From Desulfobacterales bacterium (GTDB taxonomy: Bacteria; Desulfobacterota; Desulfobacteria; Desulfobacterales; UBA5852): a DNA stretch of 64,000 nucleotides. This document shows positions 1 through 64,000 of this stretch, in pieces. The position numbers and the translations under genes were made by a program. Location: assembly GCA_963674755.2 (NCBI GenBank), contig CAXXVS010000002.1, forward strand, positions 1,856,001-1,920,000. The letters run 5' to 3'. Under the pieces are notes generated by a model, which ran no database searches, was not told the origin of the DNA, and worked only from the letters and a program-made list of their open reading frames with translations. Within the stretch, counting starts at the first letter, position 1, and each line of letters opens with the position of its first letter.

Positions 1-114
1 TTAATTATAAAATTCTGTTGACTTTAAAACGATGACTCGGCTATGGGTCTCTTGATACTGATGCTCTGGCTTTTCATCGATTAATCCTCTTTATTTAATT
101 TTATGAATTATTAG

Positions 115-1338
115 GTGTTGCCCATGCCTATCCCTGTCCGGGACCTGATGCGGGTCATCAATCGATCCAAAATTTTAGAAACCATCCGCACCGGCGGCAT
201 GATTTCACGGATCGATCTGGCGCGCACCACCGGATTGAGCCGGGCCTTGATAACCGGGCTGACGGCCAACCTAATCGAAGAGGGGCTGATCATCGAGAAG
301 CAGTCCGGCCAGTATAAAGGGGGACGGCGCCCCATGCTGCTGGGGCTCAACCCCGAAGGCGCCTACGTAGTGGGTGTCAATCTGTCCATGAGCGAAATCA
401 GCGTCGTCATCGTGAACTTCGAGGGAACCGTTGTGGCCTCTACCACCCACCCTTTGCCGCCGGCCCAGCACAGCGTGGCGGAGATAACCGATTGTGTGGT
501 GGCGGCGGTGCAGGCCTGTATCTGGGAGGCCAATTTCGCCCGCGAGCAAATCAGCGCCGTCGGGATCGGCATCCCGGGGCTGGTCAACCCCCATTCCGGC
601 AACATCCGTTTCCTGCCGAATTATGGCTGGGAAAACGTGAACCTGAAGGAACTGGTCGAAAAACGGCTCAACCACCCCTGCTATGTGGACAACAGCTCCA
701 ATACCCTGGCCCTGGCCGAACAATGGTTTGGTGCGGGCAAGGGCGTGGATAATTTCCTTGTCGTTTCCATTGAAAACGGGGTCGGTTTAGGCGCCGTTAT
801 CAATGGACGCATCTACCGGGGTGAAGAAGGCGTCGGCGGAGAATTCGGTCATATCACCATCGACCCGGACGGCCCCGCCTGCCGCTGCGGCAAGAAGGGC
901 TGTGTGGAAGCATTCGTCGGCAAAATCGCCATCATGCGGGATGCCCGGCAGGCCGCCCTGGAAGGACGCTGGCACAGCCCCAATCCCGATGGCTTTACCT
1001 ACACGGATGTGGTCAGGGCGGCCGGAGACGGCAGCGAGGCGTTGCGTCAGCTCTTTGCCCGGGCAGGCCATATATTGGGTATCGGCATTTCCCATCTGAT
1101 CGCCCTTTTCAATCCGAAGAAAATCGTCATTACCGGACAGGGTGTTCAGGCGGGGGCGCTTATCTTTACTGATATGCACGCCGCCCTGGATCGACATGTG
1201 TCCGCCAAATTCGGTCACCGGAAGGTCGAGATTGTGGTCCGGGAATGGACGGAGCAGGACTGGGCCCGGGGGGCGGGCGCCATGGTTTTGCAGGAGTTAT
1301 ACAAGTCGCCCGTGGGGCAGGTGGCCACCCATCATTAG
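115..1338 (+). CDS. xylR: ROK-family transcriptional repressor (XylR-like)
   Basis: N-terminal HTH (ISRIDLARTTGLS), GGRRP, ROK signature GEFGH...CRCGKKGCVE; directly upstream of xylAB. Confidence 0.85.
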   Translation: MLPMPIPVRDLMRVINRSKILETIRTGGMISRIDLARTTGLSRALITGLTANLIEEGLIIEKQSGQYKGGRRPMLLGLNPEGAYVVGVNLSMSEISVVIVNFEGTVVASTTHPLPPAQHSVAEITDCVVAAVQACIWEANFAREQISAVGIGIPGLVNPHSGNIRFLPNYGWENVNLKELVEKRLNHPCYVDNSSNTLALAEQWFGAGKGVDNFLVVSIENGVGLGAVINGRIYRGEEGVGGEFGHITIDPDGPACRCGKKGCVEAFVGKIAIMRDARQAALEGRWHSPNPDGFTYTDVVRAAGDGSEALRQLFARAGHILGIGISHLIALFNPKKIVITGQGVQAGALIFTDMHAALDRHVSAKFGHRKVEIVVREWTEQDWARGAGAMVLQELYKSPVGQVATHH

Positions 1339-1349
1339 GAGGAAATAAA

Positions 1350-2663
1350 ATGGAACCTTTTTTTCCGGAGGTCGTCGAACGGATCCCTTTCGAGGGGCCC
1401 GAATCCAAAAACCCCCTGGCCTTTAAATACTATGATGCCGAGAAGAACGTCGCCGGCCGGACCATGGCGGAGCATTTGAAGTTCGCCGGGGCCTACTGGC
1501 ACACCCTCAGGGGCACCGGGCGCGATATCTTCGGCGGCGATGTCTACGACCGGGGCTGGGACGCCGCGGCCGACCCCATGCGCCGGGCGGAAGCCACCTT
1601 GCAGGCGGCCTTTGAGTTCAACCGGAAATTGGGTCTGCGGTATTATTGTTTCCATGACCGGGATATGGCCCCGGAGGGTGAAACCTTTGCGGAATCCTGC
1701 CGCAACCTGGAAAAGATGGTCGACAAGGCCGGCAAACTTCAAAAGGAGACCGGCCTGCGTCTGTTGTGGGGCACCGCCAACCTGTTCAACCACCCGCGCT
1801 ATACCCACGGCGCGGCGAGCAATCCGGATGCCCACGTGTTCGCCTATGCCGCGGCCCAGGTCAAACATGCCATTGCCGCCACCCACGCCCTGGGCGGCGA
1901 AAACTATGTCTTCTGGGGCGGCCGGGAGGGCTATGAGACCCTGCTGAATACCGACATGCGGCGCGAGCAGGAGCAAATGGCGCGCTTTTTCCATATGGCG
2001 GTGGACTACGCCCGCCGGATCGGGTTCCAGGGGCAGTTCCTGATCGAACCCAAACCCAAGGAGCCCACCAAACATCAATATGACTTCGACGCCGCCACGA
2101 TTCTGAATTTCCTGCGGCAATACGATCTGCTGGACCATTTCAAACTCAACATCGAAGCCAACCACGCCACCCTGGCCGGCCATACCTTCGAGCACGAACT
2201 CACCGTGGCCTCCAATGCCGGAAAACTGGGCAGCGTCGATATCAACCGCGGGGATCAATTGCTGGGATGGGATACGGACCAGTTCCCCACCGATATCTAT
2301 CAAACGACCCATGCCATGCTGGTCATCCTGGGCCAGGGCGGTTTGGGCCGCGGCGGCCTGAATTTCGACGCCAAACTGCGGCGGGGCTCCACCGATACCC
2401 AGGATATGTTCTATGCCCACATCGGCGGGATGGATGCCTTTGCCCGCGGCCTGGTCACGGCCCAGAAGATCATCGACGACGGCCTCTTGCAGGCCTTCGT
2501 CCAGCAGCGCTATGCCAGCTATGACAGCGAGGCGGGCCAACGCATCGTCAACGGGGAGGCCGACTTCGACGAACTGGAAGCCTGGGTCATGGAAAAGGGC
2601 GAGCCCCGGCCTGTCAGCGGACGTCAGGAATATCTCGAAAACCTGATCAATTCCTATCTCTAA
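1350..2663 (+). CDS. xylA: Xylose isomerase (class II)
   Basis: Motifs AYWHT, FHDRD, LWGTANLF, VFWGGREGYE, IEPKPKEP, NIEANHA, GWDTDQFP; RBS AGGAGG before ATG 1350. Confidence 0.97.
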   Translation: MEPFFPEVVERIPFEGPESKNPLAFKYYDAEKNVAGRTMAEHLKFAGAYWHTLRGTGRDIFGGDVYDRGWDAAADPMRRAEATLQAAFEFNRKLGLRYYCFHDRDMAPEGETFAESCRNLEKMVDKAGKLQKETGLRLLWGTANLFNHPRYTHGAASNPDAHVFAYAAAQVKHAIAATHALGGENYVFWGGREGYETLLNTDMRREQEQMARFFHMAVDYARRIGFQGQFLIEPKPKEPTKHQYDFDAATILNFLRQYDLLDHFKLNIEANHATLAGHTFEHELTVASNAGKLGSVDINRGDQLLGWDTDQFPTDIYQTTHAMLVILGQGGLGRGGLNFDAKLRRGSTDTQDMFYAHIGGMDAFARGLVTAQKIIDDGLLQAFVQQRYASYDSEAGQRIVNGEADFDELEAWVMEKGEPRPVSGRQEYLENLINSYL

Positions 2664-2690
2664 TTCCGTTTCAGGGAGGGGAATCCCATT

Positions 2691-4211
2691 ATGCCCCCGG
2701 ACCAGTTCTACATCGGCATCGACAGCGGCACCCAGGGAACGAAGATCGTCCTCCTCAGCCGCGCCCAAAGGCGCCTGCTGGCCCAGGGCTACGCAGCCCA
2801 CCGGATCATCGAAACCGCCGCAGGGGCCCGCGAACAGGATCCCCGCTGGTGGACCGCGGCCTGCGGGCAGGCCATGCAGGAAATGCTGCGCAACGCCGCT
2901 GTCGACCGCACCCAGGTCAAGGCCATCGGCGTTTCCGGCCAGCAGCACGGCCTGGTGCCCCTGGACGCCCGGGGGGAGGTCATTCGCCCCGCCAAACTCT
3001 GGTGTGATACCGAAACCGCGCCGCAATGCCGCGTGCTGACGGAGCGCGTCGGCGGCGAAGCAGTGGTCCTAGCCGCCATCGGCAACCGTATGAGCGCCGG
3101 GTATACGGCCTCCAAGGTGCTGTGGCTCAAGGAGCGGGAACCGCAACACTATGCGCGCCTAAACAAGATCCTCCTGCCCCATGACTATCTGAACTACTGG
3201 CTGACCGGCGAATACCGGATGGAGTATGGCGACGCCTCGGGCACCGCCTTCTTCGATATCCGCCGCCGCCGCTGGTCGGAGAGCCTTCTAAACGCCATCG
3301 ACGCCAGCGGCCGGCTCCAGGCCTGCCTGCCCGCCTTGACCGCGCCCGAGGAGCCCTGCGGCCTATTGCGCCCGCAACTGGCCGATGACTGGGGGCTGCC
3401 CCGCAACATCTTGGTATCGGCCGGCGGGGGCGACAACATGATGGCCGCCATCGGCACCGGCAACGTTCGTCCGGGGCTGGTGACCACCAGCCTGGGGACC
3501 TCCGGCACCATCTACGCCTTCAGTGCCGCCCCCGTCATCGATTCCCAGGGCGAGTTGGCCGCTTTCTGCGCCAGCACCGGGGGCTGGCTGCCCCTGGTCT
3601 GCACCATGAACGTCACGGTCGCCACGGAACAGGTGCGCGCCCTGCTGGGCTTTGACCTCGAAGATTTCAACCGCCGGATCGAAACCGCGCCCCCTGGTGC
3701 CGGCGGCCTTTTGCTGGTGCCCTTTTTCAATGGCGAACGGACCCCCGATCTGCCTCTGGCCCAGGCTTCCCTGACGGGAATGACACCGCTTAATTTCAGG
3801 CCCGCCAATCTGGCCCGGGCCGGCATGGAGGGCGCCACTCTGGGGCTGCGTTACGGCCTTGCGGTCATGGAGCGCAACGGCCTTCGGGCCGAAGAGATCC
3901 GGCTGGTCGGGGGCGGGGCCAAGAGCCGGGTCTGGCGCCAGATGGTGGCGGACATGTTTGCCGTGCCGGTGGTAACACCGCTGGAGACGGAGGCGGGGGC
4001 CCTGGGAGCGGCCCTGCAGGCCATGTGGTGTTATCGCAGTCAGAGGGAAGGCAAGATCGCTATCGAAGCTATTTGTGATGACTTTATCGGCCTCGATCCG
4101 AATACGCGCGCCGAGCCGGATTCGCAAACCGCATCGGCCTACCAAGCACTCTACGACCGCTATCAAGCCACCGTCAATGTCCTGGCGCCCTTGTACTGTC
4201 CGGGAAGATAA
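2691..4211 (+). CDS. xylB: Xylulokinase (FGGY family)
   Basis: IGIDSGTQGTK, SGQQHG, LWCD, GDASGT, GGGDN, NGERTP motifs; follows xylA. Confidence 0.95.
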   Translation: MPPDQFYIGIDSGTQGTKIVLLSRAQRRLLAQGYAAHRIIETAAGAREQDPRWWTAACGQAMQEMLRNAAVDRTQVKAIGVSGQQHGLVPLDARGEVIRPAKLWCDTETAPQCRVLTERVGGEAVVLAAIGNRMSAGYTASKVLWLKEREPQHYARLNKILLPHDYLNYWLTGEYRMEYGDASGTAFFDIRRRRWSESLLNAIDASGRLQACLPALTAPEEPCGLLRPQLADDWGLPRNILVSAGGGDNMMAAIGTGNVRPGLVTTSLGTSGTIYAFSAAPVIDSQGELAAFCASTGGWLPLVCTMNVTVATEQVRALLGFDLEDFNRRIETAPPGAGGLLLVPFFNGERTPDLPLAQASLTGMTPLNFRPANLARAGMEGATLGLRYGLAVMERNGLRAEEIRLVGGGAKSRVWRQMVADMFAVPVVTPLETEAGALGAALQAMWCYRSQREGKIAIEAICDDFIGLDPNTRAEPDSQTASAYQALYDRYQATVNVLAPLYCPGR

Positions 4212-4221
4212 CTGCGCGTCT

Positions 4222-4300
4222 AAATGAACTACCCCGCCGCAAAGCAGCGGGGTATCGCTAAAGGCAATGGTGTGGCGCAAGCGGCGGGGAATTAAACCGT
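4222..4300. repeat. IS200/IS605-end-like (REP/PATE-like) palindromic element
   Basis: AACTACCCCGCCGCAAAGCAGCGGGGTAT hairpin plus a partial second copy GCAAGCGGCGGGGAATT between convergent genes. Confidence 0.55.
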
Positions 4301-4334
4301 CGTCCGCCCTTGGCGAATTAACGTCGTTTCTTTT

Positions 4335-5918
4335 TCATTCGGGCCCGGAATCCGCATTGAATTGTTTCCGGAGGTTGGTTTTCAGGATTTTTCCGGAACC
4401 GGTTTTGGGCAGCTCGGCAACAAATGCAATCTCTTTAGGGATCTTGAAGCGCGCCAGACGCTCCCGGCAAAAGGCCATCAGTTCCTCTCCTGTCGCGTCC
4501 TTCCCGGGTTTCAGGGCCACCACCGCCTTCGGCACTTCGCCCCATTTCTCATCCGGCTTGGCAATCACGGCACATTCCAGCACCGCATCATGGCGGTACA
4601 GGATATTCTCGACCTCGACGGAAGAAATATTCTCGCCCCCGCTGATAATGATGTCCTTGGCGCGGTCCACGATCAGGACATAGCCTTCGGAATCGACAGT
4701 CGCCAGGTCGCCGGTATGGAAATAGCCCTCTTTGATCGCTTTATGGGTTTCATCCGGCTGTTTCCAGTACCCCTTCATGACATTGTCGCCCCTCACAACG
4801 ATCTCCCCTACGCTCTGGCCGTCGCGGGCCACCTCATGGCCTTCGGAATCCACCACTTTCAGATCGACCCCCGGAACTTCCAGACCGGTGCGCGTCAGAT
4901 AGCCGATCTGATCCTCTTCCGGCAAATGCCGGAGGGTGTCCTTGATGTTGCCGACCGTCAAAAGCGGACAGGTTTCCGTCAGCCCATATCCTGAAACGTA
5001 AAGGCATCCCAACTGCTCCATCATGCGCTTGGCATTGGCCGGCGACATGGGCGCCCCTCCGATCATGATCCACTGGAGCGAAGACACGTCATATTGTTTC
5101 ATATCCGGCACATTGAGCAGGAAATTGACCATGGTCGGCACCATCATGGCGGCCGAGATCTTTTCATTCTGGATCGTTTCCAGCACGGTCACCGGATCAA
5201 ACATACGCTGCATGACGTGCCGGCCTCCCTGGTAGGTTACCGCCCAGATAAAGAAGGCGTCCGCCAGGTGGAACAAGGGGGCGATGTGATACCAGACCGT
5301 GGCGTCTTCCAGCTTGAATGCAATAATGGTGGTCAGGGCATTGGCGTAGATATTCCGGTGGGTGAGCATGACCCCTTTGGGATGGCCTGTTGTGCCGCTC
5401 GTGTAGTAAAGATTCAATACCGCATCTTCGTCCTCGACCATGGTCCCGACCGGTTCGGAGGAGGCTTTATCCATGAACGCTTCGTAACTATCCGTCATCC
5501 AGGGTTCGTCGGCCGGCCCTTCGGCAATCAGGAATTGTTTTACGTGGGGCAGGTCATCTTTGATCCTGGCCACCATGGGTTTGAAATCGGCCTGAAAGAT
5601 AAGGATTTCGGCCTCGGCATCGTTGAGAATATAAGTATATTCCTCGGCCGAAAGGCGAATATTGAGTGGCAGCAGAACCCGGCCCGTGGGCGCCACCCCG
5701 TAATACAATTCCATGTACCGGTAGGAATTGTAGTCCAGGATGGCAATCCGGCCGCCCTCTGAAACCCCTGCATTCTGAAAGGCGTTAAACACTTTGTTGA
5801 CGCGCTGTTCCACCTCGCGGTAGGTCCAGCGAACGTCACCGTCCACAACCGCAATTTTTTCCGGGTAGAGTTTTACGGCGCGTTTCAGGATGCGGCTTGG
5901 TGTCATGGCAACCTTCAT
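4335..5918 (-). CDS. Long-chain fatty-acid/acyl-CoA ligase (ANL family)
   Basis: YTSGTTGHPKG, GYGLTET, FHTGDL, DRAKDIIISGGENISSVEVE, PKTGSGK. Confidence 0.93.
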   Translation of the reverse strand: MKVAMTPSRILKRAVKLYPEKIAVVDGDVRWTYREVEQRVNKVFNAFQNAGVSEGGRIAILDYNSYRYMELYYGVAPTGRVLLPLNIRLSAEEYTYILNDAEAEILIFQADFKPMVARIKDDLPHVKQFLIAEGPADEPWMTDSYEAFMDKASSEPVGTMVEDEDAVLNLYYTSGTTGHPKGVMLTHRNIYANALTTIIAFKLEDATVWYHIAPLFHLADAFFIWAVTYQGGRHVMQRMFDPVTVLETIQNEKISAAMMVPTMVNFLLNVPDMKQYDVSSLQWIMIGGAPMSPANAKRMMEQLGCLYVSGYGLTETCPLLTVGNIKDTLRHLPEEDQIGYLTRTGLEVPGVDLKVVDSEGHEVARDGQSVGEIVVRGDNVMKGYWKQPDETHKAIKEGYFHTGDLATVDSEGYVLIVDRAKDIIISGGENISSVEVENILYRHDAVLECAVIAKPDEKWGEVPKAVVALKPGKDATGEELMAFCRERLARFKIPKEIAFVAELPKTGSGKILKTNLRKQFNADSGPE

Positions 5919-6040
5919 TGTCGGTCACTCCTTTCTGGTCTGTATTCCCTGCCGTATAGCCCATCAAACCTTTGTGATCGTCCGACGGCTACGAGAAAAA
6001 AACATCGACGGTGATGATCGATCGTGTTGCCTAAGTGGGG

Positions 6041-7225
6041 TCAGTTCAAGGCGACCGCACGGCTCAGCATGGCAACAGCCGCATCGATCTCCTCCATTTT
6101 ATCGGTCTGGCTGCCCTTTTCCGTAAACAGCCACCTGAGCGCCATATGGCTGAAAATGCCCATAAAAAGATTTCGGAAAACACGGTTATTGATTTCGGGC
6201 CGTATGCTGCCATCCGTTTTCCCCTCGTCCAAAATCGCATAGACGCTTTCGATATAGTGTTTGAAGGGCGGATAGGCATTGGAGACATAGAAGCGCGCGT
6301 TGTAAATGGCATCGAACAGGAACATCTTAACAAAAACCGGCTGGGTCAGGTAGATGGTGAAGTGATAGCGCATGAAGCGTTTCAGTTTGCGCAGGGGCGT
6401 TCTGACCTCGAACAACTCGTCAAGCGAATCCAGGTTGTTCCGGAATTGCCGCTCCAGGGTGGAAAAGAGCAGATCCTCCTTATTCTTGAAGTATTCGTAA
6501 ATGGTCCCTTCAGAGACTTCGGCCGATTTTGAAATCTCCTGTATCGTGGCGTTCTGATATCCCTTGGCCGCAAACACGTTTAAGGCCGATGCCAGAATCC
6601 TGCCGGCCTTGTCGCTATTGATGGCGGACGGCTCGGTATCGGGCCGAACCATCGGCAACAGGAGATCCAGAATGGCATCCAGATCCGTATGCGCCTGGGG
6701 CGTCTCCTGAGCGGCCATGCTCTGAATATTCTCCATATCCACCAATCCGAAAACAGCATCGCGAACAATCGTCGTGGCAAGGTCGTTTCGGAAGGCGCCC
6801 TCCGAGATCCCCCTGATGAGAATGCCCCGCCCGATATCCGACCAGCGCTTAATCATATGGTAAGCTTCATGCGCCATGAAACTCTTGCTTGAGCGGCATT
6901 CGAATAGCAGGAGGTTGGCATAGTCGGGATGGGTATCATGGTAGTAAAGCTGGAACCAGATCAGTTTACTGAGTTGGCTGACCGGGTCCATGATGCCCTG
7001 GAGTTGCTCTTCCAGCTTTGCGAGGGCATCGCCGAGGCGCTCTTGGGTGACGGAGAAAAGCAAGTCCTCTTTATTTTTAAAATAATGGTAGAGCATTGAG
7101 TCCGTTACGCCGGCAGCGGCACTTATTTCGCTGATGGTCGCGCTGCGCCCTTTTGTGGACATAATACTCTCAGCCGCATCCAGAATTTTCCACCTTTTGT
7201 CGCTCGTCATTGAAGTTCTCGCCAT
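6041..7225 (-). CDS. Tandem double-TetR/AcrR transcriptional regulator
   Basis: Two TetR HTH repeats (ATISEISAAAGVTDSMLYHYFKNKEDLL and ATIQEISKSAEVSEGTIYEYFKNKEDLL). Confidence 0.9.
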   Translation of the reverse strand: MARTSMTSDKRWKILDAAESIMSTKGRSATISEISAAAGVTDSMLYHYFKNKEDLLFSVTQERLGDALAKLEEQLQGIMDPVSQLSKLIWFQLYYHDTHPDYANLLLFECRSSKSFMAHEAYHMIKRWSDIGRGILIRGISEGAFRNDLATTIVRDAVFGLVDMENIQSMAAQETPQAHTDLDAILDLLLPMVRPDTEPSAINSDKAGRILASALNVFAAKGYQNATIQEISKSAEVSEGTIYEYFKNKEDLLFSTLERQFRNNLDSLDELFEVRTPLRKLKRFMRYHFTIYLTQPVFVKMFLFDAIYNARFYVSNAYPPFKHYIESVYAILDEGKTDGSIRPEINNRVFRNLFMGIFSHMALRWLFTEKGSQTDKMEEIDAAVAMLSRAVALN

Positions 7226-7338
7226 GGATAAAATCAGTGAAGCCTAGTTCGGCAGGACCGCCAACAAATCGTTTCGATGCAGGGCACTCGTTAACTTTTT
7301 CAAATAATATCTCGATTTCTGCAACACTATTTGCCCAT

Positions 7339-7490
7339 ATTGAATTATATTCTAACCATATTGTCAATTATTTATGTGATATAAATCTCACTAAATATTT
7401 TTATCTTACTATTTTAATTATATTTTTTATATTCTCGGAAATTTCTTATTAGCGCTTGACAATATTCACTGTAATAGAATAGTGTTCAAT
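7339..7490. promoter_or_regulatory. Divergent promoter region with two mirrored putative TetR operators
   Basis: TTGACAATAT on each strand (minus -35 at 7362-7367; plus -35 at 7456-7461), each followed by a TAGAAT-N4-TTCAAT box (7339-7354 minus, 7475-7490 plus). Confidence 0.55.
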
Positions 7491-7592
7491 TCAAAATTTT
7501 ATTGAGGTGATTTATGGCCCACTATCCCGATTCACATCTTCTTTAGCCGTATAGACGATGCCCGAAATTTCACACATCGAAGGTATTTTTAA

Positions 7593-8372
7593 ATGAATTT
7601 AAACCATTCCATTTTTGAAATCCGCGAAGGGATCGGGTGGCTGCGGTTCAATCGTCCCAAACAGTTAAACGCACTTAATCCTTTGGTATTTGAGGATATT
7701 GCCAAAGCGGCCGAACGCACCGAATCCGACCCGTCCCTAAAGGCGTTCGTCCTGACCGGCAACGGGCGGGCCTTTGCGGCCGGGGCCGATATCAAACACA
7801 TGGCGAGCGGGAATATGCCCCTATCAACCGAATTGACGGATATTTCGAATTTTGCTCAACAAAGACTGGCCGATCTGTCTAAACCCAGCATCGCTGCCAT
7901 AGCCGGTTATGCCTTGGGCGGTGGCTGCGAGGTCGCCCTGTGCTGCGATTTCCGGTTGGCGGCCGAGGACGCTGTTTTCGGGTTGCCCGAAATCAAACTG
8001 GGCATCATTCCCGGTGGCGGAGGCACACAACGGTTGCCCCGCCTCATCGGCCTTGCGGCCGCCGTCAAAATGATCATGACCGGTGAAACCATTGACGCCC
8101 AGGAAGCCCTTAAGCTGGGTCTGGTGCATGATGTCGTTTCCCTCGAGCGTTTGGAAAACGAGGCCCAAACCCTGGCGGTCAGATTGAGCAAACAGCCCGC
8201 GATCGCCCTTCGTGCCGCCAAAACCGCCATTTATGGCGGGCTGAATATGGCCCTTGGGGACGGTCTCAAGCTGGAACAGTCCCTTTTCTGCATGCTTTTC
8301 GGCACACAAGACCAGAAAGAAGGCATGACCGCCTTCATTGGGAAACGTAAACCCAATTTCACCGGTCGGTAG
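7593..8372 (+). CDS. Enoyl-CoA hydratase (crotonase family)
   Basis: AFAAGADI, ALGGGCE, FGLPEIKLGIIPGGGGTQRLPRL. Confidence 0.93.
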   Translation: MNLNHSIFEIREGIGWLRFNRPKQLNALNPLVFEDIAKAAERTESDPSLKAFVLTGNGRAFAAGADIKHMASGNMPLSTELTDISNFAQQRLADLSKPSIAAIAGYALGGGCEVALCCDFRLAAEDAVFGLPEIKLGIIPGGGGTQRLPRLIGLAAAVKMIMTGETIDAQEALKLGLVHDVVSLERLENEAQTLAVRLSKQPAIALRAAKTAIYGGLNMALGDGLKLEQSLFCMLFGTQDQKEGMTAFIGKRKPNFTGR

Positions 8373-8425
8373 CGGTGGCCGATGCGATCCCACCCAACCA
8401 CAAACGCCGATAAGACGAGGACCCC

Positions 8426-8854
8426 GTGATCGGAAAAACCATCGATGAATTGAGAGTCGGTCAAAGCGCCGTGTTCAGCAAAACCATTTCGGAAAGCGAT
8501 GTCTATCTATTTGCGGGGATCACCGGTGACTTCAATCCGGCCCACGTGAACCAGCCCTATGCCGAAAAAACCTTTTTCAAAGCCCGTATTGCGCACGGCA
8601 TGCTCGTGGCCGGCCTGCTGTCGGCCGTTATGGCCAATCAGTTGCCCGGTCCCGGATCAGTGTACATTCATCAAGGTCTGGACTTCAAAGCGCCGGTATA
8701 TATCGGCGACACGGTTACGGCCCAGGTGGAAGTCCTCGCGATTGACCACGATGCCAACCGCGTCGAACTCAAAACCACCTGCATCAATCAGGGCGGCGAT
8801 GTGGTCGTTGACGGGCGGGCCATCATATCACCGCCCAAACGCCTGAAGGCATAG
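8426..8854 (+). CDS. MaoC/PhaJ-like (R)-specific enoyl-CoA hydratase
   Basis: FAGITGDFNPAH...RIAHGML hydratase-2 motif. Confidence 0.9.
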   Translation: MIGKTIDELRVGQSAVFSKTISESDVYLFAGITGDFNPAHVNQPYAEKTFFKARIAHGMLVAGLLSAVMANQLPGPGSVYIHQGLDFKAPVYIGDTVTAQVEVLAIDHDANRVELKTTCINQGGDVVVDGRAIISPPKRLKA

Positions 8855-8959
8855 CCGCTTCGGCGCGATAGGAGGCCAGGTCGCCGGCGGCACCGATGGC
8901 AGCCCCTCCGACCACCGCCGGCAATCGAATGGGGCGCATTCCCGAACAGGAGATTCAGC

Positions 8960-10171
8960 ATGAAAGACGTCGTCATCGCAGGCTATTTGAGAACGGCCCA
9001 ATCGCGATCCCGGCCCAATGACCCGGCCAAGGATTGCTTTCACAAACTGCGCGCCGATGAACTGCTGGCTCGACTCCTGCCGGAAGTCGTCGAACGCACA
9101 GGGCTGGATCCCGCCCAGATCGATGATTTCCTGGTGGGATCCGCCTTGGGGGTGTCTGAACAATGGACCTTCGGCGGTCGCGACCCCCTCTTTCTGGCCA
9201 ATTTGCCGGACACGATCGCGGCCAAGTTCATCGATCAGCAGTGCGGTTCGTCCATGGCCTGCATTCACGTCGGGTTCATGGAAATCGCGACCGGGGTTGC
9301 GGATGTGGTCCTGGCCGGCGGTATGGAACACATGACCCGCGTGCCCATGACCATGGTGGCCGGGGGAAGCGAAATCATTTCCAAAAATCAACGGCTGTTC
9401 GAAGACGAAAAATACCGGCACTGGGATACGCCAACGGCGGTCAACATGGGTTTGACGGCGGAAAAACTCTTTTCGCAAACCGATTTCACCCGGGAAGACC
9501 TGGATGAATGGGGAGCGCGCTCGCATGTTTTGGCAATCCAGGCCCAGGGCCAAGGATTCTTTGCGGGTGAGATACTGCCCATCGATGCCGAGCAGAGCGA
9601 CGGCCGCGTTGCCACCATCGATACCGATCAGGCGGTACGGGCCAATGCAACGAAGGAAGGCATGGCCGGTCTCAAACCGGTATTCCGGGAAGACGGTGTG
9701 ATTACCGCAGGGAACGCTTCCCCCCTGAATGCCGGCGCATCCGCGATGCTTTTGATGTCGAAGGAAAAAGCCCGCGCCGAGGGTATCCAGCCTCTGGCGA
9801 CCATACGATCGATCGGGTTTGCCGGTGTCGATCCCACCATTATGGGGCACGGACCGGTACCCGCCAGCCAAAAGGCCCTTTCAAATGCCGGCTTGTCCGC
9901 CGCGGACATCGATTTTTGGGAGATCAACGAAGCGTTTTGTATCGTGGTCCTCAACTGCATGAAGGCATTGAATATCCAACCGGAACGCGTCAACGTGATG
10001 GGGGGCGGCACCGCCCTTGGCCACCCGTTGGGCGCCAGCGGCATCCGTTTGGTGGGGACCCTGGCCAGGATCCTCGAAGCCAAACAAGGCCGCTACGGGT
10101 GTGCCAATGCCTGTTGCGGCGGCGGTCAGGGGGTGGCTACGATCATCGAACGGGAAATATACGATTGGTAG
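8960..10171 (+). CDS. Acetyl-CoA C-acyltransferase (thiolase)
   Basis: QQCGSSM, TAGNASPLNAGA, EINEAF, GHPLGASG, CCGGGQG. Confidence 0.95.
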   Translation: MKDVVIAGYLRTAQSRSRPNDPAKDCFHKLRADELLARLLPEVVERTGLDPAQIDDFLVGSALGVSEQWTFGGRDPLFLANLPDTIAAKFIDQQCGSSMACIHVGFMEIATGVADVVLAGGMEHMTRVPMTMVAGGSEIISKNQRLFEDEKYRHWDTPTAVNMGLTAEKLFSQTDFTREDLDEWGARSHVLAIQAQGQGFFAGEILPIDAEQSDGRVATIDTDQAVRANATKEGMAGLKPVFREDGVITAGNASPLNAGASAMLLMSKEKARAEGIQPLATIRSIGFAGVDPTIMGHGPVPASQKALSNAGLSAADIDFWEINEAFCIVVLNCMKALNIQPERVNVMGGGTALGHPLGASGIRLVGTLARILEAKQGRYGCANACCGGGQGVATIIEREIYDW

Positions 10172-10242
10172 CTTAAGGTGCCATGGAAGAAACGGTCTGC
10201 CGGACCTTAGGGTCATGCTGGCGGCCACTTGGGAGGACGGGA

Positions 10243-11103
10243 ATGGCGGAAGAAAAAACGATCGGCGTTGTCGGGGCTGGAATGATGGGGGCTGAAATCG
10301 CCCTGTGTTTTGCCATGGCCGGCCATAGGGTGATGCTTAAAGAAGTCTCGCTCGAACTGGCGGAGAAAGGGAAAATGCGTCTGGAAGGCGTCCTGGACCG
10401 CCTGGTGCATAAAAATAAAATCGACCCCGACCAGAAGCCGCCGGTATTAGCGCGCATCGTCCCGACGGACAAATTTGACCGCTTCAGGGAAACCCATCTG
10501 GTTGTCGAGGCGGCCTTTGAGAACGAGCCGGTCAAAAAGCAGATCTTCAAGGAACTCGACGCCATCTGCCCGCCGGGCTGCATCTTCGCCACCAACACGT
10601 CCAGCATTCCGATAACCGTTCTGGCCACGGCCGTCGGGCCAAGCCGTATCGGCCGTTTTGTCGGAACCCACTTTTTCTCACCGGTATCCCTGATGCCCCT
10701 GGTGGAGGTCATTCCCGGCCTCGACACAACCGAGGAAACGATTGAAGCAATCATGGCCGTCTGCCGCCAAATCGGTAAAACGCCGATCCGCGTCAAAGAT
10801 GTAACGGGTTTTGCCGTCAACCGCCTGCTGCACGCCATGTGGATCGAAGCCAATCGTTTGCTCGAGGAGGGCGTTGCTTCGGTGGAGGACATCGACACGG
10901 CGTGTCGCCTTGGGTTGGGGCATCCGATCGGACCCTATGCGCTGATGGATTTGACCGGCAACGATTTGAACCTGCAAGTGCAGCAGATTTTGCAAGACGC
11001 CTACGGAGAGCGGTTCCGACCACGCCCCATTCTCAAACAAAAGGTCAGCGCGCATCACCTTGGCCGCAAAACCGGCCGCGGGTGGATGCCCTATGACGCA
11101 TAA
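10243..11103 (+). CDS. 3-hydroxyacyl-CoA dehydrogenase
   Basis: GVVGAGMMG, VVEAAFE, ATNTSS, GTHFFSPV; RBS GGAGG before ATG 10243. Confidence 0.92.
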   Translation: MAEEKTIGVVGAGMMGAEIALCFAMAGHRVMLKEVSLELAEKGKMRLEGVLDRLVHKNKIDPDQKPPVLARIVPTDKFDRFRETHLVVEAAFENEPVKKQIFKELDAICPPGCIFATNTSSIPITVLATAVGPSRIGRFVGTHFFSPVSLMPLVEVIPGLDTTEETIEAIMAVCRQIGKTPIRVKDVTGFAVNRLLHAMWIEANRLLEEGVASVEDIDTACRLGLGHPIGPYALMDLTGNDLNLQVQQILQDAYGERFRPRPILKQKVSAHHLGRKTGRGWMPYDA

Positions 11104-11139
11104 AGCGCCAACACTCTAAGACCGCCTGAGGACAACGCG

Positions 11140-12003
11140 ATGGAAGAGGTTTTCGTCTTTTTTTTACATGGGTTGGCATACGCCGGGCTCCTATTTCTCG
11201 TATCCTCCGGCTTAACCCTTGTCTTCGGCATGATGGACGTTCTGAACTTCGCCCATGCTTCCTTCTACATGCTGGGCGCCTATTTCTCCTATATGGTGCT
11301 TTCGATGACCGGACACCTGTGGCTATCCATGCTGATCTGTCCTGTCATGCTGTTTGTCATCGGTGCACTCGTGGAGCGGTTTCTGCTGCGCAAGGTGCAC
11401 TCAGGGGGGCATGTTCACGAGCTGCTGCTGACCTTCGGGCTGGCCTATATTCTGGGCGAATCCGTCAAGTGGATCTGGGGCAACTATCCCTTGTCCATCA
11501 CCATCGGCGGATTTCTTTCCGAGAGTATCAACCTGTTCGGCGTGACCTATCCCGTCTATCGCCTGTTCGTGCTGCTGAGCAGTATCTGTGTCGGCATTGC
11601 CATGGCGTTGATTCTCTATAAAACGCGGCTGGGCATCATTATTCGCGCGGCAGTCAACGACCGCACAATGGTCAACGCGTTAGGTATCAATGTCCCGCTG
11701 GTCTTCATGGGCGTCTTTGGTTTCGGAGCGGCCTTGTCAGGATTGGGCGGCGTGATCGCGGGTCCCTTCCTGACCACATCGCCGTCCATGGCGGACGATA
11801 TTTTAATCACGGCCTTTGTGGTGATTGTCGTTGGCGGAATGGGCAGTCTGCTCGGCACCGTGGTCGCCTCGCTTCTGATTGGTGAATTGCAGTCCTTCGG
11901 CGTATTGCTCTTCCCCAAATTTTCGATGGCCTTGATTTTTTTGCTGATGGCGGTGGTCCTTATCGTTAAACCTTCTGGCCTTTTCGGAGTCGAACAATCA
12001 TGA
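11140..12003 (+). CDS. Branched-chain-type ABC transporter permease (LivH-like)
   Basis: SGLTLVFGMMDVLNFAHA, hydrophobic helices, VVGGMGS. Confidence 0.9.
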   Translation: MEEVFVFFLHGLAYAGLLFLVSSGLTLVFGMMDVLNFAHASFYMLGAYFSYMVLSMTGHLWLSMLICPVMLFVIGALVERFLLRKVHSGGHVHELLLTFGLAYILGESVKWIWGNYPLSITIGGFLSESINLFGVTYPVYRLFVLLSSICVGIAMALILYKTRLGIIIRAAVNDRTMVNALGINVPLVFMGVFGFGAALSGLGGVIAGPFLTTSPSMADDILITAFVVIVVGGMGSLLGTVVASLLIGELQSFGVLLFPKFSMALIFLLMAVVLIVKPSGLFGVEQS

Positions 12004-12992
12004 CCAAACGCAACACTTTCACAGCCGTTGCCTGGGTCTTCTGTTTTTTAGGGGCGGCGTCCCTGCCATTTTTAACCAGCCGCTACCAGATCAGCCTGCT
12101 GACGGAAATCATCATTTTCGCGCTTTACGGCGTGACCTACAACTTGCTCCTCGGCTACGGCGGTATGCTGTCTTTCGGCCATGCCATGTTTTTCGGTATC
12201 GGCGCCTATACGGCCGGCATATTGCTGACATCCGTAACAGGAACCCCCTTTTGGGCAATCGTGGTCTGCGCATTTATCATAACCGCCCTGGCCGGGTTTT
12301 TGGTGGGCAGCCTGCTGCTGAAGGTCAAAGGGACCCCTTTTGCATTGCTGACCCTGGCTTTCAACAGCCTTTTCTTCGCCATCGCTTTCAAGTGGTATGC
12401 CGTTACCGGCGGCGACGACGGTCTGAGCATCCAGCGGCCCAATATCGATCTGGGCTTTTGGACCTTGGATACGTCGAATGTCAGCACCTTTTATTATATC
12501 ACCCTGATTGTGTTGAGCGCCTCGATCCTGGCCTGCTGGTACTTTACCCGCACGGCGATGGGGCAGACGGTCCTGCTGATGCGCGAAAATGAAAATCGCA
12601 TGCAGTTTATCGGCTATAACACGGCCGTATCGCGTTTGATCCTCTTCACCTTTACGGCCTGTTTCGCCGGTTTGGCCGGGGCCTTTTATACACTCCACTT
12701 CAGGTTCGTATCCGTCGATGCCATCAGCGTCGGCATGACCACCACGGTTCTGCTGCTGACCTTTATCGGCGGCACCGGTCATTTTGCAGGCCCTTTGATA
12801 GGATCGGCCTTTTATATCTACCTGCAGGATTATCTTAGCGAATACACGGACCGCTGGCCCTTCTTCATGGGTCTCATTTTCATCGTAATGGTGATGTATG
12901 CACCCGGAGGCGTTTCCGGCATCATCGTATCCGGAGGGAAGTGGTTGCAGGAGCGTTTCCGATCACCCAAGCGTGAAATTGAAGGAACCTGA
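12000..12992 (+). CDS. Branched-chain-type ABC transporter permease (LivM-like)
   Basis: NLLLGYGGMLSFGHAMFFGIGAY, TGGDDG, RENE. Confidence 0.9.
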   Translation: MTKRNTFTAVAWVFCFLGAASLPFLTSRYQISLLTEIIIFALYGVTYNLLLGYGGMLSFGHAMFFGIGAYTAGILLTSVTGTPFWAIVVCAFIITALAGFLVGSLLLKVKGTPFALLTLAFNSLFFAIAFKWYAVTGGDDGLSIQRPNIDLGFWTLDTSNVSTFYYITLIVLSASILACWYFTRTAMGQTVLLMRENENRMQFIGYNTAVSRLILFTFTACFAGLAGAFYTLHFRFVSVDAISVGMTTTVLLLTFIGGTGHFAGPLIGSAFYIYLQDYLSEYTDRWPFFMGLIFIVMVMYAPGGVSGIIVSGGKWLQERFRSPKREIEGT

Positions 12993-12994
12993 TC

Positions 12995-13738
12995 ATGTCC
13001 CTATTGGCCGTCAAACAGGTCTACAAGGATTTCAACGGACTGGAAGTTCTCACGGGCGTGAACCTCGATGTCCGGGAAAAGGGGCGGCATGCCATCATTG
13101 GCCCCAACGGGGCCGGCAAAACCACGCTGTTCAACATTATTTCAGGAAAGTTCAAAGCCTCGCGCGGCTACATCGAATTCAAGGATAACAATATCGGCGC
13201 CCTGTCACCGCACGCCCGCAATCGCCTGGGCATGTGCCGCTCCTTTCAGATTACCAACGTGTTTCACAATCTCAGCGTATTCGTGAATGTCCAGGCCGGC
13301 GTACGCTGCGCCTGCGGTCTGCGCTACAACCTGTTCAAACGTCCTGAGAACATGGCCGAGGTCAACCGCCGGACCGAAGCCATCTTAGAGAAAATTGGTT
13401 TGCACGACGTTCGTGACATACCGGCCGGCGAACTGTCCTACGGTCAGCAACGCGCTCTGGAAATCGGCATCACCTTGTCCACCGACCCGGAGTTGATATT
13501 GATGGACGAGCCGACGGCCGGCATGACCCGCGAAGAGACCGCCCAAGCCATCCACCATATCGACGTGGCCACGGCCGGCCGCACCCTGCTGATCATCGAA
13601 CACGACATGAACGTCATCTTCTCTTTGGCCGATACGATTTCCGTTCTGCACCACGGTACGATCCTGGCTTCCGATACCCCCGAAGCCATACGCAGTGATC
13701 AGCGCGTCAAAGATGCCTATCTCGGAGAGGACGAGTAA
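12995..13738 (+). CDS. ABC transporter ATP-binding protein (LivG-like)
   Basis: Walker A GPNGAGKTT, LSYGQQR, LMDEPTAG, IEHDM. Confidence 0.92.
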   Translation: MSLLAVKQVYKDFNGLEVLTGVNLDVREKGRHAIIGPNGAGKTTLFNIISGKFKASRGYIEFKDNNIGALSPHARNRLGMCRSFQITNVFHNLSVFVNVQAGVRCACGLRYNLFKRPENMAEVNRRTEAILEKIGLHDVRDIPAGELSYGQQRALEIGITLSTDPELILMDEPTAGMTREETAQAIHHIDVATAGRTLLIIEHDMNVIFSLADTISVLHHGTILASDTPEAIRSDQRVKDAYLGEDE

Positions 13739-14454
13739 TGTTGCTGCAGGTCGACGAACTACACAGCTACTATGGCAAGAGCCACATCCTGCATGGCGTT
13801 TCCATGCAATTGAACCGGGGCGATATCGTCTGCATCCTGGGGCGCAACGGGGTCGGCAAATCCACAACCCTCAATTCGATCATGGGCATTGTCAAACCGC
13901 GGCAGGGCAGCGTTCGGTTCAATGGCGAAGAGCTAGCCGGGAAGCACCCCTTTCAAATTTCCCGCAAAGGAATCGGCGTCGTGCCGGAGGAAAGGCGCAT
14001 TTTCGCCGGCCTGACGGTCAGGGAGAATCTCCTGATCGGCCTCCAGGACAAGCGCCTGAAAATCCAGGGCAACGGGCGAAGTTGGAATCTGGATCGGGTA
14101 TTCGAGTATTTTCCGCGGCTGTCCGAACGCCAAAATCAATTGGGCAACCATCTTTCGGGCGGCGAGCAGCAGATGTTGACGATTGCCCGCACGCTTATGG
14201 GAAACCCCGAGCTTTTATTGATCGACGAACCCACTGAAGGATTGGCCCCCCTGATCGTCAAAATGGTCATGGAGATGCTGGAGAGCGTGAGCAAAGCCGG
14301 GGTGACGATCCTTCTCGTCGAACAAAATTTCAGGGCCGCCATCAAGCTGGCCCATCGGTTTTATATCATGGGCAAAGGCCGTATCGTTTTCGAAGGTGAC
14401 CGGGAGGCCCTGCAGGCCGCTGAAGGTCTTCGCAAACAATACCTTGAAGTATGA
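13738..14454 (+). CDS. ABC transporter ATP-binding protein (LivF-like)
   Basis: GRNGVGKST, LSGGEQQML, DEPTEGLAP, LVEQN. Confidence 0.92.
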   Translation: MLLQVDELHSYYGKSHILHGVSMQLNRGDIVCILGRNGVGKSTTLNSIMGIVKPRQGSVRFNGEELAGKHPFQISRKGIGVVPEERRIFAGLTVRENLLIGLQDKRLKIQGNGRSWNLDRVFEYFPRLSERQNQLGNHLSGGEQQMLTIARTLMGNPELLLIDEPTEGLAPLIVKMVMEMLESVSKAGVTILLVEQNFRAAIKLAHRFYIMGKGRIVFEGDREALQAAEGLRKQYLEV

Positions 14455-14659
14455 TAAACCGTCAAAGCATTCCGCTTTTCTCTCCGCAAAAAGGAAAGGG
14501 GGTGAAAGCAACCGATCCCATAAGCGTAAAGCCGCCTCCTCGTATCGAGCGGCGGCATGCCATCTTAAAGAGTATAGGTTCGAACGGTTGTCCCAAACCT
14601 TCGTGTCACACCGGCGCCTCATGTCAAGCGTGACCGAGAAATGTACAAAGGAGAATATC

Positions 14660-15871
14660 ATGCAAAAAACTTTTCTTCTGGTTTCCATCGCACTGGTTCT
14701 GGCGTTTTGTGTGGCCGCGCCCCTGCAGGCTGCGGATCCCATCAAATTTGGCGTTATCGAGCCGAGTTCCGGCAAATTCAAAGACATTGGCGACCGCTAT
14801 CTGGCCGGCGCCCAAGCAGCGGCGAATGAAATCAATCGCAACGGCGGCTTGCTTGGCCGCCAAGTCGAAATCATCGCGTTCGATTCCGAAATCAAACCGG
14901 ACGTGGCCACCCGCAAAATGCGGAAAGCCATCCTGAAGAACGATATCAAGTTTTTTGGCGAGGGGGCCAGCAGCGGGGTCATGGCCGCCATGGTTTCGGT
15001 GGCCCAGGAGAACAACGCGATTGCGATTTCCTGGGGGGCGGAAGCCGCCAGCCTGAGCGGGGAAAATTGCAGCCGCAATTTCTTCCGAACCAGCCTCAAT
15101 ACCGACATGCATTCCAATGCCCTGGCCAAATGGGTGGCCGACAACCATAAACAACGCGTCTTCATGATTGCCCAGGACTACAGTTTCGGCCACGAGGCGG
15201 TGGCGGCTTTCAAAAAGAAGCTCCTGGAGCTGAATCCCAAGGTTGAACTGGTGGGGGAACTCTACCATAAAATCGGCGAGATCGATTATGCCCCCTATAT
15301 CACCCAAATTATTGCCGCCAAGCCGGATATCATCTTCACCTCCAACTGGGGCAACGATCTTCAACTGCTGATCAAACAGGCCAAACCCATGGGATTGGAT
15401 ACCCAGTTTGCCTGCTATTTTCTTAACGACTTCATCGCGATCCAGGCCATCGGAGATCCGGCGGCGGTTGTCGGCAACGTCACGGCGGCCGCCTATATGC
15501 TTAGCATCCCGACCCAGAAGAACAAGGATTTCGTGGCCGCCTATTATAAAGCCAATGGCTACTATCCTTCGTGGCTGCATGCCAAGGCCTACCTTGCCGT
15601 CATGTTCTGGGCCGAAGCCGTTAAAAAAGCCGGAACAGCCGACGATGTCGATGCCGTCATCAATGCCTGGGAAGGCTTGACCTACGACGGCCCGGCCGGC
15701 ATGCAGATCATGCGTCCGGAGGACCACCAGGCGCAAATTCCTGGTTGGGTGGCCGAGATTGTGCCGGAATCTCCTTTCTTCGACCATCCTTTTGTGGGCA
15801 CACCGACCATGATTCCAGCCGAGGACATTTCCGTTCCGGTGGCTGAAACAGGGTGCAAGGGATTGAAATAG
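14660..15871 (+). CDS. ABC substrate-binding protein (Leu/Ile/Val-binding family)
   Basis: Signal peptide, EINRNGGLLGRQVE, DYSFGHE; RBS AAGGAG before ATG 14660. Confidence 0.9.
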   Translation: MQKTFLLVSIALVLAFCVAAPLQAADPIKFGVIEPSSGKFKDIGDRYLAGAQAAANEINRNGGLLGRQVEIIAFDSEIKPDVATRKMRKAILKNDIKFFGEGASSGVMAAMVSVAQENNAIAISWGAEAASLSGENCSRNFFRTSLNTDMHSNALAKWVADNHKQRVFMIAQDYSFGHEAVAAFKKKLLELNPKVELVGELYHKIGEIDYAPYITQIIAAKPDIIFTSNWGNDLQLLIKQAKPMGLDTQFACYFLNDFIAIQAIGDPAAVVGNVTAAAYMLSIPTQKNKDFVAAYYKANGYYPSWLHAKAYLAVMFWAEAVKKAGTADDVDAVINAWEGLTYDGPAGMQIMRPEDHQAQIPGWVAEIVPESPFFDHPFVGTPTMIPAEDISVPVAETGCKGLK

Positions 15872-16299
15872 CGCCCAACCGTAAACGGCATCTTTCGGTC
15901 CCTGGCGGCGTTCTCACTTGTTTTCAATCCTCGAAATAGCTTGCTATTCCTCCGGTTGACACCCACCGTTTGGAATAGAATCGTCGGGGAGTCCCGCGTA
16001 GCGGGAAAACGCGCTCGGGCCTTGCCAGGAACCAAAATCTACCATTTATGGATGGACCCTAAATAGTCTTTTCCGGAGCATCGGTCGGGCGAAGTCGGAT
16101 GAAGGACTTCCCTTATCGCCCGGCCGATCCCGCACCCATGCATCAACAACGGCGGCCATATCTGATCGACGTTGCCGTGAGGACAATGCCCATCAAGCCG
16201 GAGCCCTTTTCACATCGTGGATCAGGCGCCACAACCACGTTCTTTCTACGGAACAGTGCCACAGGCGCTATCGCCGCCTGATTCAAAGGAGTGCATGTT

Positions 16300-16692
16300 A
16301 TGAACATCGTTGTCGCCTATGACAATTCCAGTGCGGCCAAACTGGCCCTCGAAAGAGCGAAACGCCATGCCGCGGCCTTCAAGGCGCGTGTCCTTATCGT
16401 GACATCGATGGAGGGCGGTTCGGGTGAGTCCAAAGCGCGGGTTAAAAAGGCGGAAGCCGATCTTGAAAACGCCAAAACCGTCTTCGAAGCAGAAGGGATC
16501 GATTGCGAAACCCACCTCCTGATCCGGGGCTTAACCGCAGCGGAAGACATCGTACTGTTCGCCCGGGAGCAAGATGCCGGCGAACTCATCATCGGCATCA
16601 AGAAGCGGTCCAAAGTCGGGAAATTGATGTTCGGCTCCACCGCCCAGTATGTCATTTTAAATGCGCCCTGCCCTGTTCTGGCCGTCAAATAG
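16300..16692 (+). CDS. Universal stress protein (UspA family)
   Basis: IVVAYD N-terminus; IIGIKKRSKVGKLMFGSTAQYVILNAPCPVLAV. Confidence 0.92.
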   Translation: MNIVVAYDNSSAAKLALERAKRHAAAFKARVLIVTSMEGGSGESKARVKKAEADLENAKTVFEAEGIDCETHLLIRGLTAAEDIVLFAREQDAGELIIGIKKRSKVGKLMFGSTAQYVILNAPCPVLAVK

Positions 16693-16702
16693 AGGAGGTA
16701 TT

Positions 16703-18508
16703 GTGGCCGCTAAATTTGTCAGCGAACGGAACCTGAAATTTTTATTATACGAAGTTTTTGACGTGGCCGCGCTCACGCGCCTTCCCTACTACAAGATGCA
16801 CAACCGCAAAACCTTCGACATGGTGCTGAACGAAACCCTGCGCATCGCCCGGGATCTGATGTGGCCCTGCCTGGAGGAGATGGATCGACACCCGCCGGAA
16901 CTGGTGGACATGCAGGTCAAGGTCCACCCTTCGGTCAAACCCATCATGCGGGAAGTCGGGCAGGGCGGCTGGATCGGTGCCAGCTTCCCCAGTGAATTCG
17001 ACGGGGAACAATTGCCGGTGAGTGTTGCCAGTGCCTGTCGCTTCATCTTTTTTGCGGCCAACTATTCGGCCGGCGTATACCCGGAACTTACCAGCGGATC
17101 GGCCCGTTTGATCGTCTCCTTCGGATCTTCGGACCTGATTGCCACCTACGTACCCAAGATGCTCGATGGCGCGTGGCAGGGCACCATGGCCTTGACGGAG
17201 CCCGCCGCCGGGAGTTCCCTTTCGGACATAACGACCGCCGCCGTTCCCACCGGGAACGGGGATTATCGCATCCAGGGGCAGAAAATTTTCATCTCGGCCG
17301 GCGACCACGACGGTGTGGAAAATGTGGTGCATCTCATGCTGGCCAAAATCGAGGGCGCCCCCCCGGGGGTAAAGGGAATTTCCCTGTTCGTCGTACCGAA
17401 AAAACGCCCGGATTCACAAGGCGCTCTGGTCGACAACGATATCGTGGTTTCGCAGGTCTATCATAAACTCGGGTATCGCGGCACCCCGATTGTCGAGCTC
17501 AGCATCGGCGATAAAGGTGATTGTCACGGCTACCTCGTCGGAGAGCCCCACAAAGGCCTGATCTATATGTTCCAAATGATGAACGAGGCCCGGATAGGGG
17601 TTGGCTTGGGGGCGGCCGCCATTGCCTCCGCCGCCTATTACGCCGCCTTGAATTACGCCCGGGAACGCCCCCAGGGGCGGAAGCCCACCAACAAGGATCC
17701 AGTGGCACCGCCGGTGCCGATCATCGAACACGCCGATGTCAAACGCATGCTCTTATTCCAGCGCGCCGTTTTCGAAGGCGCCCTGTCCCTCCTGCTTCAG
17801 TGCAGCGTCTACGCCGACAGGGCATTGACGGACAAGGGCCCCGACCGGCACAAATGGGATCTCCTGCTGGATATCCTGACCCCTGTCGCCAAGTCCTACC
17901 CCTCCGAAATGGGCATCCTGGCCGTCAGTCAAGCCCTGCAATGCTTCGGCGGCTATGGCTATTGCGAGGATTTTCCGGTGGAACAATTTTACCGGGACAT
18001 GCGCATTCATCCCATCCACGAGGGGACCACCGGCATTCAAGGCATCGACCTGCTGGGCCGCAAAGTGCGCGTGGAAAACGGTCAGGCCTACCACCTTTTC
18101 ATGGAGGCCATAAGGGAAACGATCACCGCTTGCAGGGATCACGAGGATCTCCGCGACAGGGGGCGCCAGCTTGAGGAAGCGCTCGGCGAGCTCGATCAGG
18201 TGACGCAGCATTTGACCACCGGAATGCCTGCCCAAAACCCGGAATTGTCCCTTGCCGATGCCACCCTTTATCTGGACTTTTTCAGCATCGTCACCATTGC
18301 CTGGCAGTGGCTCTTGCAGGCGTTGACAGCCACACGGGTCTTAGCCGGCCAGCCCTCACGCTCGCAAACCAATTTCTACCAGGGCAAGCTTTACACCTTC
18401 GCCTACTTTTTTAGCTACGAGCTGCCCAAGATCAAGGGCCTTGCAACGCGTTTACGGGAAGACAATCCTGTGACCGTGAACATGACCTCTGAATATTTCA
18501 ACGACTAG
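16703..18508 (+). CDS. Acyl-CoA dehydrogenase
   Basis: GTMALTEPAAGS, GQKIFISAGDHD, MFQMMNEAR, GGYGY, IHEGTTGIQ; GTG start after GAGGAGG. Confidence 0.93.
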   Translation: MAAKFVSERNLKFLLYEVFDVAALTRLPYYKMHNRKTFDMVLNETLRIARDLMWPCLEEMDRHPPELVDMQVKVHPSVKPIMREVGQGGWIGASFPSEFDGEQLPVSVASACRFIFFAANYSAGVYPELTSGSARLIVSFGSSDLIATYVPKMLDGAWQGTMALTEPAAGSSLSDITTAAVPTGNGDYRIQGQKIFISAGDHDGVENVVHLMLAKIEGAPPGVKGISLFVVPKKRPDSQGALVDNDIVVSQVYHKLGYRGTPIVELSIGDKGDCHGYLVGEPHKGLIYMFQMMNEARIGVGLGAAAIASAAYYAALNYARERPQGRKPTNKDPVAPPVPIIEHADVKRMLLFQRAVFEGALSLLLQCSVYADRALTDKGPDRHKWDLLLDILTPVAKSYPSEMGILAVSQALQCFGGYGYCEDFPVEQFYRDMRIHPIHEGTTGIQGIDLLGRKVRVENGQAYHLFMEAIRETITACRDHEDLRDRGRQLEEALGELDQVTQHLTTGMPAQNPELSLADATLYLDFFSIVTIAWQWLLQALTATRVLAGQPSRSQTNFYQGKLYTFAYFFSYELPKIKGLATRLREDNPVTVNMTSEYFND

Positions 18509-18541
18509 GCGGCGCGCCTTATTGGCCAGTGGGAATAACGC

Positions 18542-19504
18542 ATGAATACAGCAGATATCAAAACAATTGGGATCGTCGGTGCCGGACTCATGGGCCATGG
18601 GATTGCGCAGGTGTTTGCCTTCCGTGGTTTTCGCGTCCGAATCTTCGATGTGGATGGCGCCGCGCTGCTGGCCGTGCCGGATCGCATCAGGGAAAATGCC
18701 GTCGTTTTTGAGGAATTGGGGCTGATATCATCGGAAGAAATTGCCCAGGGTCTGGACAGCATCACGCTCTGTAAGACGCTGCCGGACCTGGTGGACGACG
18801 CCCAGGTGGTCATCGAGGCGGTCAGCGAAAAACTGGCCCTCAAACGATCCGTTTTCAAGGAAGTCGAACGCCACGCAGCCGCCGACGCCCTTTTGTGCAG
18901 CAATACCTCGGCCATCAGCATTACCGATATCAGCCAGGGGTTGCGGCGTCGCGAACGGTTCCTGGGAACGCATTTTTGGAACCCGCCCCATGTGCTGCCC
19001 TGCGTGGAAGTCATCAAAGGGCAAGCCACTTCGGAACAGGCCTTCGATACCGTCTGTGAATTGCTCCAATCGGCGGGCAAGGACCCCGTCCGGGTGCTGA
19101 AAGATGTTCCCGGATTCCTCGGCAACCGGTTGCAGCACGCCATGTGGCGTGAAGCCGTGGCCATGGTCGAAATGGGAATCGCCCATCCGGAAGACATCGA
19201 CAAGGTCGTCAAAAACGGCTTCGGCCTGCGCTGTGCTTTCCTGGGTCCCCTGGAAACCGCCGACCTGGCGGGAATCGATCTGTCCCGGGAGGTGCATGCC
19301 TACCTTTTCCCTTTTTTAACATCGACGACCGAGCCGTCCCCTGTACTGGATGAAATGTGCCGCACAAACAAACTGGGCGCCAAGACCGGCCAGGGCTTCC
19401 ATCACTGGCCGGAGGCCAAACGGCAGGGCTTTGTAAGGCAACGTGATGAAACCCTACTGAAAATCCTTGCGATGCGACGGCCGAAGGAAAAAGCCGCGGA
19501 ATGA
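18542..19504 (+). CDS. 3-hydroxyacid/3-hydroxyacyl-CoA dehydrogenase (carnitine/gulonate dehydrogenase-like)
   Basis: GIVGAGLMG, SNTSAI, GTHFWNPPH, PGFLGNRLQHA. Confidence 0.85.
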   Translation: MNTADIKTIGIVGAGLMGHGIAQVFAFRGFRVRIFDVDGAALLAVPDRIRENAVVFEELGLISSEEIAQGLDSITLCKTLPDLVDDAQVVIEAVSEKLALKRSVFKEVERHAAADALLCSNTSAISITDISQGLRRRERFLGTHFWNPPHVLPCVEVIKGQATSEQAFDTVCELLQSAGKDPVRVLKDVPGFLGNRLQHAMWREAVAMVEMGIAHPEDIDKVVKNGFGLRCAFLGPLETADLAGIDLSREVHAYLFPFLTSTTEPSPVLDEMCRTNKLGAKTGQGFHHWPEAKRQGFVRQRDETLLKILAMRRPKEKAAE

Positions 19505-19574
19505 CACCCGTCCACATGACAAAACTCCCGTCGGGGCGATAGCGCGATCCGACCCAAACCGTTAGGCGGTCATT

Positions 19575-20495
19575 ATGCGTAAAGCGATTGTTACAGCAGC
19601 GACCACAGGGGGCATCCACACCCCCGGCATGTCCCCGCATCTTCCCATTACCCCCGAACAGATCGCCGAAGATGCCCTCAAGGCCCACAAGGCGGGGGCG
19701 GCCGTGGCCCACATCCACGTTCGCGACCCGCAAACCGGCCAACCGTCGGCGGACCCCGATCTTTTCGGCGAAGTCCTCTCCAGGATCAAACGCCACTCCG
19801 ATATGATCGTATGCCTGACCACCGGCGGCGGGCTCGGCCAGACGACGGAACAGCGGGTGACGCCGGTGAAGCGTTTCCGTCCCGAACTGGCTTCCCTGAA
19901 CGCCGGCTCGATCAACTTCGCGTTGTTTCAGGTGCTTGCCAAAAACCCGAGTTTCAAGTTCGACTGGGAAGAACCCTACCTGGCCATGACGGAAGACTTG
20001 ATTTTCCCGAACACCTTCAAAACCCTGCGTGAATTTTCCGCCGTCCTCCAGTCGCAACAGGTCAAACCCGAATTTGAGATTTATGACGCCGGCATGCTGA
20101 ACAACCTGGCCTTTATGATCGACCGGGGGCATGTCAAAAAGCCCGTATACCTGCAATTTGTTTTAGGGATCCTGGGCGGCATGCAGCCCACCGTCAACAA
20201 TCTGCTGTTTCTTTGCAACTCGGCGCGCGAGTTGATCGGCGATTTTGAATGGTCCGTATGTGCGGCGGGTAAACATCAGTTCAACATGGGCACCGCCGCC
20301 CTGCTTCTGGGAGGCCATGTGCGGGTGGGGCTGGAAGACAACCTTTTCTTAAAAAAAGGGGTTCTGGCCCAAAGCAGTGCCGAACAGGTTGCGAAAATTG
20401 TACGAATCGGCCGGGAGCTGGAAATCGAACCGGCCACACCGGCGGAAGCCCGTGCAATGCTGGGCCTGAAGGGGCTTGGCGGCGTCGGCTTTTAG
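19575..20495 (+). CDS. Beta-keto acid cleavage enzyme (BKACE/DUF849, Kce-like)
   Basis: TAATTG, LPITPEQIA, AHIHVRDP metal motif, KPEFEIYD, HVRVGLEDN. Confidence 0.92.
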   Translation: MRKAIVTAATTGGIHTPGMSPHLPITPEQIAEDALKAHKAGAAVAHIHVRDPQTGQPSADPDLFGEVLSRIKRHSDMIVCLTTGGGLGQTTEQRVTPVKRFRPELASLNAGSINFALFQVLAKNPSFKFDWEEPYLAMTEDLIFPNTFKTLREFSAVLQSQQVKPEFEIYDAGMLNNLAFMIDRGHVKKPVYLQFVLGILGGMQPTVNNLLFLCNSARELIGDFEWSVCAAGKHQFNMGTAALLLGGHVRVGLEDNLFLKKGVLAQSSAEQVAKIVRIGRELEIEPATPAEARAMLGLKGLGGVGF

Positions 20496-20552
20496 AACGC
20501 CTCTCAAAAACAATCCAATTTACAGAAATCAACCTTTCGGACAGGATCGAAA

Positions 20553-20963
20553 ATGAACGATCGTTTGAACAAAATAATAGCGCTGCCCCTGCACCAATTC
20601 CTGGGCTTAACCGCCCTAAGCTCCGATGCCGGCCGCGGCGCGTTGTCCATCACCATAACCGAAAATCTGATCAACCCGGCCGGGATATTCCACGGGGGCG
20701 TCATCTATGTCCTCAGCGATGTCTGCGCCTATGCCGGCCTTCTCGGCCTTTTAGACGAAGACACCGAAGCGGTAACCCATGATATCCAGATATCCGTCAT
20801 GCGCTCCGCTAAATTGGCCGACGTGGTGGATTTTCAATCCGAGGTCGTCAAATTGGGGAAGACTATCTGCTTTATCGATGTCAAGGTCACCGTAGGTGGC
20901 GAAATCATCGCTTCCGCGCGCGTGACAAAGTCAATCCGACGAATGCGTCCGCAGCAGACGTGA
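20553..20963 (+). CDS. PaaI-family thioesterase
   Basis: NPAGIFHGG hotdog motif. Confidence 0.88.
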   Translation: MNDRLNKIIALPLHQFLGLTALSSDAGRGALSITITENLINPAGIFHGGVIYVLSDVCAYAGLLGLLDEDTEAVTHDIQISVMRSAKLADVVDFQSEVVKLGKTICFIDVKVTVGGEIIASARVTKSIRRMRPQQT

Positions 20964-21126
20964 AGCGATAGTTGGATTGTACCCCGGGGGTGAGCTCTTT
21001 TCCTGCCAAAGCCTCACGTATACGAAAAGGGGCATCGCCCGGAGACGGGAACCCCCTGGTTTGATTGGCGCCTCCGGAGCGAGGCGAACATGCGGCTTGC
21101 TGAATTGAAAAAAGATTCGGTGCGCG

Positions 21127-21852
21127 TCACAAAATCATCCTGAAGAATTCCCTGGCACGATTTTGCTGTGGATTATTGAACACCTCGGCAGGCTCGCCCT
21201 TCTCTATAATCATGCCTTCATCCATGAAAATGAGCTGATGGCCGACTTCTTTGGCAAACCCCATCTCATGGGTTACCACGAGCATGGTCATTCCCTTTTC
21301 CGCCAACTTGCGCATGACTTCGAGGACCTCCCCCACCAATTCCGGGTCCAGCGCACTGGTGGGTTCGTCGAATAGCATCACCTTGGGCTCCATGGCCAAA
21401 GCCCTGGCGATAGCGACACGCTGCTGCTGCCCTCCGGACAGCTGGCTGGGATAGTGATGGGATCGATCCGCGAGCCCCACGTCGGCAAGGCGGACGCTGG
21501 CTGCCTCCCGGCAACGCTTCATGGGGAGCTTCTTGACGACCCTAAGGCCGATAGCGACATTGTCGAGAGCGGTAAAATGCGGGAAGAGGTTGAAGTTTTG
21601 AAACACCATACCGACTTCCGACCTCAGCCGGTAGATATCGATACCAGGGCTGTGGACATTCACGCCGTTGACGATCACCTGGCCGGAATCGATGGGTTCA
21701 AGGGCATTGATAACCCGCAATAACGTTGATTTCCCCGAACCGCTCGGCCCCACGATGACCAGCACCTGGCCTTTTTCAACTTCGAGGCTGACACCGTTAA
21801 TAACCTTCAGTTGGTCAAACGATTTTTTGATATTGTCAAGTTGCACGATCAT
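21127..21852 (-). CDS. Polar amino acid ABC transporter ATP-binding protein (GlnQ-like)
   Basis: [35 protein letters not shown]. Confidence 0.95.
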
Positions 21853-22502
21853 GGGATTTTAAACCGCTTTTCCAAATTTTGGATGAAATAGGCCAACACT
21901 TGCGTCAGACTTATGTAAATGAGGGCCACCAGCGTAAATACCTGCATGTTCTCGAAGGTTGTCGAGGCCAGCAACTGTCCGGAACGCGTTAACTCGCGGA
22001 CGGTAATAACGCTGGCCAGGGACGAGTCTTTGAGCAGAATGATGAAGGAGGTTCCCAAAGGGGGCAAAATCGTCCGCGCCGCCTGCGGAAGGATGATGCG
22101 TGCCATGATCTGGTAGTTTTTGAAACCGATGGCCCTCGCGGCCTCCCACTGGCCCGAACTGATGGAAATAATGCCGGCCCTGAATATTTCGGCGTGATAG
22201 GCCGAGTAGCAGATACTCAGGCCAATGATACCGGCCTGAAGGGCCGTCAACTGAATACCGATGTCCGGCAAGACGAAATAGACATAGAACATCTGAACGA
22301 GCAGGGGGGTACCTCGAACGACGTTGATTATCACCCGCATCGTCTTTTGCAGAAGGCCGTAGCGGCTTAGCAGAGCCAATGCCCACAAAAACCCGAGGAC
22401 CGTCGACAACACGATGGAAGCCACGGTAATCTCCACCGTGTAGACCGTCCCTTTAAGCAGGATGGGCATAAAGTCGATGAAATTTTCGATCCAGTTCTCC
22501 AT
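21849..22502 (-). CDS. Polar amino acid ABC transporter permease
   Basis: [11 protein letters not shown] loop [15 protein letters not shown]. Confidence 0.93.
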
Positions 22503-22674
22503 GATATCCCACGCGCCAGGCCGGAAAGATTGCGAGAGGCTCCGGGAAAACCCGCCGGGCAGTCTGGAGCCTCTTCAGGTTAGCGTTACTGCAACCCCCG
22601 CGATGCCGCCTTTTGCACTGAAAACATCGTCAACCGGGCATTCCGCCAGGGGCGGCAAAGCATGGATCCGGACG

Positions 22675-23451
22675 TCATCCCCACTTCTTCAGAATTTCAG
22701 TCATGCGGCCGCTTTCTTGCAATTCTTGGACAACCTTGTTGACTTCCTCGAGCAGCTTGGGATCGGTTTTGTTGACACCGACACCGATCTGGCCGCACAT
22801 GACCGGCTCATAGCTTTCGACGACCCTGACATTGAATTCAGGCTTGGTCTTGGCCAGGTAGCGGGCGACGGGGCCGTCGCCAACGAAAGCATCGATGCGG
22901 CCGTTGGTGATTTCCAGAAGAACATCGCCGATATTGTCGTATATATTGACGTTGATAACGCCCCGCTCTTCCAGTCCCTTGGTGTAGACGGTGCCCACCT
23001 GGGCCCCCACGCGCAGTCCCTGAAGGTCCTCGATGCGTTTGTAGTTCTTGGTGTCGCTGGTTTTGACCACCAAGGCCTCGCAATAGGGGTAGACCGGGTT
23101 GGAAAAGTCGATCACCTCCTTGCGCTTGTCTGTAATGTACATGGCCGCGCAGATGAGGTCGATCTTGTGGGTGTCGAGACTCGGGATGAGCGCTGCCCAG
23201 GGGGTCTCCACAACTTCCAGCTCCACGCCGAGATAGTCGGCAATGACCTGTCCCACGTCCACCATGATCCCCACCACCTTACCGCTTTTTGTATCCAGAA
23301 AGGTGGCCGGCACGCCGGTTACCGTCGAACCGATGCGTAGCTTGCCGGCGGCTTTTATGCGCGTGACGGCGTCGTCGGCCGCCAGGGTCGTTGTGCTCAA
23401 AACGGCCACGAGCATGAGGGCTAAAACAGACAGGACGATGCGTTTCTTCAT
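22675..23451 (-). CDS. Polar amino acid ABC substrate-binding protein (SBP_bac_3)
   Basis: Signal peptide; ITDKRKEVIDFSNP, VGAQVGT, GRIDAF. Confidence 0.92.
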   Translation of the reverse strand: MKKRIVLSVLALMLVAVLSTTTLAADDAVTRIKAAGKLRIGSTVTGVPATFLDTKSGKVVGIMVDVGQVIADYLGVELEVVETPWAALIPSLDTHKIDLICAAMYITDKRKEVIDFSNPVYPYCEALVVKTSDTKNYKRIEDLQGLRVGAQVGTVYTKGLEERGVINVNIYDNIGDVLLEITNGRIDAFVGDGPVARYLAKTKPEFNVRVVESYEPVMCGQIGVGVNKTDPKLLEEVNKVVQELQESGRMTEILKKWG

Positions 23452-23606
23452 TGTTCTCCTCCTTTGATTGGCCCCGTGGGATTAATTGGGAGGTTTCCCC
23501 GCCCGCCTCTCCGGGGTCGTTTGCAAAAAGACACTGCTGTCATTGACTTAGGGCGATAGGCAACAACAAGGAATGGCCTCGGTCCTCCCCAGAAGATATT
23601 CGCAAC

Positions 23607-24800
23607 CTATTTCGAATCCGGGTAGGCCGGGTAGGCCGTATGCACATTGAGCTTCAGGCCCCGCTGGGCCAGCCCTTTAAAAAAGGCTTCGGGCGGGATG
23701 CATGCCTCCGCCGGCAGGGCGCCGCGTTTTTCAATCCTGCCGTCCCCAAGCATCCGCAGGGTCAAGGCCAATGGGAAACCGACGGTAAAGGGGCCAGCCG
23801 CCATGGACCAGGGTTCATAAGGGTGGCACATCAGCTCGGTGCGAATGAAATACTCGCGTCCGTCCTTAAGTCCGGTCACATCCACGAACAGGGCTTTATG
23901 GTCATCCGGTTTGCCGCTTGGCTTCGGTAGCTGCTCGGTCAGAGCGACCAGCATTTCGCGGGGGGAAACTTCCTTGCCGCCTATTTGCATGGGATCCTTG
24001 CGGCCAAACCCCAGTGCCGTCAAAAACCGCAATTTGTCTTCGAACACCTTGGGCAGGGAGAGCTTGAAGCTCATGTCCTTCAAGCCCTTGTCACGGAAGG
24101 TAGTCGGTACGGTGGCAACTTCCGAGTGGATGGTCGCGAAAACCGTCTGCGTTCCCACGGGCTCGGGGAAATCGATTTCTTCCGGGCGCGCGAACGGCTC
24201 CAGCTCTTTCCAGTCGCCATCCTCGAAGATAAATGGATTTTGGATGAATTCATCCAGGATCGTTTCCATGCTGTAGGGAACCGCCAGGGGGGTTTCCGCC
24301 GGTGCCAGATTGACGATGCCGTCGCGAATGTGAAACGCGTGAACCTCGTCGAGCATATCCACGGCATAGCGCCCCATGACATTGACCATACCGGGAGCCG
24401 TGCCCATGCCGAGGACCGCTGTCAGGCCGCGCGCCCTGAAATCCGAGTCCAGCTTCATCTGTTTGCGGGCAAAATGAAACAGACCTCCCATATCCGTGTA
24501 ATGGACCCCCTCCGCCAGGCAAGCCTCCATAACTTGAAGGTTCCGGTGATGACCGGTGCAGTTGGCCACCGCAGCGCACCCTTTGATGGCCGTCCGCAAG
24601 GCGTCACCATTGTCCACCTGGCAGGTGGCCATCGAAAATTTGCCCCCTCCGTATTTTTGGGCCCGGCGCTCCATTTCCGGCTTGGTCATATCCTGATCGA
24701 TGAGCACAACCTGGTCCACATCCGCCGACTCGGCCAGATCAGGGAGTGCTCCCAGGGCCATCCGTCCAGCAGCCCCCACGATACCAATTTTCATCGTCAT
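23607..24800 (-). CDS. Saccharopine dehydrogenase-like oxidoreductase (lysine 6-dehydrogenase/CASDH superfamily)
   Basis: Rossmann GAAGRMA, GVHYTDMGG, GMGTAPGMVN, HSEVAT, GALPAE. Confidence 0.8.
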   Translation of the reverse strand: MTMKIGIVGAAGRMALGALPDLAESADVDQVVLIDQDMTKPEMERRAQKYGGGKFSMATCQVDNGDALRTAIKGCAAVANCTGHHRNLQVMEACLAEGVHYTDMGGLFHFARKQMKLDSDFRARGLTAVLGMGTAPGMVNVMGRYAVDMLDEVHAFHIRDGIVNLAPAETPLAVPYSMETILDEFIQNPFIFEDGDWKELEPFARPEEIDFPEPVGTQTVFATIHSEVATVPTTFRDKGLKDMSFKLSLPKVFEDKLRFLTALGFGRKDPMQIGGKEVSPREMLVALTEQLPKPSGKPDDHKALFVDVTGLKDGREYFIRTELMCHPYEPWSMAAGPFTVGFPLALTLRMLGDGRIEKRGALPAEACIPPEAFFKGLAQRGLKLNVHTAYPAYPDSK

Positions 24801-24935
24801 CTCCTTGCAAAATCGTCTTTAGAAAAGCCTTTCGGGTCGAGGCCGGCATGGGCAGGACGAAAACCTGCGCATTGAAAAAGACATCGCCTCTGAAAGGGGT
24901 TGATCAGGTTTGGAAGCTATCAGGCATTGCATCAA

Positions 24936-24951
24936 TCAAGATGTATGCCAT
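24936..24951 (-). promoter_or_regulatory. Putative sigma-54 (-24/-12) promoter
   Basis: Minus strand TGGCATACATCTTGAT (GG-N10-GA; -12 deviates from GC) upstream of the 24800 start. Confidence 0.55.
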
Positions 24952-25068
24952 CAGCAAAAGGTCGCTTGGACAAAACCGATACAAGGGGGAGAAATATCCA
25001 TCATACGGCTGGGATGACGCTCTTGGGAAAATATGAAGCACATTTTTTGGTGAACCAACGACGCCAGA

Positions 25069-25117
25069 ATTGCATATACGCAATTGCACAAATGCAATTT
25101 ATTTGCAGCCATGCAAT
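25069..25117. promoter_or_regulatory. Three tandem TTGCA-N4-(T/C)GCAA palindromes, putative enhancer (UAS) sites
   Basis: ATTGCATATACGCAAT, ATTGCACAAATGCAAT, TTTGCAGCCATGCAAT about 120-170 bp upstream of the sigma-54 box. Confidence 0.65.
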
Positions 25118-25120
25118 TAC

Positions 25121-26869
25121 CTACCCATCAGCTTGGGTATATTTTCTGGAACGCTTCAGGCCATATTTTTGGAGTTTGCGCGTCACCGTTGCCGGATCTA
25201 TCCCCAGAGCCGAGGCCAGCGCTTTTTGGTTGGGAAAAGTTTGCAGCGCTTCCTGCAGCAGCCGCTGTTCAAAGCCCCATATCCTCTGTTTAAGATCCCA
25301 GCTGAGATGAGGCGGCTCGGCGACGGTGGACACATCCGGTTGGCTGGCGCTTTCGCCAGGATGTACGGCTGCGCGTATGTAGCCCGGCAGATCGGAAAGG
25401 CGCACCACTTCCGAGGAAGCCATGACGACGATCTGTTCGCACAGATGAATGAGTTCCCGCACGTTGCCCGGAAAAGCATACGTCAAAAGGGCGTCCATGG
25501 CCTCCATGGAAAGGGTTACGGGTCGATCGAACTTTCCTGCAAAATGGGCGATGAAGTGATTTACGAGGGCGGGAATATCTTCCTGCCGCTGGCTGAGGGG
25601 CGCGATCTCCAGGGGAACCACTCGGAGGCGATAGAATAAATCCTGCCGGAAGCCGCCTTGCGCCACCATGCCCTCGAGATCACGGTTCGTGGCCGCAACA
25701 ACGCGGATATCCAGTTGTCGGCCCTTGGTCGAACCCACCCGGAAAAAAGTGCCGTCATCCAGAAATCGAAGCAATTTCACTTGGGCCATGGATGGGATTT
25801 CCGCTACCTCGTCCAGAAAAAGGGTGCTCTGGTGGGCCAGTTCGACCAGTCCGGCCTTGCCTTCCTTGCGGGCCCCGGTAAATGCCCCGGGGTCATACCC
25901 GAAAAATTCCGATTCAAACAGGTTTTCCGGTATCGCCCCGCAGTTGACGCGGATCAGTGGCCGCTGGGATCGGGCCGAACTGCGGTGAATCAATTCGGCG
26001 ATCTTCTCCTTGCCGGACCCGGAGGGCCCCGTAATCAAAACGTTGGAGCTGACTTTGGCCGCCATGATCGCCTTTTCGATCAAACGCTGCATGCTGGCCG
26101 AGCGATAGACAATGTCGTCCTTTACGATTTCGGCAACATGATGATCGATCAACTGATCCTGAAATCGGGTGGAGATGGCCGTCTTGGACATGATCTCGTC
26201 CCGAAGTTTTTCCAAATGCCCCAGATCGCGGTCATTGCATACCACCATGACGATCTCCCCGCTTTCGTCAAAAACGGGGTTGCCGGTGGTCAGAATGTGC
26301 CGGCCGTCCCAGGTAATCTGGACTGTAGTGACCATCTGGCGGGTTTCCAGGACTTCCAGGGTGACAGAAGTATCGAAGTAGCCCTCGGCAACCAGATCGC
26401 GCATGTTGCGACCGACAAACGTTTCGGCTTTCATCCCGGATTTGCGTTCAAACGCCTTGCTGATCTTGATCACGTTGGCCTGATGATCGCATATCCACAG
26501 ACCGTCGAAGGAGGCATCGATGATGGCCTTGAACTGTTCGTTGAGCTCCTTGCTGTCGTCGCGATCATTCGGACCGCGCAGCCAGCAGATCAAACCATCG
26601 GCCCGCTGGTCCGATACAGGGTAGGCATCCATGACAAGCGCCTCAGCACCACGGCCTAAACGCACGCCGATCCGACCGCGCCCGGTGTACATCACATCTT
26701 CAAACTGCGGCCATTGCTGTGGATAGCGCGAAGCGATATTGCGGTCATCCCCAAGACGCATTTTGCGGACGCAATCCTCACTGCCCAAGACCACGCGCCC
26801 CTCGGCATCGAAGATCAAAACCCTGTCGATCAGGGCAGAAGGAAGGCCATAATCGTTATTATTTGGCAT
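25121..26869 (-). CDS. PAS-domain sigma-54-dependent enhancer-binding protein
   Basis: PAS, GPSGSGKE, ESEFFGY...GAFTGA, FLDEV, AATNRDL, FPGNVREL, C-terminal Fis HTH. Confidence 0.95.
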   Translation of the reverse strand: MPNNNDYGLPSALIDRVLIFDAEGRVVLGSEDCVRKMRLGDDRNIASRYPQQWPQFEDVMYTGRGRIGVRLGRGAEALVMDAYPVSDQRADGLICWLRGPNDRDDSKELNEQFKAIIDASFDGLWICDHQANVIKISKAFERKSGMKAETFVGRNMRDLVAEGYFDTSVTLEVLETRQMVTTVQITWDGRHILTTGNPVFDESGEIVMVVCNDRDLGHLEKLRDEIMSKTAISTRFQDQLIDHHVAEIVKDDIVYRSASMQRLIEKAIMAAKVSSNVLITGPSGSGKEKIAELIHRSSARSQRPLIRVNCGAIPENLFESEFFGYDPGAFTGARKEGKAGLVELAHQSTLFLDEVAEIPSMAQVKLLRFLDDGTFFRVGSTKGRQLDIRVVAATNRDLEGMVAQGGFRQDLFYRLRVVPLEIAPLSQRQEDIPALVNHFIAHFAGKFDRPVTLSMEAMDALLTYAFPGNVRELIHLCEQIVVMASSEVVRLSDLPGYIRAAVHPGESASQPDVSTVAEPPHLSWDLKQRIWGFEQRLLQEALQTFPNQKALASALGIDPATVTRKLQKYGLKRSRKYTQADG

Positions 26870-27722
26870 TGAAGCTCCGATTGAATTTTAGACGGGCGGT
26901 CCATCGCGATGAATGGATCCGAACATACGCTATCAATGGATAGCGCTTAACCCAGGCGCTAATCGACGTGACCTGGCGGTTAACATCAACTATCCTGAGA
27001 GCTGTGTCAACCAATTGCCCACACGCCGATTTGAGATCGTTTTGCCATACCCGCTACCCGGAATCGGGACGATCGGTTTGGGCCGTCATTTCGAACGCGA
27101 TCCGGAATCCGGTTTTGCCCGTTTCAATTGAAACCTATCGGCGCGTATCCGTGTCCGTCTGTGCCGAATTGAAGGCCTTTTGGTCTTTACGCTGTTGGCG
27201 AAGCCCCAAATGATGATTTGGTTTTCCGGATCAGTGTCCACCAGCGTTCACCTGTATCCCATTTTCGTAAGGTTAGATTGCCATCTAATCGTTTCCCAAA
27301 TTTCTTTCGAAATGGGATGGGAATAGCAAAAAAACAGACGCCCTCCTCCCCTCCCGCCGCACCCGCCGCGTTTTGCCCGGCGTCCGCCCCGACATCAACG
27401 TCGGCCGACCCTCCCGGCCATCCTCACCGAGCGTCTGACCCCTTCAAGGGGCCTACGAAGGTCGCCCTAGTGACGGCAAGGGTCCGAAGCATTATCGTCC
27501 GGTGGATGGGCGCTTGAATATACCGGGCGGTCGCGACCCACGCCGGGAGCCCGGGGCAATCCGCCGCGCGGGTATGATGGGCCGCATGCGAAGCAATCAA
27601 GGGACAGACCGCTAAGATCAGAAACCCGCCTCGGCTGGGCACAGAGCTGCCCTATAGCGACAGAGCGTTTTTCAACCACGGCGGTTGCGCGCCAAATCAT
27701 CTTGAACCAAGGAGTTTGGACC

Positions 27723-28094
27723 ATGCCACGTCTGCCGTTTTTCTGGTGGGTGCCTTGGGGGCGGGTATCCGAAGTGGACGCCGCCGACCTGGAAAAGGAG
27801 CTGCAAGGAGACGCTCCGCCGCAACTTCTGGATGTAAGGACGCGGCGGGAATTCAGAACCGGGCACATCGCGGGGGCGGTCCATGTTCCGATTGGGGCGC
27901 TTCGATCCAGGGTGCCGCACCTCCCCTTTGATCCGCGGCGCCCGATTGTGGCGATTTGTCTCTCGGCCCACAGGAATATTCCGGCCGTTAGGATGCTGAA
28001 ATCAGCCGGGTTCAAGGACGCCCGGCAACTGGCTGGCGGCATGTTGGCATGGCGCCGCAAGGGGTTGCCCACCCGATCGGATCACAGGCTTTAA
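27723..28094 (+). CDS. Rhodanese-like domain protein
   Basis: LLDVRTRREFRTGHIAGA, ICLSAHR, LAGGMLAW; RBS AAGGAG. Confidence 0.88.
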   Translation: MPRLPFFWWVPWGRVSEVDAADLEKELQGDAPPQLLDVRTRREFRTGHIAGAVHVPIGALRSRVPHLPFDPRRPIVAICLSAHRNIPAVRMLKSAGFKDARQLAGGMLAWRRKGLPTRSDHRL

Positions 28095-28108
28095 AAACAG
28101 AGTCGATC

Positions 28109-28271
28109 CTCACGCAAAGACGCAAAGTACGCAAAGAAGGTCAAAATCCCTGTGTCTCGCGCCCAGCCGCCAAGACCACCAAGAAAAACGCAACCGATGT
28201 TTTTTTCGGCCTCCGGCCGACATACCATTTTTGTTCGCAGTACTTTGCGTCCTTGGCGGCTTTGCGTGAGA
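28109..28271. repeat. CACGCAAAG...CTTTGCGTG palindromic repeat element, copy 1
   Basis: Terminal inverted arms CTCACGCAAAG / CTTTGCGTGAG; internal part closely matches the reverse complement of 38565-38675. Confidence 0.8.
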
Positions 28272-28311
28272 CTGAAGTTGCTTTTGCGGTAATTGCGGTT
28301 TCGGGGGAGCA

Positions 28312-28351
28312 CAAAAAAACCGGCCCCCTCGTAAAGTCAAGGAGCCGGTTC
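28312..28351 (-). terminator. Intrinsic terminator of riboswitch 1
   Basis: Minus strand AACCGGCTCC...GGGGGCCGGTT followed by a T run. Confidence 0.75.
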
Positions 28352-28357
28352 TGATTA

Positions 28358-28436
28358 TCCCTATGGCAACCCGGCTGTCTCCATAAGACCCGTGGCTTTC
28401 CGTCCCCGCCTCGCGGCGGGTTTGGCTATCGCGTGT
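28358..28436 (-). ncRNA. c-di-GMP-I (GEMM-I) riboswitch, copy 1
   Basis: Minus strand GCCAAACCCGCC-GCGA-GGCGGGGACGGAAAGCCACGGGTC...GACAGCCGGGTTGCC matches the GEMM-I architecture. Confidence 0.92.
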
Positions 28437-28453
28437 GGTTTGCTTCGCTTTGT

Positions 28454-29266
28454 TTAAGCTTCGGTTAATTCGGTAGCGCAGGAATAAGGGATTAGAGATC
28501 CTGTTAGTGCATCCCGCCAGATTTTTTCGCGATGGGCGGCTTCATACACGTCTTTCTCATCGGGAATTTTCTCCGCCACGTAGCCAACAATCCGTAATTC
28601 TTCCTCTGTAAGTGGTTCAGCTTCAATCATATCCGAATCTTTAATCGCTTTCACCAGATCTCTGTAATTATTCAACTGGGGACCATAGGTGATGGCGGCG
28701 TAGCTGGCACCTGTCAGGCCTGTGCCCAACTGGCGGAATGCCAGCATGTCGGCATACCAGAGATACTTGGCCAGGAATAACATCTTGTCGCCGGATTTAA
28801 GCAGGCGCTTTCCTAAAATTTGTTCAAACGTTTTTGCAACCAGCTTGATCCGGGGAAGACTTATCTCCCGGTTGCCGGTGTAGTTGTCAGCGCTGATATT
28901 GCATTGCAACTGCATCCGCAAGGCATGATCCATCGATTTGCTCTGAACCATGCCCGTCTCCCAGCGCTTGATGCTGGCAATACCGACATTCATCCTATCG
29001 GCCAGCTGCTGCTGGGTGAGTCCCTTCGCCTCGCGCAGGGATTTGATCTCCTGGCCGGTGAGTAAATCAACCTTGGCCCGGTAGGCATCGGCAATCGCGC
29101 GCTGCACCGCACCGGCCGACTGAACCGTCCCGGCCTCCAGGCCGCATTCCGGGCAGGTGTAAACCTCCACCGCGATGGCGATATCAACGCCTTTATAAGT
29201 CATTTCCTTTTGAACCGTATTTAATCCCATCGGTCCGTGACCTTTTGGGCAATTGAGGGTTTTCAT
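28454..29266 (-). CDS. Type II antitoxin: MqsA-like Zn-ribbon + XRE HTH + Panacea/DUF4065-like domain
   Basis: CPKGH...CPECG, LREAKGLTQQQLADRMNVGIASIKRWETG, KYLWYAD...YAAITYGP. Confidence 0.8.
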   Translation of the reverse strand: MKTLNCPKGHGPMGLNTVQKEMTYKGVDIAIAVEVYTCPECGLEAGTVQSAGAVQRAIADAYRAKVDLLTGQEIKSLREAKGLTQQQLADRMNVGIASIKRWETGMVQSKSMDHALRMQLQCNISADNYTGNREISLPRIKLVAKTFEQILGKRLLKSGDKMLFLAKYLWYADMLAFRQLGTGLTGASYAAITYGPQLNNYRDLVKAIKDSDMIEAEPLTEEELRIVGYVAEKIPDEKDVYEAAHREKIWRDALTGSLIPYSCATELTEA

Positions 29267-29337
29267 ACATCCTCCTTCATTGGCCGGTCCGGCTGAAGCG
29301 ACACAAGCCAAAACATCTCATTCTGCAGGGCAAACTT
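29263..29337 (-). pseudogene. C-terminal remnant of the cognate (MqsR/RelE-like) toxin
   Basis: KFALQNEMFWLVSLQPDRPMKEDV* ends in an ATGA overlap with the antitoxin start; no room for the rest of the gene before the promoter. Confidence 0.6.
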
Positions 29338-29362
29338 ATGGTATCAATTGATACCTTATCAA
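29334..29362 (-). promoter_or_regulatory. TA promoter with perfect 16-bp palindromic operator
   Basis: GGTATCAATTGATACC (29340-29355) fills the spacer after a TTGATA -35-like hexamer. Confidence 0.65.
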
Positions 29363-29429
29363 GTGAATTTGGGGTGAGCCACTTCGATATTCTTGGCGAT
29401 CCTGGCGTGGGTAAAGATGGTCTTAGGGA

Positions 29430-30271
29430 TTAAATTCTGTGTCCATTTTTGGCCTCTCCCTGCAAAGTGTAGCCCTCCTCGTTTGCTATAACTCTCCCCA
29501 GACGGGCCGCACGGCTGACGACCGATTGATTGAGACCAAGGCGCCTGGCTATATCGATGGTGGTGAGTCCGAGATCGTTGTGGGCGAAATGGCAGATCAA
29601 ACGCCTGGCCAGAACGCTTTTAGGGGTTTTGTCGCGGGTCAGAACCGTGGATTCGACCACATTCAATAATTCCGCGACACGGCTGACAACCTTTTCGAAA
29701 TCCAATCCCAGTGATCGCAGACGGGTATGCCGGGCCAGTTGTTCGTTGGCCCCGGCAAGCATCGCTTCCACAAAGTCGGAATCGCCCAAGACACGCTCGT
29801 CACCTTTCAATCGAACCCCGGCCTTCCGCAGTTTCTTGACGGTATCCCAGCCGCCGACGCTTCGAATAAGGCCTCCTTCGACCAGTCGCGCCCGCAGAGG
29901 ATTCAAGTGGATATAGCGCACAAGTTCCTTCAGGTACTTGTCTTCCTGGCAGAGGATGGATTTGTAGCGGTTCTGAAAGAGCGGTCCGTGCCGGCGGTAG
30001 TTGCGGTTGAAACTGACCGCATATCCGGTCAGCAGGCGCTGCATGACGCTGGCGATCGGCACCTCGCTCGATCTCAGCAGCAGGTGAACATGATTGGGAA
30101 TCAGCGCCCAGGCCAGGCATTGGGTACCGGTCTCGGTTATGAGAGTCGCGAGCCGATCGATAAACCCTCGCCGATCCACGTCGGAGCGAAAGATCTTGCG
30201 GCGTTCGATCCCTCGGACGATGATGTGGTGCACCGCCCCCTGGGAGCATCGATGCGGGCGCTACGCGGCAT
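29430..30271 (-). pseudogene. REP-associated tyrosine transposase (RAYT/Y1_Tnp), frameshifted and probably internally deleted
   Basis: MPRSARIDAP start is out of frame with HHIIVRGIERR; NHVHLL HUH motif, FQNRYKS, YIHLNP; LRARLV joins directly to EGGLIRS. Confidence 0.8.
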
Positions 30272-30326
30272 AAAGAAATGGTGCCAGATCAGGCAGGTTT
30301 AATACCATGCAGCCCCCCCTCCCCCT

Positions 30327-31568
30327 CTAATCCCCCAGCACATCGAGTTTCGGACCGAGAATTTTAGCGACAAACCGGTCGCCGGAAACATCATTTTCCA
30401 CGAGGGCGCGAATGCGTGCGAGGATCTCGCCCCGGCAGCCAGCATTGTGGGCCGCCTCCACTGAGAACTCATAGGCCTCGCGAACATCGCGAGCGGTGAT
30501 CTCATACCCGTAACCCGCAATCAGCCAGCGCAGGGCTGCTATACCGGCTTCGAGGGCAAAGCGCGGATCCGCATGCCGCATGTCGCGCGCCGCGCGGGTG
30601 AGCGTCTTGGGGTCGCAAGGGGTGCGGTTGGCAAGGTCGATGGCCTCCCGATACAGGCCGGCTGATTTGGCGGCCGCAAACCACTTCCCCTCGTTCCCGG
30701 GGGTACTCGCCACCAGGTCGGATAGGATGGCATGGGCCGCTTTACCGGGATACTTTTTTGCAATGGCGCGGAAGGTCGCCAGGTAGGTGGTCTTCTGGTT
30801 GGCCGCGATGGCGTAGCGCTGATAAGCTTCGTCCATCAGGCCGCTTGACAGTAGAATCTCCTCGCAGGCTGCGGCGATGGCGGTCGGACTCTCGTTAAGG
30901 CTTCCCGATTCTTCGGCATAGCGAAGGGCCTCGGCTTTCCGCCCCATGGCCACCAGGGCTTTAACGCCCCATTTGCGCTCGTGCCAGAATCGGTGAGGCG
31001 CAAGATCGAGCAGTTCGAGAAGTTCCTCGTGGCGTCCGGCCGAAAACAGGGCACTCAGGCAGGCCGGGGTGCCCTTGAAATAGCTCCCGATCATGCGCCG
31101 GCTCTCGGACCAGGTGACGTGCACCGGCGTCTTCAGTTCATCAGCCCAATCGGAAGCCAGTTCCGGGGTTTGGCACAGCTTGCCCCAGTGTTCCGGAAGC
31201 AATTCGATATAGGGGATATCGTCTTCCTCGATGGCTTTCCACAGCCGGTCAAGCCATTTGCGGCGGACGTTTTCCGCCACAGGGGCCCGGGCGATGATAG
31301 AGGCCAGGGTCTCGACGGCATTGTTGACGGCCGTCCCGATGGCGCCGGAGGAGCTGTCCACATGCGCCAGGGCCGGCGACACTTTTTCCAAGAACAGCAC
31401 CGCTCCTTCGGCACCGGAAACAGGATCCTTCCGGGCCACGGATTTGATTTCCGCAACCGCCTCCTTTACCCGCTGGACGGCCACCTGGGAACGCCAGCCA
31501 AAGGCGTGGCGCCGGAAACGACTCGTGAATGTCCATTTGTGTTTCTCTGCGCGTGTCACAGGTTCCAA
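30327..31568 (-). CDS. Hypothetical alpha-helical protein (413 aa)
   Basis: Long uninterrupted ORF; no catalytic motif recognised. Confidence 0.75.
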   Translation of the reverse strand: MEPVTRAEKHKWTFTSRFRRHAFGWRSQVAVQRVKEAVAEIKSVARKDPVSGAEGAVLFLEKVSPALAHVDSSSGAIGTAVNNAVETLASIIARAPVAENVRRKWLDRLWKAIEEDDIPYIELLPEHWGKLCQTPELASDWADELKTPVHVTWSESRRMIGSYFKGTPACLSALFSAGRHEELLELLDLAPHRFWHERKWGVKALVAMGRKAEALRYAEESGSLNESPTAIAAACEEILLSSGLMDEAYQRYAIAANQKTTYLATFRAIAKKYPGKAAHAILSDLVASTPGNEGKWFAAAKSAGLYREAIDLANRTPCDPKTLTRAARDMRHADPRFALEAGIAALRWLIAGYGYEITARDVREAYEFSVEAAHNAGCRGEILARIRALVENDVSGDRFVAKILGPKLDVLGD

Positions 31569-31666
31569 CTCACCTTGGCGGTTTCAAAGAAAACATAAGA
31601 CAGGAACTGTTGTATGCGGCGGGGTAGAAACTAACAGGAAGAGCGGGGATAGTAAAGCATAATAAC

Positions 31667-33413
31667 ATAGACGTTATATATTGAAATAGTTAGAGAATAT
31701 ACCTCCGAGAGTAGCAAAAAGAGAAGTAATTATCGCCTTGAAAAGAAAATAGCCTCCAGGTAGCACAAAGGTGGACAAACCTTCAACACGAGCTACGAGG
31801 AGGCTATTATGAACAACAGAGAAGTTAGCAGGTACGAGGAATACTGTCAATTTCGCTCCACTGTGCGCGGCCGCCGGGATTATCTGCTCGTAGGCATCGA
31901 TGTGGCCAAGGAACGCCACCATGCCTTCTTCGGCACCGCCACCGGCAAAACGCTGCTAAAGCGGCTGATCTTTGACAACGACCGCACCGGTTTCGAGCAG
32001 CTCATCGAAAGGGCTGAACAACTGATGGTGGCCCATTCCTGCCGGAAGGTCGCCTTCGGACTGGAGCCCACCGGCAATTACCACAAGCCTTTGGCCAACT
32101 GGCTTTTGGAACAGGATCAACTTCTGGTACTGGTCTCCAACAAAGCCATTGCCGACAACCGCGAGAGTCTCGACGGGCGCTGGGATAAGAACGACACCAA
32201 AGACAGCGCCAATGTGGCTGACCTGATGGCGCAGGGCAAATGCCAGTTCTTTGAAAAGCCTTCGGCGGAGCTTACCGCGTTGCGCAGCTTGCTTTCACTT
32301 CGCAAGCGGCTCAAACGCGATGAACACAGTTTGCGCATGCAGATCCGCAATGGGCTTTTGGTTCGCCACTTCCCCGAGATGGATCGCCTGTGGGGTAGCT
32401 GTCTTAAAGAGAATCTAGCCATCGTGCGCAGCTGCCTTGACCCGCGTACCATCAGCGCCATGCCCTTTAACGAGTTCCTCCGGCGGGTGACCGATCGTGA
32501 TAGAGGCTTGCGCCAGGTCAAGCGTTTGCAGCGCATCCACGAGGTCGCCGGCACCTCCATCGGCTGCCCCGTGGATGAAGCTGCCCAGTTCGAGGCTCTC
32601 CAACTGGTGGATCGCTTAAATGATCTGCGCGACCGTATTAGTCACACCGAAAAACAGATTGCGGATATCTGTCAGGGCTTTTCAGCTTACCGGCGATTGT
32701 TGACGATCCCCGGCTTTGGCCCTTACGTGGCTTCTCAGGTGATCGCGCGCATCGGAGACCCGCATCGCTTCGCCGGTCGCAAACAGCTCATCCGCCTAGC
32801 GGGCTACGACCTGAACGCCAAGCGTAGCGGCAAGACCAGTGATAAGGCCGTGCCGGTGATCTCCAAGCGCGGCAATGGCGACCTCCGCTACGCCCTGTAT
32901 CAAGCGGCCCAGATCGCCTCTTATCACGACAATGGATTCCGCGCTTTGTTTACCCGTTATCTTCAAGGCCGGGAACGCGAGCGTGGCATCAAGACCAAGA
33001 TGCGAGTGAAACTGGCCGTCAAAATGCTGGTCATTGCCTGGTGCATGATGCGCGATGAGACGGATTACGATCCTGCGCTGCTAAAGGTGTAAGCGGTCCT
33101 CTGGACCGCCGTGTTCATCACAATCGAAGTCGTTTGTTCGGCGAGAGAGCCCTTTTATAGACGTTGAGGTCATAACCTCGGTGGGGACAATACCCGGGCC
33201 TCTCTCTGAACTCCAAGCCTGGATAAGGAATGATGGGTGCCGCCGTTTCCGGCAGGACACCGGATAACTGTAACGATCAGGCCATGAGTTCGCCGACCGG
33301 AGAGATACTCGCCGATCCACAAAACCGACAGGAGAAGTGTTTCTTGCCTCTGACAACAACCGTAACTATTTGATTATTCAGTTTTATTTATTTTGTTGAC
33401 AAGGGGAATATAG
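31667..33413 (+). mobile_element. IS110-family insertion sequence (predicted ends at an ATAG core)
   Basis: ATAG at 31667-31670 and 33410-33413; TTGACA inside the right end and TATATT inside the left end; about 320-bp 3' non-coding region. Confidence 0.7.
31809..33092 (+). CDS. IS110-family DEDD recombinase/transposase
   Basis: VGIDVAK, LEPTGNY, KNDTKDS, TIPGFG, SG motif (KRSGK), ISKRGNGDLRYALY. Confidence 0.95.
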   Translation: MNNREVSRYEEYCQFRSTVRGRRDYLLVGIDVAKERHHAFFGTATGKTLLKRLIFDNDRTGFEQLIERAEQLMVAHSCRKVAFGLEPTGNYHKPLANWLLEQDQLLVLVSNKAIADNRESLDGRWDKNDTKDSANVADLMAQGKCQFFEKPSAELTALRSLLSLRKRLKRDEHSLRMQIRNGLLVRHFPEMDRLWGSCLKENLAIVRSCLDPRTISAMPFNEFLRRVTDRDRGLRQVKRLQRIHEVAGTSIGCPVDEAAQFEALQLVDRLNDLRDRISHTEKQIADICQGFSAYRRLLTIPGFGPYVASQVIARIGDPHRFAGRKQLIRLAGYDLNAKRSGKTSDKAVPVISKRGNGDLRYALYQAAQIASYHDNGFRALFTRYLQGRERERGIKTKMRVKLAVKMLVIAWCMMRDETDYDPALLKV

Positions 33414-33423
33414 AATGTCCCCT

Positions 33424-33794
33424 CCTCCTAGCCCGAGCACAGTCTTCATCCAGGTGCTCAAGGACCACCAGGTTAAAATCAGCATGGACGGCCGGGGCCG
33501 CTGTCAGGACAACATCTTCATCGAGCGGCTGTGGTGGACCATCAAGTATCGGTATCTTTACCTGCATTCGTTTGATTCCGGTCGCGACTTGCGACGGGGG
33601 CTGACGGAGTGGGTCCGCTACTATAACCAGCAACGTGGGCATTCTTCTCTTGACGATCTAACCCCGGATGAAGTCTATTACGGTCTACCTCATCCTTTTG
33701 CCGAGGCTGCCTGATGCCTTGTTCTCTATACAATCGCTCTCGGCTTATAGCTTATCTATACCATCAGGCTGTCCAACTCTTGGGGTCCACCGCC
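33424..33794 (+). pseudogene. IS3-family remnant: transposase C-terminus plus right end
   Basis: ISMDGRGRCQDNIFIERLWWTIKY...YYNQQRGHSSL; IS3-like right end CTGTCCAACTCTTGGGGTCCACC; N-terminus absent. Confidence 0.85.
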
Positions 33795-33961
33795 TTCAAT
33801 GCGATCCCTGATTACGGATATGAAGTCCTCAACGATCACTTATTGGTTCTCTTCAATACATATATTTGTGATGTGTAAATTTGGATCTACGGGGCGGACA
33901 TTGATAGATGTGCATCCGGTGAGAATAATTGCCGCTGATAAGAATAAAAGTATTCTTTCAT
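33795..33961 (-). pseudogene. Lipoprotein pseudogene downstream of riboswitch 2
   Basis: RBS GGAGG; restoring one A after ATG gives MKRILLFLSAAIILTGCTSINVRPVDPNLHITNICIEENQ*VIVEDFISVIRDRIE (lipobox LTGC); internal TAA; cut by the IS3 end. Confidence 0.7.
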
Positions 33962-33997
33962 AACAACCTCCATAGCTAAAAATCATGCATAAAACAC

Positions 33998-34038
33998 CAA
34001 AAAAACGAAAACCGGCTCACCTAACGGCAAACCGGTCA
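33998..34038 (-). terminator. Intrinsic terminator of riboswitch 2
   Basis: Minus strand GACCGGTTTGCC-GTTA-GGTGAGCCGGTT followed by TTCGTTTTTT. Confidence 0.7.
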
Positions 34039-34047
34039 TACCTGCAT

Positions 34048-34126
34048 CTGATAGCGGCAACCCGGCTGCCTTCTGGAGGCCCGTGGCTTTCCGTCCCCAG
34101 CTCACGCCGGGTTTGGCTTTGTATAG
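34048..34126 (-). ncRNA. c-di-GMP-I (GEMM-I) riboswitch, copy 2
   Basis: Minus strand GCCAAACCCGGC-GTGA-GCTGGGGACGGAAAGCCACGGGCC...GGCAGCCGGGTTGCC. Confidence 0.92.
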
Positions 34127-34132
34127 CTCGTA

Positions 34133-34161
34133 AAGTTACTAAAACGATTCTAAGCTGTCAA
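34133..34161 (-). promoter_or_regulatory. Sigma-70 promoter for riboswitch 2
   Basis: TTGACA-N17-TAACTT immediately upstream of the aptamer. Confidence 0.6.
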
Positions 34162-34447
34162 TCGCCTCGCCTGTGGCGCTCGATCCGCCCCATGCTTGAA
34201 ACCTGGCTGTGTCTATAAGGTCCAACCAAGACGCTCCAGATGGCTACGTATAGCGCTAAGTTTCTCAAGGTGTGGAGTGAGATCCTCTAAGATAGGTCGT
34301 TCAATTCTGTACTCATCAGCGGCTGTACCCCAAAGCCTCCTAATCACGGCTCCCTTCCCATTTTTCCATTTTGTGTCACTCGAAATTAATCCTCGTCAGA
34401 GTTAACTTCTATCTAATCATAAATTATCAAGAAAGGAGGTGTACCAA

Positions 34448-34600
34448 GTGAGGAGAAAGCGCAGACCGTTGACCTTGGAAGCTGTTCAACGAATCATGAG
34501 AGCCACAGCAAAGAAAAATGGCGGCAAAATCCCCAAGAGGAGCTGGGCAGCAGAGGCGCAGAGAAGGCTTGCACGACAAGCAAGGAAAACCCCTGTCTAA
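34448..34600 (+). CDS. Small basic protein A (50 aa), SMP/LEA-like motif
   Basis: RBS AAGGAGGT + GTG; MRRKRRPLTLEAVQRIMRATAKKNGGKIPKRSWAAEAQRRLARQARKTPV; below the ORF-track cutoff; paralogous to the next ORF. Confidence 0.75.
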   Translation: MRRKRRPLTLEAVQRIMRATAKKNGGKIPKRSWAAEAQRRLARQARKTPV

Positions 34601-34629
34601 AACAACAAACCACAATGAAAGGTATTGAA

Positions 34630-34773
34630 ATGGCGGAGAAATCCACCCCAATGACCCAAAAAGATGCATCCAGGATTCAAAGCACCACGGCAAAAAACAA
34701 CGGGGGTGTCGTACCCAAGGACAGCTTTGCCTCAAGAGCCACAAGGGCAGCTGTAAAAAATTCTAAGAAATAG
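34630..34773 (+). CDS. Small basic protein B (47 aa), SMP/LEA-like motif
   Basis: MAEKSTPMTQKDASRIQSTTAKNNGGVVPKDSFASRATRAAVKNSKK; RBS-like AAAGG. Confidence 0.8.
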   Translation: MAEKSTPMTQKDASRIQSTTAKNNGGVVPKDSFASRATRAAVKNSKK

Positions 34774-35523
34774 CCGAGCTACGGATGCTTGAGGGTAAGG
34801 TTATGCCCTGCCCTCAAGCTCACAATTTCCATTGATGTAAGCGCGATATGTTTCTAAGTGATAATCGAACCACATTGAGTACCTTGCTCGTAATTCCGGT
34901 AATTCCTCGAAATTTTTCATTACGTTCCCCTTTCTTCGTAAGGCTAAAAGGAGAATGATAATGCAATGAAAGATACGGACAATGCCGTAGGTAATCCTAC
35001 CCCACGTCATCAGAAATTCAAAATATTCCACCCTGCTTTGATACATGTTTATGGCATTCTCAAGTAGTTTATCGACAGTATCCCACTTAGGTAAATGCCG
35101 CACGATTTTAGCACTTTTCCATCTCATTAGTTCTCTATATGCCGTATCTTCTGACTTTTCTGGAAACAGAGTTGCTGCCAGCTGTCTCAGTGATTTAATT
35201 GGATAGTTGGTATTCAGATGAGTTTTTAAATGATTTACCCACAGATCCATTGGGGTTATTATTTTTGTTTTTTCGATTTGAGGAAGGAATTTTAAGTATT
35301 TGGATCCTTTATTATCGTGGTACTCTTTAATGTAGTTCTCACTTGCCTCCACGTCTAATGCGGCAATTACAAATAAAAGCGAATCGATCCGCATTTGTAT
35401 GAGTCTCGTATTCATTTCATCGGCATCATTAGGTTTTGAGATAGTATGATTAAAGATAGTCGTATGTAAGAATGCTTCAGGCAACCAGGATGAGTAAAGA
35501 CATTTGATAGCATTATTAAGGTT

Positions 35524-37413
35524 GATGGCATCGTAAAAAGTCTATCCGCCTGAATTATTTAACAAAACGCCCAATTTCAGCTTGCCATTTTCTTCTCGTC
35601 ATGCTACAGGAAACCAAACAATTACAGATGGTTATCCTGGAGATCGCATGCTTCGCATCAAAGACCACAAACAGCAACATCTCTTCGACCCGTGGGCCTA
35701 TTTGAGCCCCAAACGGCGCCGGATGCTCGAAGAGGGCTGGCCCGGGTTGTTCCGCCAGCATCTGCTCGGAGAACTTCCCGTCGATCTGTTAAAACCCTTC
35801 TTCACTGAAGCCATAGGGCGGCCCACCAAGGAACTGCATACCCTGCTGGGAGTGATGCTTTTCCAGCAAACCATGGATTTAAACGATGTCGAGGCCGTCG
35901 AGCAGCTGGCCTACAACCTCCAGTGGCATTATGCTCTGGACATCACTGAAGAAAGCGACGAGGCCAAATACGTCAGCGAAAAGACCCTGTGGTCGACCCG
36001 CCAGCTGATGGCCGAAAATGGCATTGACGGGGTCATGTTCGAAAAGCTCACCGACAAATTGGCCAAAGTGTTCGGTGTAGATCCTTCCAACCAGCGCATC
36101 GACTCGGTACACATCCGCTCCAACATGCGCCGGCTGGGCCGTATTGCCATTTTCAGCCGCACGATCGCCAAGTTCCTGGTCAATCTCAAACGCCACCACC
36201 GAGAGCTGTTCGATACGATCGCTTCTGATGTGATTGATCGTTACTGGGGTGAGAAGGCCCTATCCGCCTTTTCTCTGGTTAAACCCACGGAATCGGAAAA
36301 GACGTTAAAACGGGTCAGCAATGATCTGTTCGATCTGATCGAGGGCTTCAAGGACCAAACGGCGGTGGCTTTCATGCACAGCTACAAGCTCATGCAGCGG
36401 GTGCTCGCCGATCAATGCCATGTCGAGACCGATGCCGCCGGTGCCCCCCAAGTAACGATAAAGAAGCCGGCCGAGATCCCCTCCGACTCATTGCAAAACC
36501 CTTCGGACCCGGAGGCCACCTACAGCGGCCACAAGGGCCAGGGCTATCAGGTCCAGATCATGGAGAGCTTCAGCCGCAGTGAAGAGGCCAATGAAAAAGA
36601 GCAGGCGCTTAACCTGATTACCCATGTCGAAGTTCAACCCGCCTGCGAGAGCGATGCGGAGGCCGTGGTGCCGGCCATCGCCGATACCAAGATCCGGGGT
36701 GTGGGGCCCGATCAGTTGGTCGCCGACACTTTGTACGGCAGTGACAGTAACCACCAGACGGCCCAAGTGGCCGATGTCGACCTTGTCGCCCCGACCCAGA
36801 AGGGCAATGAGTCCAAGCCGCTCACGGCGTTTAGCTTTAATGACAAGGGCTATGTCGAGACCTGTCCGGCGGGTCACGTTCCCGAGCAGGTGAAGCACAA
36901 GAAGAAAACCGATTGTTACAGCGCGGCCTTCGATTCCACGCTTTGCCAGGGATGTCCGCATGCGGGTCATTGCCCGGTCAAGCCTGGGAAAAAGAAGAAC
37001 TATCTGCGCTACAGCGGAAAGCAATATCGCCTATCGGTGCGTCGCAAGGCCGAGAAAAGCGAGGCTTTCATTGACACCTATCGCTGGCGGGCCGGTGTGG
37101 AGGCCACCATGAGCGAATATGATCGGCGCACCGGGGTCAAAAAGCTACGGGTTCGGGGCATGCCGGCGGTGCGCTTCTGTGCCAAAATGAAGGCCACCGG
37201 GCTCAATCTGCTACGGGCGGCCCGGGTTCGCAGGGCCAGAATGAAGGCCGCAGAGGGTAATCCGGGCCTTGATCACCGTATTACGACTGCTGTTTATCGT
37301 GTCAAAGAACGTTTACAGGCCGCTCTGGTGGAATTTGCCTTCGCTTGGACAAATTCGTCGGGAAGATATCCAGAAAGCTACAAATTGGCCGCCTGATTTT
37401 TTACGCGGCCATC
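35524..37413 (+). mobile_element. IS1182/IS5-like insertion sequence
   Basis: TIRs GATGGCATCGTAAAAAGTC / GATTTTTTACGCGGCCATC; 6-bp target duplication AAGGTT (35518-35523, 37414-37419). Confidence 0.9.
35648..37396 (+). CDS. DDE transposase (IS1182/IS5-like)
   Basis: GRPT, QRIDSVHI, SLQNPSDPEATY, VADTLYGS, Cys-rich insert, YRWRAGVEAT. Confidence 0.9.
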   Translation: MLRIKDHKQQHLFDPWAYLSPKRRRMLEEGWPGLFRQHLLGELPVDLLKPFFTEAIGRPTKELHTLLGVMLFQQTMDLNDVEAVEQLAYNLQWHYALDITEESDEAKYVSEKTLWSTRQLMAENGIDGVMFEKLTDKLAKVFGVDPSNQRIDSVHIRSNMRRLGRIAIFSRTIAKFLVNLKRHHRELFDTIASDVIDRYWGEKALSAFSLVKPTESEKTLKRVSNDLFDLIEGFKDQTAVAFMHSYKLMQRVLADQCHVETDAAGAPQVTIKKPAEIPSDSLQNPSDPEATYSGHKGQGYQVQIMESFSRSEEANEKEQALNLITHVEVQPACESDAEAVVPAIADTKIRGVGPDQLVADTLYGSDSNHQTAQVADVDLVAPTQKGNESKPLTAFSFNDKGYVETCPAGHVPEQVKHKKKTDCYSAAFDSTLCQGCPHAGHCPVKPGKKKNYLRYSGKQYRLSVRRKAEKSEAFIDTYRWRAGVEATMSEYDRRTGVKKLRVRGMPAVRFCAKMKATGLNLLRAARVRRARMKAAEGNPGLDHRITTAVYRVKERLQAALVEFAFAWTNSSGRYPESYKLAA

Positions 37414-38277
37414 AAGGTTAGTCTCACTTATTTTATCACTATCACTGTCATACAAATCTTTCACAAACTCGTTTGAGGTGCGTCGAAGTTTTCCTATCAC
37501 GTTTTGCGTATATGGAAGAACTACTTCACCTCGACTATTGTAAAGAGTTGGCAAATTCTCAACTTCCCAAGACTTTCTACCTGAAAAGGCATCCTTTAAT
37601 ATCGTTTCCAGGTTAGGATCAATGTAGGCATTATGGTTGTTTAGTGCTGTTATAAAGTCAGAGATGAAAATGAAAGTTTTGGAAAGAGTTGGAGTTGTAT
37701 CCCCGCACAACCAATTGTTCAATGTATGATCCGTGACTTTTCCTCCGACCCATTCACTGTTGCTGTCAGTACTGATCACTTCGAGATCTGATAGGATTGA
37801 GGTCAAGTTTAACCCCAGCATATAAAAAATCACTTCCCAAGGCATCATGATCATTTAGTAGCACCTAAGTAATTTAATATTTTTCTCTGTAATTTGGCGC
37901 GGAGTTGTTCCTTAAACAATGAATACCCAATGATCCACAAACCAAATCCTGATCCACTATCCGAAGCCCTGGAATTGATCCCTATGATCGTAGATCAAGG
38001 ATTAAATGACTCCGCTTGTGGAATAGACTTAGCAAGACGAAAACCCAAAATAATTTTTCGATCGCCGGGCAAAAAGTCAGGTCGTTCAGTCGTCCTGCAG
38101 AACTCATCACTGAACTTCCAACTGCCGCCTCGGAATATCCAATACTTTTGAAGCTCTGCCGGAGCCTCCAAGCTCCTTCAGGACTTCGAGGATTGGTATG
38201 ATGTAATGAAAGTGTTGGGGGATTCGCAGATTTTCCATTGTATCTCCCTTTCGGATGATCGCAGTATGGTCTAACGG

Positions 38278-38494
38278 ATCCGCCGACCATCAGATCGGCC
38301 CGAAAGCCTTCCTCGAACGCCAGACCCTCGTATTGGATAGGAATGGCCTTCTGGCGCTCCACCGCAAGTCCCGCCTTTTCTATTTCATGCGCCAGCACCG
38401 CTTCATAGACCGACTCTAATAAACCTGGCCCCATACCGCGGTGGGTCTTATAGGCGGCATCCACGATGGCTTTGGCAATGTCGTTTTCGTGCAC
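38278..38494 (-). pseudogene. GxxExxY-family protein, N-terminal fragment
   Basis: VDAAYKTHRGMGPGLLESVYE...FRADLMV; family similarity stops where the low-GC segment begins. Confidence 0.85.
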
Positions 38495-38564
38495 TTTCTG
38501 TCCCTCACGCTAAGAAATGCTTAAACTGATGATATCTCGCGCCAAGAAAGCCTAAAAACATATC

Positions 38565-38705
38565 CTCACGCAAAGCCGCTAAGGACGCAAAGAACTGCAA
38601 AAAAAATGGGTGTCGGCCGGAGGCCGGAAAAAGCATCTGTTGCTTTTCTTGGCGGTCTTTGCGCCTTGGCGTGAGGCATGGTTTTTTGGGATTGCTTTGC
38701 GTGGG
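38565..38705. repeat. CACGCAAAG...CTTTGCGTG palindromic repeat element, copy 2
   Basis: Inverted copy of 28155-28271; directly upstream of the GxxExxY gene. Confidence 0.8.
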
Positions 38706-38899
38706 CGCCTATGCCGTTAGGCGAATTGCTCATTCGCTTAAAAATGTCGCACAGATCAATGAAAAAGTCCAATATTTTAAATGGATAGCCGTAAAAGAGG
38801 TTATTGGTTATTCGTTATCGGCAACAGCGGGAAAAGCTCGTAATCTCCCATGTTGCCGGGAAATCCTCCTGTTCTCCCGGCACGATACCCGAACCGGGG

Positions 38900-39415
38900 C
38901 TATTCCGCGAGATAGGCGACCACCTCCGGTTGTGTGAGGATCCTGCGCACGGCATCTGCTATGGCATCGTCGATGGCGTCGTTGTACATGGCGCTCGCCT
39001 GCGAATCCGTGGCGATCCCGATTGTCTTGTCCCCGGCCCCTATCGCCACGTTGATGTCGCAGCGGTATTTTTTGGGGTAGGCCATCTCGACATCGATGAC
39101 GTCGATGCGGATCGTTTTCGAGGCCTCCGGGCTGACCTGGAAGCCGTTCTTGACCAGTTCGCGTCCGAGAGAGGCGACAATCGCTTCCCCGAACTTCGAT
39201 AGGTCGGCTTTATAAGTAAATTGCCCTGTCCTGCTGTTGATAACGGAATCTCGATCGGTAGCATCCTCGATTCGAAGCGGCTCCAATGGGCCCCTCTTGC
39301 CGGAAAACACGTAGGGCGCCGATGGCAGGTCCGACGGTGGCTGGTAGGCGAGGGTGCAACTGGAAAACATGACGGCAAAGCCCAGAAGGAGGACGGCTTT
39401 CAGTATTCTATCCAT
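38900..39415 (-). CDS. Putative lipoprotein (second gene of the riboswitch-3 operon)
   Basis: MDRILKAVLLLGFAVMFSSC lipobox-like signal; RBS AAGGAGG. Confidence 0.75.
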   Translation of the reverse strand: MDRILKAVLLLGFAVMFSSCTLAYQPPSDLPSAPYVFSGKRGPLEPLRIEDATDRDSVINSRTGQFTYKADLSKFGEAIVASLGRELVKNGFQVSPEASKTIRIDVIDVEMAYPKKYRCDINVAIGAGDKTIGIATDSQASAMYNDAIDDAIADAVRRILTQPEVVAYLAE

Positions 39416-39465
39416 GGTCAAACCTCCTTTGTTTTGGGGCTGAGTATCGCCACCAGCGTTTCCTG

Positions 39466-39620
39466 TGTTAATGGTCACTGCTATAGAGCCATTCCATGAG
39501 CACCCTAATGGGGCCACCCTGTGATCACCCTAATGAGGCCACTTTGTGAGCACCCTAATGGAGCCACTTGATGATCACCCTAATGAGGCCAGTTGGTGAT
39601 CACCGTAATGAGGCCACCTG
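39466..39620 (+). repeat. Six 25-bp-period subterminal repeats at the IS21 left end
   Basis: Consensus RTGAKCACCCTAATGRRGCCA; two inverted copies at the right end (about 42112-42163). Confidence 0.85.
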
Positions 39621-39721
39621 CCGCAGGGAAAAACGCGTATAAAACCAAAAAGCATCTCGGACCTTACATCCACAATCTGGTAAGTCTTTCCGGCAAACCA
39701 CCAGCCGCCGGGAGGAATGCC

Positions 39722-41272
39722 ATGGCCAACAGGAGAATCGAGATGCATCAGTACCGACAAGTCATCCACCGTATGCGCCTTGGACAAAGCGACCGCGCCA
39801 TCGCGAAAAGCCAACTGATCGGACGGACCAAATGCGCCGCCGTGCGGGAGGTCGCTGGGCAAAAGGGCTGGCTCAATAGCGGCCCGCTGCCCGACGACGA
39901 ACAACTCGCCAAGATCTTCGAGGTTAAAAGATCCCCCGGCCAAAACCAAGCCCCGTTGACCCAGCCGCATGCGGATCAGATCAAGCAATGGGTCGCAGAG
40001 GGCATTCAAGCCACGACGATCTATGAGGCCTTGGTCGGGCAGTTCGGATTTTCCGGCAGTTATTCCTCTGTCCGGCGCCAGGTAAGAAAGCTGCGCCACG
40101 CGAGCCCCAAAGCCTCTTGCGTTCTGGACTTTGCCCCAGGCGAAGCAGCCCAGGTTGACTTCGGCAAAGGGCCCACGATCAAGGACGTGTTTACCGGCGC
40201 GGTGATCAAGACCTGGATCTTTGTGATGACGCTGTGCTTCAGCCGCCACATGTATGCCGAGATCGTCACCGACCAGAAAGTTGCAACCTGGCTGGCCTGC
40301 CATCGGCGCGCATTCGCGTTTTTCAATGGCGTGGCGGCCAAAATGATCATCGACAATCCCAAGTGCGCCATCACCCGGGCCTGCTACACCGATCCGGACG
40401 TTCAGCGCTCCTACGGCGAGCTGGCCGAAGGATACGGCTTTCTCATTTCGCCGTGTCCCGTCCGGGACCCGCAGAAAAAGGGCCGGGTCGAGTCCGGTGT
40501 CAAATATGTCAAAAACAACTTCGTGCCGCTTCGTACCTTCCGAACCCTGGCCGACGCCAACGAGCAGCTTGTCCGCTGGCTGCTGGAAAGGGCCGGCAAC
40601 CGCATCCACGGCACAACCCACCGAAGGCCGCTGGAGATGTTTGCGGAGACCGAAAAACACTTTTTAAAGCCGCTGCCAGATGTTCCCGTGGAACTCGCCG
40701 TCTGGACCCGGGTCAAGGTGCACGGCAATTGCCATGTGCAGTTTGAAAAGGCCTACTACTCGGCGCCCTTCCGCTTGGTGCACCAGGAGCTGATGCTAAA
40801 AGCCACCGACACGACCGTAAAACTCTACCAGGACGTGAAGCTCGTGGCCACCCACCCGCGGCTCAAGCGCGCCGGCCAGCGCTCGACGGTCGACGGCCAC
40901 ATGCCGCCGGAAGCCCTGGCCTACAAGATGCAGGACCCACAGTGGTGTCTGAAGCAGGCCGAAGCCGTCGGCCCGGATTGTCATCGGCTCGTCCGCCGGC
41001 TGTTTGCCCACAAAGTGCTCGACAATCTGCGCGCGGCCCAGGGCGTAATCGGCTTGAGCAAAAAGTACGGCACGGCCCGCCTGGAAGCCGCCTGCCGCCG
41101 GGCGCTTCACTTCGACAACGTCAAATACCGTACGGTAAAAAGCATCCTGCATCAGGGCCTTGACCAGGCGCCGCTCTACGAGCAGCCCAACGTGATCCCG
41201 CTAGCTGCGGCGTACACCGGCAACGGCCGTTTTCTTCGCCACCAGGTGTACCGGGAAAGGAGGCCGTCATGA
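39722..41272 (+). CDS. istA: IS21 transposase
   Basis: PGEAAQVDFG, IIDNPK, KGRVESGVKYVK, IHGTT, YSAP. Confidence 0.95.
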   Translation: MANRRIEMHQYRQVIHRMRLGQSDRAIAKSQLIGRTKCAAVREVAGQKGWLNSGPLPDDEQLAKIFEVKRSPGQNQAPLTQPHADQIKQWVAEGIQATTIYEALVGQFGFSGSYSSVRRQVRKLRHASPKASCVLDFAPGEAAQVDFGKGPTIKDVFTGAVIKTWIFVMTLCFSRHMYAEIVTDQKVATWLACHRRAFAFFNGVAAKMIIDNPKCAITRACYTDPDVQRSYGELAEGYGFLISPCPVRDPQKKGRVESGVKYVKNNFVPLRTFRTLADANEQLVRWLLERAGNRIHGTTHRRPLEMFAETEKHFLKPLPDVPVELAVWTRVKVHGNCHVQFEKAYYSAPFRLVHQELMLKATDTTVKLYQDVKLVATHPRLKRAGQRSTVDGHMPPEALAYKMQDPQWCLKQAEAVGPDCHRLVRRLFAHKVLDNLRAAQGVIGLSKKYGTARLEAACRRALHFDNVKYRTVKSILHQGLDQAPLYEQPNVIPLAAAYTGNGRFLRHQVYRERRPS

Positions 41273-42072
41273 ATCCGATACCCGATCTGACGCCCATGCT
41301 AAAGCAGCTTCGCCTGTCGGGAATCCTGGACTCCATCGAGTCGCGCAACCGGCAGGCCATCGAAAACAAGATGTCCTACATGGACTTTCTGGCCACCATC
41401 ATCACCGACGAAATCGCCCGTCGCAACCAGAAGAAATTAGCCTCCGCCCTGCGGCGGGCCAACTTCCGTAACCAGAAAACCCTGGAAGAGTTTGACTTCG
41501 CCTACAATCCCAACATCAATCGCGCCCTGGTCATGGAGCTGGCCTCGTGCCGGTTCATGGCCGAGCGGGTCTGTGTGTTCATCATCGGCCCGTGCGGAAC
41601 GGGAAAAAGCCATCTGGCGCAGGCCCTCGGCCACAGCGCCATTCGAAACGGGCACAGCGTGCTCTTTACTTCCGCATCCAAGATGCTCTCCCAGCTAAAC
41701 GCCGCCCGGGCAACCAACGGCTACGATCGGCATTTTGCAAAGATCGCCGGCGTCGATCTCCTGATCATTGACGACTTCGGCCTTAAACCCCTCAAACCCG
41801 CTCAGGACGAGGACTTCCACGATGTCATCTCAGAGCGCTACGAGCGCAAAAGCACCATCGTGACCTCGAACCTGGACATCCCGGAATGGACCGACGCCTT
41901 TCCAAACCGGATTTTGGGGGAAGCCACCGTCGACCGGCTGCGCCACGGTGCCTACACCGTCGTGCTGGAGGGCAAGAGCTATCGCTCCCCGCGACCGGTC
42001 TCCAAATCAGCTAAAAACACATGTCAAAAAACGCCCAAAAACGGCGGTTCGAAAGGGGGTGAAAAACAATAG
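41269..42072 (+). CDS. istB: IS21 helper ATPase
   Basis: KTLEEFDF, GPCGTGKSHLA, LLIIDDFG, VTSN, DRLRH. Confidence 0.96.
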   Translation: MNPIPDLTPMLKQLRLSGILDSIESRNRQAIENKMSYMDFLATIITDEIARRNQKKLASALRRANFRNQKTLEEFDFAYNPNINRALVMELASCRFMAERVCVFIIGPCGTGKSHLAQALGHSAIRNGHSVLFTSASKMLSQLNAARATNGYDRHFAKIAGVDLLIIDDFGLKPLKPAQDEDFHDVISERYERKSTIVTSNLDIPEWTDAFPNRILGEATVDRLRHGAYTVVLEGKSYRSPRPVSKSAKNTCQKTPKNGGSKGGEKQ

Positions 42073-42154
42073 TTTGAAGCCGGTCCGAAAACCGCTTTTT
42101 GGTCGGTTTGAAATGGCCCCATTAAGGCGATCATAGGTGGCCTCATTAGGGTGA

Positions 42155-42571
42155 TCATTGACATTCCTGAACCATTTCCTCGATCGACTTGCGAACCAAG
42201 CTTGTTCGGACTGACTGCCCCCGGGCGATCAGAACATTATCCGATGCGTCACGGAACTGGATTTTCAGCATCAACAGGTAGTTGGTCATGTCCCACATCC
42301 AGCGGTCTTCGTACATGACGACCACCTCGGTGCCGGCAGGCATGTCGGCTTCCAGACCCGACGATACGCGTTGCAGGCCCATGGCGCGCATTTCATTGGC
42401 GACAGTCAGGTCGATCTGACGTGGATCATTCGCATGACGCACCACATAGTAGCTTTTGTCAGGACCGATTACCGCATTCGGGAGCACCCTTGAGTTGATG
42501 TATTGCGTGTAGCACCCTGTCAGCGCGGCCAAAGATACCGCCAGCAGGACCAAGATTGAAAACCTTCGCAT
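42155..42571 (-). pseudogene. Lipoprotein truncated near its C-terminus by IS21 (first gene of the riboswitch-3 operon)
   Basis: Lipobox LTGC; native tail TLVAILSPKTKEV* lies at 39418-39459 on the other side of the IS. Confidence 0.8.
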
Positions 42572-42668
42572 TCGCTTCCCTCCTGATAACCCTTTTCCAT
42601 GATGATGAAACCGTACCTGCCACGAAGCCGAATCCTTGTTCCATTCCGCGGCATCGTTCGCTTGTCGA

Positions 42669-42705
42669 CAAAAAAACCCGAAAGCCGCCGAAGCTTCCGG
42701 GTTTG
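42669..42705 (-). terminator. Intrinsic terminator of riboswitch 3
   Basis: Minus strand AAACCCGGAAGC...GCTTTCGGGTTT followed by a T run. Confidence 0.75.
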
Positions 42706-42711
42706 ATATCT

Positions 42712-42790
42712 CATCAGGGCAACCCGGCCACCTCGTTAAGGTCCGTGGCTTTCCGTCCCCGGCTCACACCGGGTTTGGCTTTTCCGGGCG
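42712..42790 (-). ncRNA. c-di-GMP-I (GEMM-I) riboswitch, copy 3
   Basis: Minus strand GCCAAACCCGGT-GTGA-GCCGGGGACGGAAAGCCACGGACC...GGTGGCCGGGTTGCC. Confidence 0.92.
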
Positions 42791-42994
42791 ACTGTGCAAA
42801 GCGAACATTTTGCGAAGCCGCCGTTATTGATCCTTCAGTAAAATTTTCTACCGCCAGAACCACCCCAAGTCAACCCATGCCAACCCCATGACAACCCCAT
42901 GTTATGATACTATTTTTTCGCTTCCGGATTTGATATTTTCCCAGACGTTTTTATCCTTTGCAGGCACCACGACAATCCATTCAGGGATAAAAAC

Positions 42995-43642
42995 ATGATC
43001 GACTGGAACAAGATCCCCAATGCCAACGCCAACCACAACGCCATCGCCAACCGCACTACCCACGCCATCGTCGTGATCGACATGGACGGCAAAATCTTGA
43101 TGGCCAACGCCAACGCCTGTGATCTGCTCGGCTACGACACCCTGGAGGGCGTCAACGTGCGGGATATCATCCCGCCGCCCTACACCATGCTGTTTCAACC
43201 GGAGTCTATGGAAAAGGGGTTCGGATCGGATATCCGCCAGGTGCTGCACAGGGACGGCCGCCTGATCTGGATGGCCGTCGAGGGGGTGGTCTTGAAGGAC
43301 GAGCAGGGCGCCCCCTGGGGGGTATTTCTCTACATGTACGACACCACCACCGAACGGGAGTTGCAGGCCGAAGTGGATCACTTGAGCGCCCATCTGCGCG
43401 GGGTGGTCTCCTCTCTGCAGCAGGCGCTCAACAAGGGCAGGGCCCTGCCGCCGGAGGTTACCCCGGCCGAACGGGAGATCGCAGCCCTGGTCAAAAAGGG
43501 CATGACCTGCAAAAAAATCGCGGCCATGCGCGGCATGGGCGTCAAGTCCGTGGAAAACGCTCGGGTGGCGCTGAGAAAAAAGCTAGGGGTGGCGCACCGC
43601 GACAACCTGCAGGCGGTGCTGCAGGAATACGGGGATCTCTGA
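42995..43642 (+). CDS. PAS + LuxR-type HTH transcriptional regulator
   Basis: PAS (IVVIDMDGKILMANANACDLLGY); C-terminal VTPAEREIAALVKKGMTCKKIA...RVALRKKLG. Confidence 0.85.
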   Translation: MIDWNKIPNANANHNAIANRTTHAIVVIDMDGKILMANANACDLLGYDTLEGVNVRDIIPPPYTMLFQPESMEKGFGSDIRQVLHRDGRLIWMAVEGVVLKDEQGAPWGVFLYMYDTTTERELQAEVDHLSAHLRGVVSSLQQALNKGRALPPEVTPAEREIAALVKKGMTCKKIAAMRGMGVKSVENARVALRKKLGVAHRDNLQAVLQEYGDL

Positions 43643-43655
43643 AAAGCCTCGATGG

Positions 43656-43872
43656 GACACGGATCACCGCCGATACACACGGATAAAGCGTTTTCGCACG
43701 CAAAGCCGCGAAGCGCGCAAAGGGGCAAAAAAGCCGATAGCTGTCAGGCTGTTGAGCTGATAAGCGAACACCCAAATAACGAATAACCAATTTTCTATTT
43801 TATCCTGCAGTCCTTTGCGCCTTTGCGTGAGATAAATGGCCTTTCGGCTTTCTTTGCGGCTTTGCGTGAGAC
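43656..43872. repeat. CACGCAAAG-type palindromic repeat, copy 3, plus an ACACGGAT direct pair
   Basis: GCACGCAAAGCCGCGAAGCGCGCAAAG ... two CTTTGCG(C/G)CTTTGCGTGAGA arms. Confidence 0.7.
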
Positions 43873-44061
43873 AAGGGGGTTTTCGTGTTGGGAACCGCGT
43901 CGGCAATCGGAAGATAGCGGATAGAAAGGCCGTGCGATTTTCAAGAGGCCAAATTGTCCGCTACCCAGGATTACGCGCGCTCGCGGCATGTTGAACGGAG
44001 ATGGGTTATGCAACCAAAAAAGGAAGCCAGAGCGAGTTCCCTGACTTCCTTTTTTATTAGG

Positions 44062-44106
44062 TGGTACGCCCGGAGGGATTCGAACCCCCGACCTACGGAT
44101 CCGAAG
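44062..44106 (-). repeat. 45-bp duplicate of the tRNA-Arg 3' half (att site)
   Basis: Identical to 46036-46080. Confidence 0.95.
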
Positions 44107-44273
44107 AAAAGAACTTTTGGGCTTCCCAACCCCCTCAAAACGCTATTTCTTGTTAATATTTTTGCTTAATTTCAATTGCTAATTTTTTACAATATTGTCA
44201 TTTTTTGGCTGATTTTGGAAAAATTCTCACACGATTCTCACATCAAAACAGCCTCAAAAAAGGTACTGCCCAA

Positions 44274-44945
44274 TCAAAACTCCAAGAGTTTTTTTGCCAG
44301 GCTGTGCAGTTCGTCATTCGCAAGAGCAACTACCTTCTTTTTGACCGTCCGTGAATAATATTCCTTTTCGGTCTTGGTCAGCGGCAGCCCTTCGAGCTTC
44401 TTCTTGAACAACTCCTTCTGCTTAGGCGAGAACACCTGGGATAAGGCGTACTCCAGGGAGAATTCGGCATGCTTTTCCTGGCGGCGCTTGTCCGTTTCAG
44501 CCTTTTTCTCGAAATAGAGATCGAACAGCCCCTTGACGCGCTCTGAATCGAGGACGGTATTATCCCATCTTATCGTACGATCTCGCGCCAAATCCTTTTT
44601 CCATGCCCGAACCAAAGCCTTCTCCTGTTCAGAAAAGGTTTTTTTAAAAGCTTGCCACCAAGAGAAGGACAAGTGATACAGCGAAAACAAGACACCGGAA
44701 AAGAGCAACAGGCGGCGGAAATGATCTTTCTGCCATTGGTTATCCAAGTGCTGCTCGACCAGATCCGGTGCGAACTGATAGGTTTCCGCAGCATTGGCCA
44801 ACAGCACCGGGAAACCTTCCCAAAGTCGCGTATCGACACTTTTGACGACCTCGGCCAGGGTCTCGTTGACATCCAGTTGTTCGACGGGCTCGAACATCGG
44901 GAAGCCGAGCCTCGACAAGCTGGACAGAAGTTTCTGATCAGCCAT
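44274..44945 (-). CDS. Hypothetical partner protein of the nucleotidyltransferase
   Basis: 223-aa ORF overlapping the upstream stop by 8 bp; basic helical C-terminus FSPKQKELFKKKLEG...TKTEKEYYSRTVKKK. Confidence 0.8.
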   Translation of the reverse strand: MADQKLLSSLSRLGFPMFEPVEQLDVNETLAEVVKSVDTRLWEGFPVLLANAAETYQFAPDLVEQHLDNQWQKDHFRRLLLFSGVLFSLYHLSFSWWQAFKKTFSEQEKALVRAWKKDLARDRTIRWDNTVLDSERVKGLFDLYFEKKAETDKRRQEKHAEFSLEYALSQVFSPKQKELFKKKLEGLPLTKTEKEYYSRTVKKKVVALANDELHSLAKKLLEF

Positions 44946-45525
44946 AGAGGCCCCTTTCTTTCAACAAATCCAAGAAATGATCGATATTCGGCCGCAAGCG
45001 GTGTTCGGCAACGTCATAGCGGACCAAATCAATAAAGTGACGGACCAATTTTTGGATATCGAGCGTTGCGTAATGGGCCTCGGCTAAACTTACACAGTCG
45101 TCGAAATCGACCCTGGTGCCCCGCATCAGTTTACTGGCGATCAAGTCGTAATCGTTTAACATACCGATATAAAGATACGAAAATTCCATAAGTGCAGAAT
45201 GTCGCCCCTCATCGAGCGGGGAATCCAGCAGTTCCGTCGTGTGAATTCGATTCCCACTGAAGATATCGAAACGGAAATCCTCCCCTGAGCGCATCCAACC
45301 GGCACCGGTCGTCTGCTCGTAGCCCAGCGCTTTCAACCGTTTTATCAGATAATGATACTCGGCTTCCCTGGGCGCCATAAAATCGACATCCTTGGTCGAC
45401 GGTTTTACCCCCAGCAAAGTCATGGCCGTGCCGCCACAGGCGATAAGGTGAACTTTACGCCTGAGGAATCGGTTCCACTCCCCAAGTATGCCAAGAAGCC
45501 TGTTTTTATCTAGCCTGTAGACCAT
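44938..45525 (-). CDS. Pol-beta-fold nucleotidyltransferase (DUF6036/AbiEii-like)
   Basis: CGGTAM...STKDVDF (GG + DxD) motif, DLIASKL.RG...DFDD. Confidence 0.8.
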   Translation of the reverse strand: MVYRLDKNRLLGILGEWNRFLRRKVHLIACGGTAMTLLGVKPSTKDVDFMAPREAEYHYLIKRLKALGYEQTTGAGWMRSGEDFRFDIFSGNRIHTTELLDSPLDEGRHSALMEFSYLYIGMLNDYDLIASKLMRGTRVDFDDCVSLAEAHYATLDIQKLVRHFIDLVRYDVAEHRLRPNIDHFLDLLKERGLYG

Positions 45526-45569
45526 ATAGACCTATATGTACAAGCATTTGTATTTTTAAGAACAATTAT

Positions 45570-45607
45570 TTGTATATATTTATACAATTATAGGTATGGG
45601 TTGTCAA
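45570..45607 (-). promoter_or_regulatory. Sigma-70 promoter with overlapping palindromic operator
   Basis: Minus strand TTGACA-N17-TATAAA; TTGTATA-N5-TATACAA overlaps the -10. Confidence 0.7.
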
Positions 45608-45743
45608 GCGAACATGCCTGCCGCTTTCTACGCCTCAGGATATCCTGAGCAGACGCTACCAGCGGCGGGACAAACGCAAAGCCTGGGTATTCCGGCATTG
45701 CTACCGGGACTGCACCCGGAAAGCGTGGGCGGAAGGCCCCTTC

Positions 45744-45990
45744 GTGAACCGGAAGCGAATCATGCAGCCCCTGTGCACCAAAGCCGGGGGCAGGTACTTC
45801 CGCTTCCATACCCTGCGCCACTTCGGGGCCTCGATGTTGGATCAGGCCAGCGTTTCCATCGGCTCGATCCAGCGCATTCCGGGACATGAAAACCGGTCGA
45901 CCCCGGAGATATATCTCCACGCGATCGGCAACAGTGAACGTGAGGCCATGGACGTACTGAACGCCATGTCCGAGACTTTTTCTCGTACCA
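45744..45990 (+). pseudogene. Tyrosine integrase C-terminal remnant
   Basis: FHTLRHFGAS...IQRIPGHENRSTPEIYLH (H-x-x-R, GH, Y); no N-terminal region. Confidence 0.85.
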
Positions 45991-45991
45991 T

Positions 45992-46033
45992 AAAAAAGGG
46001 CGTCACAGCCCTAAGACTGTAACGCCCTTTTTT
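45992..46033. terminator. Bidirectional hairpin downstream of tRNA-Arg
   Basis: AAAAAAGGGCGTCACAG...CTGTAACGCCCTTTTTT. Confidence 0.7.
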
Positions 46034-46035
46034 AT

Positions 46036-46112
46036 TGGTACGCCCGGAGGGATTCGAACCCCCGACCTACGGATCCGAAGTCCGGCGCTCTATCCAGCTG
46101 AGCTACGGGCGC
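46036..46112 (-). tRNA. tRNA-Arg(UCG)
   Basis: GCGCCCGTAGCTCAGCTGGATAGAGCG CCGGA-CTTCGGA-TCCGT ...GGTTCGAATCC...CCA; anticodon TCG. Confidence 0.95.
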
Positions 46113-46113
46113 A

Positions 46114-46239
46114 TTAGCGATGTCCCAAAAGCGCATCTTCTGCGTTGCCGTTCATTTTTATTCTTGCGACGTACATGGGTACACCGCATTCATAAAAAAC
46201 TCCGGCGCCTTGAATCTGCCTCTATTGGGAAATCGCTAA
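46114..46239. repeat. MITE-like element between the tRNA genes
   Basis: TIRs TTAGCGATGTCCCAA / TTGGGAAATCGCTAA; internal GCGTTG...CGTAC...GTAC...CGCCTTG as in the 52.3-kb repeat. Confidence 0.65.
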
Positions 46240-46305
46240 CGAGCTCGTAGAAGCGACAAGACCATTGATAATGCAGACGCTCATCAATGGTCTTTGCTTT
46301 AAAAA

Positions 46306-46382
46306 TGGGGTGAGTGATGGGACTTGAACCCACGACCCTCAGGGCCACAACCTGATGCTCTGCCAACTGAGCTACACCCACC
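46306..46382 (-). tRNA. tRNA-His(GUG)
   Basis: GGTGGGTGTAGCTCAGTTGGCAGAGCA TCAGG-TTGTGGC-CCTGA ...GGTTCAAGTCC...CCA with G-1. Confidence 0.96.
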
Positions 46383-46631
46383 GCAATGAACGCGGATATC
46401 TAACAGAAGCGCCCCCCAAAAGCAAGGACAAAATCGTTCTGCAAGGGTTTACGGGAACGGTGTCCACGCCTGCCGGGAAGTCCCTTTCCCGGGGGTGCGG
46501 TACCTGTCTCCGAAGGCCTGTGGCCGTCCGACAGCTTCCCCACCGACCGCCAGGTCAGTGTTGACCCCGGTTCCCAACTGCTATAGGATATCCGTCACAT
46601 TTCAATCCTGGGGAAAGGCCACCATAAGCAC

Positions 46632-46802
46632 ATGTCATTTCAGATATTTATCATCAGGGCCCTGATGGGCCTGGGCATGGCCGTGGTGCTGACCCGGATG
46701 TTTCGGGGCCACAGCGATCCGGTCTACGTCATCGGCCTGGCCACCATCCTGGTGGGGCTGGCCTATGCCATGGAGTACCTGCGCAAGCGCAAGAAGCGCT
46801 AG
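46632..46802 (+). CDS. Small membrane protein (56 aa, two hydrophobic segments)
   Basis: MSFQIFIIRALMGLGMAVVLTRMFRGHSDPVYVIGLATILVGLAYAMEYLRKRKKR; GC-ending codons; not in the ORF track. Confidence 0.7.
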   Translation: MSFQIFIIRALMGLGMAVVLTRMFRGHSDPVYVIGLATILVGLAYAMEYLRKRKKR

Positions 46803-46829
46803 CGCCGGCTGCAGGGGAGTCCAATCAGC

Positions 46830-48740
46830 GTGAAACAGATCATTCTCGGCACGGCCGGCCACATCGATCACGGCAAGACCAGCCTCATCAAAGCGGTCAG
46901 CGGGATCGATACGGACCGCCTGAAGGAAGAGAAGCAGCGCGGCATCACCATCGAGCTGGGCTTCGCCTCCCTGGACCTGCCCGACGGCCAGCACGTGGGC
47001 ATCGTGGACGTGCCCGGCCACGAGAAATTCGTCAAGAACATGGTGGCCGGGGCCACCGGCATCGACATCGTGGCCATGGTGATCGCGGCCGACGAGGGCG
47101 TCATGCCCCAGACCCGGGAGCACATGGAGATCTGCACCCTGCTGGGCGTGCAGCACGGCTTCGTGGTACTCACCAAGATCGATATGGTGGACGAAGAGTG
47201 GCTGGAACTGGCCATGGACGACATCCGGACCTTCAGCCAGGGCACCTTTCTGGAAGACCGCCCCATCGTGCCGGTCTCCTCGGTCACGGGGGCAGGCCTC
47301 CCGCAATTCATCGAAACGCTCCAGGCCATCTGCAAGGAGGTGCCCGAGCGCAAGCAGACCGGCCTTTTCCGTCTGCCGGTGGACCGGGTCTTCACCATGA
47401 AGGGCTTCGGCACCGTGATCACGGGCTCCCTGGTCTCAGGCAAGATTGCCGTGGGGGAGACCATTATGATCTACCCCTCCCTGACCAAGTCCAAGGTGCG
47501 CGGCATCCAGGTGCACAACCAGAGCGTCAACGAGGCCCTGGCAGGCCAGCGCACGGCCATCAACTTTCAGGGCCTGGACATCGCCGCCGTCAACCGGGGG
47601 GATGTGCTGGCCCGTCCCGACACGCTATCCCCCAGCTATATGGCGGATCTGGACTTCCACTACCTGGCCAGCGCGCCCAAACCCATCAAGAACCGCACCC
47701 GCATCCGTTTTCACACCGGCACCAGCGAAATCATGGGCAATCTGATCCTGCTGGACAGCGAAGAGCTGGCCCCCGGCGCCTCAGCCGCCGTCCAGGTGCG
47801 CCTGGACACCCCGGTGGCCATCGTGAAAGAAGACCGCTACGTGATCCGCAGCTATTCGCCGGTACGCACCATCGGCGGCGGCCAGGTGCTCAACCCGATT
47901 CCGTCCAAACACAAGCGTTTCCGCACCGAGATCAGCGATGCCCTGAATGCCCTCGTGGAAATGCCACCGGAGGAGGTGATCGCCTTCCATGCCCGCCAGG
48001 CCGGCTTCCAGGGGGCGGAATACAGCGAACTGCGGCTGGTGACCAACCTCCCGGACAAGAAGCTCGAAGCCGCCCTCGGCACGCTGCTCTCGCACCGGGA
48101 CCTGATCATGGTGGACCGGGAGCGCCGGCTCTACGTCCATGCCGAAACTTATGCCTATCTGCGGCAGCTGGTGCTCGAACAACTCGAAGCCTACCATGCC
48201 AGGAATCCCCTCAAGGCCGGCATGCCCCGGGAAGAGCTGCGCAGCAAATTTCCGCGCCGCATCAATCCCAAGCTGGCCCCTCTGGTGCTCAACCAGATGC
48301 TCAAGAGTGAAGAACTGGCCGCCGAAGACGACCTCATCCGCCTGGCCGGCCATAGAGTCTCCCTGGCGGTGGACCAAAGCCAGCTGCGGGAGAAAATCCT
48401 GCAAGCCTACGTCCGGGGTGGCCTCATGCCCCCCTATTTCACGGAGATCTGCCAGTCCCTGGAGGTCTCGCCGCGGGATGCCCGGGATGTGCTGCAGCTG
48501 CTGGTGGAAGACAAGCAACTGGTCAAGGTCAAGGAAGATCTCTATTTTCAACGGACGGCCATCGAAGACTTGAGAGAACGCCTGGTGGCGTTTCTGCGGG
48601 ACAGGGGCGCCATCACCACGCCCGAGTTCAAGGATATGACTGGTGCATCCCGCAAATATGTGATACCTCTGGCAGAGTATTTCGACACGGCCAATGTCAC
48701 GATTCGTGTCGGCGATACCCGCCAGTTGCGAAAAGGATAG
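46830..48740 (+). CDS. selB: Selenocysteine-specific elongation factor
   Basis: [36 protein letters not shown]-terminal winged helices [13 protein letters not shown]. Confidence 0.97.
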
Positions 48741-48961
48741 AAAGCGTCCCCAAACCTCCGATCGCATTCAAGGGCAAGACGCGGCCTGATCCCAAAGCGG
48801 CGCCGATTCAAAATAATGTGCGTATATCAAAGAAGATCCAACTTGCCATAACCTAAACTATCAGATGCGGCCGGCTGCCCAGGCAGACAACGCCGCCCCG
48901 AGACGTTGGATGGAGGTTGAAACGACTTCGATCCCATCTTCGTCATACTTCAGGAGCCCCA

Positions 48962-50155
48962 ATGGAAAACACACCGAATCCGGATCCTGGTGAAAAACAA
49001 AGCAAAGAATTCAAATGGTTCGCAGCCAAACGCATCATTCTGGGGGGCATCGGCATCGTGCTCGTCCTGTGGCTGGTGAGCTTTAGCCTGAGCTTTTTCG
49101 AAACGCCCGAAACGGAACAAGACGCGCATATGTCTCCAATGGCGGACAAGCAAACCGCCCACGAGACAGCCACTCCCGAGACGGCCGGCGAGGCGGCCGG
49201 ACACAGCCCTGTCGTGGAGGGCGAAACCAGCGGCCACGACACGCTCCCCCCGGCCCATGAAGCCGCCGCGCCGGAAGACCAGGTCCATGCCAATCCCCAG
49301 ACGGCGGCCGAGGGCCCCTCCCCGGAGAGCGGCCATGCCGCCCCGGCCACCGGCGAGGGCGCTGCCCAAGGCACGGCCGGACATGCCGCCTTCAGCACAA
49401 CCGGGGTACGGGGCGTGGCTTTCGTGGATGCCATGATAGCGCCCATGCACTACGAGCTCTATGACCGTTTTTACGGCTGGCGGCCCAACGACATCATCGA
49501 ATGGACCGACAATGTCAACAACTACCAGCTGGGCGTCCTGGAAGTCACCCGGCGCACGGCGGAAGTATTGGCCGAGCGGATTTCCCGCACCGGCAGCACC
49601 CAGTCCTTCGAAAAAGAACTCGAAAAGGCACGCAGCAATTTCAACATCAATGCCGACAAGTACTGGCTGCCCTCGGCGGAAACCAGCTACAAGGAAGCCC
49701 TCAAGCTGCTGGAAAACTACAAGGGCAAGTTGATGAACGGCACCGCCCTGTTTTACAACCGCACCGACAACCTGATCCCGCTGCTGCGGGCCTATGAGAA
49801 CCTTCTGGGCAGCTGCGACGACAATCTGATTAAATCCAAGGAGGATGACGGCACGGACGTCAGCTGGTTCATGGCGGACAATTACTTCTACTACGCCAAA
49901 GGGGTGGCCAGTGCCATGCACTCGATCCTGGGTGCCGTGGCGGTGGATTTTGCCAATACCATCGAAACCCGGCGCGGCACCGAGGTCCTGCACCATGCCA
50001 TCGAGGCCTTGAGCCATGCCACCCACATCGATCCCTGGCTGGTAACCGACGCCGCCCCGGACGGCATCCTGGCCAACCACCGGGCCAACATGGCCGGCCC
50101 CATCAGCCATGCCCGGTTTTATATCGGGTTGCTGGTCGAAACCCTCTCCACCTGA
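48962..50155 (+). CDS. DUF2333-family membrane-anchored protein
   Basis: N-terminal TM, acidic His/Ala-rich linker, GWRPND...DNVNNYQLGVLE, DNYFYYAKG, ANHRANM. Confidence 0.75.
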   Translation: MENTPNPDPGEKQSKEFKWFAAKRIILGGIGIVLVLWLVSFSLSFFETPETEQDAHMSPMADKQTAHETATPETAGEAAGHSPVVEGETSGHDTLPPAHEAAAPEDQVHANPQTAAEGPSPESGHAAPATGEGAAQGTAGHAAFSTTGVRGVAFVDAMIAPMHYELYDRFYGWRPNDIIEWTDNVNNYQLGVLEVTRRTAEVLAERISRTGSTQSFEKELEKARSNFNINADKYWLPSAETSYKEALKLLENYKGKLMNGTALFYNRTDNLIPLLRAYENLLGSCDDNLIKSKEDDGTDVSWFMADNYFYYAKGVASAMHSILGAVAVDFANTIETRRGTEVLHHAIEALSHATHIDPWLVTDAAPDGILANHRANMAGPISHARFYIGLLVETLST

Positions 50156-50536
50156 CCCTGACAGGAATCACCGGGCGCTGCGGATTGATCCTGGGGAGAA
50201 AACCGTGCGCCGTATCGATAGGGCCATCTATAAAGGGCATCTTTCAGCTCCGGCCCCACGGCCGGTGGACCGGGTCCCCGAATAGGGATCCATCCACCTT
50301 TGGGGCACAAGCCGGCCTTCGCGCGCTTTGGAAATCCTCGCCGTCGGTTTCCATCCCCAGCGGCGTTAAACCAGACGGGAAGTCCCGCCAAGCGGGACCC
50401 ATCGCTGCGACCTTGGCCGAAACCCCAATTTACCATCTCTGGACGGACAATAGAGAATGCTCTGGCTGGTTTCATGATCCTGGACTGACACATGTAATCC
50501 GATTGTTTCTGCCTCCCGCCACCCGGAGCGTCCCGC

Positions 50537-52153
50537 ATGGCCAACGATCCCACCTACGACGACCTCATGCAACAGATCGCGCAGTTGGAGGCGGACCTGC
50601 ACCGCCAACGCGCCGCCTACGATGAGCAGGCCCAGGTCCAGTCCCTTTTCCTCTCCCTGATCGATTCTTTGCCCCTCAACGTTTTCAGCAAGGACATAGA
50701 GGGCCGTTTCATTCTGGCCAACCGCCAATACTGCCAGACCGTGGGCAAACCTGTGGAAGAAGTTCTCGGGCGCACGGATACCGACTTTCACCCTCCTGAA
50801 ATGGCCTGTAAATACCGGCGCGACGACAGGGCCGTGATGGCCGGCCGGCAGGTCACGTCCATCGAGGAAGAACACCGCACCACCACCGGTACGGTCATGG
50901 ACGTCAACGTCATCAAGGCGCCCCTCTATAACCGCCGGCGCGAGGTTACCGGCATGCTGGGAGTCTTCTGGGACATTTCCCAACGCAAGCAGACCGAACG
51001 CGCCCTGATCGAGAGCGAAAAGCGCTTTCGGGAGCTGGTCGATCTGCTGCCGCAATCCATCTACGAATTCGATGGCCAGGGCGGCATTTTGTTCGCCAAT
51101 CAAAGCGCCCTGAACACCTTTGGCTATACGCCCGAGGATATCGCCCGGGGGTTGACGCTTTGGGATCTGCTCGATGAAAGGGATCATGCCCGCGTCAAAG
51201 CGGATGGGAGCCAGGCCGGCACCCGGCGCATGCGCATGGGCGTCGAATACACGGCCCGGCACCGGGACGGGCACCGCTTTCCCATCGTGGCCTACAGCAG
51301 CCCCATTGAAAAGGGCGGACGCACGGTGGGTATGCGCGGCATTGCCATCGACCTCACGGAAATCCGCAGCCTGGAGGAACGCCTCAATGTGGCGCAAAAA
51401 ATGGAGGCTGTCGGCCAGCTGGCGGGGGGCGTGGCCCAAGATCTGAACAACCTGCTCAGTCCGATCCTGGGCTTCGCGGAAATGCTGTTGGACGGCCTGC
51501 CGCCGGACGATGCCGGCCGTCATGCCCTTGAATCCATCCAGGACGCCGGCCGGAAAGCCCGGGACCTGGTCCGGCAGCTCCTGGCCTTTGCCCGCCAACA
51601 GCCCCTGGATATCACCACCATCGACCTCAATCAGATGGTAGCCGGATTCGAAAGATTACTGCGGCGCTCGATCAGGGAAGACATCACCATCGAAGTGAGG
51701 TTGGCCCAAACACCGGCCCTGATCCAGGCCGATGCCGGCCAGATCGAACAGGTCATCATGAACCTGGCGGTCAATGCCCAGGATTCCATGCCCCGGGGCG
51801 GCCGGCTGACCCTGGAAACGGCGCTCGTCAACCCGGATGAGGACGACACCGCCGGACATCCCGACGTGCAACCCGGGCCGCATGTCGTGCTCTCCTTTAG
51901 CGATACCGGACACGGGATCGTCAACGCCGACCGCGAACGGATCTTCGATCCCTTCTTCACCACGAAAGCCCGCGGCAAGGGCACGGGCCTGGGGCTCTCC
52001 ACGGTCTACGGCATCGTCCGACAGCACCACGGCCATATCCGGCTTTTCAGCGAAGCAAATCAAGGGACGACCTTCAAGATCTACTTCCCTTCGGCTAGCG
52101 GGCCGGCCGCCCTGACCAGCCAGATCCGCAGGATACTGGACAAGCCCTCCTGA
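50537..52153 (+). CDS. PAS-PAS sensor histidine kinase, degenerate (H-box His replaced by Gln; no receiver domain)
   Basis: KMEAVGQLAGGVAQDLNNLL, NLAVNA, DTGHG, FDPFFTTK, GTGLGL. Confidence 0.85.
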   Translation: MANDPTYDDLMQQIAQLEADLHRQRAAYDEQAQVQSLFLSLIDSLPLNVFSKDIEGRFILANRQYCQTVGKPVEEVLGRTDTDFHPPEMACKYRRDDRAVMAGRQVTSIEEEHRTTTGTVMDVNVIKAPLYNRRREVTGMLGVFWDISQRKQTERALIESEKRFRELVDLLPQSIYEFDGQGGILFANQSALNTFGYTPEDIARGLTLWDLLDERDHARVKADGSQAGTRRMRMGVEYTARHRDGHRFPIVAYSSPIEKGGRTVGMRGIAIDLTEIRSLEERLNVAQKMEAVGQLAGGVAQDLNNLLSPILGFAEMLLDGLPPDDAGRHALESIQDAGRKARDLVRQLLAFARQQPLDITTIDLNQMVAGFERLLRRSIREDITIEVRLAQTPALIQADAGQIEQVIMNLAVNAQDSMPRGGRLTLETALVNPDEDDTAGHPDVQPGPHVVLSFSDTGHGIVNADRERIFDPFFTTKARGKGTGLGLSTVYGIVRQHHGHIRLFSEANQGTTFKIYFPSASGPAALTSQIRRILDKPS

Positions 52154-52270
52154 GGGGCAACGGGCGCTTCATCAAGAAGAACGCGCACGTCCTATCGTCT
52201 GCACTTCTTCTCTCCTTCTTTATCTTCCGCCTCTCCTGCGTAAACCCTCCCCTGGAAACAGCAACGCCCG

Positions 52271-52817
52271 GACGGCTGGCTAAAATGGTCAAGATCAAGG
52301 CGTGCAAGGGCTCAGGAGTGAGGCGTACACCAGGTACGCCGCAGCGACGAAGCCCGCCGCACAACGCCGATATGGGTCGCTAAGCCCTCTGCTTGAAATT
52401 CTCAGGATAATGACGGCTGGCTAAAATGGTCAAGATCAAGGCGTGCAAATGCTCAGGCGTGAGGTGTACACCAGGTACGCCGCAGCGACGAAGCCCGCCG
52501 CACAACGCCGATATGGGTCGCTAAGCCCTCTGCTTGAAATTCTCAGGATAATGACGGCTGGCTAAGATGGTCAAGATCAAGGCGTGCAAGGGCTCAGGAG
52601 TGAGGCGTACACCAGGTACGCCGCAGTGACGAAGCCCGCCGCACAACGCCGATATGGGTCGCTAAGCCCGCTGCTTGAAATTCTCAGGATAATGACGGCT
52701 GGCTAAAATGGTCAAGATCAAGGCGTGCAAGGGCTGAGGAGAGAGGCGTACACCAGGTACGCCGCAGTGACGAAGCCCGCCGCACAACGCCGATATTGGC
52801 CATTTTAGACAGCCGTC
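52271..52817. repeat. 141-bp tandem repeat (3 full units plus a terminal complete MITE)
   Basis: Units start at 52271, 52412, 52553, 52694; the last has TIRs GACGGCTGGCTAAAATGGTCAA / TTGGCCATTTTAGACAGCCGTC. Confidence 0.95.
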
Positions 52818-53949
52818 AGAAGGTGGCCGCGAGGCGGGCCGCGATACCGTCATGAAACCGCATCCCCTTCACCGTCAAAGCACAGCGTCCCGCAAGATCG
52901 GCCAGGCAGCCCTCCCCGGCCAGTTGCCTGAGCACCGGACCGAAGGTCTCTTCCACCGACACCCCGAAACGCTTCTCAAAGGCCTCGATGGCAAACCCTT
53001 CCTTCAACCGCAGCCCCAGCAAAAGCGCCTCCAGCATCTGCTGCTCGACAGAGAGCGTTTCCTGTCCGCCGGGCGGCCGCCGGCCCTCTGCCGCGTACTG
53101 CAGATAGCGATCGAGATCGGCCCGGTTCCAGGACCGGACACCGTCCCGATAGGAATGGGCCCCCGGCCCGAAGCCCAGATAGGGGGTAAAGTGCCAGTAT
53201 TTCAGGTTGTGACGGGAGCGCAGATCGGGCGTGCGGGCATAGTTGGAAATTTCATAGTGGTCGTAGCCGGCCTTGGTCAGCAAGGCGACCGTGGCCTCGA
53301 ACATGGCCGCCACACGGTCTTCGTCCGGCATTGGCAGGCGGCCGGCCTGCATCCCGCAGGTCATGGGCGTGCCCGGCTCGAAGGTCAGGATGTAGCAGGA
53401 AAGGTGCGCCGGTTCTATGGATAGGGCCTGGGCGAGATCGTTTTGCCAGTGGGCGATGGTCTGCCCGGGCAGCCCGTAGATCAGATCCAGCCCCAGGTTG
53501 TCGAAACCGGCCCCACGGGCCTGGGCGATGGCCGCCAGGGCCTGGTCACGATCGTGGATGCGCCCCAGGAACTGCAGCCCCTCGTCGCGGAAGGACTGGA
53601 CGCCGAGGTTGAGGCGGTTCACGCCGGCCATCCTCAGTTGCTCCAGGGTGTCGGCATCGACGGTGCCGGGATTGGCCTCCAGGGTGACTTCGGCACTTTC
53701 GTGCAGGTCGAAGCAGGTTCCTGCCAGCGCCAGGATCTCCCCCACCGCTTCCGCCGGACAGAGGGAGGGGGTTCCCCCGCCGAAATAGACCGTATCCACG
53801 GCCAGGACAGGATCGGCGCGCCGCGCCAGTTCCCGGCGCAACGCGTCCATAAAGGCCGGCAGGTCCGCCAGGTCGGTTCGGGAGTAGAAATCGCAATAGG
53901 GGCACTTGCGCCGGCAGAAGGGAATATGGAAATAGAGCCCGGCGGGCAT
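52816..53949 (-). CDS. hemW: Radical SAM heme chaperone HemW (HemN-like)
   Basis: YFHIPFCRRKCPYCDF, YFGGGTPS, DLIYGLPGQ, HYEISNYA, HNLKYW. Confidence 0.92.
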   Translation of the reverse strand: MPAGLYFHIPFCRRKCPYCDFYSRTDLADLPAFMDALRRELARRADPVLAVDTVYFGGGTPSLCPAEAVGEILALAGTCFDLHESAEVTLEANPGTVDADTLEQLRMAGVNRLNLGVQSFRDEGLQFLGRIHDRDQALAAIAQARGAGFDNLGLDLIYGLPGQTIAHWQNDLAQALSIEPAHLSCYILTFEPGTPMTCGMQAGRLPMPDEDRVAAMFEATVALLTKAGYDHYEISNYARTPDLRSRHNLKYWHFTPYLGFGPGAHSYRDGVRSWNRADLDRYLQYAAEGRRPPGGQETLSVEQQMLEALLLGLRLKEGFAIEAFEKRFGVSVEETFGPVLRQLAGEGCLADLAGRCALTVKGMRFHDGIAARLAATF

Positions 53950-54032
53950 GGCCTGCCTCCTCCCCCAACTCGGGTAATGTCTCTGCCGGCGGGCGGGGGC
54001 GGCAGACCGTGCGGCAGGGAGCGGCCGGCGGT

Positions 54033-54578
54033 CTAACGTTTGTGGATGGTCCCCATGTCGAGGCCCAGGTCCAGGGCCTTGCGGTTCATGTCGATAAAGC
54101 CGGAGGGAATGCGTTTCTTTAAGACCGCCATGATGGAAGCCGGTTTCACCAGATCGGTCAGGGCCACCACCGCGCCCAGCATGCAGATATTGAACACGAT
54201 GGGTTTGCCGATGTCATCCAGCACCGTCTTGTACATGGGCAGCTCCACCTGCCAGGCATCCACCTTGCGCTCCTGCTTGACGAAACGGCTGTCGGTAAGC
54301 AGCAGCCCCCCGGGCCGGATGATGGTCGCAAAGGCGTTGTAGGCCTCCTGGGTCAGGCACACCAGCATGTTGGGCTGGATCACCTTGGGGTAGTTGATCG
54401 CCTCATCCGAGATGATGATGTCCGAACGGGTCGAGCCCCCCCGCGCGGCGGCCCCATAGGCCTGGGACTGGGTGGCGTTGAGCCCTTCATAGATCACGGC
54501 GGCTTCCGCAAAGATGATGGCGGCCGTAATGACGCCCTGGCCGCCGGAGCCGGTGAAGACCATCCGCATGCGTTCCAT
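54033..54578 (-). CDS. 2-oxoacid:ferredoxin oxidoreductase gamma subunit
   Basis: TGSGGQGV, QSQAYGAAARGG. Confidence 0.92.
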   Translation of the reverse strand: MERMRMVFTGSGGQGVITAAIIFAEAAVIYEGLNATQSQAYGAAARGGSTRSDIIISDEAINYPKVIQPNMLVCLTQEAYNAFATIIRPGGLLLTDSRFVKQERKVDAWQVELPMYKTVLDDIGKPIVFNICMLGAVVALTDLVKPASIMAVLKKRIPSGFIDMNRKALDLGLDMGTIHKR

Positions 54579-54583
54579 GTACC

Positions 54584-55384
54584 CTACCCTTTCATCGCCT
54601 GTTCGATAATCTTGTCGTATTCGGAGCAGTATTCCGGAGCTTCCTTCTGCACGAAAATCCCGCGCTCGATCAAATCCGGATTCTCTTCTTTCTTCTTGGA
54701 GCCCACCGGCACCGTGATCTCCTTGTAGCGCTCCATCATGTCCGCCGCTGTGCCCAGCCGGTTTTTACGGCCGAAGTGGGTCGGGCACTGGGAGAGAATC
54801 TCCACCACGCTGAAGCCCTCATGCAGGATCGCCTTCTTGATCAGCTCGGTGGCCTGCTGGGCATGATAGGTCGTGCTGCGGGCCACAAACGTCGCCCCGG
54901 CCGCCGTGGCCATCTCCACCACGTCGAACTCCCGGTCGATGTTGCGGAAAGGCGCTGTGGTGGCATTGATCCCCACCCCGCTCATGGGGGAGAACTGCCC
55001 GCCGGTCATCCCGTAGATGCGGTTGTTCATCACGATGGCCGTCATGTCGATGTTGCGCCGGCAGGCATGGATAAAGTGGTTGCCGCCGATGGCCAGCGCG
55101 TCGCCGTCCCCCATGGGCACGATCACGTTGAGCTCCGGCTTGGAGAGCTTGACCCCCGTGGCAAAGGCCAGGGCCCGGCCGTGAAGGGTGTGCAGGGTGT
55201 GAAAATCCACATAGCCGGAGATCCGCGAGGAGCAGCCGATGCCCGAGGCCATCACGATCTCGTTTTTGGACAGGCCCAGCTCTTCCACGGCCCGCAGCAG
55301 GCTGTTCAACACCGTGCCGTGGCCGCAGCCCGGGCACCACATATGCGGAAAAAACCGCTGCCGGAGAAAATGATGCACCGCCAT
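54584..55384 (-). CDS. korB: 2-oxoacid (2-oxoglutarate):ferredoxin oxidoreductase beta subunit
   Basis: WCPGCGHG, SGIGCS, LHGRA, GDGD...GGNH, YGMTGGQ. Confidence 0.93.
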   Translation of the reverse strand: MAVHHFLRQRFFPHMWCPGCGHGTVLNSLLRAVEELGLSKNEIVMASGIGCSSRISGYVDFHTLHTLHGRALAFATGVKLSKPELNVIVPMGDGDALAIGGNHFIHACRRNIDMTAIVMNNRIYGMTGGQFSPMSGVGINATTAPFRNIDREFDVVEMATAAGATFVARSTTYHAQQATELIKKAILHEGFSVVEILSQCPTHFGRKNRLGTAADMMERYKEITVPVGSKKKEENPDLIERGIFVQKEAPEYCSEYDKIIEQAMKG

Positions 55385-55385
55385 A

Positions 55386-56534
55386 TCAGACTCCCTTCCC
55401 CTGGATGAGCCGCAGCAGTCTGCGGATGTCCTCCGGTGTGATGAAAACGCCGTCGATGCGGTTGGCCAGGAAGACCCGCTCGGGGTTATCCACCGCCCGT
55501 TTGACTTCCTGCATGACCTGGCCCATGTTGAGCTCCACCACCACCACGGATTGGGCCCGGGCGCATTTCTCCCGCACGATGGCGGCGGGAAACGGCCACA
55601 GGGTCTGCAGCTCCAAAAGCCCCAGGCGCTCGCCCCGGCGGCGGCGGTTCTGGACCACGTGCAGGGCCGAGCGGGCCGCCGAACCATAGGACACCAGCAC
55701 GATCTCGGCATCCTCCAGGTGGTATTCCTTGTAGCGGGCCAGCAGGTTGGCGCGATTCTCGATCTTGTCCACCAGGTGACGGATCAGATCGTGCACCACC
55801 ACCGGATCCGAGGAGGGAAAGCCCCACATGTCGTGGTAGAGCCCGGTCACATTGTAACGGTGCACGCTGCCGAAATCACTCATGGGGAGGCGTCCGTCCT
55901 CCCGGGGCAGATAGGGGTGGTAGTTGACCCCGCCCTGGACCGAGGTCCGCAACCGCTCTACCAGGGGAATCTCGCCGGCCTCAGGTATCTCCAGTCTTTC
56001 GCGCATGTGCCCCACCAGTTCGTCGAAGAGCAGGATCACCGGCGTGCGGTAGGTCTCGGCCATGTTGAAGGCCTCGATGGTCATGGCAAAGACATCCTGG
56101 TGGTTGGAGGCCGTCAGCGCAATGATGGCGTGGTCCCCGTGCGTGCCCCAGCGGGCCTGCATGATATCCCCCTGGCTGCCGTGGGTGGGGATGCCCGTCG
56201 ACGGCCCGCCGCGCTGCACATCCACGATGACGCAGGGAATCTCGGCCATGATGGCGTAGCCCAGGGCCTCCTGCATCAGGGAAAACCCCGGTCCGCTAGT
56301 GGCCGTCATCACCTTGTGGCCGGTCAGAGACGCCCCGATGATAGCGCAGATCGAGGACAGCTCGTCTTCCATCTGGATGAACTTGCCCCCGGCCATGGGC
56401 AGGCGCCGGGACAGCAGTTCCGCAATTTCCGTGGACGGTGTGATGGGATAGCCGGCGAAAAACTGAACGCCGGCATACAGCGCCGCCTCCACACAGGCCT
56501 CGTTGCCTTGAACGAATTTGACCTCAGTGCTCAT
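55386..56534 (-). CDS. korA: 2-oxoacid (2-oxoglutarate):ferredoxin oxidoreductase alpha subunit
   Basis: GNEA, AGYPITPSTE, QMEDE, TATSGPG, QRGGPSTG. Confidence 0.93.
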   Translation of the reverse strand: MSTEVKFVQGNEACVEAALYAGVQFFAGYPITPSTEIAELLSRRLPMAGGKFIQMEDELSSICAIIGASLTGHKVMTATSGPGFSLMQEALGYAIMAEIPCVIVDVQRGGPSTGIPTHGSQGDIMQARWGTHGDHAIIALTASNHQDVFAMTIEAFNMAETYRTPVILLFDELVGHMRERLEIPEAGEIPLVERLRTSVQGGVNYHPYLPREDGRLPMSDFGSVHRYNVTGLYHDMWGFPSSDPVVVHDLIRHLVDKIENRANLLARYKEYHLEDAEIVLVSYGSAARSALHVVQNRRRRGERLGLLELQTLWPFPAAIVREKCARAQSVVVVELNMGQVMQEVKRAVDNPERVFLANRIDGVFITPEDIRRLLRLIQGKGV

Positions 56535-56746
56535 GATTCGCCTTTTTCGGTTTCGATTTCAATGGCCAGATCCGGACAGCGGATCTCGCACAGTTTACAG
56601 GCGATACAGTCCTCCGGACGGGCCGCAATCACTTTGTCCGACGCGTCCAGCTCCAGGACATTCTTAGGGCAGAAATGCACACAGATGCCGCACCCCTTGC
56701 ACCACTCCCGGTCGATGTGATGTTGCTTCAACTTTCTCTTTGCCAT
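56531..56746 (-). CDS. korD: 2[4Fe-4S] ferredoxin delta subunit
   Basis: CKGCGICVHFCP and CIACKLCEIRCP. Confidence 0.92.
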   Translation of the reverse strand: MAKRKLKQHHIDREWCKGCGICVHFCPKNVLELDASDKVIAARPEDCIACKLCEIRCPDLAIEIETEKGES

Positions 56747-56923
56747 CCGGCGTTCTCCTCGACCACCGCCCGTTCGGCGCCTGTCAATGGTTCGATGTGT
56801 CAACGGGCTGCCGCCCCAGCCGGCAGTCCAAAGGGCCCCTCTTATGGAGTTCCCTCTTGCTTGTCAAGGAAAACCGACCGATTTTTCCTGCAAAAGACCG
56901 GTTTGCCTCGCTAGGCTCCGCAC

Positions 56924-59668
56924 TCAGTCCGCCATCAGTTTGCGCAGAACGAAAGGCAGGATGCCGCCATGGCGGAAGTAATCGACTTCGACCTCCGAAT
57001 CCAGCCGCGCCAATACCTCGAAGGCGATTTCGCTGCCGTCTTTCTTCTTTGCCTTGACTTGCAGCATCTTGCGGGGCTGGATGTCTTCGATGCCGGTGAT
57101 GGTAATGGTTTCTTCACCGCTAAGCCCCAGCCCGGCGACACTGTCGCCCTCCTTGAACACCAGGGGCAGCACCCCCATGCCCACCAGGTTGCTACGATGG
57201 ATGCGCTCGAAAGACTGGGCGATGACGGCTTTCACGCCCAGCAGATTGGACCCCTTGGCAGCCCAGTCGCGGGAGGAGCCGGCGCCGTATTCCTTGCCGG
57301 CCAGAACCAGCAGCGGCGTGCCCTCTTCTTTATAGGCCATGGCGGCATCGTAGATGAAGCTTTCCTTGCCTGCCGGAAAAGCCTTGGTATAGCTGCCTTC
57401 CTTGCCTTCCACGAGCTGGTTCTTGAGACGGATATTGCCGAAGGTGCCCCGCATCATGACTTCGTGGTTGCCCCGGCGTGAGCCGTAGGAGTTGAACTGG
57501 GCCTTGGCGACCCCCTGGGATACGAGATACCGGCCGGCCGGGTAGTCTTCGGGGATGGCGCCCGCCGGGGAAATGTGGTCGGTGGTCACGGTATCCCCCA
57601 GGACCGCCAGCACCCGGGCGTCCGCGATGTCGGCCGTGGCTTCCGGTTCGCGGCTGAAGCCCTCGAAGTAGGGCGGATTCTTGATATAGGTCGACTGGTC
57701 GTCCCAGGCATAGGTCATGGACTTGACATCGGGCAGATCGGCCCAGAACTCGTCCCCGTCGAAAATGCGGCCGTATTCCACCTCGTAGAACTCCTCCTTG
57801 AGGTGGGCCTTGATCAGCGCTTCGATCTCCTCGTTGCCGGGCCAAATGTCCTCCAGGTAGACGGGCTCCCCGTTGGGATCCATTCCCACCGGCTCTATGG
57901 TCAGGTCCACGTCGATGTGACCGGCCAGGGCAAAGGCCACCACCAGCATGGGGGAGGCCAGGAAGTTGGACTTGATGCGCTGGTGGATGCGGGCTTCGAA
58001 GTTGCGGTTGCCGGAGAGCACCGAGGCCACATTGAGGTCGTTGTCCACCACGCATTTTTCGATAACCGGATCCAGCGGTCCGGAATTCCCGATGCAGGTG
58101 GTGCAGCCGAAGCCGGCCAGATGAAAGCCCAGCGCCTCCAGGTAGGGCATCAATCCGGCGTCCTCCAGGTACTGGATCACCACCTTGGAGCCGGGCGCCA
58201 GGGAGGTCTTCACATGGGTCGGCACCTTCAGGCCCCGGGCCACCGCATTTTTTGCCAAAAGCCCCGCTCCCAGCAGCACGAAGGGATTGGAGGTGTTCGT
58301 ACACGAGGTGATGGCGGCAATCACCACGCTGCCGTTGCGCAGCTGTGCCGGGGTGCCGTGCAGGTCGAGATCACAGCCCCCGTCCTGGATGGGCTTGCAC
58401 CTGGGCAGGCGCGAACTGCGGGTGCCGGATTCCTCGTGGAACTGGGAGATGCGGGCCATATCCGCATCGCGGCTGTATTCGCAGCCCAGGATGTCGGCGA
58501 ACTTGGATTTGAGGTTCGTTAAAACGATCCGATCCTGGGGCCGGGCCGGCCCCGATACACAGGGCTCCACCGAATCCAGATCCAGGGTCAGGACGTCGCT
58601 ATACTCGGCCGTGTCTTCACCGGTATAGAACAGCCCGTTGGCGCGGGTGTAAGCCTCCACCAGGGCGGCCTCCGCGCTGCGGTGGGTGGCGTTGAGATAG
58701 CCGATGGTCTTCTCGTCCACCGGAAAAATGCCCAGGGTGGCGCCGTATTCCGGCGTCATGTTGGAAATGGTGGCCCGATCCGGAATGGAAAGGTTCTTCA
58801 GGCCGGGACCGAAATACTCCACGAATTTTTCCACCACGCCATACTTCCGCAGCATCTCGGTGACCGTCAGCACAAGATCGGTGGCGGTCACCCCGGGGCG
58901 CAGGCGGCCGGTGAACTTGACGCCGATCACCGGGGGGATGGACATGTAGTAGGGTTGGCCCAGCATGACGGCTTCGGCCTCGATACCGCCCACCCCCCAG
59001 CCCATCACCCCTAAAGCGTCGATCATGGTGGTGTGGGAATCCAGCCCCACCAGGGTGTCGGGGAAGGCCAGCCATCCCTCCGAAGTCTCTTCCCCAATGA
59101 CCACGCGTCCCAGGTATTCCAGATTGACCTGGTGGCAGATGCCCGAACGGGGCGGCACCACCTTGAAGCTGTCGAAACTCTGCTGGGCCCACTTCAGGAA
59201 GGCATAGCGCTCGCCGTTGCGCTCGTATTCCTTGGCGACGTTGCGCACCACGGCGTTGTTCGTGCCGAAGTAATCCACCTGGACCGAGTGATCGACGATC
59301 AGCTCCACCGGCACCAAGGGGTTGATCTTGGCCGGGTCACCCCCCTGGGCGGCCATGGCATCGCGCATGGCCGCCAGATCCACCACGGCCGGCACGCCGG
59401 TAAAATCCTGCATGAGGACCCGGGCCGGATGATAGGGAATTTCCACCGGGGCGTCGTATTGCTTCTGCCACCCGGCAATCTGGCGCAGATCCTCCTCGGT
59501 CACCACCCGGCCGTCCATCTTGCGCAGCAGGTTCTCGGTCAGAATACGAATGGAAAAAGGCAGGCGCTCGATAGGGGCGATGCCCTCCGAAGCCAGCCGC
59601 ATAATGTCGTAATAGCGATAGCTGCGGCCGTTGACGTCCAACGTTCCCGTGAAGTCTTCTTTTCTCAT
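56924..59668 (-). CDS. acnA: Aconitate hydratase A
   Basis: RVLMQDFTGVP, DSHT, AAITSCTNTSNP, GCTTCIGNSG, SGNRNFE, GSSRDWAAKG. Confidence 0.97.
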   Translation of the reverse strand: MRKEDFTGTLDVNGRSYRYYDIMRLASEGIAPIERLPFSIRILTENLLRKMDGRVVTEEDLRQIAGWQKQYDAPVEIPYHPARVLMQDFTGVPAVVDLAAMRDAMAAQGGDPAKINPLVPVELIVDHSVQVDYFGTNNAVVRNVAKEYERNGERYAFLKWAQQSFDSFKVVPPRSGICHQVNLEYLGRVVIGEETSEGWLAFPDTLVGLDSHTTMIDALGVMGWGVGGIEAEAVMLGQPYYMSIPPVIGVKFTGRLRPGVTATDLVLTVTEMLRKYGVVEKFVEYFGPGLKNLSIPDRATISNMTPEYGATLGIFPVDEKTIGYLNATHRSAEAALVEAYTRANGLFYTGEDTAEYSDVLTLDLDSVEPCVSGPARPQDRIVLTNLKSKFADILGCEYSRDADMARISQFHEESGTRSSRLPRCKPIQDGGCDLDLHGTPAQLRNGSVVIAAITSCTNTSNPFVLLGAGLLAKNAVARGLKVPTHVKTSLAPGSKVVIQYLEDAGLMPYLEALGFHLAGFGCTTCIGNSGPLDPVIEKCVVDNDLNVASVLSGNRNFEARIHQRIKSNFLASPMLVVAFALAGHIDVDLTIEPVGMDPNGEPVYLEDIWPGNEEIEALIKAHLKEEFYEVEYGRIFDGDEFWADLPDVKSMTYAWDDQSTYIKNPPYFEGFSREPEATADIADARVLAVLGDTVTTDHISPAGAIPEDYPAGRYLVSQGVAKAQFNSYGSRRGNHEVMMRGTFGNIRLKNQLVEGKEGSYTKAFPAGKESFIYDAAMAYKEEGTPLLVLAGKEYGAGSSRDWAAKGSNLLGVKAVIAQSFERIHRSNLVGMGVLPLVFKEGDSVAGLGLSGEETITITGIEDIQPRKMLQVKAKKKDGSEIAFEVLARLDSEVEVDYFRHGGILPFVLRKLMAD

Positions 59669-59706
59669 GGCTCCCTCGTCCTTGGTTGGTTGCGGTTGCG
59701 TATTTT

Positions 59707-60034
59707 GATGGAATCGTAAAACGTCGTCCAGCCCTCCCTCCCGCGCAGGCGGCTTGAATACGATTTTTGACGTTTGGTTTTCTGGTTCCCCTTTGTCCCG
59801 CGCCGAGCATCGGCGGGGCGGACGAATTAAAGCGCGCGGACTGTCTGAGTCCCGCCGCAGCCAAAGCGAAGGCGGGGCGAGTTTCCGCGTGCTCCGGCCG
59901 CCGCGACGACGCGCAGGGTCAAGCGGGACACGGGCGTTTTCTTTTGCTTCCGTTTTCTTTCACGCGAAAGAAAATGAAGCAGGCGCTTTTTGAGAAAGCA
60001 CCCCGGATCAGTAAAGGCTTTCCGGATCCTCATC
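59707..60034. repeat. Structured MITE/REP-like intergenic element
   Basis: Left end GATGGAATCGTAAAACGTC matches the IS TIR at 35524 at 17/19 positions; multiple internal hairpins. Confidence 0.55.
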
Positions 60035-60071
60035 AACCATACGTCCCTCGGCATTGATGGCGGAGAGGAGC

Positions 60072-61301
60072 TTAGTCGTCCATATGGTCGACGGCGATTT
60101 CGGCGAACCGCGAGCAGGCCACCTCGGTGCTGCCCGGCATCTGGCGGGCCAGATCGTAGGTCACCTGTTTGGCCGTGATGGCGCCCATCACGCCTTTGCG
60201 GACAAGGCCCGCAGCCTCCTGCCAGCCCAGGTGCTCCAGCATCATGGCCCCCGAGAGAATCAGGGAGCCGGGATTGATTTTGTCCAGACCGGCATATTTG
60301 GGGGCCGTGCCGTGGGTGGCTTCGAAAACGGCATAGCCGTCGCCGATGTTGGCGCCCGGCGCCATGCCCAGCCCCCCGGCCATGGCCGCCAGGGCGTCGG
60401 AAATGTAGTCGCCGTTCAGGTTGGGCATGGCCAGGACGTCGTACTCGGCCGGCCGCAGCAGGATCTGCTGGAACATGGCGTCGGCAATGCGGTCCTTGAT
60501 CACGATGCGGCCCTCGGGCACCCGTCCGTCATATTGGGACCACAGGGCTTCTTCGGTCACAACCCGGTCGCCGAAGACTTCCTGGGCCACTTCATAGCCC
60601 CAGTTGCGGAAAGCCCCCTCGGTATATTTCATGATATTGCCCTTGTGCACGATAGTCACGCTGGGACGCTGGTGGTCCAGGGCGTATTGCACGGCCATCT
60701 TGACCAGGCGCCGGGTGCCGAAGCGACTCATGGGTTTGATGCCGATCCCGGAGCCCTCCCGAATCTGACGCCCTTCCTCCCGCTCGATGAAGTCGATCAG
60801 CTTCTTGGCCATGGGAGAGCCGGCCTCCCACTCGTAGCCGATATAGACATCTTCCGTGTTCTCCCGGAAGACCACCATATCCACATCTTCCGGCGCTTTC
60901 ATGGGGCTGGGGATCCCTGCGATATAGCGCACCGGCCGCACGCAGGCGTAGAGATCGAGCACCTGGCGCAGCTGCACGTTGACGCTGCGAATGCCGCCGC
61001 CGACGGGCGTGGTGAGGGGGCCTTTGATGGCCACCCGATAGGTGCGGATGGCGTCCAGAGTGTCCTCCGGCAGCCATTCGCCGGTCTCATTGAAGGCCTT
61101 CTCGCCGGCCAGCACTTCCCGCCAGGCAATGCCCCGTCCGCCGCCGTAAGCCTTTTCCACCGCGGCCTCCAGCACCAGACGGGTGGCCCGCCAGATGTCC
61201 GGCCCCGTACCGTCGCCTTCGATGAAAGGAATCGTGGGGTGTTCGGGCACGACGAGCTCGCCCTCCGCGGTCACTGTAATTTTCTGGTCGTTTGACGTCA
61301 T
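60072..61301 (-). CDS. icd: NADP-dependent isocitrate dehydrogenase (dimeric type)
   Basis: [58 protein letters not shown]. Confidence 0.97.
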
Positions 61302-61558
61302 GGTATTCTCCATCCCGTGTTGAGGGTCGATTATCGTCATTCATTCCGCCGGCGCCAATGGGAACCGCCGTTAGCCGTTTTCACAATTAAACAGGAATCG
61401 GCCAAGTCTGCAAGTCGTGTCGCGTCATGCCGGAAGTATCGGGGAAAGATCCTGCGGTTCGAGCGAAGACGACTATATTGGGCTGCCACCGACCATAGGC
61501 TCCGCCTTGGACGGGCTTAGGCAGTGGTCCTGCCCCCCCTGCCCGTTCCATGCCGTCT

Positions 61559-62059
61559 TCATCCCAGGGGCCATGGCAGAACGATCAGGCCCTCGGGCCA
61601 GCTCATGCCCAAAACATGGGAGGCGACGGCCATAAAACCAAGGCCGGCCGCCCCGGCAATAAGGGATGCCAGCCAGCCGGCGCTGGCCATAAAACGATAG
61701 AAAAGGAAGATAAACAGGGTCAACGCCAGCGGATAGCCGATCAGGTAAATGCTGATGTAGACCCCGATAATAATGCCCACATAGACCAGAAAGGCCGCGT
61801 AGACCTCGGCCATGGGCATATCCCAATCCACGCTCAGGTCGGCCCCGCCCGCCGTGCCTGATCCGTCGCCGCTCCTGCGCACGCTGCGCACGATTTCCAT
61901 GACGATATGGACGGCCATCAGAACGAACAGCACGAAGCTGACATAAAACGGGAAGATTTTAGCCAGATAGCCGTAGCCGCGGGCCTCCCAGATCCCGTAG
62001 GCAAACCAGGCCAGGAGAAACAGGGAGAAGAGGTTTTTCATCGTCCACAGGCGTCTCAT
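61559..62059 (-). CDS. tctB: Tripartite tricarboxylate transporter small subunit
   Basis: Hydrophobic multi-helix protein overlapping position downstream of tctA; FP motif, C-terminal WPEG. Confidence 0.75.
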   Translation of the reverse strand: MRRLWTMKNLFSLFLLAWFAYGIWEARGYGYLAKIFPFYVSFVLFVLMAVHIVMEIVRSVRRSGDGSGTAGGADLSVDWDMPMAEVYAAFLVYVGIIIGVYISIYLIGYPLALTLFIFLFYRFMASAGWLASLIAGAAGLGFMAVASHVLGMSWPEGLIVLPWPLG

Positions 62060-62069
62060 GATTGTCTCC

Positions 62070-63557
62070 CTATTTTTGGGTCGCAGTGCGTCCGGCCGTC
62101 TTGAGCTTTTTCTGGTAGGCGATCGATGCCCACAGCGAGGCCACGATGATGACCGCCATGACGAGAACGCCGGGACGGGTCAGCCAGTCAAAGCCGTAAC
62201 GCTGCACGGAGATGAACAGGTACTGCTCCAGGTTGCCGGCCAGGACGAAGCCGATCAGGGCCGCCGGCCGCGGCCAACCGAACTGCTTCATGAACCAGCC
62301 CAGAATTCCCACCAGCAGAAGGGCGATCAAGTCACCCCAGCTGTAGCTGGCCTGGTAGGCGGCGAAGGTGATGATCAGGACCATGAAGGGAGCCAGGCGG
62401 CTGAAGGGCACCAGGGTCAGCTTGGTAATCGGTTTGGCCAGGAGCAGGGACAGGCCGGCGCCGAAGATGTTGGCCAAGGCCAGGCTCCAGATGGCGGTAT
62501 AGACGAGATCGAGATCCTCGGTCAGCATGGTGGGGCCCGGCTGAATGCCCAGGATCAGAAGGCCTCCCAGAAAAACCGCCATGGACCCGGAGCCGGGGAT
62601 GCCGAAAAGAAAGGTGGGGATCAGGCCGCCGCCCTCCTTGGCATTGTTGGCGCTTTCAGGGGCGATGACCCCGCGGATGTCCCCCTGGCCGAAACGCTCG
62701 CGGTCCTTGCTGGTCTGGATGACGTGGCCGTAAGCGATCCAATCCACCACCGAGCCCCCCAATCCCGGGATGAAGCCCACGATGACGCCGATGGTGGCAC
62801 AGCGCAGGACAATCCACTTGTGGCGCAGGGTGTCTTTAAGACCGTCGAGCCAGCCCCGGCCGAGTTCGGCCCTCTCCGAGATGGGCCGGCCCTTGATCAG
62901 CAGATCGATGATCTCGGGAAAGGCGAACAGCCCCAGGCCGACGATCACCAGGGAGACGCCGTCCATCAGGTAGTCGAACCCGAAAGTATAGCGGTATTCC
63001 GCAATAGCCGGGGCATCGCCCATGGCGCCCAGCATGAGCCCGATGCCCGCTCCGATGATGCCCTTGATGGGCTGGTTGCCCGAAAGCACCCCCACCATGG
63101 ACATACCCAGAAGGGCCAGCATGAAGAGTTCCGGGGAGCCGAAGGCCAGCACCAGGGGGCGGGCGATGGGAATAATGAGGGTCAGGACGAAGGCGCCGTA
63201 GAGCCCGCCGATTAAAGACGCCGTAAAGGCGGCGCCCAGCGCGCGGGCGGCTTCGCCCTTCCTGGCCAGGGGATAGCCGTCCATGATGGTGGCCTGGGAG
63301 GCCGACGACCCCGGAATGCCCATCATGACGGACGGGAAGGTGTCGGAGGTCGGGATGACCGCCACCATGCCGATCAGCAGGGCAAAAGCGTTGTGGATGT
63401 CCATGCCGTAGATCACCGGCAGGAGAATGGTCATGCCCACGATGCCCCCCAGGCCGGGCAGAATCCCGACGCCGAGCCCCAATACGACGCCTCCGATCAA
63501 ATAGATGAGATGCGCGGGCGTCAGCAATACGGCGAGTGCTTGAAAAAAGGCCTCCAT
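62070..63557 (-). CDS. tctA: Tripartite tricarboxylate transporter large subunit
   Basis: GILPGLGG, GIPG...TIMDGYPLA, APESANNA, GIQPGP. Confidence 0.93.
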   Translation of the reverse strand: MEAFFQALAVLLTPAHLIYLIGGVVLGLGVGILPGLGGIVGMTILLPVIYGMDIHNAFALLIGMVAVIPTSDTFPSVMMGIPGSSASQATIMDGYPLARKGEAARALGAAFTASLIGGLYGAFVLTLIIPIARPLVLAFGSPELFMLALLGMSMVGVLSGNQPIKGIIGAGIGLMLGAMGDAPAIAEYRYTFGFDYLMDGVSLVIVGLGLFAFPEIIDLLIKGRPISERAELGRGWLDGLKDTLRHKWIVLRCATIGVIVGFIPGLGGSVVDWIAYGHVIQTSKDRERFGQGDIRGVIAPESANNAKEGGGLIPTFLFGIPGSGSMAVFLGGLLILGIQPGPTMLTEDLDLVYTAIWSLALANIFGAGLSLLLAKPITKLTLVPFSRLAPFMVLIITFAAYQASYSWGDLIALLLVGILGWFMKQFGWPRPAALIGFVLAGNLEQYLFISVQRYGFDWLTRPGVLVMAVIIVASLWASIAYQKKLKTAGRTATQK

Positions 63558-63728
63558 GGACGCTCCTCAACTTCACAAATGCCGGCATGACCGGCTTTGA
63601 ATAAGGTTGCTCGGTCCCGGCGAACAGGGTCCGGGGGCAATTTGACGGATGCAACCGGGGGCGCTATCCGGATCCCGCCGGGCCGGGCGAAGGCCGGCCC
63701 GAGACAAAAGGCCGGCCGGATCGACACG

Positions 63729-64000
63729 CTATTTAACCTCGATGTCGTATTTGTCCTTGATCCATTTGACAACCCAGGCTTTATCTTCCTTGGAGACGTT
63801 GAGCACCTGGTCGAAGGCCTTGCGGGCTTTCTCACCGGCCATCTGCTGATAGCCCCCCAGGCTCTTTGCGACCACCGTCTGGAATTCCGGATCGGTCAGG
63901 ATCTTCTTGGCGGCCTCGCGGTAGGCGTCGATTACCTCGGGTTTGGTTTTTTCAGGCAGCCACATGGCCTTCTGGACTGCGAAGCCCGCGATCATGAAGG
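63729..64000 (-). CDS. tctC: Tripartite tricarboxylate transporter binding protein, C-terminal part (truncated by the window edge)
   Basis: WLPEKTKPEVIDAYREA...DPEF resembles the Bug/TctC C-terminus; upstream of tctA. Confidence 0.7.
   Translation of the reverse strand, partial: FMIAGFAVQKAMWLPEKTKPEVIDAYREAAKKILTDPEFQTVVAKSLGGYQQMAGEKARKAFDQVLNVSKEDKAWVVKWIKDKYDIEVK

Follow-up and report, generated by a model that had tools for sequence, protein, structure and literature searches.

Identity of the element and its recombinase

The window analyzed here, a stretch of 64,000 nucleotides from a Desulfobacterales genome (assembly GCA_963674755.2, contig CAXXVS010000002.1), contains an IS110-type element whose layout raises the question of whether its recombinase is directed by an RNA encoded in the element itself, and which bases that RNA would read at the target and at the ends of the element. 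Homologues, further copies and empty sites make it very likely that this is an intact IS110-family bridge recombinase that operates in the manner of IS621 and has its bridge RNA encoded at the right end.

The recombinase gene (31809..33092, plus strand) was intact and encoded a protein of 427 aa that matched PF01548 and PF02371 and scored above the cut-off of NF033542 ('IS110 family RNA-guided transposase'). Both the RuvC-like DEDD domain and the Tnp domain with its catalytic serine were present, with a catalytic set of D31, E86, D129, D132 and S340-G341; D31, E86, D129, D132 and G341 never varied among 33 homologues, and S340 did so rarely. The AlphaFold model (mean pLDDT 88.5) had IS621 and ISCro4 as its nearest folds (TM 0.8 by target length) and displayed extra helices between the coiled-coil helices, forming an enlarged variable region. 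A PDB search for solved structures of this branch returned IS621 and ISCro4 only. The family encompassed 732 representatives at E < 1e-30; 16 of 401 genomes of the phylum were positive with one query, and a scan with a distant homologue gave no match. Domains, RNA loops and guide-DNA covariation (see below) support, at the level of sequence, the original prediction of an RNA-guided IS110 recombinase with its guide RNA in the 3' non-coding end.

Element boundaries and core dinucleotide

Copies and empty sites bounded the element at 31675-33418 (1744 bp); the length was mostly 1711-1774 bp among 53 homologues with both ends. Besides the window element, the genome harbored two further copies, C1 (78441-80192, 94.7%) and C3 (2302772-2298328, interrupted), as well as two 42-bp pieces. 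The common sequence began at 31671 in all four other genomic places, and the right-hand match reached 33422-23 in the two other copies. The left flanks at these four places lacked ATAG and ended in CACCAAC or CAACAAC. Two empty sites from genomes of the same genus (L174 and L177) displayed the left flank of the window element, one GT, then CCC. A contig from run X3 tracked the left flank to 31674 and then diverged, with loose ends clustering at 31670-72. Because copies, empty sites and the X3 contig agree, the core was assigned to GT, and the shared left AC and right CCCC to conserved target bases. The left core copy lies at 31673..31674 and the right one, which forms the last bases of the element and was also delimited by donor comparison, at 33417..33418 (both plus strand). 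The empty target had a single copy of the dinucleotide and the filled site one at each junction, the pattern by which IS110-family elements are recognized.

The ends and a 4-bp core had previously been placed at ATAG. All letters quoted for that proposal were found in place (TATAGACGTT at 33156-65, GGGGACA at 33183-89, the IHF-like boxes, ATAG twice and TTGACA at 33396-401), and comparison with other copies and empty sites, which had been proposed as the way to fix the boundaries, gave the 2-bp GT core instead. The left ATAG (31667-70) is target DNA and the right one (33410-13) lies inside the element, so that its presence at both ends is a coincidence of target P2-P5 and donor P1-P4.

The terminal inverted repeat was 6 bp long in this copy, with 3-4 well-kept pairs across 53 loci (including a few rows with misplaced left ends), and over these 3-6 bp it displayed little covariation of its own. 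A long inverted repeat of IS1111 type, built from the two IHF-like boxes, was rejected; the distance to the core is 41 bp for one box and 5 bp for the other, and the left box is not conserved. No circle junction was found among the contigs of four runs (X1, X3, X17 and X18).

A predicted two-loop RNA in the right end

Non-coding DNA extended over 326 bp downstream of the gene and 134 bp upstream. A bridge RNA of about 180 nt is predicted in the downstream part (33137..33315, plus strand), its termini being set by a closing stem (33137-45 / 33308-15) that was drawn from the RNA fold and by eye and lies outside the stem-pairing count. Across 32 sequences, 91% of the stem cells were paired, and 97 two-sided changes were counted vs 33 in shuffles that ignore relatedness. 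Rfam held no family matching this RNA region. Orphan bridge RNAs were not found in this genome, all three matches lying inside IS copies. In the RNA runs X17 and X18, matches were limited to short pieces (85-95% identity); one contig of X18 covered a relative's gene end and RNA, stopping at 33293, and another covered the left junction, so that library DNA is possible and expression is not claimed.

Judged from these alignments, the non-coding end encodes a structured RNA with two loops, one for the target and one for the donor. Three of its four guides (left target, right target and left donor) covary with DNA across homologues, a check that the original prediction had put forward, and the right donor guide fits by analogy with IS621. 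That prediction had also seen an orientation of the matches departing from IS621; with the core at GT, all guides and handshake bases fit the geometry given for IS621 in PMC11208158.

Target loop and target guides

The left target (31666..31672, plus strand, P1-P7) lies outside the IS and varies among copies; the left target guide (33156..33164, plus strand, P1-P9) covaried with it. The data set comprised 160 fetched loci and 3 copies from the genome itself (163 rows), 77 of them with guide and left flank both readable. In these 77 loci the guide matched the seven bases before the core at 5.51 of 7 positions, vs 4.27 +- 0.12 when shuffled (0 of 10,000 shuffles as high), and an earlier subset (39 of 83 rows) gave the same result. 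Independent pairs, drawn on a FastTree tree of protein sequences, agreed at P5 (15 pairs, 10.2 changing the same way and 0.1 the opposite way, median p 0.002), at P3 (p 0.02 and 0.03) and for G at P4 (p 0.02); those for C at P4 were not significant (p 0.125). The fit was loose, with 13 of 77 loci at 7/7 and 12 at four or fewer. The guide of C1 matched its own flank at 3/7 positions (6 with G-T wobble) and that of C3 at 6/7, a pattern that would fit guidance in trans or wobble tolerance. The left guide evolved fast, with 43 changes among 69 rows.

The right target guide (33183-88, with putative handshake base A33189; 33183..33189, plus strand) was nearly constant. Two loci, L006 and L313, carried other guides together with a matching right flank (6/6 each; for L006, the left flank was judged by eye), and from P13 onwards the right guide matched poorly in the remaining loci. 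The right target CCCC (33419..33422, plus strand) was delimited from copies and flank comparison. Target P7 was C in 122 of 126 cases; the handshake A of the target loop was part of the search pattern, which makes its count of 106/106 circular. The spaced pair of guide matches occurred twice in 6.7 Mb on both strands, beyond chance.

The 10-mer TATAGACGTT had been taken for a guide to the donor junction, an assignment that does not hold: the donor ends are constant among copies but the 10-mer is not, and it corresponds to the left target guide. The reading of GGGGACA as the complement of the right target flank was borne out, GGGGAC being the right target guide and the seventh base of the motif, A33189, the putative handshake base. 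Both matches are the two sides of one target loop in the orientation of IS621, in which the left guide pairs with the bottom strand and the right guide with the top strand (PMC11208160).

Ends of TIRYT/RAYT elements as the probable target

TIRYT/RAYT elements and miniature versions of them were inferred to offer the usual target in their terminal repeats, to which at least 16 of 99 left flanks could be assigned. The left target would form the inner part of such a repeat, and the right target CCCC its outer tip. A TIRYT-like start on the minus strand was present within 150 nt of the left junction in these 16 flanks and in 0 of 53 right flanks, and miniature forms with both repeats were present in 4 of 105 flanks. 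In the present genome, the target motif was found 94-112 bp upstream of 6 of 12 RAYT-like matches, and also about 0.75-1 kb downstream in opposite orientation at four loci. Terminal repeats of 27 and 39 nt surrounded two RAYT-like genes (two of three regions examined), and one intact gene had Y1_Tnp and weak C-terminal HTH matches in Pfam. At empty site L174, the left flank of the window element lay about 50 bp from a TIRYT start, which ties this flank to a TIRYT-type end. This arrangement corresponds to that of TIRtrons (RAYT subclass 2.1), which are described as having a Y1 transposase with a C-terminal HTH and G-rich terminal inverted repeats; the repeats found here begin with GGGACG and are only partly like the GGGGWSAS of TIRtrons (PMC3733652; 10.1101/279083). 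Two other candidates were discarded, namely a high-copy REP (the 8-mer was not enriched, with 188 occurrences vs 111-371 for control words) and CGTC-type REPs, which lack a transposase and gave no fit.

Donor loop and donor guides

The donor loop spans 33217-82, with GAATG and GTAAC on its 5' and 3' sides, respectively. The left donor (33410..33416, plus strand, P1-P7) was obtained by donor comparison, and the right donor (31675..31682, plus strand, P10-P14) doubles as the left arm of the short inverted repeat and the -10 half of the predicted junction promoter. The left donor guide (33223..33232, plus strand) is proposed to consist of 33223-24, a 2-nt bulge at 33225-26, and 33227-32 with G33227 as a wobble base. 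The right donor was invariant across loci, and its guide (33264..33275, plus strand) was assigned by reference to its split counterpart in IS621: 33264-65, a 4-nt loop, 33270-74 and the handshake base G33275. The wobble position 33270 was G in 88, A in 10 and T in 1 of 99 sequences.

In each of 73 rows, the variable base of the donor loop was identical to P5 of the donor (G 43, A 28, T 2), an agreement that amounts to three changes on the tree and two independent pairs (p 0.5). The bulged guide paired with P1-P6 in all 73 rows; a contiguous 8-nt guide was mismatched at P2 in all 73, with P1 still pairing in 68, and the two bases of the proposed bulge varied freely. One clade (5 of 73 rows) had C in place of T at P2 on both the RNA and the DNA side. 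The same joint change was present in L302, which stands elsewhere on the IQ-TREE tree (67 rows; L301, with no parsed protein, was left out) in another RNA background, and thus represents a second independent event. An alternative guide with AUA before the bulge gave 6/73 mismatches at P3 and was rejected as worse than the one with AU. The left donor guide therefore probably pairs across a 2-nt bulge. In the description of IS621 in PMC11208158, the left donor guide is contiguous and the right donor guide comprises two bases, two flipped bases, a G-T pair and four bases; the bulged left guide here mirrors that split right guide, and stops after the first core base as the left guide of IS621 does.

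Donor P7 was T in 73 of 74 cases, and the base after the right donor guide was G in 97 of 100, changing in one clade only (3 rows). Pairing of A33189 with the donor T at P7 after exchange, and of G33275 with the target C at P7, fits these counts by analogy with IS621.

Predicted promoters, predicted translational hairpin and IHF-like boxes

A promoter formed upon circularization had been predicted with an 18-bp spacing. Its -35 half, TTGACA (33396..33401, plus strand), was well conserved, 68 of the 69 right ends (among 74) that the donor motif alone detected having TTGAC 21 bp ahead of the core, with a tolerance of 1 bp. The predicted promoter-like site stands, with a different spacing: after joining at GT, TTGACA and TATATT are 19 bp apart, and TATATA preceded by TG lies at 17 bp. 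The -10 at 17 bp has a poor last base and the TG extension, and the one at 19 bp matches at 5/6 bases (6/6 in 2 of 53).

A second promoter, internal and weak here (TTGAAA, 17 bp, TAGCAC; 31738..31766, plus strand), is predicted for the transposase, although a consensus promoter scan did not list it. It overlaps an anti-Shine-Dalgarno hairpin arm (31749..31757, plus strand), whose partner is the Shine-Dalgarno arm at 31799..31807 (plus strand). Both arms were present in the left end of 133 of 152 rows, with compensatory pairs in 123 homologues; a flanking hairpin position was paired in 0.94 of these 123 loci vs 0.51 expected, as TA, AT or CG. An extended -10 (TGnTA) followed the anti-Shine-Dalgarno arm in 107 of 136 homologues, so that a transcript from the internal promoter would lack this arm and a transcript from the junction or from outside would fold the hairpin. 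The predicted probability of the Shine-Dalgarno being unpaired was 0 in the long transcript and 0.3-0.98 in the short one. In IS10 and IS50, the transposase is shielded from read-through in a comparable way.

IHF-like boxes had been proposed inside both ends. When scored against the IHF consensus, the right box (33363..33375, minus strand) held up, 53 of 74 right ends having at least 8/9 consensus bases (21% in shuffles), most of them at one position; the left box (31680-92) was not enriched (24 of 126 left ends vs 18% in shuffles).

Left-end scars

Pieces of the left end were found as scars at two places in the genome, in two other Desulfobacterota genomes (L163 and L169) and probably in L241. 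Their layout was recurrent (38 bp): target sequence and a GT are followed by the outermost 35-36 bases of the left end, and then by a second GT and CCC. They stop at an internal GT (31711..31712, plus strand); a possible extended -10, directed outward on the minus strand, shares bases with it. Of 126 left ends, 66 had a GT at the same offset, and this GT resembles neither donor nor target. A scan for the exact scar pattern gave no match, and a wider one gave nine, judged to be two scars, three intact left ends and four chance matches. A third scan gave at least one likely scar among 16 inspected from the best 80 of 107 matches. The simplest reading of the scars is that they would be the chromosomal product of a half-match excision between the internal GT and the right junction. 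Circles that cover only part of an element, with one end canonical and the other at recurrent internal positions, have been described (10.64898/2026.08.14.744561; 10.64898/2026.08.31.748434); flank rejoining is reported for IS621 (PMC13626964), and a copy-out leaving the flank unjoined for CazIS110-1 (10.1101/2025.10.25.684509).

Proposed mechanism and alternative readings

By analogy with IS621, the element would circularize at its GT core, and a recombinase tetramer would bind a target loop and a donor loop, possibly from two RNA molecules; top strands would be cut beside the core and then exchanged. The handshake bases, A of the target loop with donor T and G of the donor loop with target C, would favor insertion over excision. 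The right guide would read the constant tip of the terminal repeat, the left guide would be re-tuned to repeat variants, and the left donor guide would pair with the donor across its 2-nt bulge. The joined ends would form a promoter whose transcript hides the ribosome site and hence would mainly supply RNA, and the internal promoter would supply transposase protein.

Other readings differ in what they make of the same matches. The ATAG model, with a 4-bp core, 33156-65 guiding the donor junction and an orientation other than that of IS621, draws on the presence of ATAG at both places and on the identity of the 10-mer with the junction that joining there would form. It is almost certainly wrong, as other copies lack the left ATAG, empty sites keep ATAG together with one GT, and the 10-mer changes with the flank and not with the ends. 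That the guide-flank match arises after insertion, through copying or gene conversion and not guided targeting, would suit the fast change of the guide, but is very unlikely given that copies with the same guide sit at differing flanks (L011-L013, L061-L063) and that the geometry equals that of IS621 as programmed experimentally (PMC11208160, PMC11208158).

The remaining two readings concern the donor side. In a seekRNA-type use, only a short target-loop RNA would be processed and employed, the protein would mainly recognize the ends through the IHF box and the short repeat, and the donor loop would be secondary. RNA bound in CazIS110-1 was 90% target-loop-only according to 10.1101/2025.10.25.684509, a short 82-nt RNA sufficed for ISEc11, and right ends here keep their IHF-like box; the donor loop is nevertheless conserved, its changes at P5 and P2 go along with those of the left donor, and the inverted repeat spans only 3-6 bp with little covariation of its own, which leaves this reading unlikely. 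A contiguous short left donor guide (P3-P8), with the upstream AU as a protein-bound linker and the C variants coincidental, is doubtful yet carries some weight: the bulge is backed by two independent changes only, P1 still pairs in 68 of 73 rows under the contiguous guide, and the left donor guide of IS621 is contiguous (PMC11208158). The mismatch at P2 throughout, the free variation of the two bulged bases and the mirroring of both C changes in the DNA argue against it.

The bridge-RNA mechanism preferred here is itself known, and the mapping adds a few departures from IS621. We tentatively propose, as a reading that is possible though on the doubtful side, that this clade combines a doubly split donor loop (AU, bulge and wobble G in both guides, reading ATA/TAT) with a life as a parasite of TIRYT ends, a left guide evolving far faster than the enzyme, a two-promoter switch by which the circle yields RNA and not protein, and scars that record half-match excision. 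If true, scars left by half-match excision with a rejoined right flank would bear on the question of cut-out vs copy-out. The value of the locus would lie in an apparently intact, fully mapped system from a branch without solved structure, with a natural GT core, a longer enzyme and, if the bulge is real, donor-loop design rules unlike those of IS621. It bears on the natural re-tuning of guides, on the supply of a downstream RNA vs protein and on flank rejoining at excision, and it would link bridge recombinases to TIRtrons, a little-studied class of elements.

Comparison with known systems

In the literature covered, which took in few subscription papers and a part of the supplements, nothing was found on this clade, on IS110 elements directed at the ends of TIRtrons, or on a bulge in the left donor guide; the supplements of PMC11208160 and PMC11187229 may contain an RNA prediction for the clade. 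The element belongs to the IS110 family by all features open to sequence comparison, and not to the IS1111 group.

With IS621 and ISCro4, as described in PMC11208160 and PMC11208158, it shares the DEDD and serine enzyme, the fold, the two-loop RNA, left guides identical to the top strand and right guides complementary to it, a short ATA/TAT repeat, and probably a target that is a repeat tied to a Y1 transposase. A left donor guide ending after the first core base is likewise shared, and so would be a split right donor guide with a G-T wobble and the pattern of handshake bases, A and G in the loops facing donor T and target C of P7 (PMC11208158). The enzyme differs in size (427 aa here vs about 326) and shares about 20% identity, and the RNA lies downstream of the gene here and upstream in IS621 and ISCro4 (PMC11208160, PMC11208158). 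The core is GT here vs CT in IS621, which works less well with non-CT cores (PMC11208160), the loop of the right donor guide has 4 nt vs 2, and the RNA here, unlike that of IS621, is closed by an outer stem and probably has a bulge in its left donor guide (PMC11208158).

A guide RNA in the 3' non-coding region and a predicted junction promoter are shared with the IS1111/seekRNA group (PMC11187229), and terminal repeats of other transposons are also targeted by some IS1111 members (IS4321/IS5075). The element is set apart from that group, as characterized in PMC11187229, by the absence of a 7-17 bp subterminal repeat, by its 427-aa enzyme (vs 330-350 aa), and by the absence of a GL-P motif before SG, with no proline in the motif. 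It resembles instead the long-transposase IS110 subgroup, a class of 395-455 aa with an enlarged variable region; IS110-group members with long enzymes and members with a downstream non-coding region are both noted there (PMC11187229). The nearest named element was ISRel25 (with ISMex12 and ISYps2), at 30.6% identity. It has non-coding DNA after its gene, to which the RNA model obtained here does not match, and it is included in the data sets of PMC11208160 and PMC11187229 (supplements).

ISPpu9, as far as PMC12288879 describes it, is similar in that a 5' structure blocks transposase translation, the core is not CT, and sub-element circles and remnants occur. The RNA of ISPpu9 lies upstream, and that account gives it antisense RNAs and no junction promoter; in comparison, the element analyzed here would rely on a simple anti-Shine-Dalgarno hairpin overlapping an internal promoter.

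A chimeric copy and possible exchange of guides

The interrupted IS110 copy on contig C3 of the source genome (G000; 2298328-2302772, minus strand) is, judged by its sequence, a chimera. Compared with the window copy, its 5' half showed 95% identity and its middle 72-87%, while the RNA and right end reached 93-97%; its left guide, the half of the target loop pairing with the left target flank, differed from that of the window copy. The C3 copy was split by a 2.7-kb element encoding ORFs of 554 and 267 aa, which looked IS21-like by eye.

Among homologous loci from other genomes, an additional half target loop, composed of the right guide and its stem, followed the stop codon and preceded the complete RNA in L008-L014, L017, L088, L090, L091, L126 and L142, and a long spacer separated the stop codon from the complete RNA in 22 of 106 parsed loci. 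The extra half loops may be remnants of RNA-cassette replacement, i.e., a route for swapping guides.

Genomic neighborhood

A frameshifted RAYT/TIRYT-like Y1 transposase (29430-30270, minus strand) was encoded near the IS110, its N-terminal residues and remainder lying in different frames. The target motif was absent from the ends of this element. Elsewhere in G000, a second C-run or second GTCCCC often occurred 4-6 bases outside the TIRtron repeats (e.g., C2 1653872 and C1 623623). On the right-hand side of the IS110, beginning 15 bp past its end, the window retained a 3' fragment of an IS3-family element (33434-33714, plus strand; 98-99% identity to two C3 copies), the 5' part being absent at this locus.

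The mobile-element cluster was bracketed by two minus-strand c-di-GMP-I-GGC riboswitch aptamers, one per side (28361-28435 and 34052-34126), both scoring above the gathering score; a small minus-strand ORF began directly 3' of the latter. Other neighboring genes encoded an MqsA/HTH/Panacea antitoxin-like protein (28454-29311, minus strand), a 413-aa protein without confident family (30327-31568, minus strand) and, at 35582-37396 on the plus strand, a DDE transposase that fell in the IS1182/IS5 neighborhood but itself scored below family cut-offs.

Left end of the element

At locus L080, the expected place of the left end, upstream of the gene, was occupied by an inverted right end belonging to this family. 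By strict count, a minus-strand motif resembling TGnTAnnnT was present at left-end offset 41-42 in 27 of 126 parsed loci. The window motif (31707-31716, minus strand) is a possible outward promoter which, with the left end positioned at 5' repeats, would face the TIRYT gene.

Follow-up and report, generated by a model that had tools for sequence, protein, structure and literature searches.

A predicted helix-turn-helix gene facing two small SMP-family genes in a Desulfobacterales genome: a broken copy of an apparently undescribed mobile module

Several described systems resemble parts of the locus studied here. RRNPP regulators such as Rap/Phr, AimR/AimP and PlcR/PapR work with cognate peptides. 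The present locus likewise combines an HTH protein, repeat domains in its relatives and an adjoining short peptide gene. Unlike in RRNPP systems, however, no leader is seen in the peptides, which are conserved across phyla rather than cognate-specific and occur as several types per locus; Pfam gave no TPR domain match in the window-type protein. Bacterial hydrophilins (GsiB and the YciG/KGG repeats) are chromosomal general-stress genes. The peptides described below are also tiny, charged, Gly-rich and probably disordered, but they have no sequence match to GsiB or YciG/KGG, and window-type peptides are rare, island-borne and have a dedicated HTH neighbour. Ankyrin genes are reportedly located next to prokaryotic viperins (pVip), and the PADLOC 'Ankyrin' model (PDLC02908), which is numbered beside the pVip models, presumably represents this gene. 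The N-terminal part of the model strongly matches SMP-adjacent relatives of our large protein, the homology being only via the HTH region that these relatives share, whereas the window protein itself has no ankyrin repeats, no match to the model and no adjoining viperin. XRE/lambda-repressor regulators (SaPI Stl, CapH, ImmR, DdrO and HigA) have in common with the large protein an HTH fold over ~65-85 residues and an island context. The large protein differs from them in that it is a helical protein of 340-390 aa whose predicted HTH lies in the C-terminal half and which probably has a second HTH, that it has no Pfam HTH match, that no cognate protease gene or operator was found, and that its gene is convergent with a peptide operon. 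Plant SMP/LEA D-34 proteins (PF04927; Arabidopsis RAB28 and ECP31) share with one of the small peptides, which exceeds the Pfam cut-off, a hydrophilic, low-complexity motif. According to PMC2292704, the plant members are 16.7-26.8 kDa with GRAVY values of -0.1 to -0.56. The window peptides, in contrast, are 5-kDa, single-motif, strongly basic proteins with GRAVY of about -1 that are encoded in mobile islands, and bacterial SMP peptides are arrayed with two unrelated peptide types.

On the features tested here, RRNPP systems, type II toxin-antitoxin systems and catalogued defence systems fail to account for the locus. No toxin domain was found in Pfam, NCBIfam, PADLOC or PHROGs, and the genes are convergent rather than a two-gene operon. 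No catalogued PADLOC 2.0 system was found in the window's genes (best E 0.002 over 57 residues). The literature searched, which mostly did not extend to subscription papers and bioRxiv supplements, contains no description of such a module; a mention in a supplement is possible.

In the window, which is the whole stretch of 64,000 nucleotides that was analysed, two small genes (p1 and p2) face a large gene that is split by an insertion sequence (IS) (Table 1).

Table 1. Features of the cassette, numbered from the first letter of the window
Feature	Position	Strand	Remarks
Shine-Dalgarno sequence of p1, AAGGAGGT	34433..34440	+	7 nt ahead of start; assigned from the sequence
p1	34448 (GTG)-34600	+	50-aa divergent SMP-like peptide; net charge +15, pI 12
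p2	34630-34773	+	47-aa canonical bacterial SMP-family peptide; net charge +7
GC-rich hairpin over the last codons of the large gene	34787..34819		predicted by folding; comparable hairpin at 6/6 junctions
Large gene, whole span	37854 to 34801	-	385 codons once the IS is removed
Large gene, 3' part (helical linker, predicted XRE-type HTH, terminal helices)	34801..35522	-	~238 codons; 53% to P0002
1.9-kb IS with DDE transposase (DUF772 + DDE_Tnp_1_6)	35523..37414	+	terminal inverted repeats; AGGT target duplication
Large gene, 5' part (probable first HTH)	37415..37854	-	~147 codons; 59% to P0002

The first-pass annotation took p1 and p2 for paralogous coding genes with kinship to SMP, and these claims were borne out. 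The two products are identical at 19 of 47 residues (40%; E 3e-12). The ribosome-binding site claimed for p1 is present, and p2 has AAAGGT 6 nt ahead of its ATG. p2 scored 24.7 bits against Pfam SMP (PF04927), the gathering threshold of which is 22 bits; p1 had no match in the Pfam scan and reached E 3e-10 on the bacterial SMP profile A5, which was built without p1. When the genes were compared with 75 distinct metagenome SMP genes, mismatches were concentrated at codon position 3, with 994/831/1982 at positions 1/2/3 for p2 and 1210/1097/1958 for p1. Judged by their sequences, p1 and p2 are real SMP-family (PF04927-like) genes. Both products are highly hydrophilic (GRAVY -1.08 and -0.95), and inspection of the sequences found no hydrophobic leader or stretch. 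The SMP profile search gave 1239 clusters among the 8000 candidates scored, with named sources in Proteobacteria, Bacteroidota, Fusobacteria and others, and some bacterial members carry the label 'SMP domain-containing' in databases. Only one of 400 other genomes has SMP over the Pfam cut-off, so the family is wide and rare per genome. p2 had no match in annotated phages and no PHROG match.

The convergent gene of ~385 aa that had been proposed opposite p1 and p2 is real, with a stop-to-stop gap of 27 bp, but it is broken by the IS and not intact. The IS and one target duplication together make 1896 bp, which is a whole codon number, and therefore the gene is split in frame (147 + 238 codons). 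P0002 is an intact homologue of 381 aa that matches both halves. Three further full-length copies of the IS are present in the genome, and no read joint skipping the IS was found in three DNA runs of one study, possibly of the source sample. The GC content is 38-39% in the large gene, 47% in the small ORFs and 57-58% in the genome. The regulator in this genome would be dead through the IS insertion, leaving the two SMP genes orphaned. The cassette is located within an IS-rich island that contains IS110, an IS3 remnant, IS21, a RAYT-like transposase and antitoxin-like and nucleotidyltransferase genes, ~8 kb from two tRNA genes. A c-di-GMP riboswitch at 34052-34126 was rejected as a part of the module because it is oriented away and is found elsewhere in the genome.

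A phmmer search with the large protein among 1.84 billion representatives gave 14 matches, two of which were the window's own halves. This family has no useful Pfam, NCBIfam, PADLOC or PHROG match and no Pfam name, and neither half nor P0002 matched a Pfam HTH (HTH_3 clan) at E up to 10. The HTH that was suspected in the large protein at first reading was recovered by a fold search with intact homologues. Structure models of two of these (pLDDT 67 and 74) are all-helical, and residues ~215-340 align with many XRE HTH domains at Z 4.5-7.2, all values being below 8 and hence moderate, in a range that the tool terms common. The compact XRE folds matched at rmsd 2.2-4. The matches were mostly to XRE regulators, among them Stl (Z 7.2, rmsd 2.7, 85 aligned residues), HigA, CapH, DdrO and CI. 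Foldseek returned no match at E<=0.001 in PDB or BFVD. The models thus place, at moderate scores, an XRE/lambda-repressor-like HTH in the C-terminal half. A profile comparison of the N-terminal part with the HTH2 profile gave 47.5%, and a second HTH is probably present at the N-terminus.

The large family was searched for in overlapping samples of 61, 401, 401 and 301 genomes. Five other full-length homologues were found (G013, G028, G444, G815 and G806), and all six with genomic context, the window included, face a small-peptide operon across a gap of 21-42 bp, with a strong hairpin over the end of the large gene in 6/6. SMP is the facing peptide in only two of the six loci; in the others it is an acidic Asn-rich or a Pro/Gly-rich peptide. 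The acidic and Pro/Gly types were defined by G013, where the homologue faces an acidic Asn-rich 47-aa ORF, and by G028, where it faces a Pro/Gly-rich 38-aa ORF. The G444 homologue, first found from the SMP side, is convergent with SMP and acidic peptides on a relaxase-bearing element. G815 (Pro/Gly-type peptide) and G806 (Pro/Gly and acidic peptides, the latter scoring only E 0.006) served as blind tests because the peptide profiles were made before these loci were found; the profile scores were E 1e-8 in G806 and 4e-10 in G815. Two of the three peptide families have no Pfam or PHROG model. SMP (profile A5) was not found in G013, G028, G806, G815 and G048, which are 91-99% complete, in a search that had no positive control.

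Both gene types are rare, occurring in about 1 in 400 and 1 in 100 genomes. In one 400-genome sample, SMP over the cut-off and the large family were each found in one other genome, which was the same one, and there they are adjacent; the large-family member of this genome scored E 5e-26 on a profile built without it. Two partial matches are longer ankyrin-bearing relatives; the one in G025 is immediately preceded by a fused double SMP, and the ankyrin-type gene in G048 has no peptide match within 12 kb. Two further matches were false and were left out of the counts, namely an MlaD-like transporter gene in G387 (E 7e-4) and an oxidoreductase subunit in G138 (E 2e-4).

For the converse count, starting from the peptides, the best 80 of 225 SMP loci confirmed in metagenomes were reduced to 52 independent clusters, to which the following figures refer. 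A superfamily HTH gene, often encoding an HTH-helical-ankyrin protein, is located within 700 bp of SMP in 21/52 clusters, and no superfamily match was found beyond 700 bp. The orientation is convergent as in the window in 4, co-directional downstream in 16 and divergent in 1. Thirteen of these 21 rest only on the ankyrin-type profile, which derives from SMP neighbours, and SMP neighbours were also used to iterate the core profile; the un-iterated profile reaches only 4/52 clusters. In controls, nothing but the window's own genes came out of 142,902 genome ORFs, and reversed ORFs gave no match. The profile match to the window family was 95% over the HTH region for the ankyrin-type N-terminus and 86% for a convergent 405-aa type, against less than 3% for controls. 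A 110-aa family that adjoins SMP in 8/52 clusters was considered as a relative of the large protein and is not detectably related (0.2% profile match). Classic divergent XRE genes are found beside SMP in L045 and L056. Acidic peptides accompany SMP in 6/52 clusters and Pro/Gly peptides in 8/52; all three types occur in three clusters, and SMP-Pro/Gly fusions in two loci. Neither partner was detected with profiles in 23/52 clusters, and 7/52 have less than 600 bp of downstream sequence. All seven actinobacterial SMP loci and one Cloacimonadota locus are without a detected partner. The Pro/Gly profile gave seven matches in 301 genomes, of which five are real. Three of these are loci already known from the large-gene side (G028, G806 and G815); in G005, which belongs to the window's genus, an ankyrin-type N-terminal fragment comes after the peptide, whereas the peptide of G203 is alone. 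Peptide matches in G344 and G070 were dropped for want of a start codon, and an SMP match in G567 was dropped for being below the cut-off and having an internal stop.

The idea that homologues of the small and large proteins co-occur was supported: G444 has SMP and acidic genes convergent with the large gene. The three genes had also been thought to travel as one unit. Their linkage is real but wider than this: members of any of three unrelated peptide families can be found opposite the large gene, SMP is present in only 2/6 loci, several HTH families are found beside SMP, and 23/52 SMP clusters had no partner detected with profiles. It may be argued that there is no functional unit at all and that standalone hydrophilin genes hitch-hike beside an island regulator, as the many loci with SMP alone and the IS-rich surroundings of the window would allow. 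This is highly unlikely, given the fixed geometry in 6/6 loci with differing peptides, partners of ~20% identity, genomes of different families and genes that are rare.

The neighbourhood of SMP raises the question of phage defence. Among 54 hand-picked neighbours, for which there is no background set, are pVip, SspB, type I R-M, cytosine methylase, McrB-like ATPase, Ppl-like and Fic genes, and restriction-type genes are frequent in this set. pVip genes adjoin SMP in L038 and L108. The N-terminus of the PADLOC 'Ankyrin' model matches the SMP neighbours of L114 (E 6e-51) and L118 (E 9e-21), and the model weakly matches the HTH region of the G013 and G025 proteins. These observations favour an anti-phage sensor or toxin-antitoxin-like unit in which the large DNA-binding protein would be the effector or switch and unstable peptides would restrain it or act as decoys, so that their removal by phage shut-off or a protease would cause arrest or induce neighbouring defence genes. 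Costly genes are often broken in this way, and the large gene is IS-broken in the window, L123 and L124, which may point in the same direction. However, a single family would need to be neutralised by three unrelated, oppositely charged peptides, the window-type protein has no PADLOC or NCBIfam match at useful scores, the ankyrin-type gene of G048 has no peptides, and peptides were found in 0/5 plasmid pVip loci (five examined of 12 found). In one plasmid pVip locus there is a HicA-like ORF together with a convergent protein of 343 aa, the profile match of which was only 9%, and plasmid searches with the P0009, L107 and L068 proteins gave no matches. We regard such a unit as rather doubtful. 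Since the IS knocked out the large gene with both peptide genes intact, and since solo SMP genes exist elsewhere, the peptides, if expressed, are probably not toxins that require the large gene as a partner.

Another explanation takes the peptides for ligands or antirepressors that act on the HTH protein inside the cell, by a logic like that of SinI-SinR, MOR-CI or RRNPP without export. Strict adjacency, the long helical and ankyrin repeat regions of the relatives, which suit peptide binding, and the short invariant motifs within otherwise disordered peptides agree with it. But the peptides are nearly constant across phyla while the partners diverge to ~20% identity, which is the opposite of what co-evolving cognate pairs would show; these peptide types also stand beside the unrelated 110-aa family (8/52 clusters from the best 80 of 225 loci), and no hydrophobic leader is visible (GRAVY about -1). 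This explanation is unlikely. The many-to-many pairing, together with peptides far more conserved than their partners, speaks against cognate binding and favours a regulator whose target operon can be exchanged, and promoter control fits better than 1:1 binding because the pairing is many-to-many, the peptides are oppositely charged and several HTH families are involved.

The explanation that we favour, with about as much doubt as confidence, is therefore a mobile two-part module in which an island-borne XRE-type transcription factor controls an exchangeable operon that encodes disordered micro-peptides with a role in stress or against phage. The genes, their layout, the HTH fold and the swapping of peptides are the established part of it. 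The regulator would be an XRE-type factor, probably with two HTH domains around a helical domain, and the peptides of the operon would come from at least three families that can replace one another (basic SMP-like, acidic Asn-rich and Pro/Gly-rich). The facing operons may share a terminator hairpin; the hairpin in the window is probably this shared terminator, although it was missed by a U-tail scan, and promoter and terminator scans were at chance level. The HTH protein would bind in trans to the promoter of the peptide operon and switch it when the helical part of the protein, which is ankyrin-extended in relatives, senses a cue from stress or phage. The peptides would have conserved targets in the host or the phage rather than the regulator as their target, and would work as hydrophilin-like protectants or decoys. 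A regulator and its target are not usually convergent, which counts against transcriptional control. The two-part module is also weakened by the upstream operator search in 6/6 loci, a weak test in which shared motifs and palindromes were at shuffle level, by the fold Z-scores below 8, by the partnerless SMP clusters, by G048 without a peptide, and by the ankyrin-type and core profiles, which drew on SMP neighbours.

In conclusion, the mobile module of which this cassette is a broken copy is real and apparently undescribed. Its layout is found again in unrelated bacteria, where three kinds of tiny peptide take each other's place, and it provides three unstudied micro-peptide families and an unnamed HTH superfamily with a genomic context and hence with a testable function. 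Intact cassettes of ~1.5 kb exist and are directly assayable. To our knowledge, what SMP/LEA proteins do at the molecular level is poorly defined even in plants, and a bacterial SMP that has a single motif and a linked regulator is a simple model. More tentatively, the module could belong to a widespread, undescribed class of immune or stress modules, in which an HTH sensor superfamily (two-HTH proteins, HTH-helical-ankyrin proteins and the viperin-catalogued ankyrin gene) is combined with plug-in arrays of disordered, ultra-conserved peptides. Against phage these would serve as decoys, sensors or effectors, and one of their families would be the bacterial counterpart of plant SMP/LEA. If a role in phage defence is true, this would be a new kind of system built on disordered peptides.

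The richest arrays of the small peptides that accompany the HTH-protein genes are flanked by an unnamed helical family of 110-135 aa, which was found at the compared loci L048, L061, L062, L086, L098, L101, L104, L105, and L010. No Pfam match was obtained for this family; by eye it appears HTH-like. A convergent neighbour of 121-135 aa recurs at L061, L086, L105, and L010, and three of these four proteins carry a zinc ribbon at the N-terminus.

The acidic Asn-rich peptides are divided into two subtypes, L002 1138-1281 and L127 1291-1416 versus L032 5858-5992, whose motifs are listed as a C-terminal Tyr-Trp-x-Ser-Arg-Gly versus a doubled Asn-Pro-Asn-Asn. At L133 (1380-1490), a locus of genome G005 from the same genus as the window, a basic ORF of 33 aa, preceded by a good RBS, is located between the Pro/Gly peptide and the ankyrin-type fragment, and it is possible that this ORF represents a fourth peptide type. 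On the Sulfitobacter plasmid (L138, 4879-6116), pVip is followed by an unannotated ORF, which we take to be HicA-like, and by a convergent 343-aa protein with weak likeness to the family of the large HTH protein.

Further features of the window are listed in the table. The three riboswitches lie within 15 kb, two of them have small lipoprotein-like genes downstream, and seven more stretches resembling them are present elsewhere in the genome. The DUF6036 gene and its 223-aa neighbour are a possible abortive-infection or toxin-antitoxin pair. The Y1 transposase, the PD-(D/E)XK_3 remnant and the inverted repeat possibly constitute a REP/MITE-type element family.

Antitoxin-like, mobile and regulatory features of the window
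Feature	Position	Strand	Remark
c-di-GMP-I-GGC riboswitch	28361-28435	minus	
MqsA-like zinc ribbon, HTH_3 and Panacea (SocA) antitoxin domains	28454-29311		one 285-aa fusion
RAYT-like Y1 transposase gene	29430-30233		
Lipoprotein-like gene	33840-33986		truncated, adjoins IS3 remnant
c-di-GMP-I-GGC riboswitch	34052-34126	minus	
PD-(D/E)XK_3 gene remnant	37982-38494		
Inverted repeat	38551-38689		50-bp arms
Lipoprotein-like gene	42155-42571		
c-di-GMP-I-GGC riboswitch	42714-42788	minus	
DUF6036 nucleotidyltransferase, then 223-aa unknown gene	44274-45525		near tRNA genes
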